From the NCBI RefSeq assembly GCF_022450045.1, contig NZ_JAKURD010000011.1: 64,000 nt of DNA; one strand, given 5' to 3'. This DNA comes from Gracilimonas sp. GTDB taxonomy: Bacteria > Bacteroidota > Rhodothermia > Balneolales > Balneolaceae. Positions 1 to 64,000 of this stretch are shown piece by piece. A program made the translations under genes and the position numbers. The notes under the pieces are model-generated. The model was given only the letters and a program-made list of their open reading frames with translations. It did not search any database and was not told the origin of the DNA. Every line of letters begins with the position of its first letter. The stretch's first letter is position 1.

Positions 1-1397
1 TTATTGTCTTGTTCATCGGTTCTTCCAATACGGAAGGATACTTTCTCTATTTTTTAGCTGCAGGTCTTGTGATCTCATTATTTGGAGGAATATTTGGCTG
101 GTGGTTCTTTAGATTCCGAATCTTTGAGGATGAGCTTCAGATCGAGAAAGGAATATTTGTTAAAAAGAAACTATATCTGTCAAAAGACAGAATTCAGGTT
201 ATTGATATTACCGAAGGTATTCTCCAGCGGTTATTCGGATTGGTGAAAGTGGAAGTAAAGACAGCCGGTGGGGGTACTGAAACAGCTACTATAAGCGCCA
301 TAACAAGAGAGGAAGCTGAAGAACTCCGAACTGAACTTAGAAAAAGGAATAATGGGAATTCAAATCATTTTGAAGATCTTGAAGAAGACCAAGAGAAGAA
401 AGACCAAATTTTATCTACCTGGAAACTGTCAACAAAAGATCTGGTATATGCTGCATTTACTTCCGGAAACTTTGGGTTGATTGCTTCCATTTTGGGTGCT
501 GTCTCAGGGCAGTTGAACGAAATGATCAACGAAGAGAATATCCGATTTATCTACGAAATAATGCCCGGCTATAGTGATGTCACCATTTATGTTGCCCTGA
601 TATTCGCCATCATCGTAGTTTCATGGTTACTTTCGTTTTTAGGAGTCATTTTTACTTATTCTGATTTCAGACTCCACAAAACCGAAGAAGAATTGATCAT
701 TACCCGTGGGTTGTTTGAAAAGAAGCATATAACCGTACCGTATGATCGCATTCAAGCCGTGCGGTTTGTGGAGGGTGTGATACGGCAGCCTTTTGGATAT
801 GGGATGATCTATGTAGAAAGTGCGGGCTTTGATCAAAACCAGAAAGGACGATCCATTGTCTTGGCCCCATATATTTCGGCAAGAGCAGTCAGCTCTTTTT
901 TGAATGAATTCTTAGCGGAATATGAGGAGCCAGAGTATGGGTTCAAACCTCCCAAAAAAGCACTATTTCGCTACCTCCGAAGACCGAACTATTTCTTACT
1001 GCTGCTGGTACCGGTTCTTTGGTACTTCTTAAACCGCGGCTGGCTGTCATTGATGCTCATTCCTGTACTAAGTATTTTGGGATGGATGCGGTACAAAGAT
1101 GCTGCTGTAGGTTTTAATAATGATATATTACGAATGCGCTATCGAACCATTTCAAGAACAACAGCCATCATGAAAAAGAACAGAATTCAGGCTGCTGACC
1201 TTTCACAAAATCCATTTCAAATCAGGAAAGGTTTGGTTAATTTTTCTGCTACGGCTGCATCCGGAGCGGGAGGAATGAATTTTGGAGTAGAAGATTTAGG
1301 AAATGAAGACAGTCTTCGTATTTATGATTGGGTAGCAGGGGAAAAAAATATTGGCCGGCAACATGAAGGTGAAGAACAAAACGGAACGGTTACCTAA
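1..1397 (+). CDS. PH (bPH_2) domain membrane protein, YdbT-like; 5' truncated by window edge
   Basis: Frame is open from the window start. TM segments alternate with repeated bPH_2-like motifs (RIQVIDITEGILQRLFGL, RIQAVRFVEGVIRQPFG, RIQAADLSQNPFQ). Confidence 0.8.
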   Translation, partial: IVLFIGSSNTEGYFLYFLAAGLVISLFGGIFGWWFFRFRIFEDELQIEKGIFVKKKLYLSKDRIQVIDITEGILQRLFGLVKVEVKTAGGGTETATISAITREEAEELRTELRKRNNGNSNHFEDLEEDQEKKDQILSTWKLSTKDLVYAAFTSGNFGLIASILGAVSGQLNEMINEENIRFIYEIMPGYSDVTIYVALIFAIIVVSWLLSFLGVIFTYSDFRLHKTEEELIITRGLFEKKHITVPYDRIQAVRFVEGVIRQPFGYGMIYVESAGFDQNQKGRSIVLAPYISARAVSSFLNEFLAEYEEPEYGFKPPKKALFRYLRRPNYFLLLLVPVLWYFLNRGWLSLMLIPVLSILGWMRYKDAAVGFNNDILRMRYRTISRTTAIMKKNRIQAADLSQNPFQIRKGLVNFSATAASGAGGMNFGVEDLGNEDSLRIYDWVAGEKNIGRQHEGEEQNGTVT

Positions 1398-1409
1398 TTT
1401 TCTGAACTT

Positions 1410-3173
1410 TCAGCCCCCCTCATTTTCATTCAGCTCAAAAAAGATCTTGAATCGTGTCCAGTCGTCTTGCTCAATTTCAAGCCGCCCATTTATTCGTTTT
1501 ACCAGGACCTTAATAAGGGTCATTCCCAGCGAATCACTTTTAGTTATATCAAAATTGCTGTCCATTTTGTTCCCGTCACTTTCAACTAAAAGCTCAATGC
1601 CTTCAGGGCTTTTTTGAAGCTTGATCTTTAAAATTCCTGATTCATAATCTTTATAAGAGTGTTTGAATGCATTATTGATCAATTCGTTGAGAATAAGCCC
1701 GATTGGAATGGCACTGTTTATGTTAATAGTAATTGGGTGTACATCAATAATAATTTCAATCTCTTTTTCTTTAGAAGAGTATGCTTTTTCGATCTCTTCC
1801 GTGATTTCAATGATATAGGTATCAAGTGGAATTTCTGAGAGCGTTGTAGATTCATAGAGCTTTTCATGAACTTTAGCTATCGATTTGATGCGAGCCTGAC
1901 TGGAACTGAGTATGTTCTGAACGTCTTCGTTCACTCCGTCTTTTTGAAGCTCTAATAAACTCGATATAATCGCAAGGTTATTTTTAACACGGTGATGGAT
2001 CTCTTTAAGTAATAACTCTTTCTCTTTCAGCGACTCTTTTATTTTCTCTTCTTGTTCTTTTTGGGTTGAAATATCCCGTACAGCTCCGATTATAGCCTCG
2101 GGTTCCCCATGTTCATTACGGATCAAAGAGCGGACGTTGCTTACCCACTTCCAGTTTCCACTGCTATCCTGGAGTCGGAATTCAGTGGAGGGCAGAAAAT
2201 CTCCATCCTTCAGATTATCATATTTTTCTACCACTTTACTCATATGGTCTCTGTCCTCAGGATGCATGATGGAAAGAATAAAGTTAACTCCGCCATCTGC
2301 AAATTGCTCTTCATCATAACCAAGCATGCTTTCTACTGCAGGACTCACAAAAACATATTTCCTGGTACTCAGATCCAGTTTATAGAGTACATCCTTTGAA
2401 TTATCAAATACATTTTTGAGTTGCTGTTCACTTTCCTTGAGAGATTGAGTCCAGATGTGAGTAGAACGGTAAAAGCGGGAAGTGATCCAGGTGCCAACGA
2501 AAATCAATATTAAACCCAGGGTAATGGTAGTCCACCAAAAGATTTCATTTACAAGTCGGGCCATGTTGCCCATCGCAAGAGAAAAGCTGTATTCGAGGTC
2601 GGTCAATTCATGATCCAATATTTCCAATTCTTCCATCCATCGGGTTTTTTGAGCATCGGAAACGGTACTGTTATTTTGGATTTTCGAATGTATGGACGCC
2701 GCAAAAGATCTGAACTCTTCAATTTTACTATCACCTGATTTCCAGATCTCGATGGCTTTTTTTACATGAGATATGTCCTGAAATCTTCGAAACAGGTTCA
2801 CCATGTCCCTTACATCATCCGGATGATTTTTTCCCGCAATGAATCCCTCAAACACTATCTCGTAATCAAAATTTTCTTTTTGAAGCTCTTCGCGAGCTAT
2901 CCGGTATCCCTCAATTACCCGAAGTACACTTTTAAAGTACTTGTATTCTTCCGGGTTTTCTGTGATAATATAATTACTAAGATGTATGCCGGCTTCTTTC
3001 TGAGCCTTAGCCCAGTATGCTTCTCCGGCTATGTATGCTCTAACCCCAGAAGAAGTATTAATGGAAAGATTAACCATCAAGATGAGCAGGAGCGCGCATA
3101 ACAACCCAAAGGAAACAACACCTATAATCTTGCGGTCAACATCTAACTTTCCTTCTCCTGTTATTATGAGCAT
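1410..3173 (-). CDS. Membrane sensor histidine kinase (PAS + HisKA_2/HATPase)
   Basis: Two TM helices, a PAS domain, H-box KEIHHRVKNNL and N-box ILNELINNAFKH. Confidence 0.9.
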   Translation of the reverse strand: MLIITGEGKLDVDRKIIGVVSFGLLCALLLILMVNLSINTSSGVRAYIAGEAYWAKAQKEAGIHLSNYIITENPEEYKYFKSVLRVIEGYRIAREELQKENFDYEIVFEGFIAGKNHPDDVRDMVNLFRRFQDISHVKKAIEIWKSGDSKIEEFRSFAASIHSKIQNNSTVSDAQKTRWMEELEILDHELTDLEYSFSLAMGNMARLVNEIFWWTTITLGLILIFVGTWITSRFYRSTHIWTQSLKESEQQLKNVFDNSKDVLYKLDLSTRKYVFVSPAVESMLGYDEEQFADGGVNFILSIMHPEDRDHMSKVVEKYDNLKDGDFLPSTEFRLQDSSGNWKWVSNVRSLIRNEHGEPEAIIGAVRDISTQKEQEEKIKESLKEKELLLKEIHHRVKNNLAIISSLLELQKDGVNEDVQNILSSSQARIKSIAKVHEKLYESTTLSEIPLDTYIIEITEEIEKAYSSKEKEIEIIIDVHPITININSAIPIGLILNELINNAFKHSYKDYESGILKIKLQKSPEGIELLVESDGNKMDSNFDITKSDSLGMTLIKVLVKRINGRLEIEQDDWTRFKIFFELNENEGG

Positions 3174-3275
3174 ATTTCTTTTCTATTTGAAATATTTGAT
3201 GTAAGCTGAAATCTATCATCGGATAATAGTGATCATTATATTAACGATTATTTACAAAAAGAAAAGGGCTTAAAG

Positions 3276-4946
3276 TCACCGCATCAATTTCTTGTATTTG
3301 ATGCGATGGGGCTGATCATCGGTAATTCCCAGGCGTTGTTTTTTATTCGCTTCATACTCTTCAAAATTTCCTTCAAACCAGTACACCTGGCTATTTCCTT
3401 CAAAAGCTAAAATATGGGTAGCAATCCTGTCCAGGAACCATCTGTCGTGAGAAATAACGACTGCACAACCCGCAAAATTCAGGAGTGCTTCTTCAAGTGC
3501 TCTTAAGGTATTTACGTCCAAATCATTAGTCGGTTCATCCAGAAGCAAGACATTCGCTCCTTCTTTTAACATTTTGGCAAGGTGAACCCGGTTGCGCTCT
3601 CCTCCGGAGAGCTCGGTTACTTTTTTCTGCTGATCACTTCCGCTAAAATTGAACCGGGCAACATAGGCTCTTGAGTTAACTTCCCGGTTCCCCAGTTTTA
3701 TGATATCCTGTCCGTCTGAAATTTCTTCCCAAATAGTTTTAGCAGGATCAAGAGGACGTTTTTGATCAATATAACCCAATTCTACCGTGTCGCCGGTAAC
3801 CAATGTACCCTTATCCGGTTCTTCCTGTCCAGTGATCATCTTAAAAAGTGTAGTTTTTCCCGCACCGTTTGGTCCGATCACTCCCACAATGCCACCCGGA
3901 GGGAGCTTGAAATCCAGATCTTCGATCAACAGGCGGTCTTCAAATCCTTTACTTACATGTTCGGCTGCTATTACTTTATCACCAAGGCGTGGTCCGGCTG
4001 GAATGAAGATCTCCATGTCATCCCGGCGCTTTTCATTTTCCTCAGAAAGCAACTCTTCGTATTGGTTGATACGTGCCTTACTTTTGGCACGGCGGCCTTT
4101 CGGATTTTGGCGAATCCAGTCTAATTCTTGCTTCAGTGTTTTTTGTCGTTTGGATTCTTCCTTCTCTTCCTGTTCAAGACGTTTCGACTTTTGTTCCAGC
4201 CAGGAACTGTAGTTTCCTTCAAAAGGAATTCCTTCCCCGCGGTCTAATTCTAAGATCCATCCGGCTACATTGTCCAGAAAGTAGCGATCGTGTGTTACGG
4301 CAATTACGGTTCCTTCGTATCTTTCAAGATGTTGTTCCAGCCAGCTAACTGATTCTGCATCTAAGTGGTTAGTGGGCTCATCCAGGAGTAACACATCCGG
4401 TTTTTTGAGTAAGAGTCGGCAAAGAGCTACCCGACGAGCTTCTCCCCCTGATAACACCTCCACAGAAGTATCGCCGGGCGGGCAACGTAAGGCATCCATA
4501 GCCTGTTCCAGTTTACTGTCAATATCCCAGGCATCAATCCGGTCTATCTTTTCCTGTAGCTTAGACTGCTTTTCAATGAGCTTTTCGAAATCAGCATCCG
4601 GATCACTGAATCCTGCATTTACGGCTTCGTATTCTTTCAGCAGATCCATTGTGTTTTGAACTCCTTCCTCAACGATCTCTTTCACGGTCTTGGAAGGATC
4701 GAGCTTTGGTTCTTGTGAAAGATATCCGAAGGTGATCCCTTTTTGGAAACTGATATCCCCCTGATAGTTTTTGTCTTCTCCGGCAATAATTTTGAGCAGG
4801 GTACTTTTACCGGCACCGTTTAACCCAAGAACACCAATTTTAGCCCCATAGAAAAAGGAGAGGTAAATATCCTTTAGAACTGTTTTGTTAGGTTTATAGG
4901 TTTTGGAAACCCCAACCATCGAAAAAATTATCTTATTGTCGCTCAA
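3276..4946 (-). CDS. ettA: ABC-F energy-dependent translational throttle protein EttA
   Basis: Two ABC domains ([34 protein letters not shown]), no TM segments, typical [12 protein letters not shown] linker. TTG start. Confidence 0.93.
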
Positions 4947-4978
4947 TGCCCTGTAATTTTATTAATTGTGTAGGAGGG

Positions 4979-4986
4979 CAAAGGTA
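4979..4986 (-). promoter_or_regulatory. Bacteroidota-type -7 promoter element (TACCTTTG) upstream of ettA
   Basis: The minus strand reads TACCTTTG, matching TAnnTTTG, about 30 nt upstream of the start codon. Confidence 0.5.
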
Positions 4987-5017
4987 CGAAATGACCACGG
5001 ATTTTAGAACGTCGATT

Positions 5018-5848
5018 TTACCCCAGTGCTACATCTAACACCATCATTACAACGAACCCACCCATAGCGCCAAGTGTAGCCAGGTCTGCATTTCCGTGAA
5101 GCTGACTTTCAGGAATCAGCTCTTCTATGACTACATAGATCATCGCACCTGCAGCAAAAGCGAGGGCATAAGGCAATATGGGCTGAATGAATATAACAGC
5201 TGCAGCTCCGATCACAGCAGAAACCGGTTCTACAATTCCGGAAAGCTGCCCATAATTGAAGCTTTTCCACCGGCTCAATCCATCTCGTCTCAGAGGCATG
5301 GAAATGGCCATGCCTTCCGGGAAATTTTGAATGCCAATTCCTATAGCAAGCACGATAGCCGCTGTTACTGTTGCTCCACCTGCTACATCAAGTCCTATGC
5401 TTGCGGCTCCAAATAAAACACCAATAGCCAATCCTTCAGGGATATTATGCAGGGTGATAGCAAGCACCAGCAAGGTCGCCCGCTTCCATTTTGTTTCTAC
5501 TCCTTCAGCCGCGTCACGCGGTAGCCCAATGTGAAGGTGAGGAATGTATTGATCACAAATTCTAAGAAATAGCCCACCAAGTAAAAAGCCGATTGCAGCA
5601 GGTATCCATGAGATGATGCCCTGAGCTTCGGCCATATCGATGGAAGGGATAATGAGTGACCAAACGCTGGCAGCTATCATAACCCCGGCTGCAAAGCCCA
5701 TCATACCGTCCAACAGTCTATGATTTACGGTTTTAGTGAAGAATACGAATGAAGCGCCAAGTGCAGTGACACCCCATGTGAAAAGGCCGCCGCATAAAGC
5801 TTGTACAACAGGGTTAAGTTCAAAAAACCAATTCGGTAAGAAGTCCAT
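5018..5848 (-). CDS. ZIP family (ZupT/GufA) divalent metal transporter
   Basis: Multi-TM protein with signatures [11 protein letters not shown] and IQNFPEG. Probable ATG start at 5848 (ORF open to 5881). Confidence 0.92.
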
Positions 5849-5889
5849 ATTTTTTCTTTTCAATATAGTAATTTGATTCAACTTAATAA

Positions 5890-5911
5890 ATATTTAGTTA
5901 AGACTAAATAT
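5890..5911. promoter_or_regulatory. Palindromic operator ATATTTAGT-TAAG-ACTAAATAT, DtxR/MntR-like box
   Basis: Perfect 9-4-9 inverted repeat directly upstream of the ZIP transporter. The TTAG...CTAA core resembles DtxR-family boxes. Confidence 0.5.
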
Positions 5912-5981
5912 CTGCCGGAGTAAATGATGGTAAATAGAGATATAATTTCCCTAACTTCAGTGGCAAATCTTCAGAAATATT

Positions 5982-6698
5982 ATGAGTAATAATTTGGATG
6001 CATTTAAGGAGCCGATTGAAAGTGGATTGGTAAGGATTTTGCTCCGTATAAATGAAATACATTGTGAAGTGAAGAATGATGCCCCGGATTTTATTGATCC
6101 AAAGGAAGATCAGCTAAAAATAAAGATCGTTCCTGAAGCTGATATTTTCCATCTTACACAGGTATTTCAGGAGCGTTATTCTTTAGTGTTAAACAAACGC
6201 AGATCGAAGGATGGAATAATAGTCTGGGATCTGTCACAAGAGGGAATCTGGTTCGATATTCCAATGGATAAAGTGAAAGAGGTGTGGCTGACCGACTTCA
6301 ATTTTTATATTGAAAGTAAATCTCCCCGTTATCTTACCTACTACATATTAGACGTTGATCATAAGATCCAGTGGCTTCAGGTGGATGAATCCGGAAGTAT
6401 TATATCTCTTAGCGAATTCAGGAAAAAATTTACTCCTCCGCCCATTTCAGAAAGAGAAACATTTACCGGAGCAGAGATCCTAAAGTGTTCGGATATGCTG
6501 GGCCGTGCCACGCGGAAAATTGATGTAAGGACAGGTAAGGCTATGGTAAAGTTTAATACCGAAAAGGGCAGGCTTGAACCTCTTTTAATGGGAATGGCTG
6601 AGAAATTGGGATATGTTATTGAGCCATTGGATAAACGAACGATTATTAAGGAAGATGAAGGTGGGAATAGTGTCAGCCACTCAATTTCACTGAAATAA
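5982..6698 (+). CDS. Hypothetical protein
   Basis: 238-aa ATG ORF filling the gap and followed by a terminator hairpin. No family recognised. Confidence 0.7.
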   Translation: MSNNLDAFKEPIESGLVRILLRINEIHCEVKNDAPDFIDPKEDQLKIKIVPEADIFHLTQVFQERYSLVLNKRRSKDGIIVWDLSQEGIWFDIPMDKVKEVWLTDFNFYIESKSPRYLTYYILDVDHKIQWLQVDESGSIISLSEFRKKFTPPPISERETFTGAEILKCSDMLGRATRKIDVRTGKAMVKFNTEKGRLEPLLMGMAEKLGYVIEPLDKRTIIKEDEGGNSVSHSISLK

Positions 6699-6727
6699 AA
6701 AAGCCGGGCGATTTAGCCCGGCTTCTA
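6698..6727. terminator. Probable bidirectional intrinsic terminator
   Basis: AAAAAGCCGGGC-GATTTA-GCCCGGCTT hairpin between convergent genes. Confidence 0.7.
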
Positions 6728-6748
6728 ATTTAGGCAGGGGTATTTAGG

Positions 6749-7852
6749 TCAATTCTGTTTCCAGAAAACGATTCCACCGGCCTGTTTTCCGGTTTCAACC
6801 ACATCTACCCGTTCGAGTTTCTGCAGATCTATGATCTCAACCGAGCCCGGTTCGCCTCCAATGCCTTCCACAGAAATAAACGCATAGTTATTGTCGGGAG
6901 TGATAGCCACGCCGTGGGTTACCTTTCGGCTGTTCTCGATATAGGCGAGTTCTTCCCCTTTTTCAAGATCCCAGATTCCTACAGCCCCTTCTCCTTTGTA
7001 GGTAACAACCAGGAGTTTACCATCGTGGCTTACTTCCAGGTTATATGGACCTTTGGCAGTATCAAAGCGACGGGTGATCTTCCACTTTTCGGTGTCAATT
7101 TCTATGATCTCGTTAGATCCGTTTCCGGCCACATAAACAAGTGGTTTTGTGGGATGTGGATCGGCCCAGGTTGGTTTTTCTACAGGAGAGTGATCCATGT
7201 CCGTATTTTCATGATCGATTTTAGAATGATCCATAGATCCGCCTTCACCGAGCTTAAGGGTTCGCTTCACTTCCAGCTTCCGAGCGTCTATCTCGTACAG
7301 CTCATCAGTCATCATGGAGACGTGATAAGCGACATCACCGGAAGGTCCTACCCGGGTGCCATGCGGCATTATACCGACAGGAATATCTGCTAGTCGCATC
7401 ATAGTTTCGGAATCTACGACCGAAAGGGTACTAGGCTCCATGTCACCATGAAGATTGAAGTTTACAACATAAACCATTCCGGTAGATGGGTTGTAATCCA
7501 TGCTGGCGGGAAACATCCCCAACTCAACCGAATCCACAGCCTCATTAGTCTCTGTAGAATATTTCCAAAGCTGGCCATAAGGCATTCCGTGGGCAATGGT
7601 CACAAACCAGTATTTTCCATCTGCTGAAACAGTGACTCCATGTGGACCTTCATTTTCCTGAGGCCAGGTACCTACATCTATGGTTTCTGCTATAGTACCC
7701 TTACCGGTTTCGCCATTAAAATGGATCAAGTGAACCTGATCTTCCGATTCTGCTGCTACATAAGCGTAATAATCCTGGGCATAGCTGTCAGAGATCCCAA
7801 ATAAAAGGATTCCTCCGACAACCAGTGTCCATAAAGCTCTCTTAATTATCAT
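6749..7852 (-). CDS. Secreted YVTN/YncE-type beta-propeller protein
   Basis: Signal peptide plus repeated blades (IDVGTWP...PHGVTVS, IPVGIMPHG, TAKGPYN, TGKQAGG). Confidence 0.8.
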   Translation of the reverse strand: MIIKRALWTLVVGGILLFGISDSYAQDYYAYVAAESEDQVHLIHFNGETGKGTIAETIDVGTWPQENEGPHGVTVSADGKYWFVTIAHGMPYGQLWKYSTETNEAVDSVELGMFPASMDYNPSTGMVYVVNFNLHGDMEPSTLSVVDSETMMRLADIPVGIMPHGTRVGPSGDVAYHVSMMTDELYEIDARKLEVKRTLKLGEGGSMDHSKIDHENTDMDHSPVEKPTWADPHPTKPLVYVAGNGSNEIIEIDTEKWKITRRFDTAKGPYNLEVSHDGKLLVVTYKGEGAVGIWDLEKGEELAYIENSRKVTHGVAITPDNNYAFISVEGIGGEPGSVEIIDLQKLERVDVVETGKQAGGIVFWKQN

Positions 7853-7871
7853 TGGATGAATATTTGTGTGA

Positions 7872-9860
7872 TTAATTGGTTCCTTGCTCAGGACGATCTA
7901 CTAATTTTATAGCCCAAAGGCCTGAGTTCCAGTCCGAAATAAAGATATGTCCTTTATATGGCTGAGGTCCCCAGGTAAATGGAGCATTTGGTACGATCGC
8001 GTCTGGGTGAGTCGGTTCAAATTTGGCGATCTCTCGTCCCTGATCATATAAGTTGCCCATCAATTCGCCGGAAATATCTACGATGCGAAGCCCTGCATTA
8101 TAGTAAGCAACAAACAGAAGGTCGCCGACTACCCAGAAGTTATGTGTTCCTGCTTCGGGCACCTGATAGCGTGCTACTTCTTTAGGCTGGTCCCAGCCAT
8201 CAAATTTCACAAAGTGGATCCATCCTGCAGCTGCTACTGGATTACTGCGAGTAGGGAGTCCGTAAGGGAATGACTCATCGCCGGCAATAACGTAGAAATC
8301 CCCGGTAGATTCACTTTTGAATGGGAATGCGGCATGATTTCGCCCACTAGGATAAGAGTAGCTGCCCAACATAACAGGGTTTTCAGGAGATCCGCCGGCA
8401 TCAGCTAACTCGCTGTCCTGACTTCCAATATCTACAGCAACAACGCCATCACTCCAGTTAGAAGAGTAGGCGATCCCGTCTTCGATCCAAACATCGTGGA
8501 TGGAATGACCGGGTGTGTCCAGTTCAAATCGGCCAACAGTGTAAGGATTTTCAGGATCTTCAATATTGATGATATCGTAACGGCGGCCATTATTTACGGC
8601 ATATACATGATCTTCATAAATAAAGGCATTGTGAACCCCGCCGGTTAGTCCTTCATTATATTCAGAAAGAATTTTGACATCCCGCGGATTGCTCACATCC
8701 AGAACCACCATTCCATTTTTACGGTCAGAAGCTCCTTCACGTGTGATAACGCCAATGGTTCCGTCCTCAGAGATTTTAACGTCATTAACGGTACGTGCAT
8801 CAACGCGAACGGTATCAATAGAAACGATATTTGACGGATCGGTAACGTCCCAGAAGTAGGTGTCGCCATTGGCACCCCAGGTCCCGGTGATGGCGTAATC
8901 ACGTCCATCCACACCTTCCCATATCCAAAGGTCGGATGTGTGGACATCAAGTACTTCACCATGACCTACCATTTCAACGTCTTGTGCTGCATTACGGTCT
9001 TTAACTCGGATAATTTGCTCTGCAATAGCATCGCCGGAACGGGCAGCAAGTGTAAAGATCCCCGGTTTGTTAGCAACAAATTTACCTTCCTGTGAGATCT
9101 GTCCTTCCGCCCCTTGGCCCAGATTATCTTCAGGCTGAGCAATAAAAGAGTAGGTGATAGGAACATCAACAACACGTCCATTTCCAGACATTGCTTTGGC
9201 ATTCAGCGTGATTACATCTCCGGTTCTGATATTAGTTTCACTATTTTCAATGACCATGGAAGACGCAGGATTATTCTTAATGCTAAGATCAAGCGTAGCC
9301 TTTTTTCCCTCAGATTCTGCCGTGATCTTGACTTTTCCTGGTTTAAGTGCCATAAGTTTTCCATGACTTACCATAGCTACCGACTGATTATCGCTTGTGA
9401 TGGTTAAATCGGGGTTCTCACGAATAAGATCCATTTCGTCAATTACATCTACATGTAAGTCGAGAGTAGTTTTGGAGTAAATATTTTCGGGCACATTTTT
9501 GAACTGAACTTCAGCAATTGGAGGATAAGGCACTTCAATATTAAACTGCCTGGTTACGCGCTGTTCTCTTGGTCCGGAACGCATTGCAAGGACAGAATAG
9601 GCCCCTGGTTTATTGGCTTTAACATACCCTTCACGAGACACTTCAAGATCCCCGCCGTTTCTGGAATAGAAAAGAATGGTATCGGGAAGCGTTTCACCAC
9701 CTTCATTTACCAAAGAAGCCTTTAGTTGTTGTTCTGTACCCACTTCTATAACTATGGGGTCAGGTTCAATTACAATTTTTAATGAGCTGGTATCCTGGGC
9801 AAAAGTATGTGTAGCTCCAAAAAGAACTATTACTGCCAAAAGTTTTAACGCCTTTTTCAT
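7872..9860 (-). CDS. Secreted Ig-like (Big_2) + LVIVD-repeat protein
   Basis: Signal peptide, N-terminal Ig-like repeats, then LVIVD-like repeats (MVVLDVSNP, DIINIEDPENP, LRIVDIS). Confidence 0.8.
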   Translation of the reverse strand: MKKALKLLAVIVLFGATHTFAQDTSSLKIVIEPDPIVIEVGTEQQLKASLVNEGGETLPDTILFYSRNGGDLEVSREGYVKANKPGAYSVLAMRSGPREQRVTRQFNIEVPYPPIAEVQFKNVPENIYSKTTLDLHVDVIDEMDLIRENPDLTITSDNQSVAMVSHGKLMALKPGKVKITAESEGKKATLDLSIKNNPASSMVIENSETNIRTGDVITLNAKAMSGNGRVVDVPITYSFIAQPEDNLGQGAEGQISQEGKFVANKPGIFTLAARSGDAIAEQIIRVKDRNAAQDVEMVGHGEVLDVHTSDLWIWEGVDGRDYAITGTWGANGDTYFWDVTDPSNIVSIDTVRVDARTVNDVKISEDGTIGVITREGASDRKNGMVVLDVSNPRDVKILSEYNEGLTGGVHNAFIYEDHVYAVNNGRRYDIINIEDPENPYTVGRFELDTPGHSIHDVWIEDGIAYSSNWSDGVVAVDIGSQDSELADAGGSPENPVMLGSYSYPSGRNHAAFPFKSESTGDFYVIAGDESFPYGLPTRSNPVAAAGWIHFVKFDGWDQPKEVARYQVPEAGTHNFWVVGDLLFVAYYNAGLRIVDISGELMGNLYDQGREIAKFEPTHPDAIVPNAPFTWGPQPYKGHIFISDWNSGLWAIKLVDRPEQGTN

Positions 9861-9943
9861 GATCCGGGGAAATTAATTAATAGATTTTTTGTTTCTAACA
9901 AGACTTTATAATAAATCAAAAATTTGTGAAAAACTGAATTTAG

Positions 9944-9972
9944 TCAGTTCAAAAACTGCTTTTTTGAACTGA
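9944..9972. promoter_or_regulatory. 12-bp perfect inverted repeat in divergent promoter region
   Basis: TCAGTTCAAAAA-CTGCT-TTTTTGAACTGA between the LVIVD gene and gcvP. Confidence 0.45.
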
Positions 9973-10079
9973 TTTTTCCTTAATTTACAAAATCCTGTTT
10001 TTGGAATTATACAGCTGAAATGTATTGGCTTCTAAACGAGTTTTGTTCATCAAAATAAATCATCTCATTTTCTACTTTA

Positions 10080-12977
10080 ATGACTATTAATTTCGATAAA
10101 GAAGTATTCGCCCGCCGACACAATGGACCTAATCAGGAATCAATTAAAAAAATGCTGGAGGTTATTAAAGCCGATTCGGTGGATAAGCTTATTGACGAGA
10201 CCATTCCCGAAGGTATTCGTTTGCAAAAAACCATGAATCTTCCCGAAGCGCTAAGTGAAGCTGATTTCCTGTCCGAATTCAAAAAGCTGGCGGAGAAGAA
10301 CAAGATATACAAGTCCTTTATCGGGATGGGCTATTATGATACGCTGATGCCCAATGTGATCAAGCGGAATATTATGGAGAATCCGGGCTGGTACACGGCC
10401 TATACTCCTTATCAGGCGGAGATCGCTCAGGGGAGGTTAGAGGCACTGATCAATTTCCAGACCACAGTAAGCGATCTCACCGGCATGGAATTAGCCAATG
10501 CTTCTTTATTGGATGAAGGAACAGCTGCTTCTGAGGCGATGAGCATGTTATACGGCCAGCGCAAAGGCAAGAAGCGTAAAGAGGCGGATGTATTTTTTGT
10601 TTCGGAATTATGCCACCCGCAAACCATTGAAGTACTTCAAACAAGAGCTGAACCAATAGGGGTAGAAATTCAGGTAGGAGATCATACGAAATTAGATGTT
10701 ACTGATCCCGGCTTGTTCGGGGTATTGCTGCAATATCCGGCTACAGACGGAAGCGTGGAAGATTACACCAATATCATTGAAGCAGCTCATGACAATGATG
10801 TATTTGCAGTTGTTGCCGCAGACCTTTTGAGCCTTACCCTATTGAAAGCTCCCGGTGAAATGGGTGCGGATGTAGTGGTCGGTTCTTCCCAGCGATTTGG
10901 AGTGCCAATGGGTTATGGCGGACCGCATGCTGCTTTCTTTGCGACTCAGGAAAAATTTCAGCGTAAGATTCCCGGACGCATTATTGGAGTAACACAAGAT
11001 GCAGAAGGAAAGCCGGCGTACAGAATGGCTCTTCAAACCCGCGAACAGCATATTCGTCGTGAGAAAGCGACTTCCAATATTTGTACGGCACAGGTTCTAT
11101 TAGGGGTGATTGCCGGAATGTATGCAGTATATCATGGCCCGGAAGGATTGAAAAAAATTGCCTCGAAGGCTCATGGGTTGACCAAGCTAACCAAAGCCGG
11201 ATTGGAAAAAATGGGAGTCAATATTGAAACGGACGTCTTCTTCGATACGATTACTGTTGAGGCTGACATTGCCAAAGTCCGAAAAGTTGCCGAAGAACAC
11301 GGAGTGAATTTCCGTTACAGTGAGGAAAATCGTATTGGAATTTCTTTTGATGAGGCCAAAAACCTTGAAGATGCAGAATTGATCCTGAATATCTTTGCAA
11401 AAGCTTTGGGCAAGAATAACGAATTTGATGTTCATTCAGCAGCCAATCACACAAAAGCAGAATTCCCGAAAGAACTAACCAGAACTTCCGATTATTTGGA
11501 TCACCCGGTATTCAATTTGTATCATTCCGAACACGAAATGCTTCGCTATATGAAGCGATTGGAGAACAAAGATCTTTCTTTAGTTCACTCCATGATCTCT
11601 CTCGGTTCGTGCACCATGAAATTGAATGCCACGGCAGAAATGATTCCGGTTACCTGGCCTGAATTTGGTCAGATTCACCCGTTTGCACCACGTGAACAAG
11701 CGGAAGGATACACACAGTTATTTAATGAACTCAGTGACTGGTTGTGCGAGATCACCGGTTTTGCGGGAATGTCGTTGCAGCCAAATTCCGGCGCTCAGGG
11801 CGAATACGCAGGATTAATGACTATCCGCGCTTATCATAATGCTAACGGTGATAACCACAGAAATGTGGCACTGATCCCGTCATCAGCTCATGGAACCAAC
11901 CCCGCAAGTGCGGTCATGGCCGGTATGGATGTGGTAGTGGTAGAGACCGATGCACATGGTAATATTTCAAGCGAAGACCTGGAAGCTAAGGCTGAAAAAT
12001 ACAGCGAACGGCTCGCAGCCCTGATGATCACATATCCATCTACGCACGGAGTGTTTGAACATAAAGTGAAGGATTTCTGTGAGGTCATTCATAAGCATGG
12101 CGGACAGGTTTATATGGATGGTGCCAACATGAATGCTCAGGTTGGGCTCACAAGTCCCGGTGAAATCGGAGCCGATGTTTGTCACCTGAACCTTCATAAA
12201 ACATTCTGTATTCCACACGGCGGCGGTGGGCCGGGAATGGGGCCTATCGGTGTGGCTAAGCATCTGGTGCCGTTTTTACCGTCACACTCAGTGATCAAAA
12301 CAGGGGGCGAAAAAGGAGTTACGGCTGTATCAGCAGCGCCATGGGGAAGTGCGAGTATCCTTACGATCTCCCATGCCTACATCCGGATGATGGGTGGAAA
12401 TGGATTGACGGATGCAACCAAGATCGCGATCCTGAATGCCAACTATCTGAAAGACAGACTCAAAGATCATTACGAAATTCTCTACACAGGTAAAACAGGT
12501 CGTTCTGCCCACGAGTTTATTGTGGATCTGCGCCCGTTCAAGCAATCGGCCGGAGTAGAATCTGTGGATGTAGCCAAACGCCTGATGGATTATGGCTTCC
12601 ATGCACCAACCATGAGTTTTCCGGTTCCGGGTACGCTGATGATCGAGCCAACCGAAAGTGAATCCATGGAAGAACTGGATCGTTTTTGTGAAGCGATGAT
12701 CTCCATACGAAAAGAAATTCAGGAAATTGAGGATGGAATTGCAGACAAAGAAGACAATGTCCTGAAACACGCCCCTCATACCCAGCGGGTGATGGTTTCT
12801 GATGAATGGGATCGAAGTTATTCCCGTGAAAAAGGAGCTTTCCCATTGGAGGATCTCAAATACGATAAATTCTGGCCGGCAGTTTCCAGAGTTGATGATG
12901 CGTATGGCGATCGGAATTTGGTTTGTTCCTGCATTCCGATGGAAGCGTATGAAGAGGGCATTGAGGTTGTGGAATAG
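10080..12977 (+). CDS. gcvP: Glycine dehydrogenase (aminomethyl-transferring), glycine cleavage P protein
   Basis: [32 protein letters not shown]-lysine motif [18 protein letters not shown] and C-terminal DRNLVCSC. Confidence 0.97.
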
Positions 12978-12978
12978 C

Positions 12979-13058
12979 TAATATTGAGCAGGGGAATATT
13001 GAACATCCAAGTCAACCCACTTCAAAATTCTCTACTCAATATTGAACGTTCGATATTC
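12979..13058. repeat. Heptamer-periodic AATATTG/GATATTC imperfect hairpin element
   Basis: Left arm has AATATTG/GAATATT/GAACATC units and right arm has complementary AATATTG/AACGTTC/GATATTC units. Related copies at about 14066, 20312 and 25398. Confidence 0.55.
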
Positions 13059-13332
13059 ACTCCCGCCATTCAGCGGGATCAAACCACCAGTAGCCTTCCC
13101 GGGCGAAATCTTTTCGGGTTAAAAATTCACGGAGTCCTTCATCCTGCAAATGTTCGTTACGGGCTAATGCATTCCTGAACTCCTGCCATAGCTCAGCGTG
13201 TTTTTCCGGAGAAGGGCCATTAAGCATAAGCTGATAGAAATCATTTTCGAGCGTATTACGGGAACGACTCGGTTTCCATGTTTCAGCCTCAAAAATGGAA
13301 TTATTAAGCACGCGTAATGCAGACGATGACAT
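13057..13332 (-). CDS. Small hypothetical protein
   Basis: 91-aa ORF occupying the gap, protein-like composition, Trp-rich C-terminus EGYWWFDPAEW. Confidence 0.6.
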   Translation of the reverse strand: MSSSALRVLNNSIFEAETWKPSRSRNTLENDFYQLMLNGPSPEKHAELWQEFRNALARNEHLQDEGLREFLTRKDFAREGYWWFDPAEWRE

Positions 13333-13502
13333 AACTATTAACTAACCTTTTGTTACTTTTTGAACCAAATAATCTTCGCAGGAAGTAACAGTTTACCGTA
13401 AATAAAAGCAAAACTTAAGTATCAGAAGGTGGCTCTAAATCTTCTGATAAAGATCTTTTTTAGCATTATTCTTCAGTTCAATCACAAAATTCACGGTATC
13501 CT

Positions 13503-14063
13503 ATGAAATGCACGTTTTTATTGTTTGCTTTTCTTTTTCCGATATTGTCTTCTGCTCAAAAAACTAATGCTGATGTATTCTGGGCAAATCTTTCTGCCCA
13601 ATGCAGAAAAGCTTTTATAGGGGAAATGCTGGAGGCTCCCACTAATGATGCTTTCAGAGATCATAAATTGGTGATGCACGTACTTTCTTGTGATGATGAA
13701 GTGATCAACATACCGTTTTTTGTTGGGGATGACCGTTCCCGAACCTGGATCTTTACCCGGAAAGGAAATCGAATTCAGCTTAAACACGATCACCGCCACG
13801 AGGACGGTAGTAAGGATGAAATAACCATGTACGGCGGAACCTCAACCAGTACCGGCTTAGCTACACTTCAGACCTTCTCCGCCGATCAGCAAACGGCTGA
13901 TCTCATTCCGGCAGCAGCAAGCAATATTTGGTGGATTGAAGTAGTGCCTGATGAGTACTTCACCTATAATCTCCGAAGAATTGGAACCGAGCGTCTCTTC
14001 AGCATCCGTTTTAACTTCGAAAATGAGACCGAAACTCCACCTCCGGCCTGGGGATGGGAGTGA
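13503..14063 (+). CDS. Secreted hypothetical protein
   Basis: Signal peptide MKCTFLLFAFLFPILSSAQ and motif LKHDHRHEDG...MYGG. Confidence 0.75.
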   Translation: MKCTFLLFAFLFPILSSAQKTNADVFWANLSAQCRKAFIGEMLEAPTNDAFRDHKLVMHVLSCDDEVINIPFFVGDDRSRTWIFTRKGNRIQLKHDHRHEDGSKDEITMYGGTSTSTGLATLQTFSADQQTADLIPAAASNIWWIEVVPDEYFTYNLRRIGTERLFSIRFNFENETETPPPAWGWE

Positions 14064-14143
14064 GATGAATATTGAATAGCAAACATTGAATATTCAATGT
14101 TGAAGAGCCTGCTTCAGCCTTAGCCTCTCTAAGTAGGAATGAA

Positions 14144-14587
14144 TTAAGATTTACTCAGGGAGCTTGCTATGGTAATATCTCCTTCGAGGGTTCTGTGCAC
14201 CGGACATTTTTTGGAGATATCGAGCAGTTTTTCTAATTGTTCTTTTGTCAGATCTCCTTTCACAATAAGCTCCTTTTCGATATAGTCGATCTTACTTTTG
14301 GGGTCTTCACATTCTGCACAATCCTCAGCATGACGTTTGTTGTGCCGAAGTTCCAGGTAAAGATCTTCCAGTTCCCAACCCTTTCTTTCTGCATACATTT
14401 TTACAGTCATCAGCGTGCAGGAGCCGAGTCCCATAAGTAAATAATCGTAGGGGTCGGGACCGGCGTCCTGTCCACCTTTCACGCTTTCAGGTTCATCTGA
14501 AATGAGTTCGTGCTTTCCAGCCGTTAGTGTGGTTTTGAATGCTTCGTTTTTTGGGAGATGTACGTGGACTATTTTTTGCTCGCTCAT
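14144..14587 (-). CDS. OsmC family protein
   Basis: GPDPYDYLLMGLGSCT and KKCPVHRTL (the two conserved cysteines). Confidence 0.9.
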   Translation of the reverse strand: MSEQKIVHVHLPKNEAFKTTLTAGKHELISDEPESVKGGQDAGPDPYDYLLMGLGSCTLMTVKMYAERKGWELEDLYLELRHNKRHAEDCAECEDPKSKIDYIEKELIVKGDLTKEQLEKLLDISKKCPVHRTLEGDITIASSLSKS

Positions 14588-14757
14588 AGTAATGATACAT
14601 TTTAAATGTTGAATTATAAATGAACGTAATTATTTAAACTTTTAAAATGTATCATTTACAATTCCCTAACACACTGGTAACCAGCAACTAACACTGCCTA
14701 TAATCTCTGTTAACATAGCCGGACGATATTTGCCGTCAATCATCTATATAAAAAGCT

Positions 14758-15150
14758 ATGAAACGATCCATAGATACTGTTGTCCTTTCAGATATCCATC
14801 TTGGAACCGTTGGTTGTCATGTTATGGAACTTGTTCAATATCTGAATTCCATCGACCCAAAACGCGTCATTCTTAACGGGGATTTTATCGACATGTGGAA
14901 CTTTCGGAAATATTACTGGCCCGATACGCACATGCACGTCATCAGAACGCTTATAACTATGATGGCCAATAGAGTGGATATTTACTACCTGACGGGCAAT
15001 CATGACGAAACCTTACGTAAAATTTCGAGTTTGGAGCTTGGCCCGATCTTCATTCGGGATAAATTAGTGCTGGAGATGAACGGTGAAAAAGTAGGGTTTT
15101 CCATGGTATATTTTCGACATTTCAATGAAGTACATTAATTGGCGGTAGGC
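14758..15150 (+). pseudogene. Truncated calcineurin-like metallophosphoesterase (UDP-2,3-diacylglucosamine diphosphatase-like)
   Basis: SDIHLG, LNGDFID and GNHD motifs are intact. The expected FHGD-IFD-SMKY segment is recoverable only by frame changes near 15095-15110. The C-terminal half is absent. Confidence 0.75.
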
Positions 15151-15162
15151 CGATTCATCCCC

Positions 15163-15687
15163 CTACAAATACTTCTCCTTGATTATATTGATATGATGCC
15201 GTTCATGACCCGCTATGATGAATGGGAGTGATCGTACCGTAAATTCAACTCCGCTTGCGGTTCCTTTCAGCGAGATCATTTCCTTGGTCATATTCTGGAA
15301 AAGATGAATAGTAGAAATACGGACAGCGAGGTATTCATTGGCTAAATTACTAATGGTCCGGCTGTTATAATTAGCGTGCTTAACGTAGTCTTTTTCATCC
15401 ATTGGGGGAAGCGGATTTTTGTCCCTTCGCGAAAAAGCGAGTCCCCGATAAGCAAATACCCGCTCGGTTTCTATTATATGGCCGATGACCTGTTTTACAG
15501 TCCATTTCCCCTCAGCATACGCATGAAAAGCTTTATCCCCCGGTATGGAATTAATAAAAGTGTAGAATTCATGCATTTGAGAGTTAAGGGTCTCAATGAT
15601 ATTTCCCTTAGGCACATTTGCAACATACCCAGCATAATAATGGGCATACTCTGAATTAGACGGATGCTCTTTATCCCAAATTGACAT
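15163..15687 (-). CDS. DinB family protein
   Basis: YAEGKWTVKQVIGHIIETERVF and IAGHERHH motifs. Confidence 0.88.
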   Translation of the reverse strand: MSIWDKEHPSNSEYAHYYAGYVANVPKGNIIETLNSQMHEFYTFINSIPGDKAFHAYAEGKWTVKQVIGHIIETERVFAYRGLAFSRRDKNPLPPMDEKDYVKHANYNSRTISNLANEYLAVRISTIHLFQNMTKEMISLKGTASGVEFTVRSLPFIIAGHERHHINIIKEKYL

Positions 15688-15782
15688 GCTTCATCTCCAA
15701 TTTATTATTTACCATTTTCTAAAAGTATTATCTTCAATAAACAAAAGGAAATACCCGGGTTCCCTCATCCATATTAAAGCTT

Positions 15783-16496
15783 TTATTCGTTGACTGTTAA
15801 ACTTTTAATAGTCCCGGAGCCTGCTTTTTCACCAGCTGCAAAAGTTTCTATGGAAAATGCATAGGTAACTCCTGAGACAGTCTGCCAATCGCTGTTCTTT
15901 ACCTGGACTTCTACTTCTGAACCTGTTTGCTGGTTGAATTGATTAAATGTTATCATATCCGGCAGTGCGGTTTCAGTATCCAAATAATACGTTGCCGGCA
16001 CGGTGAAATTGATCTTCACCTTAGCATATTCAGTGTCGTTGATAGTTTCCATACCAAGAAATTCTGCATCCAGCGAATCTTTATTCAGAGCAACATGGAC
16101 ATAATTTCTTTCCATTTCAGTTTTCACTTGCTGAAGTTGAGCTCCATTCATGGGTATTTCTCTTCCTCCAATTTTCTGAACTCCTGCACCATCTTCAATA
16201 CTTACCTCCACCGTCCCCTGCGGAGTTTCTAAAACCGCATTTTGATCTCCGGTCACAAAATTAATTGTGCTTGTGCCACTTATAGTGATATCACCCATCG
16301 GAGAGATAATGGTTTGTTCAATATCCGTGGTTAAGGTTTCAACCGTGATCCCGGGCTCAATAACGGCATCAGCCATTTTGTTCAGCCATTCATTGGCTTC
16401 ATTTTCGATGAGTTTATTTGATTGAAAATTTAGAGTCGTAACACCCACAACAATCAAAATAATTAATGAATAAGGTATTTTTATATTTTTCCCCAT
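15783..16496 (-). CDS. Exported hypothetical protein (beta-rich)
   Basis: N-terminal hydrophobic segment followed by a beta-strand-rich body. No catalytic motif recognised. Confidence 0.7.
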   Translation of the reverse strand: MGKNIKIPYSLIILIVVGVTTLNFQSNKLIENEANEWLNKMADAVIEPGITVETLTTDIEQTIISPMGDITISGTSTINFVTGDQNAVLETPQGTVEVSIEDGAGVQKIGGREIPMNGAQLQQVKTEMERNYVHVALNKDSLDAEFLGMETINDTEYAKVKINFTVPATYYLDTETALPDMITFNQFNQQTGSEVEVQVKNSDWQTVSGVTYAFSIETFAAGEKAGSGTIKSLTVNE

Positions 16497-16550
16497 AATA
16501 GATCCGATTTCTTAAAACTATTGTGTTAAGACAAGATGATATTTTTCTAC

Positions 16551-17339
16551 TTATTTCACAAACTGAGGGGAGAATTCTTTGAGCGGAAGACCTTCTTTTG
16601 AACTCACTTCTTTAGAATCTTCATTCCGGGAAAGTTCCATTACATAATTTACAAGAGCCGGGTTGTAATACCTTCTTTGGAAGTACACCTTCTTATTACC
16701 GGTGGTGCGGGAACAACGATCGATCTCAAACAGTGCATCTCCGGGTTCCAAATTTAATTGACCAGCAATGTATGTATCTGCTTTGATTGCAGTGAACCGA
16801 TAACTGCCTGCTAAAATAGGAATCTCATACTTTTCCTCGATCACATTATAAATCGTCTGTGTGGTGAGGTCTTCGTCAAACAATAATTGGCCATATCCGG
16901 GGGGCAGCCATGTGATATCAAAGGCCACGGCTTTCCCGCTACCCAAACGAACCCGGTCCACGCGGATGAGTTTCATATCCGGACGGATATCCAGGATCTC
17001 ATTCACTTCTTTAATGGGATCTACTTTTGTGAGGGACACCAAACGAGAGCTGCTTTCCAAACCAGCCTGACGCATATCCTCCGAAAAATCCGTGAGCTTC
17101 ACCAAATTGCTTTTATAAGTCTGGTTGCTCACAAAAGCCCCAACACCCTGTTTGCGATAGATCAGCCCATCATTTTCCAGGTTCTGCAGAGCATGGCGGA
17201 TGGTAACTCTACTTACATTGAAATAATCACAGAGTCTTTTTTCAGACGGAAGTTTGTCGCCACCTTCATAATATCCTCCGATGATTTCCTTCTGTAAATG
17301 CTGTTTAACTTTCTCGTGCTTAGATGCTTGTTGTTCCAT
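16551..17339 (-). CDS. GntR family transcriptional regulator (HutC/UTRA)
   Basis: wHTH LPSEKRLCDYFNVSRVTIRHAL...QGVGAFV plus a UTRA-like C-terminal domain. Confidence 0.92.
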   Translation of the reverse strand: MEQQASKHEKVKQHLQKEIIGGYYEGGDKLPSEKRLCDYFNVSRVTIRHALQNLENDGLIYRKQGVGAFVSNQTYKSNLVKLTDFSEDMRQAGLESSSRLVSLTKVDPIKEVNEILDIRPDMKLIRVDRVRLGSGKAVAFDITWLPPGYGQLLFDEDLTTQTIYNVIEEKYEIPILAGSYRFTAIKADTYIAGQLNLEPGDALFEIDRCSRTTGNKKVYFQRRYYNPALVNYVMELSRNEDSKEVSSKEGLPLKEFSPQFVK

Positions 17340-17371
17340 ATATCAAATTTTGTATCAAAGTCTTGGTTAAC

Positions 17372-17442
17372 GGTGATGGCACATTGCAATGTGCCATTAC
17401 TGTCTCAATAGCTAAAATTGTATGGGCGTATCGCATACGCCC
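17372..17442. repeat. Two REP-like palindromes
   Basis: Perfect 22-bp palindrome ATGGCACATTGCAATGTGCCAT (17376-17397) and GGGCGTAT-CGC-ATACGCCC (17424-17442), each preceded by a GTGA/GTAT tetranucleotide. Confidence 0.6.
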
Positions 17443-17536
17443 TGTTTAATCAAGCATCATTTCTGTTACATGCAGGATGTATGTTATGGCTTTCTACAGT
17501 TTTAAAATCAATCTTAAATAGCTATTCAATATACTT

Positions 17537-17556
17537 ATTATAACATGTTGTTACAA
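17537..17556. promoter_or_regulatory. Possible GntR/HutC operator (tandem GTTATAAC-like half-sites)
   Basis: ATTATAAC and GTTGTTAC lie between the divergent gntR and yeeE genes. The match is imperfect. Confidence 0.3.
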
Positions 17557-17626
17557 ATTCCTGAACTCTGGTATCATTGGAGCAAAGAAAAAATAAATGA
17601 CTAATCATCAAATCAATTAGAAACTG

Positions 17627-18182
17627 ATGGACATACTTACTCAACCTATGCCCTGGTACATTGCCGGTCCGATCATCGGATTAACCGTTCCGGTTCTCCT
17701 CATTCTGGGAGGCAAGATGTTTGGCGTTTCGGCAAACTTACGCCACGCATGTGCTTCATGTAACTTTGGTAACGTAGAATTTTTTAATTACGACTGGAAA
17801 AAAGCCGGATGGTGGAATTACCTTTTTGGCAGGTTCGGTATTAGGTAGTTTTCTTGGCGGATATGTATTTGCCAACCCTGAACCTATTGATCTGGCTGCG
17901 TCAACGATCACGGATCTCCAGGCTCTGGGAATAAATGATTTTAGTGGGTTGGTACCAGCCGATCTCATTTCCTGGGAAGCTTTAGGCACGCCGGCAGGAC
18001 TTATTGTTCTGGTTGTGGGTGGTTTTCTGGTAGGATTTGGTGCACGATACGCGGGTGGGTGCACATCCGGTCACGCTATTTCAGGACTGTCTGACCTACA
18101 GCTTGCTTCGTTGATGGCCGTGATCGGTTTCTTTATCGGTGGCTTGCTAATGACCTATCTGATCTATCCAATCATACTTTAA
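17627..18182 (+). pseudogene. YeeE/YedE sulfur-transport protein, split by a frameshift at about 17819
   Basis: ORFs 17627-17848 and 17826-18182 join into one YeeE-type protein (FGVSANLRHAC ... GARYAGGCTSGHAISG) if the frame shifts after the AAT at 17816-17818. Could be a sequencing error. Confidence 0.85.
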
Positions 18183-18201
18183 AAATATTAAGAGCAGAAC
18201 A

Positions 18202-18627
18202 ATGAAAATTTTAGAATATCTTAAATACCTAATTATTGGAACGGTTTTTGGATTTATACTGGTGAAGTCAGAGGTCGTATCCTGGTTTCGGATTCAGGAA
18301 ATGTTCCGGTTTGATGACATTCACATGCACGGTATTATTGGTCTGGCAATTGTGGTGGGTATCATCTCAATTCAGATCATTAAGAGAAATAATATTAAAG
18401 ACACCAAAGGTAATTCGGTCACGATTCCTCCAAAAGATGCCTCACAATGGAAACGATATATTATTGGCGGCAGCATGTTCGGTTTAGGCTGGGCTTTGTT
18501 GGGAGCTTGCCCGGGTCCCATGTTCGCACTACTCGGTAGCGGAATTACCGTGATGATCATCCCAATTTTATCAGCAATTGCAGGAACTTACGTCTATGGC
18601 ATGCTTGGAAATTCTTTACCTCATTAA
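18202..18627 (+). CDS. YeeE/YedE family partner (thiosulfate transporter-type)
   Basis: SWFRIQEMFRF and FGLGWALLGACPGP motifs. Confidence 0.88.
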   Translation: MKILEYLKYLIIGTVFGFILVKSEVVSWFRIQEMFRFDDIHMHGIIGLAIVVGIISIQIIKRNNIKDTKGNSVTIPPKDASQWKRYIIGGSMFGLGWALLGACPGPMFALLGSGITVMIIPILSAIAGTYVYGMLGNSLPH

Positions 18628-18629
18628 TG

Positions 18630-18697
18630 AAGAAGAACTCAGAATACAGAAATCAGAAGGGGATATTCTGACTACTGAATTCAGAGTTCTGACTTCC
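18630..18697. repeat. Heptamer-periodic CAGAA/TTCTG hairpin element
   Basis: CTCAGAA TACAGAA ATCAGAA followed by TTCTGAC TACTGAA TTCAGAG TTCTGAC. Confidence 0.55.
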
Positions 18698-18732
18698 AAG
18701 AATATTAAATAACACAACACAGGAGACACATT

Positions 18733-20154
18733 ATGTATTTCAAACAATTCTTTGACGACAAATTAGCACAGTACGCTTATATGGTTGGTTGCCAGGCTGA
18801 AGGAACAGCCATCGTGATCGACCCGATGAGAGACATCGATCAGTACATTGAAGCTGCAGCAAAAGAAAACCTGACGATTGTCGGGGCAGCTGACACTCAC
18901 ATTCATGCCGACTATATTTCTGGTCTGCGTGAGTTTGCCGAGAGGGGCGTAAAAGTGTACGCATCTGATGAAGGCGATAAAGACTGGAAATATGAATGGC
19001 TGATCGGCAGCGATTACAATTATCAGTTACTCAATGACGGTGATGAATTCAGTATTGGAAACATCACGTTTAAAGCATGGCATACACCGGGTCACACACC
19101 CGAGCATTTAAGCTATTTCATTACTGATGGTGCTGCCGCAGATCAGCCAATTGGTATTGCAACCGGCGATTTCATTTTTGTGGGTGATGTTGGGCGACCT
19201 GACCTGCTTGAGTCTGCTGCCGGGCAAAAAAACGTGATGGTGCCATCAGCCCGTACCCTGTTCAAGTCTGTGGAAGACTTCAAGAATGTGCCTGAATTCA
19301 TGCAGATCTGGCCGGGACACGGTGCAGGAAGCGCATGTGGTAAAGCACTCGGAGCCATTCCTGAAACAACTGTTGGTTATGAACTGCGATACAACGCATC
19401 CATTAAATCAGCGACCTCAGAAGATGACTTTGTGAAGTTCATCCTGGAAGGGCAACCTGAGCCGCCATTGTATTTTGCACGGATGAAACGTGACAATAAA
19501 ATTGGGCCTAAAGTAATCAGGGGACTTCCACAGCCCAAGCATCTGACATTAAATGAGCTGGGCAAACTGGCTGATAATAAAGAAGTGGCTGTTCTGGATA
19601 CCCGTGAAAGAGATGAATTCTCACAGGGATATCTGCCGGGGTCACTCCTGTCACCGCTAAACAAACAGTACAATACCGTTGCCGGTTCTTATATCACCGA
19701 AGATGAGGAGATCTACCTGATCGTAGAGGAGCATCAGCTAACGGAAGCTGTTCGTGATCTTTATCGAATTGGTCTCGACAATGTGATCGGTTATGTAACA
19801 CCGGTTGATCTAGATCATTACGCTGAACACGGCGGTGAACTGGAAACCTTAGCAGTCGAAAAATTCGACGCCATCGATAAGTATATTGGTGATGATAACT
19901 ATCAGATCCTGGATGTCCGAAAAGCTTCTGAATTTGAAGAAGAAGGCAATATTGAAGGAGCGCAAAATATCGCGCATACTCGTCTGCTGCCAAGAATGGA
20001 AGAAGTCCCAAGCGAACGCAAGATCGTAGTTCACTGTCAGGCCGGAGGTCGTTCTGCGGTAGCTGCAGCACTGCTTCAGCGCAACGATTACGAAGTAGTT
20101 CTCATCGATGACGAATGGGCAAACTACAAAGCAAAAGCAGCAGCTTCGGCTTGA
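18733..20154 (+). CDS. MBL-fold persulfide dioxygenase-rhodanese fusion (CstB/Blh-like), copy 1
   Basis: THIHADY, HTPGHTPEH, GDFIFVGDVGRPD and WPGHGAGSACGK motifs, two rhodanese-like domains, active-site loop HCQAGGRS. Confidence 0.9.
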   Translation: MYFKQFFDDKLAQYAYMVGCQAEGTAIVIDPMRDIDQYIEAAAKENLTIVGAADTHIHADYISGLREFAERGVKVYASDEGDKDWKYEWLIGSDYNYQLLNDGDEFSIGNITFKAWHTPGHTPEHLSYFITDGAAADQPIGIATGDFIFVGDVGRPDLLESAAGQKNVMVPSARTLFKSVEDFKNVPEFMQIWPGHGAGSACGKALGAIPETTVGYELRYNASIKSATSEDDFVKFILEGQPEPPLYFARMKRDNKIGPKVIRGLPQPKHLTLNELGKLADNKEVAVLDTRERDEFSQGYLPGSLLSPLNKQYNTVAGSYITEDEEIYLIVEEHQLTEAVRDLYRIGLDNVIGYVTPVDLDHYAEHGGELETLAVEKFDAIDKYIGDDNYQILDVRKASEFEEEGNIEGAQNIAHTRLLPRMEEVPSERKIVVHCQAGGRSAVAAALLQRNDYEVVLIDDEWANYKAKAAASA

Positions 20155-20179
20155 TCAGGCAAGACTCTAACCTTTGTTT

Positions 20180-20545
20180 TCTCTCCCGGGAGAGGAAGAC
20201 TCCTTTGCGGCAATATTGGTAATTCAAATTGCACATTATCCAGGGAGCTTCCCCGCTCGGGCAGGGATTGAGGGGGTGGGTCGGAGGTTATAAAAAGTGA
20301 AGAAGTTTGAAACAAACATTTGAATATTGAACCGGTTGAAGCATGGGTGCATAACCCTTTAATACAACACCCTGCGAAATCAAAAAAGGAACAACTTTTT
20401 TGATTGATCTCCCCTCAAGGGGAGACCATCCATGATGGCATTAGAATTTTGATGTTGAAATGACTTATGAGTTGTCATAACACAACGGAAAGTCCTCCCT
20501 TGAGGAAGGTGCAGAATTTAAGCTCGCTGAAATACGCGGAGGGTG
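20180..20545. repeat. Cluster of CCCCT/AGGGG REP-like hairpins
   Basis: TCTCCCCTCAAGGGGAGA (20408-20425) and an inverted related unit TCCCTTGAGGAAGG...GGAGGGTG (about 20496-20545), plus GC-rich hairpins at about 20180-20285. Confidence 0.5.
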
Positions 20546-20599
20546 CCTGTGGCCAAAGACAAAATGCCAGCATCCAACCTGGTTACAAACAAATAGATC

Positions 20600-22327
20600 A
20601 TGAAATTAAAACCATCCATAAACAAATACATTCCCATTCTGGACTGGATCAAATCTTACTCCGAAAAGGATGCTAAAGGCGATCTGAACGCGGGTATCAC
20701 GGTTGGGATCATGCTCATTCCGCAGGGAATGGCATACGCAATGCTGGCAGGATTACCACCTATCTATGGGCTTTATGCATCGATAGTACCCCTTATCCTT
20801 TACGCTATTTTTGGAACTTCAAGGCAACTTGCAGTTGGGCCGGTTGCAATGGTTTCACTGCTTGTACTGGCCGGGGTCGGTGAAATTGCAGAAGCAGGCA
20901 GCGACCGCTTCATTCAATTGGCCATTATGACAGCTATGGGAGTTGGATTATTCCAGTTCTTCATGGGGGTCTTCAGGATGGGTTTTTTAGTGAATTTCTT
21001 ATCTCATCCGGTTTTGAGCGGATTTACCTCTGCTGCAGCCCTGATCATAGGGGGTAGTCAGGTTAAGAGCATTCTGGGCATTGATATTCCCAGAACCAAT
21101 TATGTGCATGAGATCGTAATGAATACGATTCAGAAGGCTAGCGAGATCGACATATTCACAGCGATGATCGGATTCGGTTCTATAGCCACAATTATTTTAC
21201 TTAGAAAATGGAAAAAGACATTTCCTTCCGCATTAGTTGTTGTTGGACTGGGAACTTTGGTCACCTACTTTTTTGGGCTTCATGAATCCGGTGTTGCCAT
21301 TGTGGGACAAGTACCTGAGGGTTTACCAAGTTTCAAACTTACTTCTTTAAGCTGGGCAGATTTCGAACTATTATTTCCAACTATTCTGGTGATCTCCCTG
21401 GTTGGTTATATGGAATCCATAGCGGTAGCGAAAGCCATAGCCAACAAGCGGGGATATAAAGTAGATCCGAATCAGGAACTCATTGGCCTTGGCGCTGCTA
21501 ATATTGGCGGTGCTTTGTTTCAGTCTTATCCAACCACAGGTGGATTTTCAAGAACAGCAGTGAACGACCAGGCCGGTGCTAATACGGGAATGGCATCTAT
21601 CATTAGTGCGCTAATCATTGCATTGACCGTTTTATTCCTCACGCCACTATTCTATTATTTGCCAAAGGCTGTACTTGGTGCCATCATAGTTGTTGCTGTG
21701 GCAGGTTTGTTTGACACGCATGAGATGAAACATCTTTGGAAAACTGATAAGAAAGACCTGGCTATGCTGATGGCTACTTTCATTGCAACTCTTTCACTTG
21801 GCATCGAAGAGGGGATAGCCATAGGTGTGCTGTTGTCTCTGGTGATGGTGATCTACAATAGTACCAAACCTCACAGCACTGAATTAGGTCGCCTTGGTGA
21901 AACCAGAAATTTCAGAAATATCCACAGATATAAAGATGCGAAGACCGACGAAGAGATCCTTGTTTATCGCTTCGACTCAGAATTGTACTTCGCCAATGTT
22001 GAGTATTTCCGTTCAACCATAGATACTTTGATCGAACAAAAAGGGGATAACCTGAAGCTTGTGGTTTTGGATGCATCTGCCATTAATAGTGTAGATTCAA
22101 CAGGTGTGCATGCCCTGGAAGAGTTGATCAAAGATCTAAGTGAAAAAGATATTGAATTATACTTTGCTTCCGCAATAGGTCCGGTTCGGGATAAGCTCAA
22201 GATCAGCGGAATTACCGATGGTTTGAGTATCACAAATTTCTACTTCGACGTTTCTGATGCCATTGAGGCATATAAGGCGGGGCATCAGAAAGAGCACACC
22301 TATTCACCGGTTCAAACAAATTTATAA
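20600..22327 (+). CDS. SulP family anion permease with STAS domain
   Basis: IPQGMAYAMLAGLPPIYGLYAS, NQELIGLG and GGFSRTAVN motifs with a C-terminal STAS domain. Confidence 0.95.
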   Translation: MKLKPSINKYIPILDWIKSYSEKDAKGDLNAGITVGIMLIPQGMAYAMLAGLPPIYGLYASIVPLILYAIFGTSRQLAVGPVAMVSLLVLAGVGEIAEAGSDRFIQLAIMTAMGVGLFQFFMGVFRMGFLVNFLSHPVLSGFTSAAALIIGGSQVKSILGIDIPRTNYVHEIVMNTIQKASEIDIFTAMIGFGSIATIILLRKWKKTFPSALVVVGLGTLVTYFFGLHESGVAIVGQVPEGLPSFKLTSLSWADFELLFPTILVISLVGYMESIAVAKAIANKRGYKVDPNQELIGLGAANIGGALFQSYPTTGGFSRTAVNDQAGANTGMASIISALIIALTVLFLTPLFYYLPKAVLGAIIVVAVAGLFDTHEMKHLWKTDKKDLAMLMATFIATLSLGIEEGIAIGVLLSLVMVIYNSTKPHSTELGRLGETRNFRNIHRYKDAKTDEEILVYRFDSELYFANVEYFRSTIDTLIEQKGDNLKLVVLDASAINSVDSTGVHALEELIKDLSEKDIELYFASAIGPVRDKLKISGITDGLSITNFYFDVSDAIEAYKAGHQKEHTYSPVQTNL

Positions 22328-22411
22328 CACAGTTGTAATGATTTTCAGACTTAAGTTGTTGACTTGTCTGGATGCTTAAACTATTGCCAATGTAAACCAG
22401 ATCACAAAATT

Positions 22412-22804
22412 ATGTGGAAAACGATTTTAACAATAGCGTCAATTTTAATAATAGGTATAATCATGTTTAACATGTTTACAAAACAATCTAACGGCATCGA
22501 TATCAGTATCGATGAATTCAAAGAGAAATATGCAGAAGATCAGGGTATTGTGATTGATGTTCGTACTCAGGAAGAGTATGAGGAAGGTCACCTGGTTAAG
22601 ACCGATAAGCAGCTCGATCTGATGAATGGTGAGTTTGAAGAATCACTCGGTGAATTCGAAAAGGATAAAACCTACTACCTGTATTGCAGAACCGGGAACC
22701 GAAGTGGCCAGGCTGCACGAATCATGAAAAGTCAGGGTTTTGAGAATGTATATAATATTGGTGGTTTCAAGGATCTTGCAAACGCGGGATTCGAAGCAGA
22801 ATAG
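22412..22804 (+). CDS. Membrane-anchored single-domain rhodanese
   Basis: N-terminal TM, IDVRTQEEY and LYCRTGNRS. Probable ATG at 22412. Confidence 0.9.
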   Translation: MWKTILTIASILIIGIIMFNMFTKQSNGIDISIDEFKEKYAEDQGIVIDVRTQEEYEEGHLVKTDKQLDLMNGEFEESLGEFEKDKTYYLYCRTGNRSGQAARIMKSQGFENVYNIGGFKDLANAGFEAE

Positions 22805-22856
22805 ATATCGGAAACCTGAGCAAGACTTCACCATGATTGATTGATCCTGAAGCAGG

Positions 22857-22884
22857 AAGGGCGTACTTGGTACGCCCTTTTTTT
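22857..22884 (+). terminator. Intrinsic terminator
   Basis: AAGGGCGTAC-TTG-GTACGCCCTT followed by a T run. Confidence 0.8.
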
Positions 22885-22900
22885 GTTCTAAATAAACCTG

Positions 22901-23132
22901 TTGTATTTAAATGGTCTGTTGCCCTATGGATTCGTCTATATGACCATAGCCGCTTTTAAATACCGGAAGCACGGTATCAAGCATGATGTTCATGACCGGT
23001 TTTGGCTTCGGTACCATGCGTGCAATGTTTGCGGTTGTGCTGAGTCCCGGTTTCATAAGTGTGGAACTAAAGACGCAGAAATTTCTGACGTGTGTTATTT
23101 ATGATGGGTGGTCACTGAGTAATACTATTTAA
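22901..23132 (+). pseudogene. Internal remnant of a TauE/SafE (DsbD_2-type) membrane protein
   Basis: LNGLLPYGFVYMTIAA, then after a one-base shift at the T run near 22955, LNTGSTVSSMMFMTGFGFGTMRAMF. This matches the LNGLLPCGxVY...FGLGT family pattern. No 5' part is present. Confidence 0.7.
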
Positions 23133-23324
23133 CGTGAGTTCGAGATAAGAACTAAGTTAAAAGGATAAAAATGGATTCTTTTGGTCATTCCCGTGGAGAC
23201 GGGAATCTAATGGTGGCCATTAATTTCGTATTCGCTACCTGACCAGCCATAAGATTTCGGGCATTCGCCGCGAAATGATCATTCAACGTACTCAACAGAT
23301 GGTCTTTATATCGAATTCACGTTA
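23130..23324. mobile_element. MITE family A, full copy (about 195 bp)
   Basis: 19-bp TIRs TAACGTGAGTTCGAGATAA and TTATATCGAATTCACGTTA (17/19 complementary), internal ATTCCC-N8-GGGAAT. Near-identical copies at 37.7 kb and 46.9 kb. Confidence 0.8.
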
Positions 23325-23918
23325 TTTAGCAGTAGCAACAGCACGAATCACCATTGCTTTACCCTCATGATACTTCCCTTCACTTAGATCAATTTCCATT
23401 TCTTTCATCCACTTAATATCAGTACCGGAAAGCAGATCACACAGTTTCTCCTCCGTATATAATACCCGTTCATCTTTAGGTCCGCCGGAACCTCGCCCGA
23501 GCTGATTCACCGAATAAACTTCCACAATTATTTTCGCTCCCGGCTTCAAACTTTGGATCACATTTTGGTACACAACTTTGATGATAGATCGTGGCAAATG
23601 TACATAAATGAAGGCAGCGGCATCATACACATCGTCCCCAAAATTATAGTCGAACAGATCACTGAGATCGTATTTAATTTCAACTTCCTTTTCTGAGGCC
23701 AGCTTCAGCGCTTTCTCTTTACCGGATTTACTGTAATCTACAGCAGTAACATTCCACCCTTTTTTTGCAGCGAATACCGCATTCCTTCCTTCGCCATCAG
23801 CAGGAAGAATGATGTTACCCGGTTTAAGAGATTCCAGTTGTTCGGCAAAAAACCGATTGGGTTCGGTTCCATAAACAAATTCGGTTTCAGCATAACGCTC
23901 ATTCCAAAAATCTTTCAT
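23322..23918 (-). CDS. Class I SAM-dependent methyltransferase
   Basis: ILPADGEGRNAVFAA motif I and GSGGPKD. Confidence 0.88.
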   Translation of the reverse strand: MKDFWNERYAETEFVYGTEPNRFFAEQLESLKPGNIILPADGEGRNAVFAAKKGWNVTAVDYSKSGKEKALKLASEKEVEIKYDLSDLFDYNFGDDVYDAAAFIYVHLPRSIIKVVYQNVIQSLKPGAKIIVEVYSVNQLGRGSGGPKDERVLYTEEKLCDLLSGTDIKWMKEMEIDLSEGKYHEGKAMVIRAVATAK

Positions 23919-23991
23919 TTCAGTTTTCGATGGGTTTAAGATGTAGTATTTTCTTCCGGCTCATAAAATGCAAAATTACATAAACCCATTC

Positions 23992-25398
23992 ATGTTTTTT
24001 CAGCAGATCTTTGAAGAAAAACTTGCTCAATATGCGTACCTGATCGGATGTGAGGCTGCCGGGGAAGCGATTGTGGTAGATCCCATGCGCGACATAAACC
24101 GATACACCGAAATCGCTGAGAGGAACAATCTAAAGATTGTTGCAGCCACGGAAACCCACATTCACGCTGATTACCTTTCGGGACTAAGGGAATTTGCGGA
24201 AAACGGAGTTAGGGTGTTGGTTTCAGATGAAGGGGATGCTGACTGGAAATACGAATGGGTAATAGGGAGTACATACGATCATCAGCTACTTAAAGATGAC
24301 GATGAGTTTACGATCGGAGATATCAAATTCACAGCAAAGCATACGCCGGGACATACCCCCGAACATCTTAGTATTTTGGTGGCCGATGGAGCTGTAACTG
24401 ACGAGCCGATGGGCATCCTCTCCGGTGATTTCATTTTTGTGGGAGATGTGGGCCGGCCCGATCTGCTGGAAACGGCAGCCGGACAAAAAGGCGCGATGCA
24501 GGAGTCCGCGAAGATTATGTATCAGTCCATACAAAAGTTTAATACTCTGCCGGAGTATTGGCAGATTTGGCCAGGGCATGGCGCAGGAAGTGCGTGCGGG
24601 AAGGCGTTAGGAGCCATCCCCGAATCAACGGTGGGGTATGAGCAGCGATTTAATGCCTCGATACGTGCGGCCATTACAGAGCAGGATTTTGTGGATTTTA
24701 TTTTGGATGGCCAGCCTGAACCGCCGCTGTATTTTGCCCGAATGAAACGGGATAACAAAACAGGTCCGAAAGTGCTTGGAGGATTTCCCCAGCCTGCCAA
24801 TATGACCATTGAGCAGATGATCGGGAAAGTAAGGATCTCTGGTGGAGTGATCCTCGATACCCGCGATCGATATACTTTCATGGATGGACATATTGAAGGT
24901 TCTTTGCTTTTGCCATTGAATAAAGCGTTCAGTACCGCGGCCGGTTCGTATATCCGGGAAGAAGAGCAGCTATTTCTTATCGCAGAAGAAGAAAAAGTTG
25001 AAGAAGCGGTTTTGGACCTGATCAGAATCGGGTTGGATAACATTGCCGGATTTGCCACGCCTGACCAACTCAAAGAATTTGCCAGAAAGGGTGGAGAGCT
25101 TTTTACTACAGAAACCATAGATTTTAAGAAAACGGAAGAGTACCTGAATGCGGGAGAAGCGTACCTGCTGGATGTCCGCAAGCAATCTGAGTTTGAGGAA
25201 GGCCACATTCCCGGCGCGCAAAATATCGCCCACCCCTGCCTGTTAGAGCGAATCGATGAAATCCCCAGAGACAAGCCGGTGATGGTTTCATGTCATTCGG
25301 GCGCGCGTTCTGCAGTTGCATCTGCATTGCTTGAGCGAGAAGATTTTGTGGTGAGGTATGTGGATGATCTGATCGAGGAATGGCTTGAGAAAAGGTAG
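23992..25398 (+). CDS. MBL-fold persulfide dioxygenase-rhodanese fusion, copy 2
   Basis: Same motif blocks as the 18733 copy, active-site loop SCHSGARS. Probable ATG at 23992 (ORF open from 23968). Confidence 0.9.
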   Translation: MFFQQIFEEKLAQYAYLIGCEAAGEAIVVDPMRDINRYTEIAERNNLKIVAATETHIHADYLSGLREFAENGVRVLVSDEGDADWKYEWVIGSTYDHQLLKDDDEFTIGDIKFTAKHTPGHTPEHLSILVADGAVTDEPMGILSGDFIFVGDVGRPDLLETAAGQKGAMQESAKIMYQSIQKFNTLPEYWQIWPGHGAGSACGKALGAIPESTVGYEQRFNASIRAAITEQDFVDFILDGQPEPPLYFARMKRDNKTGPKVLGGFPQPANMTIEQMIGKVRISGGVILDTRDRYTFMDGHIEGSLLLPLNKAFSTAAGSYIREEEQLFLIAEEEKVEEAVLDLIRIGLDNIAGFATPDQLKEFARKGGELFTTETIDFKKTEEYLNAGEAYLLDVRKQSEFEEGHIPGAQNIAHPCLLERIDEIPRDKPVMVSCHSGARSAVASALLEREDFVVRYVDDLIEEWLEKR

Positions 25399-25484
25399 GG
25401 AATATCTAATATCCAACACAGAATACTCAATGATGAAGTGTTTACTTGGAAATTCCGTGCTGGATATTGATTATTGGATATTCA
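25398..25484. repeat. Heptamer-periodic AATATC/GATATT hairpin element
   Basis: GAATATC TAATATC CAACACA ... GGATATT GATTATT GGATATTC, overlapping the end of the tag gene. Confidence 0.5.
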
Positions 25485-26049
25485 ACAACTGCCGGTATCG
25501 GAAGCAATCCATGGTATGATCCATCACCAAACCGCAGGCTTGCATATGGGCATATATGATGGTGCTTCCAACGAATTTGAATCCACGTTTTTTCAGGCTT
25601 TTGCTAAGGGCTTCTGATTCTTTGGTGGTGGCAGGTACTTCTTTCATACTTTTCCAGTGATTGATGATCGGTTCACCGCCTACAAACTCCCAGATGTAGG
25701 TATCGAAACTGCCGAATTCTTTTTGGATATCCAGAAATAGCTGTGCATTCGTTACCGCTGATCGTACTTTCAGCTTGTTGCGGATGATTCCCTCATCCTG
25801 CAGGAGTTCCTGTATTTTGGCCTCATCAAACTGTGCGACTTTCTCCGGATCAAAATTAGCAAAGGCTTTTCTATATCCATTCCGGCGCTTCAGGATGGTG
25901 GACCAACTGAGCCCGGCTTGGGCACCTTCGAGGATCAAAAACTCAAAGTGAGTTCGATCGTTATGAACGGGAACGCCCCACTCTTCATCGTGATACTTAA
26001 TGTATTCGGGGAAGGTATCTTCAACCCATACGCAACGTTTTTTGCTCAT
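25471..26049 (-). CDS. tag: DNA-3-methyladenine glycosylase I
   Basis: RCVWV, YHDEEWG, LEGAQAGLSW, IIRNKLK and GFKFVGSTIIYAHMQACG motifs. Confidence 0.95.
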   Translation of the reverse strand: MSKKRCVWVEDTFPEYIKYHDEEWGVPVHNDRTHFEFLILEGAQAGLSWSTILKRRNGYRKAFANFDPEKVAQFDEAKIQELLQDEGIIRNKLKVRSAVTNAQLFLDIQKEFGSFDTYIWEFVGGEPIINHWKSMKEVPATTKESEALSKSLKKRGFKFVGSTIIYAHMQACGLVMDHTMDCFRYRQLLNIQ

Positions 26050-26154
26050 TTTGTGTAATTATAGGTGATAATTGGGATCACTTAAAGTATAAAAGAGTTC
26101 AATTATTTCTACCTTATAAATTCACTTTCACACACTTCTACAAATAAACTATTT

Positions 26155-28956
26155 ATGAACTGGAAACAAACCGTTAGCGATCTTGCTGAACAAAGTGGAA
26201 TTAGTCAAAATCTTTCAACACGGGTTGCCAAGCTCACGGAGATCTTAGAAGAACTCGCCATTGAAAAATATGGTGATGATTTCATTCAAAAGCTTGGGCG
26301 TCTCCCAATAGAGAGTGCGAAGGCGTTGGATGAAGGAGATGAAGTACGTTTAAAAAAGCTTCAAAAGGAAATGGAGGGACTTTCCCTGAATGAGATCAAG
26401 GAGATCCTTCGCATGTACACCATGTTCTTTCATTTGGTGAACTCGCTTGAGCAGCATGAGATCAGTAGAGTAAATCGCAGTCGGGAATTTGAAGAAACCC
26501 CGGAATCTCCCCGCAAAGAGAGTATAGCGGAATCGGTGTATAGGATGAAGGAAGACGGATACAGTTTTGAAGAAGCGCTGGATATTTTCCGGCAGATGGA
26601 TATACAGCCTACCATCACGGCTCACCCAACCGAAGCCCGCCGGCGCAGTGTGTTGCTAAAGCAGCAAGAGTTGGCTTCCATGATCTCCCGCCTGGGAGAC
26701 AGCGACATCACACCGGATGAAAAAATTGATCTTCGGCGCGAAATTTTGAATCAGCTTAATCTGCTTTTATTGACGGATGAAGTACGTTCAGAGCGGCTTT
26801 CTGTAGAGGATGAGGTGGAAAATGGCTTGTTCTATTTTACCCATTCCATCTGGGATTCCATTCCCATCCTTTATCGTGATATTCGTCAGGCTTTTGATAC
26901 CTATTACGATCAGCGACCTGAGGTCCCTATTATATTAAAATATCGTTCGTGGATAGGTAGTGATCGCGATGGAAATCCAAATGTGACCTCGAATGTAACC
27001 TGGCAAACCGTACTCGAGCAGCGTAGAACGGTTTTGAATTTATACCTGGATGAGCTGAATGAACTCCGTCGTTATTTGAGCGTCTCCGATAAGCAGGCTG
27101 AGGTTTCAAAGGAACTGGAAAAGTCTGTGAAAAAAGATGAGAAGGAATTCCCGCTTTCCGAACGGTATCAAAGAAGGTACAAGCATGAGATCTATCGCCG
27201 GAAGGTGACGCACATCATGCGTAAGATTGAGTATCTGCTGAATCTGCTTTCGGAAGATAAAGCTGAGATCCTGAGCGGTTCAAAAAAGTATGAGAAAAAG
27301 GATTTTATTGAAGATCTGGAGATAATAAAGCAGAGTCTGGTTGAGCATGGACTTCCCGGTTTATCGGAGCAGGGAAGGCTGGAGGATCTCATCATCCGGG
27401 CCAAAACATTCGGGTTTCATTTGAGTGGATTAGATATACGCCAACATAGTTCTTTGCATGAAGAGACAGTAGAAGAACTGCTGGCTCAGGCCAACGTCAT
27501 AGATAATTATGGCGGGTTGAGGGAAGATGAAAAGATCGATGTATTGGTGAAAGAGCTGTCAAATCCGCGGCCGCTTAGTCCGATTAAAAGTGAGCGCTCT
27601 GAAGTTTCGAATAAAGTAATGACGGTGTTTGAAGAGATCCGCGATATGTTGTCGCTGAACCCGGATATTTTTGGGAGCTATATCATCAGTATGACGCACG
27701 GTATAAGCGATATGATGGAAGTGATGCTGATCGCCAAAGAAGTCGGTCTGTGGAGTTATGCTAAAGGAAAAGTAGATAGCCAATTGGATGTGGTTCCATT
27801 GTTCGAAACCATTGAAGACCTCGATAACAGTGCCGAATTAATGGAACAAATGTATGAGCACGACCTTTATTCCAAGCATTTGAGTTCACGGGACAATTTC
27901 CAGGAGATCATGCTCGGCTACTCAGATTCTAACAAAGACGGCGGCTACTGGATGGCCAACTGGGCACTTGATAAAGCTCAATACGAGCTCGGAATCGTAT
28001 GCCGGGAACACAAGGTAGATTTCAGATTGTTTCACGGACGGGGAGGAACGGTCGGCCGCGGCGGCGGGCAGTCGAATCAAGCCATAGTAGCTATGCCGGC
28101 GGTAGCCAACAATGGGCGAATTCGATTTACAGAGCAGGGTGAGGTGATCTCATTCCGATATATGCTTTCATCTATTACACATCGCCACCTTGAACAGATC
28201 GTCAATGCGATGGCTACGGTAACAATGGCTCAGTATTCTGAGTCCGGTGGATATTTATCCGGTAAGGAAATGGAGCGTGAGATCATCGAAGTAATAGCTG
28301 AAACTTCCATGAAGGCATATCGTGAACTGATTGATGATCCTGAATTTTGGGATTGGTACTCCGGCATTACTCCGATTGAGCATATCGGGAAATTGCCGAT
28401 TGCATCCCGGCCGGTTTCGCGTGGTTCATCCGATGACATGACTTTTGATACATTACGAGCCATTCCATGGGTGTTTGCATGGACACAAGTTCGGTATAAT
28501 ACCCCCGGGTGGTACGGTATTGCTGAAGGATTGGAAGCGGCACAACAAAAAAATAAGAATGCATTGGAAATACTACAAAAATGGCATAAAGAATGGACCT
28601 TTTTCCATACCGTACTGAATAATTCTCAGCGGGAGATGGCGCGCACTCATTTACCAACTTCCGGGCTGTATAATTCCGAGTCATCGCAATTTCATAATAA
28701 GCTGACCAAAAGATATGGTGAGGCTGAGAAATGGATGACGTCCATAACAGGCTATGACCACATTTTAGATCACAATAAAGTGATTCAAAACTCGATACAA
28801 TTTAGAAATCCGTTTACTTATCCTATGAATTTTATACAGGCAGAATTGCTTAAAAGGTGGAAGAAAGCGGATAGTGAAGACCAAAAATCACAGCTTACAG
28901 AGGTATTGTTTTTAAACATAAACGGGATAGCAGCAGCTATGCAAAGCACGGGTTGA
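26155..28956 (+). CDS. ppc: Phosphoenolpyruvate carboxylase
   Basis: TAHPTE, GSDRDGNP, MLGYSDSNKDGG, FHGRGGTVGRGG, LRAIPWVF and INGIAAAMQSTG motifs. Confidence 0.97.
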   Translation: MNWKQTVSDLAEQSGISQNLSTRVAKLTEILEELAIEKYGDDFIQKLGRLPIESAKALDEGDEVRLKKLQKEMEGLSLNEIKEILRMYTMFFHLVNSLEQHEISRVNRSREFEETPESPRKESIAESVYRMKEDGYSFEEALDIFRQMDIQPTITAHPTEARRRSVLLKQQELASMISRLGDSDITPDEKIDLRREILNQLNLLLLTDEVRSERLSVEDEVENGLFYFTHSIWDSIPILYRDIRQAFDTYYDQRPEVPIILKYRSWIGSDRDGNPNVTSNVTWQTVLEQRRTVLNLYLDELNELRRYLSVSDKQAEVSKELEKSVKKDEKEFPLSERYQRRYKHEIYRRKVTHIMRKIEYLLNLLSEDKAEILSGSKKYEKKDFIEDLEIIKQSLVEHGLPGLSEQGRLEDLIIRAKTFGFHLSGLDIRQHSSLHEETVEELLAQANVIDNYGGLREDEKIDVLVKELSNPRPLSPIKSERSEVSNKVMTVFEEIRDMLSLNPDIFGSYIISMTHGISDMMEVMLIAKEVGLWSYAKGKVDSQLDVVPLFETIEDLDNSAELMEQMYEHDLYSKHLSSRDNFQEIMLGYSDSNKDGGYWMANWALDKAQYELGIVCREHKVDFRLFHGRGGTVGRGGGQSNQAIVAMPAVANNGRIRFTEQGEVISFRYMLSSITHRHLEQIVNAMATVTMAQYSESGGYLSGKEMEREIIEVIAETSMKAYRELIDDPEFWDWYSGITPIEHIGKLPIASRPVSRGSSDDMTFDTLRAIPWVFAWTQVRYNTPGWYGIAEGLEAAQQKNKNALEILQKWHKEWTFFHTVLNNSQREMARTHLPTSGLYNSESSQFHNKLTKRYGEAEKWMTSITGYDHILDHNKVIQNSIQFRNPFTYPMNFIQAELLKRWKKADSEDQKSQLTEVLFLNINGIAAAMQSTG

Positions 28957-29026
28957 TTTATGCCTTAATATCACAAATACCAGAGTGGCGACTGTTATTT
29001 AATCTGAAACATGTTATTTTAGAATT

Positions 29027-30118
29027 ATGATGAACGAGATAATTACAGATACTAACATTACGATAGAACCGGTTGAACAAAGCCGTATTCATGAGGTTGA
29101 TTTTAATAATCTTGTGTTTGGCCGTAAGTTCTCCGATCACATGTTTGAAATGGAGTTTCAGGATGATAAGTGGGGCAACCCGGTCATCAAACCCTATGCT
29201 CCTTTTAAAATGACCCCGGCCACCAATGTGCTGCATTACGGTCAGGCAGTCTTTGAAGGCATGAAGGCTTATTATGTGGATGAAAACACGGTGCATATCT
29301 TCAGACCTAAAGCACATCATGAGCGGTTCAATAATTCATGCCGCAGAATGTGCATTCCAGAAACAGAATATGAAATTTTTATTGAAGCGCTGGAGACGCT
29401 CATCAAATTAGATCATCAGTGGATTCCCAGGAGATCCGGTACGGCCTTGTATATTCGCCCTTTTATTTTTGCCTCTGATGATCTTCTTGCTGCTCGTGCA
29501 TCCGATACATTCACCTATCAGATCATTACTTCACCGGTTGGGGCTTATTATACCGAAGGATTCAATCCCGTTTCCCTTACCACCACAGATGAGTACGTTC
29601 GGGCAGTAAAAGGCGGAACCGGAGAAGCTAAAGCAGCCGGAAATTACGCCGGCAGTTTTCTCCCAGCAAAAAAGGCTAAAGCAGCCGGTTACACGCAGGT
29701 ACTTTGGTTAGATGCGAAAGAGCACAAGTATATTGAAGAAGTCGGGACCATGAATATCCATTTCCTGATCGGTGATACATTGGTAACTCCCGCTTTGACA
29801 GGTTCTATTCTCCCCGGAGTAACGCGTCGTTCGGTGATCGCACTTGCCAAAGAATGGGGACTGAATGTAGAAGAACGCCGAATTACTATTGACGAGGTTT
29901 TTGAAGCGCATGATAGTGGCGAGTTGAAGGAAATATTTGGTTCCGGAACAGCAGCGGTGGTTTCGCCGGTTGGGTTGATCCATCACAAAGGAAAGAAGAT
30001 TGAACTTGATCGTGAGAAACCGGGTGAATTTGCTCAAAAATGCTTCGACAAGATCACTGATATTCAATATGGCCGTGCAGAAGATAAATTTGGCTGGGTG
30101 CACAAGGTGAGCATCTGA
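29027..30118 (+). CDS. ilvE: Branched-chain amino acid aminotransferase
   Basis: LHYGQAVFEGMKAY, LYIRPF, GEAKAAGNY, EEVGTMN and ILPGVTR motifs. Confidence 0.93.
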   Translation: MMNEIITDTNITIEPVEQSRIHEVDFNNLVFGRKFSDHMFEMEFQDDKWGNPVIKPYAPFKMTPATNVLHYGQAVFEGMKAYYVDENTVHIFRPKAHHERFNNSCRRMCIPETEYEIFIEALETLIKLDHQWIPRRSGTALYIRPFIFASDDLLAARASDTFTYQIITSPVGAYYTEGFNPVSLTTTDEYVRAVKGGTGEAKAAGNYAGSFLPAKKAKAAGYTQVLWLDAKEHKYIEEVGTMNIHFLIGDTLVTPALTGSILPGVTRRSVIALAKEWGLNVEERRITIDEVFEAHDSGELKEIFGSGTAAVVSPVGLIHHKGKKIELDREKPGEFAQKCFDKITDIQYGRAEDKFGWVHKVSI

Positions 30119-30120
30119 GC

Positions 30121-30513
30121 ATGAATGTTGATCTGCTCAAAATAGTTGCAGTCGGCTCCGGTGGTTTCATTGGAGCCGTTTTTCGTTATCTGATTTCTGC
30201 TTTTGCACAATCCCAACTCCCCGATAGTAAATTTCCTTTTGGAACCATAGCGGCTAATCTCATCGGCTGCCTGTTGATTGGTTTTTTAGCCGGATTATTT
30301 GTACTCAAATCCTGGGGCAATCCCGAATTTCGTCTCTTCATCTTTGTAGGAATTTTAGGCGGATTTACAACATTCTCGACTTTCTCCCATGAAACCTTTT
30401 TGCTGTGGGAAAATGGCAAAATATTGATGAGTTTATTGAATGCGGGAGTGCAGGTAATTTTTGGATTGGCTTTTGTTTGGGCAGGGTATCAGTTAGTGAG
30501 GTTGTTTAGTTGA
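30121..30513 (+). CDS. crcB: Fluoride efflux channel CrcB/Fluc
   Basis: GGFIGAVFRY, FPFGTIAAN and GGFTTFSTF motifs. Confidence 0.95.
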   Translation: MNVDLLKIVAVGSGGFIGAVFRYLISAFAQSQLPDSKFPFGTIAANLIGCLLIGFLAGLFVLKSWGNPEFRLFIFVGILGGFTTFSTFSHETFLLWENGKILMSLLNAGVQVIFGLAFVWAGYQLVRLFS

Positions 30514-30515
30514 GG

Positions 30516-30554
30516 AAAGGCTTTAACAAGGATAATTATATAGAATTCACGTTA
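30516..30554. mobile_element. Solo right-end remnant of the MITE family
   Basis: AAAGGCTTTAACAAGGATAATTATATAGAATTCACGTTA matches the right end at 47263-47294 and the TIR. Confidence 0.6.
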
Positions 30555-30659
30555 TTCAGGTTTATGAATAACTACTATCATTGATCATCCGTCCAATCCG
30601 ATTCATCCGCGTTCCATTCCACAAGTAAAATTAGCTGATAGCTAAGTCTGAAAGCTACT

Positions 30660-31589
30660 TTAGTAGCCTTTGTCTCTATCCACTTCAAATAACAATTCCA
30701 TCCCAGACATCGCCCGTTTATAATTCTCCACGATAACCTCAGCCGCTTTTTTTGCCGGAGTAATGGCTGCAATATGCGGGGTGATCATGATCTGCTTTCG
30801 GTTCCAGAAGGAATGATTCTTTGGCAATGGTTCTTCCTCAAATACATCCAGGCAGGCGCCTTCGAGGTAACCCATATCAAAGGCGTAGATCAGGTCTTCT
30901 TCCACGAGATGGTCTCCACGTCCTACATTGATCAAGTATCCGGGCTGTTTCAGTTTTTTAAAAAGATCGAGACCCAGAAATCCTTTAGTCTCATTGGTAA
31001 GTGGCAGGAGGTTGACCATGATCTTTGTTTCGGAAAGAAAATTGTCCAGTTCCTCTTTGCCGGCAAAAGAAGTCAGCCCCTCAATATCTTTTTTAGAGCG
31101 GCTCCAGCCCGAAACCATATATCCATGTTGCACCAACAATGTTGCAACACTGTTACCCATTTCACCCAATCCCATAATTCCAACAGGGGTATGTTTTTTA
31201 GGAATCGTACTTTTCTGCTCCCAAACTCCTTTTCGTTTGTTCTCGAAGTAATCTACGATATGAAGACGGTAGTTAACGATTGCATTCAATACATACTCAG
31301 CCATTTGTTCTTGAAGTGAATCGGTAACGAGGCGGCAGATAGGGATATCCTCAGACAGACTCTTATCATCCAGCAAATGATTTACCCCCGCTCCCAAAGA
31401 AGACACCGCTCTTAGATTGGGGTAATTGCGGAGCACTTTTTCAGGATGATTCCAACACACAGCAAAATTCACCCTTTCTTTTTTATCAACCCGAGGCCAG
31501 ATCTCCACATCCAGATTGGGATCTTTTTCGAGCAGGGCTTTTTTAAGCGAATCGAAGTTTCTGTTTTTTGCGATCAGTAAAAGCGACAT
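30660..31589 (-). CDS. ghrA: Glyoxylate/hydroxypyruvate reductase A-like 2-hydroxyacid dehydrogenase
   Basis: SLGAGVNH, GIMGLGEMG, LINVGRG, LDVFEEEPLP and ITPHIA motifs. Confidence 0.85.
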   Translation of the reverse strand: MSLLLIAKNRNFDSLKKALLEKDPNLDVEIWPRVDKKERVNFAVCWNHPEKVLRNYPNLRAVSSLGAGVNHLLDDKSLSEDIPICRLVTDSLQEQMAEYVLNAIVNYRLHIVDYFENKRKGVWEQKSTIPKKHTPVGIMGLGEMGNSVATLLVQHGYMVSGWSRSKKDIEGLTSFAGKEELDNFLSETKIMVNLLPLTNETKGFLGLDLFKKLKQPGYLINVGRGDHLVEEDLIYAFDMGYLEGACLDVFEEEPLPKNHSFWNRKQIMITPHIAAITPAKKAAEVIVENYKRAMSGMELLFEVDRDKGY

Positions 31590-31646
31590 AGGTTTCTTTA
31601 ATTTAGCAGAACCAGAAGATAGGGATTCATAATAACTTCTGAGAAA

Positions 31647-32345
31647 TTATGAATGTGAATTTTTCTCTATAAACTCCTTATATAATTCGATCAATTCGTT
31701 CAGCATCATAGCGGTGGCTCCCCATAGCGGAACACGGTGAATATCCCAAAAAGGAACCCGATAGGGTGTGCCTCTCAGATCCCAATTTTCTTCCACTAAA
31801 TTTTGCTCCTGAACGAGTTTTGAAATGGGAACGGAGATAATCTCATCCACCTCATTAGGATTGGGCGTGAAGGTTTGCTCTTGTTCGAGGAAAGCCACAA
31901 CAGGTGTTACCATATTATCTGAGTGCCCCACATACAACGGAGTCAGTTGTCCTACAACATGGACTCCCTTGCTACTTAGCCCGATCTCTTCTTGCGCTTC
32001 CCTGAGCGCAGTTTCAATGATAGTCTCCTCCCCTTCCTTTCCACCCCCGGGGAAACTGAGCTGCCCACCGTGGTTAATAGATTGAGTTCTGAGCGTCAAT
32101 AGGACCTCAAGCTCATCTTTCCAGCTTATGATAGGAACTAATACGCTGCTGTTGCGAAAATCGTCATTAGCAGGGTTATAATTCTTGGGATTATTTGTCC
32201 CATTGACCGGGTTGGGAGCCATTTTACGCTGCGCATTCTTCCCCGGCAGTGAAGAGCTGAGTTTAGTTTGTAAATAATTGTGAAATTTTTTTTGTAACAA
32301 AATGGCAATCTGTAACTCTTTATTGTATGTACATCCATGCAACAC
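31647..32345 (-). CDS. Nudix CoA pyrophosphatase
   Basis: HGGQLSFPGG, Nudix box ALREAQEEIG and LWGATAMML. Exact start uncertain. Confidence 0.88.
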   Translation of the reverse strand: MLHGCTYNKELQIAILLQKKFHNYLQTKLSSSLPGKNAQRKMAPNPVNGTNNPKNYNPANDDFRNSSVLVPIISWKDELEVLLTLRTQSINHGGQLSFPGGGKEGEETIIETALREAQEEIGLSSKGVHVVGQLTPLYVGHSDNMVTPVVAFLEQEQTFTPNPNEVDEIISVPISKLVQEQNLVEENWDLRGTPYRVPFWDIHRVPLWGATAMMLNELIELYKEFIEKNSHS

Positions 32346-32456
32346 AGAAAATGATCTAATAGTTTTTGATTATTAGGTCTTGTTGCAGGGCACGGTCTAA
32401 GTTACTCATTCGCTCGGGTATAAATAAAACAATAACCAAACAATGGATAATTACAC

Positions 32457-33653
32457 ATGAATAACAGAATAATCAAAAAAATAGCTGCTGGAGCATTAGT
32501 TCTTATGTTGGCAGTTGTAGGTTGTCAAAATGTTACTGAGATCTCAAATACCGACGATCTTTCCGGTGACAAAATTATTGAAGGACAATACATCGTTGTG
32601 ATGGAACCATCAGCTGACGGGAAGTTCAAGCTCGGAGACGTTGAGCAGATCGAAGCTGTTCGATCTAAGGTTTTTGCAAATGCTGAACTTTCAGAAACAA
32701 ATGTAGTTGCGAAATACAATAACGTATTAGCAGGATTTGCAGCACAATTAGATGATGCACAACTCAAAAAGCTACGCAGTGATAAAAACGTTAAATATAT
32801 TGAGAAGGACAGGATTTATACCTTTGCTCCTCCTTGTGGAACTCCCTCCGGTGGACCTTGCGATGATGGTGGAGGAGGTTCTGGTCAGGAAACTCCATAT
32901 GGAATCACCCGTGTAAATGGTGGTGTAACTTACAGCGGAAGCAATGTAGCATGGATCGTTGATACCGGAATCGACTTAGATCATCCTGATCTTAACGTTG
33001 ATGCTTCTCGTGGATTCAACGCTTTTACTTCAGGTCGTGATGCTAAAAGCCTTGATGACGGAAATGGACACGGATCGCATGTAGCGGGCACCGTTGCTGC
33101 CATAGATAATACTGAAGGTGTTATTGGTGTTGCTGCCGGCGCTACTGTTATTCCGGTTAAAGTACTGGACAGCCGTGGAAGCGGATCTTATTCAGGAGTA
33201 ATTGCCGGTGTTGATCATGTGGGCGCAAACGGTTCTGCCGGTGATGTTGCCAACATGAGTTTAGGCGGACCAACTTCTCAGGCTCTGGATGATGCGGTAC
33301 TGGCAGCTTCTTCGAATGGCATTTGGTTTTCATTAGCCGCAGGAAACAGCAGCGAAGATGCAAATAATTCTTCACCTGCCCGCGTAAATGGAACCTATAT
33401 TGTTACCATTTCGGCTATGGACAGCAATGACAATTGGGCAAGTTTTTCTAACTATGGGAATCCCCCCATTGATTATGCTGCACCTGGTGTAAGCGTGACT
33501 TCCACTTGGAAGGACGGAGGGTATAATACCATAAGTGGAACTTCCATGGCCGCACCACATGCTGCCGGTGTTCTGTTGTTAGGAAGTGCAAGCACAAACG
33601 GTACTGTAAATGGTGATCCCGATGGAAATCCTGATCCTATTATCGTGCACTGA
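32457..33653 (+). CDS. S8 subtilisin-like serine protease lipoprotein with I9 propeptide
   Basis: Lipobox-like VVGC and catalytic triad motifs VDTG, NGHGSHVAG and GTSMAAPH. Confidence 0.93.
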   Translation: MNNRIIKKIAAGALVLMLAVVGCQNVTEISNTDDLSGDKIIEGQYIVVMEPSADGKFKLGDVEQIEAVRSKVFANAELSETNVVAKYNNVLAGFAAQLDDAQLKKLRSDKNVKYIEKDRIYTFAPPCGTPSGGPCDDGGGGSGQETPYGITRVNGGVTYSGSNVAWIVDTGIDLDHPDLNVDASRGFNAFTSGRDAKSLDDGNGHGSHVAGTVAAIDNTEGVIGVAAGATVIPVKVLDSRGSGSYSGVIAGVDHVGANGSAGDVANMSLGGPTSQALDDAVLAASSNGIWFSLAAGNSSEDANNSSPARVNGTYIVTISAMDSNDNWASFSNYGNPPIDYAAPGVSVTSTWKDGGYNTISGTSMAAPHAAGVLLLGSASTNGTVNGDPDGNPDPIIVH

Positions 33654-33679
33654 TAAAGTGTATGTATAGAAAGCTGCTT

Positions 33680-33715
33680 CAAGCCCTCTTGCTAAAAAGT
33701 GAGAGGGCTTTTTTT
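33680..33715 (+). terminator. Intrinsic terminator
   Basis: AAGCCCTCT...AGAGGGCTT followed by a T run. Confidence 0.75.
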
Positions 33716-33878
33716 GTTTGAGAAGGAAATGTTATAAAGTTGATGGATGTTTTCAAAGCTGAACACATGTCCGTACTTTTAGTCCTCAAATTTTTCAGCA
33801 AAAGAGTTAAAGGGAACCCATTAGAAACATCATACTAAAAAAATTTTGTGTCTTGATGATTTCGTGGCAAAAAAGCAT

Positions 33879-34874
33879 ATGAGTAAAAAATACAACGTGT
33901 ATGGCATTGGAAATGCCCTGGTAGATCTTGAATTTAAAGTAACTCCGAATTTTCTTGAAAAGCATAAGGTCCAAAAAGGACTCATGACCTTGGTGGATGA
34001 AGAAACACAGCATACCTTAATTAGTGCCATAGACCACAACGATACACAAAAAAAATCTGGAGGATCAGCAGCTAATACCGTGATCGCCGTTTCCCAATTT
34101 GGCGGAAAAGCATTCTATTCATGTAAGGTGGCAAATGATGAATTCGGCGATTTTTATCTGAAGGATATGGAAGATGCCGGCATCCCAACCAATTTTAACC
34201 GGCAAAAAAGAGAAGAGGGGATCACCGGTAAATGCTTGGTCATGATCACCGATGATGCCGATCGAACTATGAACACCTACCTTGGGATCTCATCCGGGCT
34301 TTCAGCCAATGAAGTAGATGAACGTGCTATCAAAGATTCGGAATATGTATATCTGGAGGGTTATTTAGTGGCATCAGAACAGGGACTGGATGCCATCAAA
34401 CATACCAAAAAAATTGCGGAAGAAAATGGAGTGAAGACGGCCATCACCCTATCTGATCCCTCCATAGTACGTGCTTTTAAAGATCAGTTTCATGATGTGA
34501 TCGGAGCTTCGGTAGATCTGTTGTTCTGCAATGAAGAGGAAGCCCGAACCTTCACCGGCAAAAACAATTTGCTGGAAGCAAGGGAAGCATTAAAGCAGGA
34601 AGCCAAACGCTTTGTCATTACACAGGGAAGAAACGGAGCTATGATATTTGATGGGGATACCTTCATCGATATTGAACCTTATGAAGTGAAAGCCGTGGAT
34701 ACCAACGGTGCAGGAGATATGTTTGCCGGAGCGTTTTTGTATGGGATAACCAATGAGGTGGGCTTCGCTAATTCAGGAAAACTTGCCAGCCTTGCCGGCT
34801 CAAAGATCGTCTCGCAATACGGGCCGCGACTTAAATGGCATGAAGTTCAGGAATTATTACACAAGCTTAAATAA
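33879..34874 (+). CDS. PfkB family adenosine/sugar kinase
   Basis: GIGNALVD, GGSAANT and C-terminal DTNGAGDMFAG. Probable ATG at 33879. Confidence 0.9.
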   Translation: MSKKYNVYGIGNALVDLEFKVTPNFLEKHKVQKGLMTLVDEETQHTLISAIDHNDTQKKSGGSAANTVIAVSQFGGKAFYSCKVANDEFGDFYLKDMEDAGIPTNFNRQKREEGITGKCLVMITDDADRTMNTYLGISSGLSANEVDERAIKDSEYVYLEGYLVASEQGLDAIKHTKKIAEENGVKTAITLSDPSIVRAFKDQFHDVIGASVDLLFCNEEEARTFTGKNNLLEAREALKQEAKRFVITQGRNGAMIFDGDTFIDIEPYEVKAVDTNGAGDMFAGAFLYGITNEVGFANSGKLASLAGSKIVSQYGPRLKWHEVQELLHKLK

Positions 34875-34887
34875 ACAGATCAAAAAT

Positions 34888-35145
34888 ATGACAGGAATAG
34901 AATTATTGGGATGGGCAGGTTTTGGGATTTTAGTAGCAGCCTGGATTCCCCAAACCATTGACACTATAAAAGCAGGTAACACATCGATCAATGTAGCTTT
35001 TATAATTATGTACTTTTCGTCAAGTTTAATGCTGGCCGTTTACTCTGTGATGATCAATGATATCGTTTTTATAGCATTAAATGCATTATTGACATTGGGC
35101 AGCGGCATAAACATGTACTATAAATTCTTTCCAAGAACAGAATGA
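34888..35145 (+). CDS. PQ-loop / SemiSWEET-like small membrane protein
   Basis: 85 aa from ATG at 34888, three TM helices and WIPQTIDTIK PQ motif. Confidence 0.75.
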   Translation: MTGIELLGWAGFGILVAAWIPQTIDTIKAGNTSINVAFIIMYFSSSLMLAVYSVMINDIVFIALNALLTLGSGINMYYKFFPRTE

Positions 35146-35735
35146 TGAAACTTGACAAGCTGGTTTTGGCTTCCCAGAATCCACATAAAATAGAGGAAAT
35201 GCAGCAGATATTAAGTCCGCTGGGAATTGAGGTTTTATCCTCGAAGGATTTTCCAAATCTAAAAGAGGTCATTGAAGATCGCCCTACGCTAAAGGGGAAT
35301 GCTCTCAAAAAAGCTCAATATGTATCAAAGGAAACCCGGCTTCCTGCACTTTCTGATGACACCGGATTGGAAGTAGAAGCACTCAACGGAAGGCCCGGAG
35401 TTTATTCGGCGCGCTATGCCGGCAGAAATGCGTCCTATCAGGATAATGTGCTAAAGTTACTGGAGGAACTCAACGGGAGATCAAACCGGGCCGCTCAGTT
35501 CCGGACGGTGGTTGCATTGGTTGATGAAGGCCTTGAATATACCTTTGAAGGAGTGTGCAAAGGGGAGATCATCACGGAGGAAAAGGGGAATAAAGGTTTT
35601 GGCTATGATCCGGTTTTTAAGCCTGATGGTTTCGATGAAACGTTTGCTGAACTTGACAGCGCTACTAAAAATGAGATCTCCCATCGGGGGCGGGCTATTC
35701 AAAACTTTGTGCAATTTCTGATGGAAGAGGAATAA
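35142..35735 (+). CDS. rdgB: Non-canonical purine NTP pyrophosphatase
   Basis: ASQNPHK, SDDTGLEV, PGVYSARYAG, GFGYDPVF and KNEISHRGRA motifs. Confidence 0.95.
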   Translation: MMKLDKLVLASQNPHKIEEMQQILSPLGIEVLSSKDFPNLKEVIEDRPTLKGNALKKAQYVSKETRLPALSDDTGLEVEALNGRPGVYSARYAGRNASYQDNVLKLLEELNGRSNRAAQFRTVVALVDEGLEYTFEGVCKGEIITEEKGNKGFGYDPVFKPDGFDETFAELDSATKNEISHRGRAIQNFVQFLMEEE

Positions 35736-35817
35736 ATTTCGCGGTTTTTAATCTTGGGAATTGACCTCTGAAATTATGATTTTCATCCGTTGAAATTTTA
35801 ATTAAATCGGATCGTAA

Positions 35818-37359
35818 TTGGCTTTTTCCATTATAGATTACCTTGTAATTATCGTTTATTTAGCTGGAGTAGCATTTCTCGGGTTAAAGTCCTCCGGAAA
35901 ACAGACATCGAACAAAGACTATTTTTTAGGCGGTGAAGGGATTCCCTGGTGGGCCGTTTTGTTCTCCATCGTAGCCACCGAAACCAGTACGCTTACCTTT
36001 ATAAGTATTCCGGCCGTTGCCTATGGCGGCAATCTCACGTTCCTGCAAATAACCGTCGGCTATGTGATAGGCCGGATCTTTGTAGCACTCTTTTTTCTCC
36101 CAAAATATTATGAAGGAGAGCTTTACACTGCCTACACCTTCCTGGAGCGCAGATTCGGTGCAACGATGAGAAATGCGGCAAGTTCCACATTCATGGTTAC
36201 AAGGCTGTTAGCTGATGGCGTCCGCTTATTTGCAACCGCCATTCCGCTGGCCATTATCTTGAGGCTGGGAGGCGCTTTTACAGGGTGGGGAGATCTTGAA
36301 CTGTATATCATTTCCATTTGTGTGATAACAGGAATTACTTTGATCTACACCTTTTTCGGCGGCATCAAGGCCGTGGTATGGATGGATTTCGTCCAGATGA
36401 TCGTGTATATAGGCGGTGCTTTTATTGCCATCGGAGTATTGATAGGAAATATGCCTTCCGGCTTTGAATTACCGGCTGAAAAACTTGATATCATAAATCT
36501 TGGTTTTGATATGCCGTTTCGGGAATTCATTGCACAACCCTATACCCTGATTACCGCTATTGTAGGGGGCGCCGTGTTCTCACTTGCTTCCCACGGAACA
36601 GATCAATTGTTAGTACAGCGTGTGTTGGCCACCCAAAATTTAAAGTCAGGGCAAAAAGCGATGATATGGAGTGGGATCGTAGCAATGCTTCAGTTCGGCC
36701 TTTTTCTGGGGATAGGGTTGCTGCTGTTCATGTTCTATGAAGGCCTTTCAGCTGAAGCTATGGGACTTGCCACAACAGATGAAATATTTGCCAAATTTAT
36801 AGTAGAAGAACTGCCAACAGGGATATCAGGGCTAATTGTCGCAGCATTGTTTGCCGCCGCTATGAGCAGTCTCAGTTCCTCTCTGAATTCATTGGCTTCC
36901 TCAACCACTTACGACCTTTATAAACCCTACTTTGGGAAGAACAATACCGATGCTGAAGACCTTTCCATCTCCAGAAAAATTACGATGGGTTGGGGGGGCA
37001 TCTTGACCGGGTCAGCTATTTTCTTTGCCGTGCTGCAGCTTCAGGGCGGGGAGCGGCCGGCTATTGTGGAACTTGGCCTTGGGATCGCTTCCTATACTTA
37101 TGGCGGATTACTTGGTGCCTTTCTGTTAGGAATGTTTTTCTCCAAACCGGATAATAAGGATGCCATTACAGGCTTTTTCTGTGGATTGATTGCCTTACTT
37201 TTTATGGTTCAAGGCCCGATTCAGGATCTTTTTCCCGGTGAGGGATTGGCCATTGCCTGGCCCTTATATACCTTAGTGGGGAGTTTGGTAGTGATCGTTT
37301 GCGGACAAGTGAGCTATTTTATTCGGAACACTTTTTTAAATAATGTGAGTGCGAGATAA
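35818..37359 (+). CDS. Sodium:solute symporter (SSS)
   Basis: SIVATETS, GGIKAVVWMD, GTDQLLVQR and AAAMSSLSSSLNS motifs. Confidence 0.92.
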   Translation: MAFSIIDYLVIIVYLAGVAFLGLKSSGKQTSNKDYFLGGEGIPWWAVLFSIVATETSTLTFISIPAVAYGGNLTFLQITVGYVIGRIFVALFFLPKYYEGELYTAYTFLERRFGATMRNAASSTFMVTRLLADGVRLFATAIPLAIILRLGGAFTGWGDLELYIISICVITGITLIYTFFGGIKAVVWMDFVQMIVYIGGAFIAIGVLIGNMPSGFELPAEKLDIINLGFDMPFREFIAQPYTLITAIVGGAVFSLASHGTDQLLVQRVLATQNLKSGQKAMIWSGIVAMLQFGLFLGIGLLLFMFYEGLSAEAMGLATTDEIFAKFIVEELPTGISGLIVAALFAAAMSSLSSSLNSLASSTTYDLYKPYFGKNNTDAEDLSISRKITMGWGGILTGSAIFFAVLQLQGGERPAIVELGLGIASYTYGGLLGAFLLGMFFSKPDNKDAITGFFCGLIALLFMVQGPIQDLFPGEGLAIAWPLYTLVGSLVVIVCGQVSYFIRNTFLNNVSAR

Positions 37360-37881
37360 CGAATGTTTCTAAAAGAATTTTAAAACTGCTGTAAGATTCA
37401 TCTGACGGAAGCCCCGTCTGATGGATGGGCTGATCGATGGCGCAGGCGCAGGATGTTGGATTGGGTTACGAACTGAACTTAGGTGCTCGAATTAAACAAA
37501 CGGTCAGATGGACTTAGAGCCATCAGACCGGGAGGTAGATTACACATTCCCGGACTCGATCTGATGGAAACCCCATCTGATCGATGATACAGGCGCAGGA
37601 TGTTGGATTAGGATACGAACAAGCTTAGGTTCCCCAAATCAAGCAAACGGTCAGACGGACTTGGAGCCGGCAGACCGTACCTCAAAGGCTTTAGTTCGGT
37701 ATAAGAACTACGTTAAAAGGATAAAAATGAATGCTTGTGATCATTTCCCGCGGAGACGGGAATCTAATGGCGGCCATAACTTCCGTGTTCGATACCTGAC
37801 CAACCATGGGGTTTCGGGCATTTGCTGCGAAATGACTATTCAACGTGTTCAACAAATTATTTTTATCTCAAACTCACGTTA
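37341..37881. mobile_element. Composite MITE cluster: left TIR + two family-B hairpin units + family-A body + right TIR
   Basis: TAATGTGAGTGCGAGATAA (37341-37359), tandem units 37399-37530 and 37558-37677, family-A body about 37691-37860, TTATCTCAAACTCACGTTA (37863-37881). Confidence 0.75.
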
Positions 37882-37909
37882 GTTAGAAATACTAAACCAT
37901 CGGTTTTAT

Positions 37910-39214
37910 TTACAATGCACTACTTGGACCTTTTAAATCTCTTTTTTTGAATGTTAGCTCAAATAACGTTTTATCACTTTGCTCAGTAATCGATATGTAT
38001 CCTCTGAGTTGAGAATTAAGTGTTTTGACTATGAGCATTCCCAAACTGCTTGGTTTTTCCAGATTATATTTTTGACTGCTTTTTACTCCATTATCGGAAA
38101 CCGTTAAAACTACACCTTCTTCTAATTCTTTAAGGTTTACTTCTATAATTGGTTCTTTAATATCTTCGTAGAAATTTAAATAAGCATTAAGCAATAATTC
38201 ATTGCATAATAATCCGGCCGGTACCGCCTGATTGATGTTAAGGTTTACGGCGGGGATCTCTTTTTTTATTTTGACTGTACGTTTTCCATTCTCTTTATTG
38301 AATGTGTTTTGTACAAAATCTACTAACTGATTCAGGTAGTCTCCAAAGTCTATATGAGAAGTTTTTTCGGCATTTGCATATGAATCATGCACCAACGCAA
38401 GACACTTTAATCTCATCTGGCTATCGTGAAGAATAGCATGAACCTTTTCATTTTCTGTGTACATGGACTGCAGATCAAACAACGCAGATACCAATGCCAG
38501 GTTATTACGAACCCGGTGATGTATTTCAGAAAGCAGGCTTTCTTTTGCTTTTACCGACTGCTGCAATTTTTCTTCAGCTTTTTTCTGCTCAGTGATATTC
38601 TCCAGCATAACCACCAGGTATACCGGGCTCTCCGGTCCATTAAATACCGCAGACTTAGAAACCAAACCGGGAAAATAGGTTCCGTCTTTTTTACGATATC
38701 TTTTTTCTATTTTGTAAAATACTCTTTTTTGTTCTGCCAGTTCCTGATCTAATTCTCTTCCGATAGTTAAATCATCGGGATGAATAAAATCTTCAAAATT
38801 AAGTTTGAGCAGCTCTTCTTCTTTATATCCGAGCATATCGCACAGGGTTTGGTTCACCTGTATCCAGTTTTCATTAGGTTTGTGATGAGCGATGCCAACT
38901 GGCGCAGATTTAAACGTAGCCTTGAATTCATCTCTGCTTTTTGTGAGCCGATCAATGGTTTCATTTAGTACGGCATTATTTTTCCAAACCAGCAAATATA
39001 TCATCACCCCGCTTGCCAGTACAAAAAACCAACCTTTAAGGGATTGAACCCGTGTTAAAGTCTCAGGTTCATTAAAGGAAGCAAGTACAAATTGATCAGA
39101 AAACTGAACCCATAAAATTCCAACCAAAAGGTAAACGAGGGTAATGACCAGCGGACTATTATTCAGAATAGCTTTTATACGATCCATACAAAATTCCATT
39201 TTTTTGCGGAGCAA
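37910..39214 (-). CDS. Membrane sensor histidine kinase (PAS + HisKA_2)
   Basis: Two TM helices, PAS domain (FIHPDD), H-box SEIHHRVRNNL. Probable ATG at 39187. Confidence 0.88.
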   Translation of the reverse strand: MLRKKMEFCMDRIKAILNNSPLVITLVYLLVGILWVQFSDQFVLASFNEPETLTRVQSLKGWFFVLASGVMIYLLVWKNNAVLNETIDRLTKSRDEFKATFKSAPVGIAHHKPNENWIQVNQTLCDMLGYKEEELLKLNFEDFIHPDDLTIGRELDQELAEQKRVFYKIEKRYRKKDGTYFPGLVSKSAVFNGPESPVYLVVMLENITEQKKAEEKLQQSVKAKESLLSEIHHRVRNNLALVSALFDLQSMYTENEKVHAILHDSQMRLKCLALVHDSYANAEKTSHIDFGDYLNQLVDFVQNTFNKENGKRTVKIKKEIPAVNLNINQAVPAGLLCNELLLNAYLNFYEDIKEPIIEVNLKELEEGVVLTVSDNGVKSSQKYNLEKPSSLGMLIVKTLNSQLRGYISITEQSDKTLFELTFKKRDLKGPSSAL

Positions 39215-39442
39215 TTAGCCAAAAATGACGTATTTGATTTAATAAACCGTACCCGCCTTGTTAAAATGAATAACAGTGGAAAGATTCTGTATGAATAAGA
39301 TACCCAAACGTGTAATCTAAAAAACATGTGTTGCCTTCTGATAAAACCTCATAAGTATATTATTTTAAAGAGTAAGCTGCAGGTAAAATGTTACACTTTT
39401 ATTTTCGGAGTGTTTTTTGGGCTAATGCTCACATACTGCTTC

Positions 39443-39544
39443 GTTGTGGTTTGATTTTTAGATGGGATCAAGGATATTGACAAAATGAATCACTTCATAG
39501 CCTCAACAGTTGTGGTTTGATTTTTAGATGGGATCAAGGATATT
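39443..39544 (+). CRISPR. Type II-C mini-array: two identical 36-bp repeats and one 30-bp spacer
   Basis: GTTGTGGTTTGATTTTTAGATGGGATCAAGGATATT at 39443-39478 and 39509-39544. Spacer GACAAAATGAATCACTTCATAGCCTCAACA. Orientation inferred from tracrRNA pairing. Confidence 0.9.
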
Positions 39545-39737
39545 AGTTGGTTTTTTAATCTTCTGGTATTCAATCACTTAGCAAAAAATATCCTTTAAAA
39601 AAATGTGGGTTAGGCTTCTTCAATGAGGCTTCAACCGGCATTTTTTTTACTCTCAAATTTGGGCTATGCTGAATTAAATTCAGCATGACTTTAATTTCCG
39701 GGGTAATTTTGGATATACTTTCGGGCTTATAAAACCT

Positions 39738-40076
39738 TCAGAACATTTCAAGCTGAGGGGGCGGTTTTTCTACCGGCAGGCTTTTCTTTCCCCAAATATT
39801 TATGATCTTTCCATATTGCTTATCGGTCACAGAGAGAATACTTACCTGTCCTTTGGATGGAACCAGTTTTTTTATGCGTTTGATATGAACTTTCGCACTT
39901 TCGCGGCTGGCACAGTGGCGGGTATATACGGAATACTGCATCATGGAAAAACCATCCTGCAACAAATCTTTTCTAAAACGGGTAGCTTTTCGGCGTTCGA
40001 TTTTGGCAGTAACCGGGAGGTCAAAGAATACAAAGATCCACATAATCTGGTAAGCATTTAAGCGTGAATAACTCAT
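39738..40076 (-). CDS. cas2: CRISPR-associated endonuclease Cas2 (type II)
   Basis: MWIFVFFDLPV...FRKDLLQDGFSMMQYSVY...TDKQY. Confidence 0.95.
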   Translation of the reverse strand: MSYSRLNAYQIMWIFVFFDLPVTAKIERRKATRFRKDLLQDGFSMMQYSVYTRHCASRESAKVHIKRIKKLVPSKGQVSILSVTDKQYGKIINIWGKKSLPVEKPPPQLEMF

Positions 40077-40960
40077 AATACCGGATATTTTATTCGCTTG
40101 GCTTCTCCTTTATAACATCGGGCAAGTGAAGCTGTGGTTTCAGACAAGCCAACCATCAGCGGCCGTTGTTTCCGGTTGATCTTAATGTCGCAGGCCAGGC
40201 ACTGCAAAAGTTTCATTTTTAGCTCAGGCGATAATTCTTCCTCTGCTTGTCCTTCATTCATTAATTCCCAAACCAGTTGATCTACATACGGACGGTACGG
40301 TTCCATTATATCGTCCGCCAGGCAGTACGCATTGTATTTATTATGGTGATGGATTCCCAGTGTGGGCAACAGCCCGGAACCGGTAAGGGCACGTGCTACG
40401 GCAGCCCGCAGAACGGTATAACCGTAATTCAGCATATTGTTGGGTACGTTCCCGTACCTTGTACGGTTAAATTCATCCCCAAACAAGCGTGGCCAGTAAA
40501 ACCGGGCGGCACGTGCTTCCATATTTTCCGGATCTCCACTTTTAACCTGCCGGGCCATATATCGTAAAGGCTCACCGTCTTGTTCGGCTGTATCCAGCAT
40601 GGCTGCCTGGTTTCGGATTTTTGCTTTTACTGTTTGTTTCCAAAGTTGTTTTTTGAGTGGAACGGAAGATTCTACTTGCGCACGGAAGTGTTCGGTTTGA
40701 GTTTGATGATTGTCAAGGTGAAATAGCATGGAAGCTGGCAAGTGTTTTTCATTACAGAAAATAACAGCGGCATTATATTTGGCCAGCAAGCGGATGACTG
40801 CCTGGGTAAACGTGATTTGATGATGCTCAAACACCACAAATCCAATGTCTTCCACCGGTCGCTCGTTTTCCTCACCCGTTTGTTTATTTAAAATCACCAA
40901 CTGGCTGTTGTGGATTTTAAGGTGACAGGGACTATTAAAAAAGAGTGTTTTTTTAAGCAT
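40073..40960 (-). CDS. cas1: Type II CRISPR-associated endonuclease Cas1
   Basis: WKQTVKAKIRNQ, EARAARFYW, NNMLNYGYTVLR and GIHHHNKYNAYCLADDIMEPYRP motifs. Confidence 0.96.
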   Translation of the reverse strand: MLKKTLFFNSPCHLKIHNSQLVILNKQTGEENERPVEDIGFVVFEHHQITFTQAVIRLLAKYNAAVIFCNEKHLPASMLFHLDNHQTQTEHFRAQVESSVPLKKQLWKQTVKAKIRNQAAMLDTAEQDGEPLRYMARQVKSGDPENMEARAARFYWPRLFGDEFNRTRYGNVPNNMLNYGYTVLRAAVARALTGSGLLPTLGIHHHNKYNAYCLADDIMEPYRPYVDQLVWELMNEGQAEEELSPELKMKLLQCLACDIKINRKQRPLMVGLSETTASLARCYKGEAKRIKYPVL

Positions 40961-40971
40961 AACAGGTGGGT

Positions 40972-41448
40972 TTATTTCCTGTTTCGGTACTTCCTGATTT
41001 TTTGAAGTTCTTCAACATCGGCTTTGTCTTTCATCCGGCCGGTAAGCATTTTATTTTTGATTAGGTCTTCCAATTGAATAAACCTGACCTCAAGCCCGTC
41101 TTGAAACTGGTAGGGAATGCTGTTTTCAAAAGCTTCTTCAAAATGGAGTCCGGTTATGGCATTGAAAATATCTATTTGCAGCGGTTCGTCTCCAAGTTTA
41201 ACTGAAAAAGGAGAAGTGAAGTCAATTTCTTGCAGGTATTCAACAAGTTCGGTACTCAGTGTTAGTTCTTTTACAGCCCCGACCAGTTGGTCTTTATTAT
41301 TTGAATCGGGTTTTACCCAGATATCCATATCGCCGGTAGTGCGTACGTACCCATGAAAAATAACCGCATACCCGCCCGCGATAAGATAACTTACCCCGTG
41401 AGAATTAAACTCCTTTAACACCTCTGCAAAATTATTAGCCAGGATCAT
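40972..41448 (-). CDS. Pol-beta superfamily nucleotidyltransferase (DUF6036-like)
   Basis: LIAGGYAVIFHGYVRTTGDMDIWV (GG-x-A...R-x-T-x-D-x-D) and C-terminal K...GRMKDKAD. Confidence 0.8.
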   Translation of the reverse strand: MILANNFAEVLKEFNSHGVSYLIAGGYAVIFHGYVRTTGDMDIWVKPDSNNKDQLVGAVKELTLSTELVEYLQEIDFTSPFSVKLGDEPLQIDIFNAITGLHFEEAFENSIPYQFQDGLEVRFIQLEDLIKNKMLTGRMKDKADVEELQKIRKYRNRK

Positions 41449-41710
41449 AGGGGTGGGGTTTCATGATTTGGAAAGACTTGGAAATGGGAGGCCAGGTGCC
41501 ATCTTTTTTCAAATACTGATGAAATACCTGCTTACGCAGCTTCTCTACGTGTTTCAACCGCTCATGGTAAGACAGGCCTGCACTTTGTTTTGCTTCAAAC
41601 TCGGCGGCTTCCTCAAAAGAACTGAACACACGTACGGTTTTAAAGGCTGTGGAGGGTTCCTCAACTTTGCCTTTATCGCTTTTTGATGGTTTTTCTTTTT
41701 TGTTATTCAT
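41435..41710 (-). CDS. Small hypothetical protein coupled to the nucleotidyltransferase
   Basis: 91 aa, starts 5 nt after the cas9 stop and overlaps the NTase start. Low-complexity N-terminus and helical core (LSYHERLKHVEKLR). Confidence 0.65.
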   Translation of the reverse strand: MNNKKEKPSKSDKGKVEEPSTAFKTVRVFSSFEEAAEFEAKQSAGLSYHERLKHVEKLRKQVFHQYLKKDGTWPPISKSFQIMKPHPYDPG

Positions 41711-41715
41711 TGAAA

Positions 41716-44700
41716 TTAACTCACTAATGTTAGTTTCCCTGTGGCAGAAATTTCTACTTTTCTGGGATTAAATCGTCTCCATCCTGTTTTACCATTTCCA
41801 AAACTTTGGATTCTATGAAAATAAGGTTCAATTTTATTATCACGAGTAGATTCTGAAATAAGTCTGAATTCATAATATTTTGATGATAAAGTTTGAACTC
41901 TAAACAAATGTTGACTTAAAACCATATAATCATCTTCAAATTCTTTTATTTGTTCATCGGTTAATCCAAGTAAAAATAAGTCGTTTATTTGCATGGAGGT
42001 AATGATCTTATTTCCATTTGCAGGAAGTTGAATAATTGATTGATCTTGAGCTTTTCGTTCAACGGCCTCCCAAAAGGTTATCACCTGTTCTGCTATATTG
42101 CCTTCTTTATTTTCATAAATAAGGACGTGATGGTTGTTTTTGGGATTTACAAATTGATTTATCCCATCCTTCAACTGTTCTGCATTTCCAATATTTTCCT
42201 TGATACGAACCTTCTTTACGGGTATTGGGTCGCCATTTTTGTTAGGCAGATGAACTAACGGCTTTCGCTTTTTAGTTTCTTCATCAATTTCAAAAAAGGC
42301 ATTTTTAGGAACAGAATACTTTTTATTCAAATCTATTGAAGAATTAGCTCTTTTTACTGCGGCTCGAACTAATTCTCTAATTTTAGGATCTACAATTTTA
42401 TCCACTTTTGCACTGTTGTTGATAGTATCGAGTGGTTTTCTAACATGAAAGTATTCTTCTCCATTTTTATCTTCATGTTTACCATACACGGTATCCTGAT
42501 GCAGTTGTCCTCTTGCAGCCATACCTTCTGCAAAAAGCCTTTTGCCATTTTTTGTTTTCGGTTTACCGTTGTAGTCAAAAAGTTGTTTTTTAACTTTGGT
42601 AAGTACCCGGTCTGTTTTTTTGTGAGAAACTAAAATCCGGTTAACAGCAAGGTTTGCATCCTGCCAGAAATTATCCCAGGGCAAATCAACAGACTTTTCT
42701 TTTTTGATTTTCCAATTATCCCATCCTTTTGCAGAAAGTGTTGATATTTGCTGCAGGTATTTTCTTTCAGAACAAGCCACTGTTAAAGCATCAATGGCAT
42801 GGTGGCGATGATCGTCTCTTTCTTTAAAGGGATAAAGGGTACCATCTTTTACATTGCCTTGAATAAATTGCCCTTTTTTCTCCAGTGTTTTTTGGTCTTT
42901 CTTTAGCGTTTCTTTATTCCAGGGTAAAAGTCCTGCTACATTATCTTCTGCATCAATCGCCGCTAAATATTCGCCGTCTTCAACATCTCCAACTTCATAG
43001 AAATCATTAAGGATTCCGTCTAATCCCCAAAAATGCCTCAACATGGAAGTTACCGTACCTTGTGCAACAGTAACTTTAGGGCAGGCGTGTTTCAAGTACG
43101 TTTTGGCAATTTTAGAGATGTACCGGGTATCATTTAACTGCCTTTCGATAAAACCTTCTGCATCGGGTTTCTTTTTACTAATAAAGCGGCGGTATTTCGG
43201 ATTGTTCTTTTTGAAAAGACGGTAAGCTCTTTGCTTCATTTTATCCCATTCGGAAGTGCCTCCAAATGCCTGATAGGGTGTAAGGTTTCCTTTCTCCTGA
43301 TTTTTATAAGCAAGGCAAAGCGTCTTGTTTTGCAGGCCATTATCTAAAGAAACACTATATGGTATGATGTGTTCTACTTGCACATATCCCTCATCAAATA
43401 ATTCAGTGAGGCCTATTTTTTCGCCGGTGAAAGGACAAATACCTTCACATTCTTCCCAAAGCAAAACTTTCTGAATGTTTGAACGGGTATGCTTGATGCC
43501 ATATTCATCCAATCGGGCTTTAATTCGAATATTTTCAGCTTCTCTTTCCTGTTGGCGGTCACGAATTCTGTCGCGATGTTTTTTTGAGGATTTAAGTTCT
43601 CTTGCTAATTCTATTCTTATTTCATCCGGTGCTCCATATTCTTCAATAATAGAATTAACAACGGTACGAAGCTCGAACAGGGTTTGCTGAACAATTGGGT
43701 TTCGAATAGTATCCGGTGAAGGCAACTTACCTTCCAGTTCAACCTCTTTTTCCAAACTATGGTGGTACAGCTTATCCGCTTTGTTTTTTGGGAGGGCAAA
43801 TTTTTCAACAAGCAGTTCTTTGATTTTATCTACAATCTTTCCTTCTGTGTGGTTTGAGATAATATTGAGCACGTCCTTTTCAATATCTGTTTTTTTCTCC
43901 TGCCCCATTTCATCCCAGGCTTTTGAACCAAAAGCAGCCCGAAGGCCTCCCAGTAAAACAGCTTTATCGTAAATAAAACCTTTCTTTAAATAGGGAAGAA
44001 TATTCAGAATGGCTTTACGGCTCAGATTGGCATAGCCGTCTTTCAAAGTAAAAGACTTAAATTTTTCAATCTCATCAGGATATAATTCCCACTTTTCTTC
44101 TGCATATCTATCCAGCCAATCAGGATCATCAGCCGTTAATTTTATATGCCAGATATCTTCCTGTTCCTTCAGACTTAATTCATGCCATCGTTCTTTTCCG
44201 AATATTTTTTGAAAGCTTGCGATTGTTCTGTTGCCAGGCAGTTTATCTTTGTCTTTATAGTTATAGTTGCCATCGGGGCGGGAAAGTTTTGTTCTAAGTG
44301 TTTTAAATGGAAATGCTTTGTCTTTAGAATTAAAAACTTCCAGAGCTATTTTTCGATCCTCTTCATTGAGTGGTTGTTCCCCATCAAGAATGCTGTTGAT
44401 AGTTTGATAGGTTCTAAATAATTCGAATGGAATAGCTGAAAGCTGACATCTTGGCTTATTTGTTTCAAAAGAACAATTACCAATTAGGTGTTTTTGAGAA
44501 CGTAAGGGGCGCTGATAAAATAATATTCCATCTTTTGTATCACCTCTGCGTTTACTTCCACCAATTTTTATTCTAAGATCTTCCGTAAAGATTTCAGGAT
44601 AAAATTCTTTTTGGTGTTCCCAGATTATTTCAAACTCTTCCTCGTACATGGATCGAAGAGTGTATCTGTTTCTTAAACGTTTTTTATGGGAGTCTTCATG

Positions 44701-45318
44701 GTGCAGGTAATTTCCAAGTGTCCCATATTCCTCTATTTTTTCCTTGGTTTCATTAATACCTGTTTTTCCTTCCTTTGGTTTTCCCTCATACAAAGCACCA
44801 GAATCTTCATCCTGATTTTGCAGCGTTTCTTTATATCCTCTTCTCTGCGCAAAGTGATAAAAAATTCTTCCGATTTCATGAAAGGATAGCTTTTCCCCTT
44901 TGTATGCTTTTGACCTGGCTTTATAGGGATCAATAGTAAAAAAAGATCTGAGCGCGATAGGCAGTTCCTTTTCTCTAATAACTGTTTGAAATTTCCCTCT
45001 GAATTTTTCTTCAGAAACGTTATTTCCGGTCAGTTTTTTATAGACACTATCTATGTCCGGGAACATTCCATGTTTAATGAGAAGATGGGTAAGCTTTTCT
45101 TTCCTCAATTTCGTTCGAAAGTTTTGCCTTCGAATTTGGCGTTTTTCACGACGGGTAGCGTTTTTGGATTCCTCTTTAGTTCCTTTTTCAAGATTAATTC
45201 CCATTGGAAAAATTCTTGATCCTATTCCTGGAATCATTCCTCTTTCATTATCTAATTCTATAACCGACCAGCCAATAGAGTTTGTACCCAAATCCAATCC
45301 CAATATTCTTTTACTCAT
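41716..45318 (-). CDS. cas9: Type II-C CRISPR-associated endonuclease Cas9 (1200 aa)
   Basis: RuvC-I LGLDLGTNSIG, Arg-rich bridge helix, RuvC-II IELARE, HNH VEHIIPYS...NKTL...NQEKGN, RuvC-III DHRHHAIDA. No csn2 or cas4 in the locus. Confidence 0.97.
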   Translation of the reverse strand: MSKRILGLDLGTNSIGWSVIELDNERGMIPGIGSRIFPMGINLEKGTKEESKNATRREKRQIRRQNFRTKLRKEKLTHLLIKHGMFPDIDSVYKKLTGNNVSEEKFRGKFQTVIREKELPIALRSFFTIDPYKARSKAYKGEKLSFHEIGRIFYHFAQRRGYKETLQNQDEDSGALYEGKPKEGKTGINETKEKIEEYGTLGNYLHHEDSHKKRLRNRYTLRSMYEEEFEIIWEHQKEFYPEIFTEDLRIKIGGSKRRGDTKDGILFYQRPLRSQKHLIGNCSFETNKPRCQLSAIPFELFRTYQTINSILDGEQPLNEEDRKIALEVFNSKDKAFPFKTLRTKLSRPDGNYNYKDKDKLPGNRTIASFQKIFGKERWHELSLKEQEDIWHIKLTADDPDWLDRYAEEKWELYPDEIEKFKSFTLKDGYANLSRKAILNILPYLKKGFIYDKAVLLGGLRAAFGSKAWDEMGQEKKTDIEKDVLNIISNHTEGKIVDKIKELLVEKFALPKNKADKLYHHSLEKEVELEGKLPSPDTIRNPIVQQTLFELRTVVNSIIEEYGAPDEIRIELARELKSSKKHRDRIRDRQQEREAENIRIKARLDEYGIKHTRSNIQKVLLWEECEGICPFTGEKIGLTELFDEGYVQVEHIIPYSVSLDNGLQNKTLCLAYKNQEKGNLTPYQAFGGTSEWDKMKQRAYRLFKKNNPKYRRFISKKKPDAEGFIERQLNDTRYISKIAKTYLKHACPKVTVAQGTVTSMLRHFWGLDGILNDFYEVGDVEDGEYLAAIDAEDNVAGLLPWNKETLKKDQKTLEKKGQFIQGNVKDGTLYPFKERDDHRHHAIDALTVACSERKYLQQISTLSAKGWDNWKIKKEKSVDLPWDNFWQDANLAVNRILVSHKKTDRVLTKVKKQLFDYNGKPKTKNGKRLFAEGMAARGQLHQDTVYGKHEDKNGEEYFHVRKPLDTINNSAKVDKIVDPKIRELVRAAVKRANSSIDLNKKYSVPKNAFFEIDEETKKRKPLVHLPNKNGDPIPVKKVRIKENIGNAEQLKDGINQFVNPKNNHHVLIYENKEGNIAEQVITFWEAVERKAQDQSIIQLPANGNKIITSMQINDLFLLGLTDEQIKEFEDDYMVLSQHLFRVQTLSSKYYEFRLISESTRDNKIEPYFHRIQSFGNGKTGWRRFNPRKVEISATGKLTLVS

Positions 45319-45351
45319 GACAATCTGATTTTAGTTGATAGTCTATGTTAT

Positions 45352-45383
45352 TTTGTGATATCAAAAAAAAATGGTTACAATTG
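45352..45383 (+). promoter_or_regulatory. Probable tracrRNA promoter (-33 TTTG, -7 TACAATTG)
   Basis: TTTG at 45352-45355, 20-nt spacer, then TACAATTG (one mismatch to TAnnTTTG) just upstream of the anti-repeat. Confidence 0.45.
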
Positions 45384-45389
45384 TCTCAT

Positions 45390-45478
45390 AAGAAACCATC
45401 TAAATTTCTTATCACAATAAGGCTATATGCCGAAGGCTTTTGCCTATGAGTCCCGCGTACTCCGTGGGACTTTTTTTT
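45390..45478 (+). ncRNA. tracrRNA
   Basis: Anti-repeat CCATCTAAA...ATCACAAT (45396-45418) pairs with repeat TTTAGATGG and GTTGTGGT. Followed by nexus AAGGCTATATGCCG and terminator hairpin GTCCCGCG...CGTGGGAC-T8. Confidence 0.88.
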
Positions 45479-45565
45479 GTCCAATAACTTCTAATTAAAC
45501 TCTTTAGTTATTGAAAATCAAACTGATGTAGATAGATTAAGGAATTAAACTTTTCATATACAAGA

Positions 45566-46030
45566 ATGGAAACACAAAAGTGCATAGAGAAACTTTACAC
45601 TGCTCTCCAGGATCTGGATGCAGAAACAATGATTAGTTGCTACCACCCTGAGGCAACATTTGAAGATCCGGTATTCGAGCTGAGTTCAAAAAAAGAAATA
45701 GCAGGAATGTGGACCATGCTCTGCAAAAGAGCGAAGGAATTTGAATTCCATTTTGATCAGGTTTGGGCCGATGAGGAAAAAGGAAAAGCCCGGCTGAAAG
45801 CGAAGTACTTATTTTCTAAGACAAACCGGATGGTCTATAACAACATTAACGCCCGGTTCAAATTCAAAGACGGCCTGATCATTGAACACATTGACTCCTT
45901 TAATTTCTGGAGATGGAGCCGGCAGGCATTGGGTTTTCCGGGGATTTTATTGGGATGGACTTCATTTTTTCAAAAGAAAGTACAGCGGAAGGCATACAAA
46001 AATATGAAGGTTTATATCCCTAGCGACTAA
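45566..46030 (+). CDS. NTF2/SnoaL-like family protein
   Basis: YHPEATFEDPVF...FKFKDGLIIEHIDSFNFWRW. Confidence 0.85.
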   Translation: METQKCIEKLYTALQDLDAETMISCYHPEATFEDPVFELSSKKEIAGMWTMLCKRAKEFEFHFDQVWADEEKGKARLKAKYLFSKTNRMVYNNINARFKFKDGLIIEHIDSFNFWRWSRQALGFPGILLGWTSFFQKKVQRKAYKNMKVYIPSD

Positions 46031-46098
46031 GCAGGAACATTGAATGTTTTAGAGGTTATAATTGTATCTATTATCAAACGCAGAACAAACAGACGATT

Positions 46099-46773
46099 AT
46101 GCCATATACACTTCAGATCTTAGATATCGACAACGTAACTCATGATGTAAGACAAGTTACCCTTGAAAAGCCGGAAGGCTATGAATTTGAACCCGGCCAG
46201 GCCACTGAGGTAGCGATTGACAAAGAAGGATGGAGAGAAGAAAAACGCCCATTTACATTTACTTCTTTGAATGAAGAAGAACATCTCGAATTCACGATCA
46301 AGATCTATCCGGAACATGGTGGTGTGACCGAACAGATCGGTAAACTGAAAAAAGGAGACAAGCTGATCATTGATGAACCCTGGGGAACGATACAGTATAA
46401 AGGGGAAGGGGTATTTTTAGCCGGAGGTGCCGGAGTTACCCCCTTCATTGCTATCCTCAGAGACCTTCACAAAAAAGGTGAGATCGGTAATAACAAGCTC
46501 ATATTTTCTAATAAAACGGAAAAAGACATCATCCTGAAGAATGAATTTGAGGATATGCTGGGTGATAACTTCATCAACGCCATTACGGATGAAGATCCGG
46601 AAGGCGATCATATTTTCCTGGATGGTTTTGTAGATAAGGAATTTCTGCAATCTCAGATCGACGACTTTGATCAGCCGTTTTATGTATGCGGCCCCGGCCC
46701 CTTCAATGAATCCATGATGAAGTATCTGAAAGAACTGGGAGCCGATCCTGATGCTTTGGTCTTTGAAGAGTAG
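46099..46773 (+). CDS. FNR-like FAD/NAD(P)-binding oxidoreductase (flavodoxin reductase-like)
   Basis: RPFTFTS, FLAGGAGVTPF, FYVCGP and C-terminal FEE. Confidence 0.88.
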   Translation: MPYTLQILDIDNVTHDVRQVTLEKPEGYEFEPGQATEVAIDKEGWREEKRPFTFTSLNEEEHLEFTIKIYPEHGGVTEQIGKLKKGDKLIIDEPWGTIQYKGEGVFLAGGAGVTPFIAILRDLHKKGEIGNNKLIFSNKTEKDIILKNEFEDMLGDNFINAITDEDPEGDHIFLDGFVDKEFLQSQIDDFDQPFYVCGPGPFNESMMKYLKELGADPDALVFEE

Positions 46774-46872
46774 GAGTCATATTTTAGGGCAAATGCCGGA
46801 TGTATCTTTCCATATTGCCTAAGGCAAGTCTTAAAAGCTGTTTTTTAAGATGGTTTAGAACTGGTCCATATT

Positions 46873-47067
46873 TAACCTGAGTTCGAGATAAAAACTAAGT
46901 TAAAAGGATAAAAATGGATGCTTTTGGTCATTCCCGTGGAGACGGGAATCTAATGGCTGCCATGAATTCGGTATTCGCTACCTGACCAGCCATAGGATTT
47001 CGGGCATTCGCCGCGAAATGACCGTTCAACGTACTCAAGAGATGGTCTTTATATCGAATTCACGGTA
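46873..47067. mobile_element. MITE family A, full copy
   Basis: TIRs TAACCTGAGTTCGAGATAA and TTATATCGAATTCACGGTA. Body almost identical to 23130-23324. Confidence 0.8.
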
Positions 47068-47073
47068 TTTAAT

Positions 47074-47294
47074 TAGCGTGAGTTCGGGATAAAGAATGTT
47101 TCTAAAAGAATTATAAAACAACTATGAAATCCATCTGACGGATGCCCCGCCTGATGGATGAAACAGGCTGAGATAATTTAATAGGCAAAAAGTACTTTTA
47201 AGGTTAGGTGCCCAAATCAAACAAACGGTCAGATGGACTTGGAGCCATCCGGCCGTGCCTCGGAGGCTTTGACGAGGATAATTATCTCGAACAC
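47074..47294. mobile_element. MITE family B copy (same TIR, different hairpin cargo)
   Basis: TAGCGTGAGTTCGGGATAA left end, GAATGTTTCTAAAAGAATT as at 37361, two hairpins, partial right TIR TTATCTCGAACAC. Confidence 0.7.
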
Positions 47295-47419
47295 TTTTTG
47301 GTTTCTCTACAAATTTTTTCATATCTGTTTTATATAAATAATTGTTAATTATATTTCTACGTATAAATCCAAAAGGATGACCATTTGCTCGGTTTTACGT
47401 ATGTTCATTCAAAAATTAA

Positions 47420-48343
47420 ATGACACACGGCACACACAACGCGGTTCATGATCCGCGGAACGAGAATGTTCTCATTTACATCAATGGAGAATTATTTCCC
47501 AGGGCTGAAGCTAAGATATCCGTATTTGACAGCGGGTATTTAGTTGGTGATGGGGTTTGGGAAGGATTCCGCCTTCATAAAGGTGTGCTTGTATTCCTTA
47601 AAGAACATTATGACCGGTTATATCAGGGAGCTAAAACCATAGGCATGGATCTGAATATAACCCGTCAAGAGATCACAGAGGCTATTTGGGAAACACTGGA
47701 AGCCAATAAGATGAAGGACGGTGTCCATGTTCGCCTGATGTTTACCCGAGGCATAAAAAAGACCCCTTCTCAAGACCCAAGATTGACGATATCCGGTCCG
47801 AATTTGGTGATCATTGCCGAGTATAAACAGGCCGATCCTAAGAGCAGAGACCGTGGGGTGACACTATTTACCAGCACCATTCGCCGCGGTTCACCTGATT
47901 ATCTTGATCCCCGTTTGAACTGCCACAGTAAGATTCATGAAGTGCAGGCATTGGTTCAAGCTATCGAAGCCGGTGCGGATGAAGCATTGATGCTGGATGT
48001 GAACGGTTTTGTGTCAACTTGCAATGCAACCAACTTTTTTATGGTTAAAGGGGATGAAGTATGGACTTCCACCGGGCAGTATTGTATGAATGGCATTACC
48101 CGTGGCAAGGTGATCGAGATCTGTGAGAAATCGGGCTTCACATGCCGGCAAAAGAATTTTTCACTGTTTGATGTATATGGAGCTGATGAGGCATTTGTAA
48201 CCGGAAGTTTTGGAGGGCTGACTCCCGTGACTACGATTGATGGGAGAACCATTTCAGGATCTGTATCCGGTGCCATGACTCAAAAGCTACAACAGTTGTA
48301 TGAAAAAGAAATTGAACATGCTGTACAGAAAAAAAAGGTATAG
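47420..48343 (+). CDS. Class IV PLP-dependent aminotransferase-like protein (atypical active site)
   Basis: KISVFDSGYLVGDGVWEG, AGADEALMLD, GITRGKV and ADEAFVTGS motifs. Confidence 0.85.
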   Translation: MTHGTHNAVHDPRNENVLIYINGELFPRAEAKISVFDSGYLVGDGVWEGFRLHKGVLVFLKEHYDRLYQGAKTIGMDLNITRQEITEAIWETLEANKMKDGVHVRLMFTRGIKKTPSQDPRLTISGPNLVIIAEYKQADPKSRDRGVTLFTSTIRRGSPDYLDPRLNCHSKIHEVQALVQAIEAGADEALMLDVNGFVSTCNATNFFMVKGDEVWTSTGQYCMNGITRGKVIEICEKSGFTCRQKNFSLFDVYGADEAFVTGSFGGLTPVTTIDGRTISGSVSGAMTQKLQQLYEKEIEHAVQKKKV

Positions 48344-48417
48344 CAGCACATAGAATATAAATTTTACACTGGGTGAAAGAGAAGCTCAGTTTTAAAATAA
48401 AAGCAGAGGCTAAATAC

Positions 48418-49146
48418 ATGTTAAAAACCAAAAGAATTTGTTTGTGGAGTGGTCCGCGAAATATTTCAACGGCGCTGATGTACTCATTTGCGCAGCGCGA
48501 AGACACGACGGTAGTTGATGAACCGCTATATGCCCATTACCTGTCCAATACTGATGCCAGGAATTATCATCCCGGCGCGAAGGAAGTGTTGGAAAGTCAG
48601 GAGAATGACGGGCAGAAAGTAGTGGATGAGATCATACTCGGAGATTATGATACACCCATTGCGTTCTTCAAGAACATGACACACCATCTGGTGAATCTGG
48701 ATCTCAGCTTTATGGAGAAAACGGTGAATGTGATCCTGACAAGACCGCCCAAAGACATGCTGCCTTCTTATGCCAAACAGGTTAAGAATCCCACTATGCG
48801 GGATGTAGGCTATGCCAAGCACCTTGAGATCGTAAAGTATCTGAAGTCGATAGATAAAAAGCCGGTGATCGTGGATTCGAAAGATATCCTGCAATATCCG
48901 CAATCACGTTTAAGAGAATTATGCGGAACACTTGGCATTCCCTTTGATGAAGCTATGCTGAAATGGCCGGCAGGTCCCCGAAAAGAAGACGGAGTGTGGG
49001 CCAAGTATTGGTACCATAACGTACATCGGTCCACCGGATTCAGAGCGTATAAAGCTAAAACTGAGCCTTTTCCTGAAGAGTTGGAAGACCTGCTGGAAGA
49101 ATGCCAGGAAGCGTACGAGGAGCTGTTGACGTATGCCGGGGATTGA
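48418..49146 (+). CDS. Sulfotransferase-like (P-loop) domain protein
   Basis: ICLWSGPRNISTALMYSF, EEDG-like KEDGVWAKYWY and VHRSTGF motifs. Probable ATG at 48418. Confidence 0.75.
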   Translation: MLKTKRICLWSGPRNISTALMYSFAQREDTTVVDEPLYAHYLSNTDARNYHPGAKEVLESQENDGQKVVDEIILGDYDTPIAFFKNMTHHLVNLDLSFMEKTVNVILTRPPKDMLPSYAKQVKNPTMRDVGYAKHLEIVKYLKSIDKKPVIVDSKDILQYPQSRLRELCGTLGIPFDEAMLKWPAGPRKEDGVWAKYWYHNVHRSTGFRAYKAKTEPFPEELEDLLEECQEAYEELLTYAGD

Positions 49147-49281
49147 TCTTTGATCCATCACGGATAGCCTGTCTGATAGATTTATAGCTTAGGTTTGATA
49201 GTTCTGATTGAACGGTTACGCGGACTTTAAGTCGTCAGATCGCAAATATCTTATTACTAAAAATCTAAGATCTGAAAATTA

Positions 49282-50610
<1,329 letters not shown>

Positions 50611-50618
50611 TCAGATGA

Positions 50619-50960
50619 TCAGTCTTCATATGATTTGGCAGCTTCATCCACTGATTTGAAGTGTTTGAATACGGTGATCAATTTAGTGACGATCAGTAAG
50701 CTCTCGATTTTATCGGTTGCGTTGGCAATACGGAGATCTCCGCCGGCTTTGCGCATGGTGGTGAGCCCTCCGATAAGCATTCCAAGTCCTGAGGAGTTCA
50801 TGAATTTCACTTTGCCGAGATCAACCACAACATTGGTTTTACCGGCATCGATAAGTTCATGCAGTTTCTCATTCAGGCTAACCGCATCAGGGCCACCCAT
50901 CACGTTCCCTTTAAATTCGATAACAACGCTGTTGTAGCGTTCTGATGTATTAAAGCTCAT
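50619..50960 (-). CDS. STAS-domain anti-sigma factor antagonist
   Basis: VVVDLGKVKFMNSSGLGMLI with the phospho-serine motif. Confidence 0.9.
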   Translation of the reverse strand: MSFNTSERYNSVVIEFKGNVMGGPDAVSLNEKLHELIDAGKTNVVVDLGKVKFMNSSGLGMLIGGLTTMRKAGGDLRIANATDKIESLLIVTKLITVFKHFKSVDEAAKSYED

Positions 50961-50981
50961 AATAATTCTATTGGTTTAATT

Positions 50982-51893
50982 TTAAGATTTCTTGGTACGC
51001 TCTTCGAGTTCAACCACCAATGCACTAGCTACAAACAGTGAACTGTATGTACCCAAAATGATACCGATCAGGAGTGCAAAAGAAAATCCTTTCAACACCT
51101 CACCGCCGAAAATAAACAGCACAAGTACCACAAACAAGGTGGTAATGGAAGTAATTACTGTACGGCTTAAGGTATCATTCAAGCTTTTGTTTACCATTGG
51201 TATAAAATCCATTCCTTTATGCACATTCGAGTTTTCACGGATGCGGTCATATACAACCACGGTGTCATTCAATGAATAACCCACAATAGTCAGGAATGCG
51301 GCAATCAAAGCCTGATCAATCTGTAAGCTAAATGGTACAAGATCTGCAAGAATGGTGAAGATCCCGAGTACGATCACCACATCGTGAACGAGTGCTGCTA
51401 CCGCCCCGGCCGAAAAAGTCCAGTTTCGGAATCGAATCAGGATATAGATGAAGATAATTACAATGGCATAGATCACCGCTTGTAATGCACCCCATTTGAG
51501 GTCTTCTGCAAAACGAGGCCCGACTACATCAGTTTTAACCATATTTGCGGGGTTGTCAGGGTACAATTCTTCCATATTGGAAGTAATGATATCCTGAACA
51601 ATATTGATTTCGCTTTCATTATCGGTTCGGATGAGAACATCACTGTCCGATCCGTAAAGTTTTATTTCTGGTGCGGCACCGAGGGGCCCGGAAAGAGCAG
51701 AACGCATCTCAACAACATTTACCGGTTCCTGAAATTCCAGAACGAATTCTTTACCGCCTTTAAAGTCGATACCATATTGCAACCCTTGTGTGAGGATCGC
51801 TGTAAGTGACGCCAAAAAAAGAACCGTAGAAAAAATATAGGCTATCTTATGGCTGCCTGTGAAGTTAAAATTAGGTGTTTCAAACCATCTCAT
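50982..51893 (-). CDS. secF: Protein translocase subunit SecF
   Basis: GIDFKGG, VVGP, GYSLNDTVVVYDRIREN and TLSRT motifs. Confidence 0.96.
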   Translation of the reverse strand: MRWFETPNFNFTGSHKIAYIFSTVLFLASLTAILTQGLQYGIDFKGGKEFVLEFQEPVNVVEMRSALSGPLGAAPEIKLYGSDSDVLIRTDNESEINIVQDIITSNMEELYPDNPANMVKTDVVGPRFAEDLKWGALQAVIYAIVIIFIYILIRFRNWTFSAGAVAALVHDVVIVLGIFTILADLVPFSLQIDQALIAAFLTIVGYSLNDTVVVYDRIRENSNVHKGMDFIPMVNKSLNDTLSRTVITSITTLFVVLVLFIFGGEVLKGFSFALLIGIILGTYSSLFVASALVVELEERTKKS

Positions 51894-51932
51894 AATAATA
51901 ATCCTTTAGTCGTTTAAATTTCTTTTTGTTGA

Positions 51933-53738
51933 TCAACCGAAGCTTACAGTACTTTTCTTCGTTTTGGTCAGGTAATCCACCACAACGCGGGTAATTACAA
52001 TAGCACTGAAAAGTGATGCTACGATACCGGCCATAAGTGTCACCGCAAATCCTTTGATCGGACCAACTCCGAAACTGAAAAGGATAATAGCTACAAAGAA
52101 TGTGGTTACGTTCGCATCAACAATTGCGCTCATGGCGTTTGAATATCCTGCTTCAATAGATGCTTTGAGTGTTTTACCGGTGCGTTGCTCTTCCCGGATT
52201 CGGTCAAAGATCAGCACGTTTGCATCTACCGCCATACCAATGGTCAATACAATACCGGCAATACCCGGTAAAGTCAGGGTAGCTTTGAAAGCGGCCAGGA
52301 TACCTAATATAAAAATGATATTAAGCAGAAGCGCCAGATCGGCAATTGCACCACCGGTTCGGTAGTAGATGATCATAAAGATAGCTACAACCCCTAATCC
52401 GAAAAGAATGGAATTCAAACCTGCACGGATAGATTCAGCACCTAAGGTAGCTCCAACAGTTCGTTCTTCAAGAATTTCAAGGGGAGCCGGAAGGGCACCT
52501 GATAAAAGGATGTTCACCAGATCTTCTGCTTCATCAATACCATCTAAACCGGTAATGGATGAACGGCCGTTAGAGATCTTGGTTTGTACGTTAGGATATG
52601 AGAATACAAAACCATCCAGTACTATGGCTACCGGTTTCCCAATATTAGCTCCTGTAATTCGTCCCCACTTACGTGCACCTTCGCTGTTCATGCTCATGGA
52701 TACTTCAGGCACATTGGTGGCGGGATCAAACTGGACGCTTGCAGCTTCAATAACATCACCGGTCAGTTCAACTTGTGTTCTAACCCCGATGAGTTGGTAC
52801 AGATCCTCTCCGGCTTGTCCGGAAAGCGGGTTTGCACTCCACATTACGGTGGTATTTCTTGGCATCATACGCTGAATGTCTTCTGTTTTTAACAGATCCA
52901 TCACACGGGCGGTGTCTCTTGCTGTAGCATATCCCATCAAATAAGGGCTTTGAGCAGGAAGCAATACTTCTTCAAGTGGATTTGAAGTAATCTCCATAGA
53001 ATCAGCTTCTTCGCCCTGGTAGTTTGAATAATACTCATATACCTGATTTACAAATGACCGAAATGTTTCTGCGTCAGCAGCCAGCCGGAATTCGAGCCGG
53101 GCTGTTCCTTTCAAAAGGTTACGAACACGTTCTTTGTCTTCTACACCGGGCAGTTCAACCACAACCCGGTTATTGCCTTGCTTTACAATAGAAGGTTCGG
53201 TTACTCCGTAACGGTCAACACGGGTTCGGATAATTTCGATGGCGCGGTCTAAAGCAGATTGCCGCTGGGTTTTGAGAAAAGTTGCGATCTCCTCATTTGT
53301 AGAGCGACGAGTGATATCCATAGCATCGTTTCTGTAATACCGGCTTAATCGGGCATCAGGGTCACGAGATTCGAATTCTGCCACCATCTCATCAATAAAG
53401 TCAGTGTCTGATTCGATGGAACGCTCACGGGCAGTATTGATCACTTCCCGGAGAAGTTCATCTGCGTTGTCGCCGGCCAATTCCAACACTAATTGCGGAA
53501 TTCCAACTTCAAGTGTTACGTGCATCCCGCCCTGGAGGTCGAGCCCCAACGAGAGGATGTTATCGCGGAGGTATTGAAGCTTTTCGCGATTCTGTTCTTC
53601 ATACTGAGCCGCCTCATCGGGGCTGAGCTCTTCGATATAGTTCTGTTCCAGGTTCCACTGTAGTGTGGGCCACAGGTAATAAATGGTAAGGGCCAAAAAA
53701 GCCACGATCGTACCAATTTTAAATCCGTTTCCTTGCAT
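51933..53738 (-). CDS. secD: Protein translocase subunit SecD
   Basis: LGLDLQGG, RVDRYGVTEP, GALPAPL and GMAVDANVLIFDRIREE motifs. Confidence 0.96.
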   Translation of the reverse strand: MQGNGFKIGTIVAFLALTIYYLWPTLQWNLEQNYIEELSPDEAAQYEEQNREKLQYLRDNILSLGLDLQGGMHVTLEVGIPQLVLELAGDNADELLREVINTARERSIESDTDFIDEMVAEFESRDPDARLSRYYRNDAMDITRRSTNEEIATFLKTQRQSALDRAIEIIRTRVDRYGVTEPSIVKQGNNRVVVELPGVEDKERVRNLLKGTARLEFRLAADAETFRSFVNQVYEYYSNYQGEEADSMEITSNPLEEVLLPAQSPYLMGYATARDTARVMDLLKTEDIQRMMPRNTTVMWSANPLSGQAGEDLYQLIGVRTQVELTGDVIEAASVQFDPATNVPEVSMSMNSEGARKWGRITGANIGKPVAIVLDGFVFSYPNVQTKISNGRSSITGLDGIDEAEDLVNILLSGALPAPLEILEERTVGATLGAESIRAGLNSILFGLGVVAIFMIIYYRTGGAIADLALLLNIIFILGILAAFKATLTLPGIAGIVLTIGMAVDANVLIFDRIREEQRTGKTLKASIEAGYSNAMSAIVDANVTTFFVAIILFSFGVGPIKGFAVTLMAGIVASLFSAIVITRVVVDYLTKTKKSTVSFG

Positions 53739-53876
53739 GGTAATAATGGTTTAGTTTTGAAAAGTTTAAATAAACAGGTTTGGTTGTTGATAACAGTATA
53801 GGCCTTTTTATAGCTTAGCTACTGCTTCAACCTCCTTCTTTCGTTTAAAGTGAAGTTTAAAATAATGAGAGGGAGA

Positions 53877-54431
53877 CTAAGGGGCGTTAATGGCGGTTCC
53901 ACCCGACAGGGGAGAAATATAAAAACCGTGAGAAACTGCGAAAATCTGCTGTCCGGTAACACCGGCATCGGCAAATACCGCACTGTGTTGGGAGTTCAGT
54001 GATTTATGTCCAAAAGAAAACCCATCAACAGGAAGAACCGAGTTAGGTTGTGCCTGTTTAATGATTACGGCCTTACCCATTCCAGTAGATGAATTCTGAT
54101 AATTATTCCACTCCGTCAGCAGAAGCTGGAATACTTCATTCTCATCTTTTGTCTGAGTATCCACCGGGAGTTCAAAATCGTCCGCGTGTGCTTTTACAAG
54201 AGCAGAAGCCTGGCGAATTACAGATTCTAATTTTCCATCTGCATTGGAAAGTCCGCGAATTTGATCGGCAACATTTGTATTGGTGCTTGATTTGAGATTG
54301 GACTGCAGCCAGGCAGCAAAAGCATCATGCTCGGCATTATTGCTGGCCGGCTTCATAAAATAGAAGAGAAGGCCGGCAAGCAGGAAGCCTACATTAAACG
54401 AGCGGGCGATATGTGTCCGAAAGAATTTCAT
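53877..54431 (-). CDS. Leader ORF upstream of secDF; candidate export-monitoring arrest peptide
   Basis: 184 aa, N-terminal hydrophobic segment, ends SPLSGGTAINAP-TAG 138 nt before secD, co-oriented. Confidence 0.7.
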   Translation of the reverse strand: MKFFRTHIARSFNVGFLLAGLLFYFMKPASNNAEHDAFAAWLQSNLKSSTNTNVADQIRGLSNADGKLESVIRQASALVKAHADDFELPVDTQTKDENEVFQLLLTEWNNYQNSSTGMGKAVIIKQAQPNSVLPVDGFSFGHKSLNSQHSAVFADAGVTGQQIFAVSHGFYISPLSGGTAINAP

Positions 54432-54582
54432 TCAGACCCAAAATATAACCAACTCTCAATTCATTGTGAAAGGCTAAATCAGAAAAAACCAATAGCGTCC
54501 TAAACGTTTTTAAAATTGAAAAAAACCTGTGTTTTCGAAGATAAAACGGATTAGTTGACATATTTAAAATCATCCCCTTTTT

Positions 54583-54671
54583 TTCTCGCAGAGGCTCGCC
54601 GATTGACACGCTGAGTTTCGCAGATGATCTTTTATCAAAACGCATCGCTATTCAGCGCAACTCTGCGAGAA
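54583..54671. repeat. 89-bp inverted-repeat element
   Basis: TTCTCGCAGAG ... CTCTGCGAGAA 11-bp perfect terminal IR with inner CGCTGAG/TTCAGCG pairing. Confidence 0.55.
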
Positions 54672-54767
54672 TCCTCTTGAAGGATCGTTTTGCCAAAATG
54701 TATTTCAACATTTAGGACGCTATTGAGAAAAAACTATAGCTTCCAGAAGAGACAGGTCTCAGTCTGA

Positions 54768-57602
54768 TCAACTCATTACATTCAAACGCTCAAATTCTTC
54801 CTGAAGGAATTTGCCGGTATAAGATTTTTTGACTTCAGCAACTTCTTCAGGCGTGCCCGTTGCTATGATCTCACCGCCACCGGCTCCGCCCTCAGGCCCA
54901 AGGTCGATGATCCAGTCGGCAGCCTTGATAAGGTCAAGGTTATGCTCAATCACAATTACCGTGTTTCCTTTGTCAACCAGTCGCTGTATCACATCCACCA
55001 GCATCCGCACATCCTGAAAATGAAGTCCCGTGGTCGGCTCATCCATAACATATAAGGTGTCGCCGGTCCCCACTTTGGAGAGTTCACGGGCAAGCTTGAT
55101 GCGCTGTGCCTCACCGCCGGAAAGGGTAGTGGAAGATTGTCCCAAGGTCAGATATCCCAGGCCTACATCATTAAGGGTTCCCAGAATTCGGCTGATTGCA
55201 GGCTGGGCGTAAAAAAATTCGGCAGCATGGCTGACCGGCATTTTCAATACATCCGAGATATTTTTGCCTTTGTAATAGATTTCGAGTGTTTCACGATTAT
55301 AGCGCTTGCCATTACAGGTTTCGCAGGTCACATATACGTCGGGAAGGAAATTCATTTCGATTTTTCGAACGCCATCTCCCTGACAAGTTTCGCAACGTCC
55401 ACCCTTCACATTAAACGAAAAACGTCCCTGGTCGTAACCCCGAATTTTGGATTCAGGTAATTCCGCAAATAATCGCCGGATGTGATCAAATACTTTCGTG
55501 TAGGTACCGGGATTTGATCGTGGTGTTCGGCCTATAGGACTTTGATCGATGGAGATGATCTTGTCCACATTGTCAATGCCTTCGATGGAATCGTAGGGAA
55601 GAGGAACTGTTTTCGATTTATAAAAGTGATTGGAAAGAATCGGAACCAATGTTTGATTGATGAGCGAGCTTTTTCCGCTGCCACTTACTCCTGTTACCGA
55701 AATAAAACGCCCTAAAGGAATTTCAGCATCCTGGTTTTTGAGATTGTGTCCCCGCGTGTTCTTCAGCTTGATGGATTTCTTTTTTCCATTTCGCCTTTTA
55801 TTGGGGATCGCAACGACTTCTTCATCTGTAAGGAATTTGGCGGTATCGGATTCAGGGTCCAGTTCATCGGGCTTTCCGAAAGTTACAATATGCCCGCCAT
55901 TCACTCCGGCACCTGGGCCCATATCTACCACAAAATCGGCATGTTCTATGGTTTCGCGATCATGTTCTACCACAAGCACGGAGTTCCCAAGATCCCTCAA
56001 TGTTTCAAGCGATTTGATGAGCTTAATGTTATCTCGCTGATGAAGGCCGATGCTTGGTTCATCTAAAATATACAGCACACCCACCAGCTGTGTACCTATC
56101 TGAGTTGCCAGGCGAATACGCTGAGCTTCACCTCCACTCAATGTTTGAGCTTCCCGGTCAAGCGACAGATAAGTCAATCCTACGTTCAGCAGAAAATCGA
56201 GCCGATCCCGGATTTCTTTTAGTACCTGATTTCCGATAGTCTGTTGCCGCTCATTCAGGTTGATGCCATAAAGTGTATCCCGCAGATCCTGAATATCTTT
56301 TTGAACGAGATCGTGGATGTTGAATCCATCGATCTTATAGGAGAGCGCTTCTTTATTAAGTCGCCCGCCCTCACATTCCGGACAAGTTACTTTGTCCATA
56401 AAAGCTTTCGCTTTATCGCGTTGCTTATTGGACTTACTGTTGTGATACTGATCAATAATGGTATTTCTCAGTCCTTCAAACTTATGTTTATAGGTAACGG
56501 AGTTATCCTTGAAATCGTAGCTGACGGAGTATTTTTTATTACCGCTGCCATACATGATGATATCCAGTGCTTCTTCAGGGAAATCTTTGAGCGGAATTTC
56601 AAAATCCAGATCAAAAGAATCTAAAATAGCTTTTAGCTGCTTGAAGACGAAAATATCGCGCGGTGCTCCCAAAAACCGAATTCCGCCATCGGCTATACTT
56701 TGTTCTTTATTTGGAACGAGGAGATCCCAGCTCACATCATAAGTATATCCCAGGCCTTCACACTCTTTGCAATTTCCGTAGGGTGAGTTGAAGGAAAACA
56801 GATTTGGAGCCGGATCTTCATAGGCGATTCCGCTTTCAGGATCAAAAAGGTTTTGCGAATAGAGTTTGTCTGATATCTCATCGCCATCTTTTATGGCAAG
56901 GATCACGTTTCCGTCTGCCATTTCAAGAGCGAGACGGATACTTTCAGCAATTCGTTTTTCACTTTTTTGAGAGATCACAAACCGGTCGACCACAATTTCA
57001 ATATTGTGAGTCTTGTACCGATCCAGTTTCATGTCTTTTTCCAGATCATGAAACTCCCCGTCAATACGGGCACTTACAAATCCCTGCTTTATAGTTTGCT
57101 CAAACAGCTCTCGATAATGTCCTTTACGTCCGCGTACCACCGGCGCCAGACAATAGGCTTTAGTTCCTTGCGGCATGTCCATAACTGAAGCCACAACCTG
57201 ATCGGCTGATTGTTTCTCCATCTTATTTCCCGTTTTGTAGGAATAGGGAACACCGATACGGGCATACAACAGTCTAAGAAAATCATAGATCTCAGTAACG
57301 GTACCGACTGTAGAACGGGGATTCCGGTTGGTCGTTTTTTGATCAATGGAAATAACAGGGGAGAGTCCGTCGATAAAATCCACGGCGGGGCGCTCCATCA
57401 TTCCGAGAAACTGACGGGCATAAGCAGAGAGGGATTCCAAAAATCGGCGCTGGCCTTCAGCGTAGATGGTGTCAAAAGCCAGCGATGATTTTCCCGAACC
57501 GGAAAGTCCGGTTATGACTACGAGCTGATCGCGGGGAATGTCGATATCAATATTTTTGAGGTTGTGTTCGCGGGCGCCTCGTACTACAATGTTATGCTGC
57601 AA
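54768..57602 (-). CDS. uvrA: Excinuclease ABC subunit A
   Basis: GAREHNLKNI, two Walker A motifs (GLSGSGKSS, GVSGSGKSS), zinc-finger CxxC pairs and LSGGEAQRI. Confidence 0.97.
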   Translation of the reverse strand: MQHNIVVRGAREHNLKNIDIDIPRDQLVVITGLSGSGKSSLAFDTIYAEGQRRFLESLSAYARQFLGMMERPAVDFIDGLSPVISIDQKTTNRNPRSTVGTVTEIYDFLRLLYARIGVPYSYKTGNKMEKQSADQVVASVMDMPQGTKAYCLAPVVRGRKGHYRELFEQTIKQGFVSARIDGEFHDLEKDMKLDRYKTHNIEIVVDRFVISQKSEKRIAESIRLALEMADGNVILAIKDGDEISDKLYSQNLFDPESGIAYEDPAPNLFSFNSPYGNCKECEGLGYTYDVSWDLLVPNKEQSIADGGIRFLGAPRDIFVFKQLKAILDSFDLDFEIPLKDFPEEALDIIMYGSGNKKYSVSYDFKDNSVTYKHKFEGLRNTIIDQYHNSKSNKQRDKAKAFMDKVTCPECEGGRLNKEALSYKIDGFNIHDLVQKDIQDLRDTLYGINLNERQQTIGNQVLKEIRDRLDFLLNVGLTYLSLDREAQTLSGGEAQRIRLATQIGTQLVGVLYILDEPSIGLHQRDNIKLIKSLETLRDLGNSVLVVEHDRETIEHADFVVDMGPGAGVNGGHIVTFGKPDELDPESDTAKFLTDEEVVAIPNKRRNGKKKSIKLKNTRGHNLKNQDAEIPLGRFISVTGVSGSGKSSLINQTLVPILSNHFYKSKTVPLPYDSIEGIDNVDKIISIDQSPIGRTPRSNPGTYTKVFDHIRRLFAELPESKIRGYDQGRFSFNVKGGRCETCQGDGVRKIEMNFLPDVYVTCETCNGKRYNRETLEIYYKGKNISDVLKMPVSHAAEFFYAQPAISRILGTLNDVGLGYLTLGQSSTTLSGGEAQRIKLARELSKVGTGDTLYVMDEPTTGLHFQDVRMLVDVIQRLVDKGNTVIVIEHNLDLIKAADWIIDLGPEGGAGGGEIIATGTPEEVAEVKKSYTGKFLQEEFERLNVMS

Positions 57603-57758
57603 AGTCTCTTTGATTTTAGGATTTTAGAACTTCGAAAAATACAAAACAGCTGAGGGAAAAGCTTCATTCCTTTTTAGAAAAAGGTTCAAGGTAAGAGGTG
57701 TAAGGTTCAAGAGGAATTTGTTTGGATAGTTGAACCTTTTCCTAAAAATGAAATGAAA

Positions 57759-59543
57759 TTAGTTTGCTTTGATCCAGTTGGATCGATCGGGGTTAGAAGA
57801 ATTCCCGATTATGCTTGTTGAGAATCTCGGGTCTTCAATTAATTCAACATTGACTGTGTTCTGTTTGCCCCGGCGCGTAAAAGTAATCTCGATCTCATCT
57901 CCCGGCTTATGATCTGCCAGGATCTCATCTACATCATTGACTTGGCTTAATGATGTTCTTGCGATGGATAAGATCTTATCGGCTTCGGAAATACCGGCGT
58001 TATAGATCGGAGACCCTTTAATGGCATTAGACCTCAAAGTTCCGACCCCATTCTCAATACTGATGGCGGTTCCAAGGCTTGCTTTGCCGGGATTTTCTTT
58101 CCCAAAAGCTACCCCTACGCTTTCAAAGAGGTGTTCATAATCCGGCATTTGGCTGTCAAAAATATACTTGCTGAAAAATCCGGCAGCGAATTCTTCCCCG
58201 GCATAATCAGCGAGTGTGGCTTCAATATCACGATTTGTATATGCTACTTCAGTTTTTCCGAACTCCCTCCAAACTAATTTCATGAAATCGTCCAGGTTTT
58301 TGTTCCCGTTTAAATTTCGGAGGGAAAGGTCGAGTGCCAATCCCAAAACACTGCCGTAGGTATAATAGGAAATGAAGGTGTTTTCCCGATTAACCGGATC
58401 TACGGAGCGCGCGGCATCAACAAAGGGAGCCTGATAGCTCATTTCAACAGGACTAAAATATTGACGTCCGGGATGATTGAATACATAATTGAGTCCACCG
58501 GAAAGGCCATTTACATATTCAGCTTCCGTCCGAATTCCGGCTCTGGCAAGAATTAGATTTGTATAATAACTGGTGAAACCTTCAGCAAACCAAAGCTCAC
58601 CACTCATATTGGCTTCTTCAAAATCAAAAGGTTCGAGGCTGGCAGGCCGAATACGCTCGACGTTCCAAACATGAACGAATTCATGGGAAATAGTTCCAAT
58701 ACTGGTTTCGCCGAGGGGTTCATCCAGTGGTTTTGAGTTGGTGACGATTGTAGAATTACGGTGTTCCATCCCGTCACCGCTGGCGTTGGGCATAAAGCAA
58801 TTAAGGAATACATATTCATCATAGTCAAACTCGGGGAGTTCCCCGAAAATATCTTTTTGGACATTAACGATCGCCATCACTTTTCCGAAATACTCATCTA
58901 CTTCGGAGTCGGTTGCCGGAGTGTGCAGCGCCATTTTTATAAGCTGGCCATCAATGGATTCCTGACGTTCATGAAAATCAGCAATTTCTACAGGGCTGTC
59001 GAGGAAGTAATAAAGATCGCGGGCATAATAAGTAGTACCACTGAGAGGTTTTAACTGAGTCGCAATCTTCCAGTTTAGGTCTTCACGTATATCAAATGTG
59101 ATCTCGATGGGACGGTGTTCGTAATCACGAGCCCAGGCAAATGTTGCAGGCATATTGAGGTGGGCATGGGTTTCATCCACCTGAGAGTAGGTCCCATCCC
59201 CCCGGTTAGCAAAAAGGGTGTACTCAAAAATTACGGTTCCATTATGTCCGCTTACGTTCCACTGGCGTGGATCGGGTCGGGTAATTTCAAGCTCATTACC
59301 ATCGCCATCGGTAGCTTTCACCCCATATACATTCTTGGCAAATTCGTGAAGGGCATATCGGCCGGGTGAAGTACGGCTCATTCTTATCTCAAGTACTTTG
59401 TTCTCAAGATTTGTATAGGTAATAGAGACCTCTGCTTCGTGATGAACGGCATTCCCGAAAGAGACCTCGTATCTGGTAACAGTTTGAGCGAACAGTAGAA
59501 AAGAAGTTAAGGTGAAAACAATAGTAAGGAGTACTTTTTTCAT
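57759..59543 (-). CDS. M61 family metallopeptidase with C-terminal PDZ domain
   Basis: Signal peptide, GMEHRNS, HEFVH zinc motif and PDZ-like C-terminus. Confidence 0.9.
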   Translation of the reverse strand: MKKVLLTIVFTLTSFLLFAQTVTRYEVSFGNAVHHEAEVSITYTNLENKVLEIRMSRTSPGRYALHEFAKNVYGVKATDGDGNELEITRPDPRQWNVSGHNGTVIFEYTLFANRGDGTYSQVDETHAHLNMPATFAWARDYEHRPIEITFDIREDLNWKIATQLKPLSGTTYYARDLYYFLDSPVEIADFHERQESIDGQLIKMALHTPATDSEVDEYFGKVMAIVNVQKDIFGELPEFDYDEYVFLNCFMPNASGDGMEHRNSTIVTNSKPLDEPLGETSIGTISHEFVHVWNVERIRPASLEPFDFEEANMSGELWFAEGFTSYYTNLILARAGIRTEAEYVNGLSGGLNYVFNHPGRQYFSPVEMSYQAPFVDAARSVDPVNRENTFISYYTYGSVLGLALDLSLRNLNGNKNLDDFMKLVWREFGKTEVAYTNRDIEATLADYAGEEFAAGFFSKYIFDSQMPDYEHLFESVGVAFGKENPGKASLGTAISIENGVGTLRSNAIKGSPIYNAGISEADKILSIARTSLSQVNDVDEILADHKPGDEIEITFTRRGKQNTVNVELIEDPRFSTSIIGNSSNPDRSNWIKAN

Positions 59544-59564
59544 GGTAACGATCAGGATTAGTAT

Positions 59565-60221
59565 TTAATTAACGCCAGTTTGAGATAAGAAATAAGGTAA
59601 AAGGATAAAAATGGATGTTTGTGAGCATTTCCCGGGGTCATGCTTTCTGGCCATACTGTTATATTCACGAATGAAAAGCCGGTTTAGAAATAATCCCTCC
59701 TTATCTTCGAAAAGCTCCGGCTTGATGCGCTGCACATAATACATCGGGATCTTACCGGTGTATTGGATATTTACTTCGCAGCGACTTTTACATTCAAAGA
59801 AATTTTTAACGTGCTTATACTTGGTTTTGGAAATATTAATAGAATTTTTTTCGAAGTGCTGTTTAAGCCGGGCAGCAAGGTTTAGGGTCTCTACCCAAAT
59901 ATCATAGGCGAAGCGTTTCTTACCGATCACTCCCACTACGGCTTTTTCGGTGTGAATGCCGCCGCGGATTGGGAGATAGGGGATCTTATTAAGGCGCGAA
60001 TCTTTTTTAATACGTTTGTAAAGCTCAAATCCATTCATGACGGCCATATCCACATCACTTAGAATAAGATCAGGGTATTCAGCCCGTGATAGTTCCAGGG
60101 CATCTTGTCTATTTTGAGCAGTAAGTACTTCGTATCCTTTTTGAATTAATTTCTGCCTTGTAAATGTTGCAGGCGCAAAGTGATCATCCACAACTAAAAG
60201 GCACGGTTTTGTTTTTAACAC
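59565..60221 (-). pseudogene. Internally deleted response regulator-adenylate/guanylate cyclase gene
   Basis: Truncated REC domain (VVDD...DLILSDVDM...KIP) fused in frame to only the C-terminal half of a class III cyclase (IRGGIHT...IGKKRFAYDIW). Confidence 0.75.
59570..59640. mobile_element. Truncated left end of MITE family A
   Basis: TAACGCCAGTTTGAGATAA followed by AAAGGATAAAAATGGAT and CATTTCCCG, matching the 23130 copy. Confidence 0.7.
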
Positions 60222-60338
60222 AGTGTGATTTTTAAAATTCGATGCTAATATATTTCATTGATTGTTACAATGTGTAAGAAATCTGAGCATTAACCACGAA
60301 AAACCGATAGTTTTAAGCTTCACTAAGAAAAAAAATCT

Positions 60339-61697
60339 ATGCAAGAAGTAGCACATAAAAATTGGTCCCCAATTTCCTGGAAAGATAAACCGGTAAAGCA
60401 GCTTCCGGAATATCCAAATCAAACAAAATTAGAGGAAAGTTACCAGACATTAAAATCTTTACCTCCGTTGGTTACATCCTGGGAAATTGAGGCTTTAAAG
60501 GCCAAACTCGCAGATGTTGCTGCTGGCAAGGCATTTCTGTTGCAAGGCGGTGATTGTGCGGAAAGTTTTGATGCGACCAAAGCCCCGAAGATCGTGAATA
60601 TGGTAAAAGTGTTGCTGCAGATGAGTTTCATCCTCATCCACGAAATGGGAGCTCCGGTATTGCGGGTAGGCAGAATTGCCGGGCAGTATGCCAAACCCCG
60701 ATCCAGTGATTTTGAAATGGTGAATGGTGAAGAAATCCACAATTACCGCGGAGATCTTATCAATGGATATGAATCTGAATCAGGAATCAGAATGCCGGAT
60801 CCGGACCGATTGATCGAAGGTTATCACAAAGCCGGTCTTACACTGAATTTTCTGAGAGCGCTGGCAGATGAAGGTTTTGCCGATCTCCATCATCCCGAAC
60901 AATGGGAACTCGACTTCATGCGTAATAACGAATATTATGCAGAATATGAGGAAATGGTAACTTCGATCACGAAGGCCGTTCGTTTTGTGGAGGCTATCGC
61001 TCCGGACACTTTTACCACGCTTCAAAAAGTAGATTTCTATACATCCCACGAAGCATTGAATCTATATTATGATTCTGCACAAACCCGTCCCGTTCCACGC
61101 AAAAACGGTCATTTTAATTTAAGTGCACACATGGTATGGTTAGGGAACCGAACCCGTGATCTGGATGGGGCGCATGTTGAATACTTCAAGGGGATCAATA
61201 ATCCTGTGGGTATAAAAATTGGACCTCCTTATGAAATTGATGAAACTCTCAAGCTGATAGAAACTTTAAACCCAAATCATGAGGCAGGTAAAATCGTGCT
61301 CATTACCCGGTTCGGGAAAGATACCGTAGAGGAAGAACTGCCGAAATTAATTCGGGCGGTCCGGCGTGAGGGTTTTCCGGTTGTATGGAGTTCCGACCCT
61401 ATGCACGGGAATACGTTCAGTACTGACGGCGGCGTAAAGACCCGAAATTTTGATGATATAATCAGTGAAGTGCGTTCCGCTTTTGCTATTCATCGTTCGG
61501 AAGGAAGCTACCTTGGCGGTGTTCATCTGGAGCTAACCGGTGATAATGTAACCGAATGCGTTGGCGGAGCTAAAGGCCTGGAAGAAGATGAGCTCAATCG
61601 AAATTATGAGACCTTCTGCGATCCTCGCTTAAACTATGAACAAAGCCTCGAAATGGCCTTCCTGGTAGCCCGTGAGTGGAAGAAAAGCTACTCTTAA
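60339..61697 (+). CDS. Class II 3-deoxy-D-arabino-heptulosonate 7-phosphate (DAHP) synthase
   Basis: LLQGGDCAESF, GRIAGQYAKPRS, WLGNRTR, SDPMHGNT, HLELTG and CDPRLN motifs. Confidence 0.95.
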   Translation: MQEVAHKNWSPISWKDKPVKQLPEYPNQTKLEESYQTLKSLPPLVTSWEIEALKAKLADVAAGKAFLLQGGDCAESFDATKAPKIVNMVKVLLQMSFILIHEMGAPVLRVGRIAGQYAKPRSSDFEMVNGEEIHNYRGDLINGYESESGIRMPDPDRLIEGYHKAGLTLNFLRALADEGFADLHHPEQWELDFMRNNEYYAEYEEMVTSITKAVRFVEAIAPDTFTTLQKVDFYTSHEALNLYYDSAQTRPVPRKNGHFNLSAHMVWLGNRTRDLDGAHVEYFKGINNPVGIKIGPPYEIDETLKLIETLNPNHEAGKIVLITRFGKDTVEEELPKLIRAVRREGFPVVWSSDPMHGNTFSTDGGVKTRNFDDIISEVRSAFAIHRSEGSYLGGVHLELTGDNVTECVGGAKGLEEDELNRNYETFCDPRLNYEQSLEMAFLVAREWKKSYS

Positions 61698-61749
61698 TAA
61701 GGTTTTAGGTGTTAGAAATATCTCCTGACACCTGAATTCCTGCCAACTT

Positions 61750-61787
61750 TGTCAGTGAACTGACAGTCCTGCTTTTTCGGACTGTCA
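61750..61787. promoter_or_regulatory. Overlapping inverted repeats upstream of hsp20 (9-N9-9 geometry)
   Basis: TGTCAG-TGAA-CTGACA (61750-61765) and TGACAGTCC-N9-GGACTGTCA (61761-61787). Confidence 0.5.
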
Positions 61788-61934
61788 ACATTTCTTTTCT
61801 TTATAAGCGGACTGAAATTTCAACAGACCGGTGTTGTCCGTCTGTCAGAAAAGGCGTGCTCTTTTTTCGATGGTACGAAGCTTGTATAAGTCATAGTGAA
61901 TCATGAAAAAAATCAAAAAAAAAAGAGGTTTATT

Positions 61935-62363
61935 ATGGCACTTATCAAATATTCCCGACCCAATGTTGATCTTCAATCCAAGAATTTCAGCGATATCCTT
62001 GATGAATTCTTCAATGAATCACTCAACTATCGCAGAGATTCATTTATGCCAAGCGTAGATATTTCAGAAACCGAAACTAATTTTGAAGTTTCAGTTGCGT
62101 TGCCCGGTATGAATAAAGAAGATATTAATGTAGATCTCGATAACAGCCGCCTTTCAATAAGTGGTGAGCGTACATTTGAGGAGGAAGAAGAAGGCAAGAA
62201 CTACCATCAGGTTGAATCAAAATTTGGTTCATTCAACCGTTCCTTCCAGCTTCCAGACAGCATTGATGAAGAAAGCATAGAAGCAAAATATGAGAATGGT
62301 GTACTCACTATCACCATTGCAAAAAATGAAGAAAAGGTTAAGAAGCAGATCAAGATAAACTAA
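61935..62363 (+). CDS. Hsp20/alpha-crystallin small heat-shock protein
   Basis: PSVDISETETNFEVSVALPGM, FNRSFQLP and YENGVLTITI motifs. Probable ATG at 61935. Confidence 0.93.
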   Translation: MALIKYSRPNVDLQSKNFSDILDEFFNESLNYRRDSFMPSVDISETETNFEVSVALPGMNKEDINVDLDNSRLSISGERTFEEEEEGKNYHQVESKFGSFNRSFQLPDSIDEESIEAKYENGVLTITIAKNEEKVKKQIKIN

Positions 62364-62383
62364 GCTTGATCGATTGGTTAAGG

Positions 62384-62422
62384 GAACCGGAGCTCCCTGA
62401 TAGGGCTCCGGTCTCTTTTTTT
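62384..62422 (+). terminator. Intrinsic terminator
   Basis: ACCGGAGCTCC-CTGATA-GGGCTCCGGT followed by a T run. Confidence 0.75.
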
Positions 62423-62518
62423 AGAAAATGAATGTAAAGGTTTGTGGAAACGCACAATTTTCAAAATTTCATGCGTTGTACAATCTCAAACATCAAATAC
62501 AAAAAAGTATAGAAAAAC

Positions 62519-64000
62519 ATGAATGCTACAGTAAGAAATATATTTGGGGTAGCCGCTGCAGTTATCGTTCTTTTAGGATTTAACTGGGCTACGGATATTG
62601 ACTCACTTTCCCTATCTACCGAAACAAAAAATATTGATAAGATAGAGAAGACAGAGTCTGTAGAAAACCGATCGGTTGCCTCACTTAAAGATTTTAATGA
62701 TGCTATTGTTGAGATCGCTGAAAAAACGAATCCGGCTGTTGTAACCATCACTACAAAAAGGACACAAAAAGTACGCGTGGTAAATCCTTTTTCACAATTT
62801 TTCGGAATGCCGGGAGAGGAAGGAGAAACCCAGGAAAGAGTACAGCGCGGATTAGGATCCGGAGTCATAGTATCTGAAGAGGGATATATACTCACCAATA
62901 ATCATGTGATCACTGAAACGGATGAGATCAATGTGCGTTTGTTTAATGGCAATGAAGTCACTGCCGAATTAATTGGCACCGACCCTCAAACAGATATTGC
63001 AGTGCTAAAAGTTGATGTAGATAATATACCAACTGTTGAATTGGGAGACAGCGATAACTTAAAAGTTGGATCATTTGTTCTTGCAATCGGAAGTCCGTTA
63101 CGTGAATCCTTGGCACATACCGTTTCAATGGGTATCGTAAGTGCCCGCGGAAGAATCCTCAATGAATTGACAATGTACGGAGATTACATCCAAACCGATG
63201 CCGCCATCAATCCGGGTAATTCCGGCGGAGCCTTGATCGATGTAAACGGGCAGTTAGTTGGAATTAATTCCGCGATCGCTTCAAGGTCCGGAGGCAATGA
63301 CGGGATTGGCTTTGCTATCCCGATCAATCTTGCGGAAAGAATCATGAACGATCTGATTGAGGATGGCAAAGTAAGTCGCGGTTATCTTGGAATGGTTTTC
63401 GGTGGCGAAGTTGATCAAATGATGGCTCGTGCACTTGGCCTTGATAATGTTCGAGGTGTGATCGTAGGGCGTGTTGAAGAAGGCGGTCCTGCAGATAAAG
63501 CGGGATTACAAACTCAGGATGTGATCGTATCCCTGGATAATGATCAGATCAGAAGTTGGGACAGTTTCAGGACAAGTATTGCATCCAGGAAACCTGGCGA
63601 TACCATTAATCTTGGAATTATTCGCGATCAAGAAGAAATGAATTTGAAAGTGACTTTGGAAGAACGTCCTGAAGGGCCTGTTGCATCAGTAAATCAAACT
63701 GAATCTGAAGATCTTCAGGAGCGTCTCGGTTTTTCCGTTCGAAATCTGGATCAAAACATCAGAAATCAATTCGGAATCGGCAACGATGTCCAGGGAATTA
63801 TCGTTGAGAGAATAAGTCAATCAAGCAATGCTTATGAAAGAGGCTTGAGAAGTGATGACATCATAACCAAAGTAAAACGTACTAAAGTTGAGACAACCAG
63901 TGAGTTTTACAAGGAAGTCGAAAAAGCTGTAGAGGCCGGAGATGAAGTGATTTTATTAACGGTTCTTAGAAATGATCTGGAACAATATGTGGCTTTTGAA
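62519..64000 (+). CDS. DegP/HtrA (Do family) serine endoprotease, 3' truncated; absent from the supplied ORF track
   Basis: ATG at 62519 (MNATVRNIFG...), GLGSGVIVSEEGYILTNNHV, QTDAAINPGNSGGAL and two PDZ-like domains. Frame is open to the window end. Confidence 0.93.
   Translation, partial: MNATVRNIFGVAAAVIVLLGFNWATDIDSLSLSTETKNIDKIEKTESVENRSVASLKDFNDAIVEIAEKTNPAVVTITTKRTQKVRVVNPFSQFFGMPGEEGETQERVQRGLGSGVIVSEEGYILTNNHVITETDEINVRLFNGNEVTAELIGTDPQTDIAVLKVDVDNIPTVELGDSDNLKVGSFVLAIGSPLRESLAHTVSMGIVSARGRILNELTMYGDYIQTDAAINPGNSGGALIDVNGQLVGINSAIASRSGGNDGIGFAIPINLAERIMNDLIEDGKVSRGYLGMVFGGEVDQMMARALGLDNVRGVIVGRVEEGGPADKAGLQTQDVIVSLDNDQIRSWDSFRTSIASRKPGDTINLGIIRDQEEMNLKVTLEERPEGPVASVNQTESEDLQERLGFSVRNLDQNIRNQFGIGNDVQGIIVERISQSSNAYERGLRSDDIITKVKRTKVETTSEFYKEVEKAVEAGDEVILLTVLRNDLEQYVAFE

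Follow-up and report, generated by a model that had tools for sequence, protein, structure and literature searches.

We incline, on balance, to the view that the two small genes inserted between cas9 and cas1 in a type II-C CRISPR operon of Gracilimonas sp. constitute a MenAT1-like cassette, serving either as a toxin-antitoxin (TA) pair or in abortive infection, that is coupled to Cas9 by way of its antitoxin. A module of this nature had been suggested for the pair in the original prediction, and that suggestion is strengthened by the match of the nucleotidyltransferase (NTase) to the fold of the toxin MenT1, by its intact active site and by the obligate presence of a small partner gene upstream. 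We propose a coupling of the toxin to Cas9 through the antitoxin because the cassette has come to reside in II-C operons repeatedly and because the putative antitoxin forms, in many of them, the C-terminus of Cas9.

A type II-C locus with two additional genes

The locus lies in the window, by which we mean the whole stretch of 64,000 nucleotides that was analysed, and all of its genes are on the minus strand. The cas9 gene (41716-45318) encodes a type II-C protein of 1200 aa (TIGR01865, 620 bits, together with HNH_4 and RuvC_III) and is separated by 5 nt from the gene of the 91-aa partner (41435-41710), a putative antitoxin or adaptor of an unnamed family that is recognised by its homologues upstream of other NTases. 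After an overlap of 14 nt comes the gene of the 158-aa NTase (40972-41448), which Pfam places in DUF6036/DUF2204 and which a Foldseek search with its AF2 model marks as a MenT1-like putative toxin. This is followed at a distance of 11 nt by cas1 (40073-40960; 295 aa, type II, TIGR03639 cas1_NMENI, 308 bits), which overlaps by 4 nt with cas2 (39738-40076; 112 aa, TIGR01573, 71 bits). Gene order and spacings reproduce the original prediction exactly. Type II-C systems lack Csn2 and Cas4, and profile searches found neither csn2 nor cas4 in the cas locus of the window, so that the arrangement cas9-cas1-cas2 without these genes identifies the locus as type II-C. The further elements of such a system, an array of repeats and a candidate tracrRNA bearing an anti-repeat, could also be recognised from sequence alone. 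The locus shares with canonical II-C loci, such as that of Neisseria meningitidis, the order cas9-cas1-cas2, 36-nt repeats of the GTTGT... type in an array whose reading direction opposes that of the cas genes, and a tracrRNA candidate whose nexus is CAAUAAGGC; it departs from them by the pair of genes that separates cas9 from cas1.

As assembled, the CRISPR array (39443-39544, plus strand, located by a repeat search) consists of two identical repeats of 36 nt, GTTGTGGTTTGATTTTTAGATGGGATCAAGGATATT, and a single spacer of 30 nt, with the leader between cas2 and the array at about 39545-39737. Within 38800-47500 the repeat has no further copies beyond those of the array, and a search of the whole window allowing up to 6 substitutions returned the two array copies only. 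The small size of the array may be due to assembly collapse, since the array is reduced to one repeat in the Logan contig of the window's own run, other spacers adjoin the repeat in a related run, and the identical repeat is present 41-43 times in relatives that are 92-94% identical. Upstream of cas9, and divergent from it, there is a good candidate for the tracrRNA (45384-45480, plus strand). Its anti-repeat, at approximately 45394-45418, pairs with the repeat at 19 of 23 positions when read by eye, and is followed by a nexus-like hairpin, AAGGCUAUAUGCCG, and then by a terminator hairpin with a U-run. A promoter-like site (45353-45381) and a terminator-like site (45448-45472) accompany the candidate, whose fold has a z value of -4.4. 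No Rfam family matched the tracrRNA candidate or any other part of the window.

The position of the pair is not explained by a mobile element or by gene prediction. In agreement with the original observation that no IS ends are visible, we found no IS-type terminal repeats around the two genes, just short matches at chance level, and the missing terminal repeats together with the absence of a break in composition led us to reject an IS or transposon insertion. An artefact of ORF calling is rejected on account of the conservation of the genes, their presence in many assemblies and purifying selection, the dN/dS values being 0.375 for the NTase and 0.17 for the partner when compared with a 92% relative. 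Contigs from four related marine runs included no variant in which cas9 is joined directly to cas1.

The nucleotidyltransferase

Judged by its sequence and by its modelled structure, the NTase is a pol-beta-fold protein of the MenT/AbiEii superfamily, in the DUF6036/DUF2204 branch. It scores above the Pfam cut-offs for DUF2204 (35.8 bits, cut-off 20.3) and for DUF6036 (26.6 bits, cut-off 23.6), and its database homologues bear the same labels. The intact pol-beta-type motif reported at the outset was recovered as GGYA (residues 25-28) and RTTGDMD (residues 36-42), and is invariant across the family. Among 78 sequences there is little or no variation at G25-G26 and D40/D42, which represent motifs I (hGG/S) and II (DxD) of the pol-beta fold and have the GG and DVD of MenT1 as their aligned counterparts, and D76, found in 70 of the 78, probably represents motif III, that is, the third acidic residue. 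Towards the C-terminus, K133, R138, D141 and D144 likewise vary little or not at all and align with the MenT1 segment KLLA....RRPQDRSDL, in agreement with motif IV, the K...R..D..D helix that is peculiar to the MenT/AbiEii toxins. The catalytic residues are intact in every cas-linked copy.

Foldseek searches with the AF2 model of the NTase (pLDDT 87) pointed in the same direction, the best match being MenT1 (8an5_B; E = 3.6e-5, probability 1.0, TM 0.67), together with the MenT1 entry 8an4, followed by TM1012 and ANT(2'')-Ia; 8rr5 was matched as well. The family profile of the NTase picks up MenT1 by sequence as well (E = 0.0033), in an alignment that brings together GG, DxD and K..R..D..D and places T38 opposite T39, the phospho-acceptor of MenT1. 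The AbiEii/DUF1814 profile PF08843 gave no match to the NTase at E ≤ 1, and the AbiEii model of PADLOC gave a partial one restricted to residues 32-63 (13.5 bits, E = 0.006). On account of this result with the family's own profile, we regard the protein as related to MenT/AbiEii in structure and, distantly, in sequence, and not as a member of DUF1814. No sign emerged that phages carry the cassette, the NTase having no match in phage records and no relative in a scan of IMG/VR, and its PHROG matches being weak (the best, at 22.9 bits and E = 1e-4, to a family of unknown function).

The partner protein and the comparison with MenAT1

The 91-aa partner has no match in Pfam, NCBIfam or PADLOC. Its AF2 model (pLDDT 79) predicts a disordered N-terminus rich in Lys and Glu, followed by a two-helix hairpin at residues 32-62, so that the protein appears to have about 60 ordered, helical residues devoid of any enzymatic motif. 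Foldseek and profile searches with the partner returned nothing, neither MenA1 nor any solved structure. The statement that the NTase lacks a HEPN partner was borne out, in that this predicted hairpin carries no Pfam domain and an Rx4-6H motif could not be made out in its amino-acid sequence. The partner family was recovered through the ORFs lying upstream in the fetched loci and a full HMMER scan, word-index searches having yielded 4 and 7 matches; it comprises 259 representative clusters at E ≤ 1e-3, and the lengths of the best 150 of these 259 range between 57 and 139 aa, with the exception of one protein of 320 aa.

MenT1 is the tRNA-modifying toxin of the M. tuberculosis system MenAT1, Rv0078B/Rv0078A (PMC10435456, PMC11375011). 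Its Thr39 is auto-phosphorylated in a reaction induced by MenA1 (PMC11375011), which is a two-helix protein (PMC10435456). The cassette is like MenAT1 in its architecture, in which a pol-beta NTase of 160-190 aa is preceded by a small protein (91 aa in the window against 68 aa for MenA1), in the aligned residues and fold described above, and in the predicted two-helix structure of the partner. It is unlike MenAT1 in that the identity is about 20%, the Pfam families are DUF6036/DUF2204 instead of DUF1814, the partner has no detectable homology to MenA1 and the hosts are mainly Bacteroidota and relatives; in addition, neither residence in a cas operon nor an antitoxin fused to Cas9 is known for MenAT. 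By homology to MenT1, tRNAs are the most likely substrate of the NTase, which would extend their 3' CCA ends with nucleotides and in this way stop translation. By analogy with MenA1, the partner would most likely neutralise it by covering the active site, by inducing auto-phosphorylation of Thr38, or by both.

Distribution of the cassette and its linkage to CRISPR loci

When 77 loci from different species were compared, 76 of them had a homologue of the partner as the next gene upstream of the NTase, which makes the two genes an obligate cassette, and most of the junctions between them are 4-nt ATGA overlaps. The trees of the two proteins agree with each other (Mantel rho = 0.35, p = 0.018), a comparison to be read in the light of the weakness of NJ trees of short proteins and of Mantel tests. 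Bacteroidota and their relatives are the main hosts of the cassette, which would act independently in most of the genomes that carry it.

The original prediction had called for a count of the homologues that lie between cas9 and cas1, and this count showed that the linkage recurs, with at least 16 other type II-C loci in which the cassette is linked to cas9 or cas1 and with Cas9 proteins in the cassette-bearing operons that are mutually just 22-52% identical. Thirteen of the best 80 species-level loci have the cassette in a II-C operon, as do 10 of the 56 well-flanked ones (~18%); two further cassettes in II-C operons are those of loci P0118 and P0007, and three more are flanked by cas remnants. 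The cas-linked cassettes are always co-oriented with the cas genes and usually stand immediately upstream of cas1, to which most of them are translationally coupled (with 4-nt overlaps between the NTase gene and cas1 in L026, L035 and L046); in L048 the cassette lies upstream of cas9 instead.

The association between the cassette and CRISPR is enriched, yet neither predominant nor required. It had been proposed that a scattering of homologous pairs over many contexts, only sporadically next to cas genes, would, together with other signs, mark a passenger insertion, and this picture applies in part: about four fifths of the cassettes are outside CRISPR loci, some of them beside defence genes, in defence islands or on plasmids, and a trace of the cassette is present in about 1-2% of the sampled II-C loci (78 of the 80 loci fetched by Cas1 have none). 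None of the 80 Cas1-fetched loci has an intact cassette, and the cassette must accordingly be seen as a rare accessory of II-C loci.

The main alternative explanation, which we regard as possible but rather unlikely, is that an ordinary, selfish TA pair of chromosomal origin has settled and persisted in an insertion-tolerant and deletion-prone spot between cas9 and cas1 and has no functional interplay with CRISPR, with fusions to Cas9 arising by loss of the cas9 stop codon and being kept only because the antitoxin is needed. The rarity of the cassette in II-C loci and its abundance elsewhere favour such a passenger, and so does its location upstream of cas9 in L048. The gap between cas9 and cas1 also holds HEPN/MNT and DUF4258/DUF2283 TA pairs, IS200-like transposase genes and ATPase genes, a mixture of occupants that fits an insertion-tolerant spot. 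The cassette moreover outlasts the decay of its surroundings: the relic locus L001, from a Balneolaceae MAG, is without cas9 and cas2 and has lost most of cas1, but a homologous leader and one degenerate repeat are retained, and the cassette is intact. This shows that an unfused cassette did not prevent the loss of cas9, cas1 and cas2. The earlier idea that the cassette stabilises a locus with a nearly empty array is contradicted on both counts, the array being long in the relatives and the cas genes, not the cassette, having disappeared from the relic. Against a mere passenger stand the proportion of well-flanked cassettes found in II-C operons, to be compared with about 1 in 10,000 for a random gene (a rough estimate), their constant co-orientation and frequent coupling to cas1, and nine in-frame fusions to Cas9 proteins of different deep clades, which would be hard to obtain by chance loss of stop codons alone.

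Fusion of the partner to Cas9

In at least nine species other than that of the window, the small domain forms the extreme C-terminus of Cas9 (L026, L028, L035, L046, L052, L056, L058, L073 and L089). The fused domain scores between 27 and 66 bits with the HMM of the small protein in eight of these loci and 9.0 bits in L056, with E-values between 1.6e-16 and 5.4e-8 for the six tested at Z = 1e6, and it extends cleanly past the end of the nearest unfused Cas9 proteins. The C-terminus of Cas9 in L073 shares 54% identity with one of the stand-alone small proteins. In L011 cas9 and the small ORF are kept apart by a single in-frame TAA, and in the window the small protein is still a separate gene, the HMM finding no match within the window's Cas9. 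The tree of the cassette and that of Cas9 are discordant (L028 and L035, for example, have sister cassettes and unrelated Cas9 proteins), as are the trees of Cas9 and Cas1. The conflict between the cassette and Cas9 trees suggests, within the limits of such NJ trees, that the cassette has been attached to II-C operons of Bacteroidota repeatedly. Taken together, the sequences point to a physical connection, hitherto undescribed, of Cas9 with a putative toxin by way of the fusion.

The manner in which this link would work can be proposed only tentatively. In the fused form, Cas9 would carry the antitoxin, and truncation, loss or proteolytic destruction of Cas9, or its capture by an anti-CRISPR, would remove the antitoxin and free the MenT-like toxin, so that the cell stops. 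The cassette might in this way be a protein-level counterpart of CreTA in class 2 systems, acting as an addiction or safeguard mechanism that protects Cas9 or as a back-up route of abortive infection. In the window, coupling would be at most by co-expression and possibly by binding, and the cassette would mainly guard itself and its immediate neighbourhood from deletion.

The fusion at the C-terminus of Cas9, the fixed position immediately upstream of cas1 with its 4-nt overlaps and the intact active site of the NTase might also be expected of an enzyme dedicated to CRISPR, which, tethered by the small domain to the PAM-interacting end of Cas9 and translated together with Cas1, would tail the 3' ends of prespacers, crRNA or tracrRNA or protect them from trimming, or would bridge Cas9 to Cas1-Cas2 during acquisition. 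We consider this improbable, given that most cassettes have no CRISPR neighbour, that the cassette remains intact after the cas genes are lost, that nearly all II-C loci do without it and that its nearest structural relative is a toxin that targets tRNA. The part of this proposal put forward originally, a modification of crRNA or tracrRNA ends by the NTase, has the position of the gene as its sole argument. Very improbable, finally, are two readings with other roles. In one of them the NTase would protect against a harmful small protein, in the manner of MntA with HepT, and in the other it would be a small-molecule transferase comparable to ANT(2'')-Ia. In their favour are a weak match to Pfam Aminoglyc_resit (E = 0.011), the structural matches to ANT(2'')-Ia and the fact that the antitoxins of HEPN-MNT systems are NTases (PMC3632139). 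Against them, MenT1 outranks ANT(2'') as a structural match, and the small protein is a 60-aa helical hairpin, devoid of any enzymatic motif and encoded, like most antitoxins, by the upstream gene; its fusions to an MNT antitoxin and to Cas9 would be unexpected of a toxin.

Relation to known systems and significance

The reading that we favour, a MenAT1-like cassette coupled to Cas9 by its antitoxin, has its closest conceptual precedent in the CreTA, CreR and CrePA modules, in which repression of the toxin gene by the Cas effector, Cascade in the case of CreTA, is guided by a crRNA-like antitoxin RNA (PMC9458426, PMC10097628, PMC12737573). In both cases a toxin module lies within a cas locus and loss of the effector would free the toxin, which for the cassette is a concept, whereas here there are two proteins, the proposed connection is fusion or binding to Cas9, and the system is class 2, type II-C. 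The pair is not itself a CreTA-type module, both of its components being proteins and the window containing no ectopic repeat (≤ 6 substitutions). In HEPN-MNT systems (type VII TA) it is the NTase that acts as the antitoxin (PMC3632139). They have in common with the cassette a pair of small neighbouring genes that includes a minimal pol-beta NTase, and they occur frequently in defence contexts, and in L080 such a pair occupies the gap between cas9 and cas1, the MNT-type antitoxin being fused to the small domain and adjoined by a HEPN-type protein. They differ in that the antitoxin NTase is the upstream gene, whereas here HEPN is absent, the NTase belongs to another family and it has a C-terminal motif of the MenT type. 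The lack of a HEPN partner and the NTase motif GGYA, where HEPN-MNT would call for GS in a motif of the GSxxRG type, exclude the identification of the window's pair as HEPN-MNT. A 2025 review on the coupling of TA systems and CRISPR mentions no case that is linked to Cas9 or based on an NTase, and in the literature searched we found no description of an NTase pair embedded between cas9 and cas1 or of a toxin module coupled to Cas9.

Even if the cassette were a passenger only, the data would show the junction between cas9 and cas1 to be a collecting point for selfish TA modules that outlive the cas genes around them. The toxins so far known to make cells addicted to a CRISPR effector belong to the RNA-based Cre modules (CreTA in type I), and a protein antitoxin fused to Cas9 would, if the coupling is true, represent a new wiring of adaptive immunity to growth arrest, one that is approachable in the cultured Algoriphagus halophytocola TR-M5, for which a complete genome is available. 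It could explain the upkeep of costly cas9 genes, would assign a role both to DUF6036/DUF2204 and to the family of the small protein, which are as yet uncharacterised, and would extend the tRNA toxins of the MenT type to Bacteroidota.

The window locus and its two additional genes

On the minus strand of the window, cas9 (41716-45318; 1200 aa; TIGR01865, 620 bits) is followed after 5 nt by a small ORF (41435-41710; 91 aa), which overlaps by 14 nt the ORF of a nucleotidyltransferase (NTase; 40972-41448; 158 aa), and 11 nt further on by a type II cas1 (40073-40960; cas1_NMENI, 308 bits) that overlaps cas2 (39738-40076, identified by profile search) by 4 nt. The gene order and spacings that the original prediction gave for two extra genes between cas9 and cas1 were thus confirmed, and its remark that no IS ends are visible agrees with our search for IS-like terminal repeats flanking the small ORF and the NTase gene, which found none. 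The G+C content of both genes is unremarkable within their surroundings. Upstream of cas9 and divergent from it, on the plus strand, lies a tracrRNA candidate (about 45384-45480; 45353-45480 with its promoter-like site) that matched no Rfam family and that combines the promoter-like site with an anti-repeat in which 19 of 23 positions pair with the 5' portion of the repeat, a nexus-like hairpin (CAAUAAGGC...GCCG) and a strong terminator. Because cas9, cas1, cas2, repeats and the tracrRNA candidate are all present, the locus is a complete type II-C system plus two extra genes.

The CRISPR array as assembled (39443-39544) comprises two identical 36-nt repeats and one spacer. Its description as nearly empty is doubtful: the Logan contig of the run holding the window has a single repeat, with 39442 joined to 39509 (runs X1 and X2 compared), other spacers adjoin the array repeat in a related run, and 41-43 repeats are present at the syntenic site in relatives whose proteins are 92-94% identical. 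The two-repeat array may hence be an assembly collapse.

Comparison of the operon (39738-45318) with that of the fetched locus L005 (4105-9711) gave dS values of 0.85 for cas1, 0.48 for cas2, 0.29 for the small ORF, 0.16 for cas9 and 0.095 for the NTase gene; this very uneven synonymous divergence suggests that recombination between strains otherwise closely related has exchanged the adaptation genes.

The small protein and the NTase are obligately paired

The NTase passed the Pfam cut-offs of both DUF2204 and DUF6036, which are uncharacterised nucleotidyltransferase families. Over 800 proteins of the database match the NTase, and a relative is encoded by at least 580 stretches of the genome collection, the best 80 of which come nearly all from Bacteroidota and relatives. 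In these 80 species-level loci almost every NTase gene is immediately preceded by an ORF of 56-105 aa, in most cases with a 4-nt overlap, and these ORFs are homologous to the 91-aa protein of the window. The latter found no match in Pfam, NCBIfam, PADLOC or PDB; in its model, residues 32-62 form a helical hairpin after a disordered N-terminus, and the small proteins share the core F-x-S-F-E-E ... (S/T)-P-x-E-R-(L/I) ... L-I-x-x-V-Y. In a full HMMER scan the small-protein family comprised 259 representative clusters; of the best 150, all but one of 320 aa are short stand-alone proteins.

An HMM of the small protein placed the partner immediately upstream of 76 of 77 intact NTase genes, and the one NTase without it also lacks Asp76. 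The tree of the NTases is congruent with that of the partners (Mantel rho 0.35, p 0.018), and both genes are under purifying selection when the window is compared with a 92% relative (dN/dS 0.17 for the small ORF and 0.375 for the NTase gene). The two genes are one cassette, obligately paired. Tight coupling, co-evolution and the fact that an intact enzyme is essentially never found without its upstream partner make up the pattern expected of a toxin and its antitoxin, which is not proof.

The NTase resembles the toxin MenT1

The AlphaFold model of the NTase (pLDDT 87, pTM 0.84) has as its top structural match MenT1 (Rv0078A; 8an5_B; E 3.6e-5, probability 1.0, TM 0.67), followed by TM1012 and the aminoglycoside transferase ANT(2'')-Ia. 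MenT1 was also found by sequence with the NTase family profile (E 0.0033), in whose alignment the GG, the DxD and the C-terminal K..R..D..D helix line up and the invariant Thr38 of the NTase family falls on MenT1 Thr39. Catalytic residues are intact in all cas-linked NTases. Since the profile of DUF1814/AbiEii itself gave no match, the NTase is, as judged by profile comparison, a distant relative of that family and not a member.

MenT1 is a tRNA-modifying toxin of M. tuberculosis, blocked by the two-helix antitoxin MenA1, which induces its auto-phosphorylation at Thr39 (PMC10435456, PMC11375011). MenA1 has 68 aa; the window partner has 91.

The small protein is fused to Cas9 in nine loci

In nine loci (L026, L028, L035, L046, L052, L056, L058, L073 and L089) it is the Cas9 ORF that immediately precedes the NTase gene, and the small protein forms the last ~70 residues of Cas9. 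The full-length fused Cas9s have 1548-1735 aa, cas9 being cut by the contig end in L026, L046 and L056. The small domain scored weakly in L056 (9.0 bits) and 27-66 bits in the other eight loci, with E-values from 1.6e-16 to 5.4e-8 (Z = 1e6) in the six loci so tested. Alignment showed that unfused Cas9 relatives stop at a conserved ...VDRLGNI... motif, past which the fused Cas9s extend by a short linker and then the small domain; the L073 Cas9 tail and a stand-alone small protein from a different species share 54% identity. One fusion (L035) belongs to Algoriphagus halophytocola TR-M5, a strain in culture whose genome is complete. At L011 (6598-6606) one TAA separates the small ORF from an in-frame cas9 (1670 aa), an arrangement that represents either a fusion recently split or a pair one step short of fusing.

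The sister cassettes of L028 and L035 are attached to Cas9s from different deep clades, and the L073 cassette has its sister in L080, where the small domain is fused not to Cas9 but to an MNT-type nucleotidyltransferase adjoining a HEPN-type protein. Because the cassette tree thus departs from the Cas9 tree, attachment to cas9 3' ends appears to have happened, or to have been transferred, more than once, a reading that calls for care with neighbour-joining trees of short proteins.

The cassette at the cas9-cas1 junction and in relic loci

The junction holds other genes besides. The genes immediately preceding a type II cas1 in L118 (50-2581) are an NTase fragment, two DUF2283 genes, one of them paired with a DUF4258 gene in TA-like fashion, and a Cys-rich 264-aa ORF. 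In L169 (464-2145) an IS200-like transposase gene comes after the small ORF and precedes ~1 kb of tandem repeats, the NTase gene being missing, and IS200/Y1-transposase-like genes lie between the NTase gene and cas1 in L012 (7722-8306) and L028 (7532-8185); those of all three loci are perhaps REP-associated. An ATPase_2-like gene family occupies the same position in L080 (8413-9546) and, in L016 (7704-9007), lies between the NTase gene and a 25-residue N-terminal cas1 remnant. The cas9-cas1 gap of L080 (4953-9546) holds a HEPN-type NTase_sub_bind protein, the MNT-small-domain fusion, a DUF6036 NTase, a DUF6155 protein, a second small-protein and NTase pair and the ATPase.

As TA pairs, IS200-like transposase and ATPase genes occur there, the junction is a general collecting site of selfish elements. 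This favours regarding the cassette as a pure passenger, as does the absence of an intact cassette next to cas1 from all 80 metagenomic type II-C loci fetched by Cas1 query (48-68% identical to the window Cas1), of which L118, with its NTase fragment, and L169, with its small ORF, are the two that bear a trace of it.

The same reading draws on the survival of the cassette after cas gene loss, for the window cassette's nearest stand-alone relatives stand in decayed CRISPR loci. The Balneolaceae MAG DLM2.Bin24 (L001 7751-8770, the same as L009) has an intact cassette, its NTase 74% identical, at an LGT-DUF5995 site where cas9 and cas2 are absent and cas1 is reduced to its first ~10 codons plus residues 124-168; a homologous leader with one degenerate repeat is still present downstream. 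At the same chromosomal site in L179 (6739-7700; 84% identical), likewise from a Balneolaceae MAG, the pair is intact, cas9 and cas2 are again gone and only three codons of cas1 remain. Fragments of cas1 or cas2 also occur in L016 and L021. The cassette therefore outlives the cas genes and does not need them, and the unfused cassette did not prevent their loss, which speaks against the proposal that the module stabilises the CRISPR locus. Set beside the nine fusions, a purely passenger cassette seems to us possible but doubtful.

Association with type II-C operons

Association of the cassette with cas operons concerns a sizeable minority: 13 of the 80 species-level loci (10 of the 56 whose flanks reach 1.5 kb or more upstream and 1 kb or more downstream) have it inside a type II-C operon, and the majority of cassettes are located outside cas loci. 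That the NTase is a dedicated CRISPR enzyme is improbable. Look-ups added two type II-C-linked cassettes, P0118 (Saprospiraceae, more than 20 contigs) and P0007. The hosts are Cytophagales, Chitinophagales, Saprospiraceae, Bacteroidales and Balneolaceae-like genomes, and the Cas9s of cassette-bearing operons share only 22-52% pairwise identity. A few cassettes are plasmid-borne; neither phage records nor an IMG/VR scan contained relatives, the sole viral-library signal being a weak PHROG match to the NTase.

One stand-alone cassette (L094-L098, 5630-10483) lies beside a DEAD-box helicase, a BrxC/BrxD-like ATPase and a TerB-domain protein, in what looks like a defence island. A Saprospiraceae locus with a fused Cas9, found on many contigs from different samples, has a 185-aa HNH-domain gene after cas2 (L089-L093, 6816-7373).

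A putative protein-level coupling of toxin and Cas9

Reversed toxin and antitoxin roles, or a small-molecule role of the NTase, we regard as very improbable. We lean towards a MenAT1-like toxin-antitoxin cassette coupled to Cas9 via the antitoxin. By homology to MenAT1 the NTase would be a toxin nucleotidylating tRNA 3' ends, and the small protein would neutralise it by binding, by inducing auto-phosphorylation at Thr38, or both. The fusions suggest that the antitoxin domain physically couples Cas9 to the NTase, in which case truncation or loss of a fused Cas9 would free the toxin.

The kinds of component are already known, namely a MenT/AbiE-type NTase toxin, a small antitoxin and a type II-C system, and toxin-immunity coupling is an old idea (PMC3632139; for CreTA, PMC9458426, PMC10097628). 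The literature searched, which included a 2025 review of TA-CRISPR coupling and excluded most subscription journals, described neither a DUF6036 cassette in cas9 operons nor an antitoxin-like domain fused to Cas9.

Most safely, the window pair can be called a MenAT1-like cassette whose lineage is habitually embedded in type II-C operons; in the window the coupling would be weaker, the antitoxin being a separate gene. The outcome of such coupling may be a back-up abortive-infection route or an analogue of CreTA, the safeguard that addicts cells to Cas effectors, acting at the level of protein where CreTA is RNA-based.

Follow-up and report, generated by a model that had tools for sequence, protein, structure and literature searches.

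Positions 47420–49146 of the window (the whole stretch of 64,000 nucleotides of Gracilimonas sp. DNA that was analysed) contain two genes that are best considered together. The first encodes a fold-type IV 'aminotransferase-like' protein of 307 residues without the lysine of its class (ATL, 47420–48343; PF01063, E = 9e-42 in a profile search). The second encodes a Sulfotransfer_5 protein of 242 residues, counted from its ATG (ST, 48418–49146; PF19798, E = 6.5e-45). These genes and all features described within them lie on the plus strand. The evidence presented below supports the view that they are one functional unit, an instance of a widespread module consisting of a Lys-less class IV protein and a Sulfotransfer_5 protein. 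We favour, with moderate confidence, a function as a PAPS-dependent sulfation unit, in which the pocket of ATL would accommodate a small anionic metabolite, or act on it, without covalent PLP catalysis. The two genes are separated by a spacer of 74 bp (48344–48417) that lacks a terminator-like site. The reading frame of ST is open from GTG 48373; the likely start is ATG 48418 rather than this codon, because the predicted model shows residues 1–16 of the longer ORF as disordered and most homologues do not extend over them.

Residue equivalences in ATL were obtained from HMMER alignments to the solved branched-chain aminotransferases 5MQZ and 5CM0, which contain no gaps between the anchors RR (before) and A..EA..G.DEA (after). 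In the segment N167-C-H-S-K171 (47918–47932), Asn167 occupies the position of the Schiff-base lysine and Lys171 that of the canonical tyrosine. In the segment T200-C-N-A-T-N205 (48017–48034), Thr200 occupies the position of the glutamate that binds the cofactor pyridine N1, and the loop is remodelled. Both the lysine and the glutamate are absent from ATL, as a preliminary description made from the sequence had proposed by manual alignment; it had also located these two motifs, and the WSGPRNIST motif of ST discussed below, correctly. The same position as Asn167 was targeted by the depositors of 9J32, who made an N174K substitution in a Variovorax homologue. Asn167 is retained in 76 of 79 aligned rows, Cys168 in 72, His169 in 75 and Ser170 in 76; Thr200, or serine in its place, is also found in 76 of the 79. 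Given this retention, neither Asn167 nor Thr200/Ser can be ascribed to chance or to sequencing error. The three rows without Asn167 look like canonical paralogues that adjoin the gene in Anaerolineae. ATL cannot be an aminotransferase, since no internal aldimine is possible and the glutamate that protonates the cofactor nitrogen has been lost. Whether ATL depends on PLP at all is doubtful.

ATL belongs to a known, functionally uncharacterised family of Lys-less proteins typified by 7Z79, an 'aminotransferase-like protein' of Variovorax paradoxus released in 2022. The two are homologous over their full length (E = 6e-102 over residues 9–300), and 7Z79 can be superimposed onto the predicted model of ATL (pLDDT 88) with a TM-score of 0.93 and an r.m.s. 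deviation of 1.4 Å, at a sequence identity of 51–52%. Like ATL, 7Z79 has an asparagine at the lysine position and an S/T-C-N-x-T-N loop; unlike ATL, it has an arginine in place of Lys171 and a serine in place of Thr200. 9J32, released in 2025, is the N174K mutant of the same protein. A literature search found no paper on 7Z79 or 9J32 and no function for 7Z79, so that this structure informs on the fold and not on the function. In our tree, ATL falls into a clade with Asn/Thr and Asn/Ser representatives (97% support), and a branch with 97% support separates the Lys-less rows from all 32 Lys/Glu representatives.

Canonical fold-type IV branched-chain aminotransferases such as 5MQZ, 5CM0 and 5E25 share with ATL the fold (TM-score 0.86–0.87, 38% identity), the phosphate-binding arginine and threonine loops, and the arginines of the YxR/TRG region. 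ATL differs from them in the replacement of lysine by asparagine, of glutamate by threonine and of the O3' tyrosine by lysine or arginine; in addition, the equivalent of Tyr95 is His103, a phenylalanine is replaced by Trp47, and there is a one-residue insertion with Lys113. What is retained may be read as a phosphate cup, comprising the putative phosphate-binding Arg51 (47570–47572; 79/79 in the family), which we take to have the role of its counterpart in E. coli BCAT and DAAT, together with the putative cup residues Ile226-Thr227 (48095–48100; each 79/79) and Thr261-Gly262-Ser263 (48200–48208; Gly262 79/79). Met223, presumably the hydrophobic residue that stacks on the cofactor ring, is also retained in the family. 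Its neighbour Cys222 (48083–48085; 74/79) is a derived feature of both Lys-less clades: it is conserved in the Asn/Thr and His/Glu groups but not in the Lys/Glu group, and His103 (47726–47728) shows the same pattern. Asn202 and Thr204 are derived in the His/Glu sister clade as well. The old cofactor pocket thus appears, from conservation patterns, to contain a new and near-invariant polar set (Asn167, Cys168, His169, Ser170, Lys/Arg171, Thr200, Cys201, Asn202, Thr204 and Asn205), which His103, Trp47 and Cys222 would complete. Conservation at the former active-site positions reaches at least 90%, compared with a mean column identity of 63%, which argues against a decaying pseudoenzyme.

That ST is a sulfotransferase-like protein with a P-loop-like motif, as suggested previously, is borne out by the PF19798 match and by its predicted model (pLDDT 92). 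The model matches TPST-1 with a VIA Z of 14.4 and the olefin synthase sulfotransferase with a Z of 14.3, over 213–219 residues, and the first 18 rows of this search are all sulfotransferases. Foldseek matched the model to the CurM sulfotransferase with E = 1e-6. A PDB search with the ST sequence alone gave no significant match (best E = 0.075), and the ESM Atlas returned nothing beyond generic sulfotransferase clusters; the relatives of ST among sulfotransferases were reached only by profile and fold searches.

The motif W25-S-G-P-R-N-I-S-T33 (48445–48471) is a putative 5'-phosphosulfate-binding loop. Trp25, Gly27, Pro28, Arg29, Asn30, Ser32 and Thr33 are invariant among 52 partners, and Trp25, Pro28, Arg29, Ser32 and Thr33 are kept also in the sulfotransferase domains of fusions of the His/Glu type. 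The segment D49-E-P-L-Y53 (48517–48531), at least 90% conserved in both partner types, contains a candidate catalytic base, Glu50. Its distance from Arg29, 21 residues, is the same as that between Arg78 and Glu99 of human TPST2, a glutamate to which Glu50 may be equivalent. R124-x7-S132 (48742–48768) is a putative 3'-phosphate-binding motif, which we assume to be that of PAPS sulfotransferases; a profile of the 52 partners aligns it to RHPYSVIES of the CurM sulfotransferase 4GBM with E = 2e-4. Partners from both Lys-less clades retain the loop, Glu50, Lys100, Arg124 and Ser132; conservation of His104 and His105 is confined to those of the Asn/Thr type. ST has the fold, the P-loop-like PRxxST loop and the R-x7-S motif in common with TPST and the CurM/olefin synthase sulfotransferases, but is only 10–15% identical to these enzymes, has no carrier-protein or peptide-substrate context, and is partnered with a PLP-fold protein. 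Taken together, the motifs and the model make it most likely that ST is catalytically competent and depends on PAPS, and that it belongs to the TPST/CurM-olefin-synthase structural type. ATP is an unlikely donor, as the motifs match those of PAPS-binding proteins.

The association of the two genes extends well beyond Gracilimonas. Of 80 related loci, 75 have ST directly downstream of ATL; they come from seven phyla or more, which include Bacteroidota (Balneolaceae and others), Chloroflexota, Gemmatimonadota, Acidobacteriota, Actinomycetota and Ignavibacteriota; for the unlinked loci, ST was found elsewhere in the genome in two of the five genomes checked. The median spacing, estimated from 72 loci, is about 6 bp; 47 of the 72 estimates are 30 bp or less or overlapping, with 25 overlapping pairs. 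Over the same loci, ATL is 59–93% identical and ST 42–97%. Natural fusions, which exist in both domain orders, further tie ATL to the sulfotransferase-like gene. Two odd arrangements were also seen, a GNAT-ST fusion and an ST-ATL protein of 539 residues. Clustering the ORFs of the 80 loci with 6 kb of flanking DNA revealed no third conserved gene. The upstream genes for a sodium:solute symporter, a SnoaL-like protein and an FNR-like protein are syntenic within the Balneolaceae only. The symporter was considered as a conserved partner and rejected, as the one next to the pair in an Acidobacteriota locus falls into a different subfamily, with an identity of just 26%. No plasmid-borne copies were found, the only matches being paralogues of 24–29% identity. 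Within one genus of Balneolaceae, the module is present in 7 of 18 genomes.

The eukaryotic 'branched-chain-amino-acid aminotransferase-like protein 1/2' is a fusion of PF19798 and PF01063 found in land plants, algae and a choanoflagellate. The plant BCAT-like fusions pointed out in the preliminary description do contain the identical two domains, but they are of a sister clade rather than of the Asn/Thr type. They share with the Gracilimonas pair the absence of the lysine, a conserved sulfotransferase core and a place on the Lys-less side of the tree. In contrast to ATL, their aminotransferase-like domain is of the His/Glu type (KIHHNN...ETNATN), and a histidine at the lysine position with retention of the glutamate characterises the plant and most fused proteins. 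The arrangement also differs: there are two ORFs with ATL first in Gracilimonas, and a single polypeptide with an N-terminal ST and a C-terminal ATL domain in eukaryotes. Some plant gene models of the fusion bear an extra FAM86/Methyltransf_16 domain. The literature search found no paper on the plant fusion proteins (At5g27410/At3g05190) and no published function for the ATL/ST pair; PF19798 was mentioned only in a table of a review.

As regards the supply of PAPS, APS kinase was found in the source Gracilimonas genome and in 37 of 39 ST-positive genomes, the two exceptions being Balneolaceae genomes. Within the Balneolaceae, the enzyme is present in 27 of 29 ST-positive and 21 of 32 ST-negative genomes, and it is present in all ten ST-positive genomes of other families or phyla. 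This co-occurrence lends weak support, since APS kinase is widespread in any case, occurring in 11 of 14 control genomes. Distant paralogues of ST adjoin cysC or cysDN within secondary-metabolite clusters.

The function that we favour may be pictured as follows. ST would sulfate a small anionic metabolite from PAPS, and the remodelled pocket of ATL would bind this metabolite either before or after its sulfation. ATL could present the metabolite to ST, or could process it without covalent PLP catalysis, for example by an elimination or rearrangement with sulfate as the leaving group. We infer a physical complex of ATL and ST, PAPS as the sulfuryl donor and a ligand in the ATL pocket, together with any chemistry that ATL may perform. 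Of the activation followed by PLP-dependent elimination or transamination that the preliminary description proposed, the first step is plausible as a sulfation, whereas the PLP dependence of the second is doubtful. The two Lys-less clades may not share one mechanism, given that they differ at both key positions (Asn/Thr versus His/Glu).

A more tentative proposal assigns catalysis to ATL, which would carry out a Lys-independent reaction undescribed for the class IV fold on a metabolite sulfated from PAPS by ST. Such a reaction could serve a cryptic activation by sulfation, or the making of a sulfated or sulfonated small molecule. One candidate would be an orphan route that uses PAPS to make a sulfonate, for instance cysteate; a route of this kind appears in the older taurine literature, and none was found in our literature search. 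If ATL is indeed catalytic in this way, the pair would be a two-enzyme pathway common to many marine and soil bacteria and, in fused form, to all land plants sampled.

It seems rather unlikely that ATL is still a vitamin-B6 enzyme, with non-covalently bound PLP or PMP, that acts on a keto or amino metabolite sulfated by ST; its reaction might then be an elimination of sulfate via a ketimine or aldimine. The retained phosphate cup and the putative ring-stacking Met223 would fit such an enzyme, as would the sister clade, which has a histidine exactly at the lysine position and keeps the glutamate. There is a precedent in the PMP-dependent sugar 3-dehydratases ColD and E1, fold-type I enzymes in which a histidine replaces the lysine. 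By analogy, these are natural B6-fold enzymes without a Schiff-base lysine whose histidine is mirrored in the His/Glu clade; however, their fold type is different, and ATL has neither that histidine nor an N1 carboxylate. A serine or threonine at the pyridine N1 is normal in the β-eliminating PLP enzymes of fold-type II, which would accommodate Thr200. Against a bound cofactor, the Asn/Thr type loses three contacts together (the lysine, the glutamate and the O3' tyrosine), the titles of 7Z79 and 9J32 name no cofactor, and the depositors evidently saw a need for the N174K substitution.

We give a similarly low probability to ATL being a non-catalytic pseudoenzyme, which would act as a scaffold or as a specificity or regulatory subunit and leave all of the chemistry to ST. 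The ancestral catalytic residues of ATL are indeed gone, and the protein is obligately paired or fused with an intact-looking enzyme; a role as pseudoenzyme partner has precedents in other PLP folds, according to PMC11726168. The old active site, however, has not relaxed, but has been re-fixed to a near-invariant polar set found across phyla, and conservation is higher in ATL than in ST; this pattern would be unusual for a mere scaffold.

The preliminary description had read Lys171, four residues after Asn167, as a displaced Schiff-base lysine, which would make ATL a PLP-dependent enzyme whose catalytic residue has moved. We consider this very improbable. Position 171 is a lysine in 77 of the 79 aligned close homologues and an arginine in the other two; it is, however, an arginine in the lineage of 7Z79 and in several further cluster representatives (at 50% identity), and a leucine in the His/Glu clade, including the plant fusions. 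Lys171 is therefore not a displaced catalytic lysine, as a Schiff-base lysine would be invariant. Moreover, the loss of the N1 glutamate accompanies that of the lysine. An alignment with the lysine of the SK pair at the canonical position, raised earlier as a way in which this reading might fail, was not obtained either: Lys171 falls on the O3'-binding tyrosine and Asn167 on the lysine. Finally, the notion that the alignment is misleading and ATL is an ordinary branched-chain or D-amino-acid aminotransferase can safely be set aside, because, although the top NCBIfam names for ATL are branched-chain aminotransferase models, its scores lie below the curated cut-off in all 19 models (best PRK08320, 250 versus 363 bits), the tree splits off the Lys/Glu representatives, and the genome already has a true, canonical ilvE at 29027–30118 (type II model, 452 bits versus a cut-off of 307). 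The earlier statement that ATL is not the housekeeping branched-chain aminotransferase is likewise supported.

The ATL/ST pair ranks among the more widespread of those conserved gene pairs for which we found no published function, with an ATL that is 59–93% identical across bacterial phyla, fused to its partner in land plants, algae and a choanoflagellate, and represented by a crystal structure since 2022. It raises the general question of what role a PLP fold can take on after losing its defining lysine, glutamate and tyrosine. The Gracilimonas copy has no feature beyond those of other copies, but adds another clean two-gene example from a genus that can be cultivated. Solving the module would provide a function for thousands of genes annotated as 'branched-chain amino acid aminotransferase' and correct that annotation, and it might bring to light a metabolite, sulfated or sulfonated, that plants and marine bacteria have in common.

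The lysine-less class IV aminotransferase-like gene ATL (47420-48343, + strand) encodes 307 residues and lies on the same strand as the ORF of its Sulfotransfer_5 partner, ST. Hits at 83-93% identity assign the source genome to Gracilimonas (Balneolaceae). ATL matches Pfam Aminotran_4 (E-value 9e-42) and 19 NCBIfam models for branched-chain aminotransferases, D-amino-acid aminotransferases and aminodeoxychorismate lyases, all with scores below the curated cut-offs (the top score is 250 bits, for a cut-off of 363). A genuine type II ilvE is present in the window at 29027-30118 (452 bits, cut-off 307). The top PDB match of ATL is 7Z79 (E-value 6e-102), entitled 'aminotransferase-like protein from Variovorax paradoxus' and released in 2022; 'mutant N174K' of the same protein (9J32, released in 2025) ranks second. 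The ATL model (pLDDT 88) can be superimposed onto 7Z79 with a TM-score of 0.93 and a r.m.s. deviation of 1.4 Å, at 51-52% sequence identity.

The HMMER alignment of ATL with 5MQZ and 5CM0, two solved archaeal branched-chain aminotransferases, is free of gaps from the RR preceding the active site to the A..EA..G.DEA helix following it. Asn167 is paired with the Schiff-base lysine, Lys171 with the conserved tyrosine four residues further on, and Thr200 with the glutamate of the V-S-E-G-x-x-x-N strand; the coordinates of all three were confirmed by translation. 7Z79 has the same Asn and a loop of the same type (S-C-N-S-T-N), and 9J32 has Lys at this position; the title of the mutant shows that its depositors likewise take the Asn as the lysine equivalent. 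The gap-free alignments to 5MQZ and 5CM0 confirm the preliminary description, according to which Asn occupies the lysine position and the glutamate is replaced. Judged by its sequence, ATL cannot form an internal aldimine and is not an aminotransferase.

When 1.84 billion cluster representatives were searched exhaustively, the Lys and Glu positions proved to have three states: canonical Lys/Glu, His/Glu (K-I-H-H-N-N ... E-T-N-A-T-N), and Asn/Thr or Asn/Ser; the ATL of the window is of the Asn/Thr type. In the maximum-likelihood tree calculated from 62 rows, all 32 Lys/Glu rows are separated from the lysine-less rows by a branch whose SH-aLRT support is 97%; the Asn/Thr-type clade is also supported at 97%. 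Both lysine-less groups differ from the Lys/Glu enzymes by the derived residues Trp47, His103 (in place of the Tyr of the Y-x-R motif), Glu134, Lys136, Asn202, Thr204 and Cys222, and by a one-residue insertion carrying Lys113.

We compared 80 genome loci with an ATL homologue (59-93% identity) from Balneolaceae, other Bacteroidota, Chloroflexota, Gemmatimonadota, Acidobacteriota, Actinomycetota and Ignavibacteriota. In 75 of them an ST homologue is the next gene downstream, on the same strand, with an estimated median spacing of ~6 bp; 25 of 72 pairs overlap and 47 lie within 30 bp. The spacer in the window is 74 bp long and contains no terminator-like site. In the five loci lacking an adjacent ST, the gene is located elsewhere in two genomes; the remaining three are draft metagenome assemblies in which it was not found. 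Fusions are known in both domain orders: ST-then-ATL proteins of 520-760 residues in land plants, algae, a choanoflagellate and uncultured organisms, mostly with a His/Glu-type ATL and some with Asn/Thr, and a few ATL-then-ST proteins of the Asn/Thr type. These data show that ATL and ST form a single unit of inheritance and translation, and sometimes a single polypeptide.

Clustering of all ORFs within 6 kb of the ATL loci yielded no third conserved gene. The upstream symporter, SnoaL-like and FNR-like genes reflect synteny within Balneolaceae only. The latter two (window 45566-46773, same strand as ATL), whose products are a SnoaL-like protein of 154 residues and a small ferredoxin-reductase-like protein of 224 residues with FAD/NAD binding, lie ahead of ATL in 15-17 loci, all from Balneolaceae. 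The symporter was rejected as a linked gene: at 26% identity, the one beside the pair in an Acidobacteriota locus is a member of another subfamily. The gene order in Gracilimonas halophila is PfkB kinase, Ham1, sodium:solute symporter, SnoaL-like, FNR-like, ATL and ST, with the symporter and SnoaL-like genes overlapping by 8 bp. Relative to this order, ~8.2 kb are inserted between these two genes in the window (37360-45565), comprising a PAS histidine kinase and a type II-C CRISPR-Cas9 locus.

The ST reading frame (+ strand) extends from a GTG at 48373 to 49146 and matches PF19798, Sulfotransfer_5 (E-value 6.5e-45), but no NCBIfam model. In the ST model (pLDDT 92) the long ORF is disordered over residues 1-16, which favours the ATG at 48418 as the start. 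The closest structural matches include tyrosylprotein sulfotransferase-1 (Z = 14.4) and an olefin synthase sulfotransferase domain (Z = 14.3); the top 18 rows are all sulfotransferases, followed by nucleotide kinases at Z = 7-9, and a Foldseek search was in accord with this fold. Among 52 ST partners the W-x-G-P-R-N-x-S-T loop, which we take to be the 5'-phosphosulfate loop, is invariant, and D-E-P, Lys100 and T-R-x-P are also shared. A profile of these partners aligns R124-x7-S132, presumably the 3'-phosphate motif, with R-H-P-Y-S-V-I-E-S of the CurM sulfotransferase (E-value 2e-4). The sulfotransferase domains attached to His/Glu-type ATLs retain W25, P28, R29, S32, T33, D49-E50-P51-L52-Y53, K100, R124 and S132, along with a C-terminal block of aromatic residues (W198, W209, W213-Y214). 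His104 and His105 are not conserved in these domains, making Glu50 the better candidate for the catalytic base. By all testable criteria of sequence and model, ST appears to be a real sulfotransferase, predicted to have what a PAPS-dependent enzyme needs.

An APS kinase domain is encoded in this genome within a 668-residue frame. In a sample of 61 Balneolaceae genomes, APS kinase is present in 27 of 29 with ST and 21 of 32 without; all ten ST-positive genomes of other families and phyla also have it. Because the genomes are interrelated and the kinase is common, this co-occurrence lends modest support to PAPS as the sulfate donor. ST paralogues (24-29% identity) are found beside cysC or cysDN on plasmids of the cyanobacterium Dolichospermum (CP070234.1), in a cluster with amidohydrolases, a 2OG oxygenase and a MATE exporter, and of Streptomyces (NZ_CP108363.1), in an NRPS cluster.

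On balance, we lean towards a model in which ATL and ST form a complex. ST would transfer sulfate from PAPS onto a small metabolite; the remodelled ATL pocket would hold the metabolite or its sulfated product, with an anionic group in the old phosphate cup, and ATL would either hand the metabolite to ST or process it. The preliminary description had envisaged activation followed by PLP-dependent elimination or transamination. Sulfation creates a leaving group in several structural neighbours of ST (the olefin synthase and CurM sulfotransferases, retinol dehydratase and LGS1), so that activation followed by elimination is chemically reasonable. We saw no support for ATP as the donor or for classical PLP catalysis.

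It is doubtful that ATL uses non-covalently bound PLP or PMP, by analogy with ColD and E1, the His-for-Lys dehydratases of fold type I. Both lysine-less groups do retain Arg51, Ile226-Thr227 and Thr261-Gly262-Ser/Thr263, which, from the alignment, we take to be the cofactor phosphate cup. That ATL is a non-catalytic subunit seems just as unlikely. Among 79 aligned rows, Asn167 is conserved in 76, Cys168 in 72, His169 in 75 and Ser170 in 76, and in the loop Thr/Ser200, Cys201 and Asn202 in 76 each, Thr204 in 79 and Asn205 in 78; the three rows lacking Asn167 resemble canonical paralogues adjoining the ATL gene in Anaerolineae. As mean column identity is only 63%, the old active site has been re-fixed rather than relaxed. 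A displaced catalytic lysine at position 171, as originally proposed, is very improbable: this position, presumably that of the tyrosine contacting cofactor O3' in E. coli BCAT, is occupied by Arg in several 50%-identity cluster representatives besides the Variovorax protein and by Leu in the His/Glu sister clade, and a Schiff-base lysine would be invariant. An ordinary aminotransferase can practically be dismissed.

Six rows of the Asn/Thr type group together with 99% support, although they come from Balneolaceae, other Bacteroidota, Chloroflexota, Gemmatimonadota and Ignavibacteriota. With end branches of 0.1-0.28 changes per column and 77-79% identity, they are far too similar for vertical descent. 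Occurrence is patchy: the module is carried by 45 of 301 genomes in Bacteroidota and by 35 of 49 in Balneolaceae, and in one genus 7 of 18 genomes have it. Together, these sequence comparisons point to an accessory module that has spread horizontally, with recent inter-phylum transfer. In two Balneolaceae genomes ST is broken, being split into two frames (G318:C4:375384-376069) or reduced to a 92-residue remnant (G171:C3:970153-970341), signs of module loss still under way.

Several related arrangements were seen. Four Anaerolineae-type loci (L020:5018-5929, L023:5009-5920, L025:5064-5918, L027:4966-5922) have a second class IV gene directly upstream of ATL, which retains a Lys (AKTADF) and the Glu (ILEGTGTNF) and is very divergent (end branch of 6 changes per column). 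A FAM86/Methyltransf_16 domain (EEF2 lysine methyltransferase-like) precedes the ST-ATL fusion in several plant gene models (P0308, P0315, P0318 and P0329 from Rosa, Magnolia, Fragaria and Nymphaea; also P0278), which could represent either read-through between adjacent genes or a genuine protein with three domains. Sulfotransfer_5 is fused to other domains in P0300, P0305, P0327 and P0336, with 38-50% identity to ST over most of its length, except for P0336 (69% over only 29% of ST). The fusion partners are a GNAT acetyltransferase (446 residues), guanylate-kinase repeats with a YHS domain (846 residues), a family 5 solute-binding protein (1053 residues) and a luciferase-like monooxygenase (540 residues, ST part truncated).

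With 7Z79 and 9J32 the ATL family is already represented in the PDB, and Pfam covers the partner domain; eukaryotic fusions carry the annotation 'branched-chain-amino-acid aminotransferase-like protein 1/2'. No functional study of the ATL family was found in the literature searched, and the locus is a further member of a known, functionally uncharacterised family. New here are the division of the family into three states, backed by a supported tree; a list of derived residues common to the two lysine-less clades, above all His103 and Cys222; a universal core of the sulfotransferases, pointing to Glu50; the cross-tabulation of APS kinase with ST; and the evidence of recent transfer between phyla.

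Follow-up and report, generated by a model that had tools for sequence, protein, structure and literature searches.

A putatively Sec-targeted leader ORF ahead of secDF in Gracilimonas sp. as a candidate arrest peptide of the uDF_NAP-stop type

Arrest peptides are the means by which several bacteria gauge their export capacity, and SecDF drives a late, proton-motive-force-dependent step of protein export. The described class closest to the locus presented here emerged from a screen of 30,175 GTDB genomes (Fujiwara et al. 2024, Nat Commun 15:2711; PMC10987492), which considered ORFs of <300 aa without assigned function that are co-oriented with, and immediately upstream of, secDF. This class, uDF_NAP-stop, comprises six clusters with 396 upstream ORFs from 400 genomes, found "mainly in three orders of Bacteroidota" and sharing a C-terminal proline (PMC10987492). 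Its tested representative, a 125-aa peptide from Echinicola vietnamensis, accumulated as peptidyl-tRNA to 30–50% in the E. coli PURE system and to >50% in the B. subtilis PURE system, i.e. partially. The arrest required the stop codon together with the residues at positions -3 (Asn) and -1 (Pro), was weakened by the N123A mutation and, as judged by toeprinting, occurred with the A site occupied by the stop codon (PMC10987492). Decoding of primer KFpr_23 showed that this peptide ends with I-V-A-P-N-A-P-TAA. A C-terminal proline slows termination (Hayes 2002 and Pierson 2016, as cited in PMC7246954). Within the same study, the uA_NSP-stop peptides of Sphingobacteriaceae resemble the Gracilimonas leader ORF described below (hereafter uORF) in their termination-stage arrest, final proline, Asn at -3 and need for the stop codon; they differ in lying upstream of secA, in having Ser at -2, in also requiring Lys at -5 and in their length of about 100 aa (PMC10987492).

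SecM of E. coli, encoded upstream of secA, is similar to the uORF in combining a signal peptide with a C-terminal arrest motif that ends in proline, and its release is force-dependent. Unlike what is proposed for the uORF, SecM stops the ribosome in mid-elongation at RAG/P, where Pro-tRNA occupies the A site, and regulates secA by unmasking a Shine-Dalgarno (SD) sequence. VemP of Vibrio, encoded upstream of secD2F2, is likewise a Sec-exported monitoring substrate that controls secDF; a long spacer separates its signal from the arrest site, and release is coupled to a late translocation step that is SecDF-related. VemP, too, arrests in elongation and unmasks an SD sequence via a stem-loop, whereas the arrest of the uORF would occur at termination and in an SD-poor organism. 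For TnaC, the leader peptide of the E. coli tna operon, the paused ribosome blocks Rho. In TnaC arrest, a release factor is inhibited while Pro-tRNA occupies the P site and a stop codon the A site (PMC8450073); as at the uORF locus, a long untranslated spacer precedes the regulated gene. TnaC differs from the uORF in having 24 aa, no signal sequence, a need for free tryptophan and a UGA stop read by RF2, whereas the uORF family mostly uses UAG.

The window analysed here is a 64,000-nt stretch of DNA from Gracilimonas sp. (GCF_022450045.1, NZ_JAKURD010000011.1), which itself matches marine metagenomes. A sequence-only reading of this DNA had proposed a secretion-monitoring arrest peptide, pointing to a co-oriented 184-aa ORF 138 nt ahead of secD, with a hydrophobic N-terminal segment and Ala-Pro directly before TAG. 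The ORF and its placement were confirmed, with all elements on the minus strand, and both terminal features are present in its translation (Table 1). The uORF starts with ATG, and its C-terminal residues SGGTAINAP close with codons AAC GCC CCT (53888..53880), followed by the TAG stop (53879..53877) and by exactly 138 nt of spacer. The gene regulated by the uORF is presumed to be secD.

Table 1. Coordinates of the uORF, its parts, the spacer and the neighbouring genes, in window positions.
Feature	Coordinates	Strand	Description
uvrA	57602..54768		upstream of uORF
Leader ORF (uORF)	54431..53877	-	184 aa + TAG; 52 close homologues, 157 cluster representatives; without Pfam/NCBIfam family
Putative targeting signal	54354..54431	-	residues 1–26; K2, R5, R10, then hydrophobic core FNVGFLLAGLLFYFM
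Conserved helical domain (predicted)	54087..54344	-	residues 30–115; helices 30–44, 52–61, 68–81, 97–115; pLDDT 91–97
Predicted disordered linker	53913..54086	-	residues 116–173; pLDDT 50–65
Putative arrest motif	53877..53912	-	residues 174–184 PLSGGTAINAP + TAG; Pro-tRNA would be in P site, stop in A site
uORF-secD spacer	53739..53876	-	138 nt; pyrimidine-rich G-poor start, GAAGGAGG, hairpin, G-poor leader
Predicted spacer hairpin	53782..53835	-	dG -15.6 kcal/mol; ends 43 nt before secD ATG; without U-tract
secD leader	53739..53781	-	A/U/C-rich, almost G-free, no SD
secD	53738..51933	-	601 aa; TIGR01129, E=9e-133
secF	51893..50982	-	303 aa; TIGR00966, E=2e-91
STAS-domain gene	50619-50960		downstream of secF
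purA	49282-50556		downstream of secF, beyond STAS-domain gene

Homologues were collected by a word-indexed search, whose 52 hits all came from Gracilimonas or Balneolaceae, and by a full profile scan of 1.8 billion cluster representatives, which yielded 157 matches, 120 of them at E≤1e-10. The named members are Gracilimonas spp., Fodinibius sediminis, Cyclonatronaceae and "Bacteroidetes bacterium HLUCCA01". The family therefore extends across the order Balneolales, to which every named member belongs and which is assigned to phylum Bacteroidota, class Rhodothermia, by GTDB and to phylum Balneolota by NCBI. The profile searches of cluster representatives found no relatives outside Balneolales, including in Cytophagales. 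Scanning of the uORF against Pfam and NCBIfam (E≤1) assigned no family, the only hit being a chance match to DotI (E=0.17). Given the many homologues and a C-terminus that is near-invariant at 24% mean column identity, the uORF is confirmed as a real gene, beyond chance.

Linkage to sec genes, on which the proposal of an arrest peptide hinged, held throughout: secD and then secF directly follow the uORF in 23/23 Balneolales loci with enough downstream DNA. Across all 21 genome loci with downstream DNA, the distance from the uORF stop to secD is 98–156 nt, with secF next. Six of these loci do not have uvrA directly upstream and nonetheless keep the secDF order, so it is secDF to which the uORF is linked. 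The same order of uvrA, uORF, secD, secF and STAS-domain gene is seen in two distant members, with profile E of ~1e-11 and 1e-19. The complete arrangement as far as purA, which occupies 49282-57602 in the window, is kept even in distant Balneolales (loci L023 and L025).

In the intergenic region that separates uvrA from the uORF, the window carries an element of ~236 nt (54490-54725) with 19-nt inverted repeats at both ends (CAATAGCGTCCTAAACGTT, one mismatch) and a nested 20-nt inverted repeat inside (54583-54602 / 54652-54671); it is single-copy within the window. As several related genomes have only ~77 nt at this position, it has the appearance of a MITE-like insertion within the promoter region of the operon. 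Elsewhere in the window, a 218-aa ORF (59565-60221, minus strand) matches a response-regulator receiver domain only over its first two-thirds (profile positions 2–68 of 111), and this partial receiver is fused directly to the C-terminal half of a nucleotide cyclase domain (positions 87–182 of 183). It may represent an internal deletion, a chimera or a pseudogene.

The N-terminus of the uORF has three Lys/Arg within its first 12 residues, followed by a hydrophobic core at residues 12–26 with a 15-residue Kyte-Doolittle maximum of 1.91 (family mean 2.24), and distant family members possess A-x-A cleavage sites of the classical type. This combination indicates N-in/C-out Sec targeting, with residues 1–26 as a putative Sec-type signal that would act as a signal peptide or as an N-in signal anchor. 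About 158 aa separate its end at residue 26 from residue 184. An AlphaFold2 model built with a 107-sequence alignment (mean pLDDT 78) predicts an N-terminal helix spanning residues 2–25, the four-helix domain of Table 1, which contains the nearly invariant W41, L104 and W108, and a disordered tail across residues 116–184 (pLDDT 50–65). No significant match for the helical domain was obtained in a PDB fold search with this model (best E=2.9).

Within the linker, positions 131–171 are near-random, with column entropies of 3.4–3.8 bits. Despite this hypervariable sequence, the distance from W108 to the C-terminus is 73–76 aa in 98/107 members, and the total length of family members is mostly 179–189 aa. 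As spacer length varies widely among Sec-related arrest peptides in general (PMC10987492), the tight linker length in Balneolales is a distinctive detail. From this fixed length, we infer that the reach of the linker is just sufficient for the exit tunnel plus SecYEG.

The conserved and, in the model, confidently folded domain suggests that the protein may serve a purpose besides arrest. Taken further, the uORF could encode an exported or membrane-anchored, YajC-like Sec accessory protein, in which the helical domain does the work and G-x-A-I-x-A-P is the tail of the mature protein, employed in binding or protease recognition. Residues 30–115, predicted with pLDDT >90 and including the conserved W41, L104 and W108, would fit this reading, as would the conserved operon position beside secDF, where small membrane proteins such as YajC are common. 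The uORF does not match the YajC family model, however, and it has no match to any other Pfam or NCBIfam family or PDB fold. Moreover, a hypervariable linker of fixed length suits a ruler better than a binding tail, and the strongest conservation of the whole protein resides in the last four residues, which abut the stop, C-terminal extensions being almost absent. In addition, in vitro stalling has been observed for a peptide that likewise ends in NAP-stop (PMC10987492). We therefore regard an accessory protein as an unlikely explanation of the locus, although this role and that of an arrest peptide are not mutually exclusive.

The C-terminal conservation on which the arrest-peptide reading depends was assessed over 107 diverse members, and the [NG]-A-P-stop ending proved to be kept across the family. 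The consensus is P-[LMF]-x-x-G-[IT]-[AS]-I-[NGH]-A-P-stop, with I181 and P184 conserved at 100%, A183 at 99%, P174 at 96% and G178 at 88%; outside this motif, only the three helical-domain residues named above form other nearly invariant columns. Proline is the final residue in 137/147 representatives, preceded as G-A-P in 75, N-A-P in 51 and H-A-P in seven, so that position -3 is Gly rather than Asn in about half of the family; at the level of sequence, this conserved Pro-stop is the counterpart of that of TnaC. Among 48 ORFs of the window, the uORF alone has Pro as its last residue. Over 22 genomic loci, the final codons include four Pro, four Ala and three Ile codons and all three stops. 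This use of all synonymous Pro and Ala codons and of every stop implies that what selection maintains is the peptide and the place of the stop rather than an RNA sequence.

The stop codon itself is biased. UAG terminates the uORF in 16/24 family loci versus 19/137 other long ORFs (~14%), an about fourfold enrichment (p=5e-9) that persists after collapsing to about 15 lineages (9/15; p=4e-5). UAG is preferred, not required, all three stops occurring in the family. As UAG is read by RF1 only, the bias may hint at RF1-dependent termination as the inhibited step. One family member of 147 aa (P0171) reads ...SGIAINAPPVFAFN and thus runs beyond the usual stop position, which might reflect an error in sequencing, loss of the stop codon or a natural, rare extension.

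These features were compared with the published class, and the uORF matches uDF_NAP-stop in motif and context, by which it would belong there under the definition of its authors (PMC10987492). With 184 aa, no Pfam or NCBIfam match and a position 138 nt ahead of secD and secF, it lies within the size and position limits of the class. Its positive n-region, its core at residues 12–26 and the AlphaFold2 helix 2–25 correspond to the N-terminal signal or transmembrane segment; the stretch from signal to C-terminus exceeds the 30-aa spacer of the definition; its proline is last and conserved, the window peptide itself ending in N-A-P; and the phylum is Bacteroidota (GTDB r202). The Echinicola peptide is likewise a small co-oriented ORF right upstream of secDF with an N-terminal signal and a spacer of >30 aa, from the same GTDB phylum, and both share A-x-N-A-P-stop (IVAPNAP there, TAINAP in the window). 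The two differ in length (125 versus 184 aa) and at position -4, which is Pro in Echinicola and Ile in the window. They further differ in that half of the Balneolales family has G-A-P instead, shows no detectable homology to proteins from outside this order, and has a conserved predicted helical domain and a fixed-length linker. As the profile searches found no relatives outside Balneolales, common descent with the Echinicola peptide is no more than possible, and class membership is a matter of motif and context.

Entries of the published genome list include Gracilimonas tropica (Bacteroidota; Rhodothermia; Balneolales) and Balneola vulgaris, and the script of the authors places RAP/RGP-stop uORFs from Rhodothermales in the same class (PMC10987492). 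On these grounds, and given the fit to the definition, it is quite likely that Balneolales uORFs are already among the 396 published ones. Stalling at termination, which the sequence-only reading had considered, is the published behaviour of the class, seen in vitro for the Echinicola member (PMC10987492). Hence, this kind of arrest peptide is already published and the Balneolales case is largely known; the four-helix domain, the fixed-length linker, the fourfold UAG enrichment and the SD-free spacer architecture with a hairpin may be new details. Overall, the sequence-only reading was borne out in the main, and motif and context make it probable that the uORF is a Sec-targeted leader peptide of the secDF operon and an arrest peptide of the uDF_NAP-stop type.

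For the spacer, the earlier reading had singled out a pyrimidine-rich tract after the stop and a second motif further downstream. Both are present, TCTCCCTCTC at 53876..53867, immediately 3' of the stop, and GAAGGAGG at 53838..53831, 92 nt ahead of the secD ATG, but neither is conserved: a comparison of the spacers confined them to the window and its closest relative (L001). TCTCCCTCTC was accordingly rejected as a conserved element, and GAAGGAGG as the SD sequence of secD, owing to its distance, its lack of conservation and the SD-poor genome. An SD-like pentamer precedes only 2/47 genes of the window, whose leaders are A-rich and G-poor, and the organism initiates translation largely without SD sequences, like other Bacteroidota.

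What the spacers share is an architecture, not a sequence, consisting of a pyrimidine-rich start, a hairpin and a G-free leader of ~40 nt. The first 40 nt after the stop contain 62% pyrimidines versus a background of 50% (p=5e-6) and 11% G versus 18% (p=4e-4). This G-poor, pyrimidine-rich composition is weak evidence for a TnaC-type Rho site that the paused ribosome would cover. No enrichment in C or YC dinucleotides was detected in these 40 nt; a Rho site defined by such enrichment is therefore unsupported, only G-depletion and U-richness being seen. The spacers fold better than their dinucleotide shuffles (mean z -2.1, negative in 22/22), and a stable hairpin is predicted to end 33–53 nt before the secD ATG in 23/24 of them, the one reported for L010 lying at 70 nt; only about five of these hairpins bear a U-rich tail. 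Across 22 loci, G makes up 0–3% of the 40 nt that immediately precede the secD ATG. By eye, a leader motif (TTTTCAAAAC; TTTTCAAA(A)C, at 53745-53765 in the window) recurs ~20–35 nt before the secD ATG in most Gracilimonas spacers, around which the rest of the spacer has diverged (L001–L021). Also by eye, attenuator-style alternative pairing between two spacer hairpins was unconvincing in loci of the L004 type. Neither a sigma-70 promoter nor a canonical intrinsic terminator was predicted inside the spacer of the window, and an Rfam scan of 53500-54900 returned a chance match only (E=0.18). No RNA-seq runs containing the region were found, the matching runs being marine metagenomic DNA only.

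The spacer data bear on a switch of the SecM/VemP type, which the sequence-only reading had entertained as one route of control. In such a switch, the paused ribosome would melt a stem-loop that hides the ribosome-binding site of secD, with GAAGGAGG as a part of it. This mechanism has been shown for SecM and for uDF_RQH_Enterobacterales, and the minimum-free-energy fold of the window, in which UCUCCCUCU is base-paired with AGAAGGAGG, places this helix directly 3' of the stop, in a position to be opened by a paused ribosome. Both motifs are, however, missing outside the window and L001, and the distance of GAAGGAGG from the ATG, the scarcity of SD-like pentamers and the 0–3% G of the secD leader all speak against it. 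Furthermore, folding of 22 loci predicts that the secD start region is already open, with an unpaired probability of 0.35–0.77, and masking the stretch that a stop-paused ribosome would cover changes this value by -0.15 to +0.18, with no consistent gain. On these predictions, masking of the secD start by RNA structure was rejected as a general mechanism for the 22 loci. The SD- or start-opening stem-loop of SecM, VemP and MifM thus appears to have no equivalent at the uORF locus, and we consider this kind of switch improbable.

Because no SD sequence is present, the secD start is predicted to be open without gain on footprint masking, and the spacers share their architecture, TnaC-like transcription attenuation or Rho occlusion, or else remodelling of the spacer, ranks above SD unmasking. 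It is also conceivable that the Pro-stop merely causes a generic, mild and non-regulatory pause at termination and that the uORF and secDF are simply operon neighbours. The in vitro arrest of the class is partial, one bacterial screen saw no measurable effect of a C-terminal Pro on expression, and no coupling element is conserved in sequence, all of which would agree with such a pause. It would not account for a near-invariant C-terminal motif at such low mean identity, a linker of fixed length, a fourfold enriched UAG at the uORF stop and a strict linkage to secDF; a pause devoid of function would not be maintained like this, which renders the explanation very improbable.

For the favoured reading, a leader peptide that arrests at its stop codon, the following course of events is proposed. 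The N-terminal signal would take the nascent chain to SecYEG in an N-in/C-out orientation. At the stop codon, the last 11 residues (P-L-S-G-G-T-A-I-N-A-P) would occupy the upper exit tunnel and the peptidyl-transferase centre, where, by analogy with Echinicola, they would slow the hydrolysis of peptidyl-tRNA(Pro) by the release factor, so that the ribosome comes to a pause while its A site holds the stop codon. The helical domain would then be 69–76 residues away from the peptidyl-transferase centre, approximately enough to traverse tunnel and translocon, and the fixed linker length suggests that translocation, SecDF-assisted pulling or folding of the domain on the periplasmic face, the site of SecDF action, could pull on the chain and relieve the pause. 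Slow export would thereby prolong the pause and raise secDF expression. This coupling, the weakest step of the proposal, would probably not operate through SD unmasking; as a best guess, the paused ribosome would cover the pyrimidine-rich stretch and disturb the spacer hairpin or hairpins, leading to less premature termination or Rho access in a TnaC-like manner. Alternatively, the spacer could be remodelled so that the unstructured, G-free secD leader becomes more accessible.

More tentatively, the Balneolales version may be a "ruler" sensor, in which a linker fixed in length and free in sequence keeps a conserved four-helix periplasmic domain 73–76 residues away from the site of termination-stage arrest. 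Release of the pause would then report late export, i.e. emergence and folding of the domain beyond SecYEG, with which SecDF assists, and the signal would reach secDF without an SD sequence, via the spacer hairpin and the G-free leader, by attenuation or Rho occlusion, perhaps with a preference for UAG read by RF1. We deem this full scheme possible rather than likely.

As the NAP-stop class is already published, the locus adds little to the catalogue of arrest peptides. The Balneolales family nevertheless provides a natural data set on how pulling force could relieve a pause at a stop codon, through its fixed 73–76-aa linker behind a folded domain, and on how a paused ribosome could activate a downstream gene in the absence of a Shine-Dalgarno sequence, through more than 20 diverged spacers. 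The UAG bias bears on the roles of RF1 versus RF2. Together, the domain, the ruler-like linker, the UAG bias and the SD-free spacer would make termination-stage, secretion-coupled arrest easier to study.
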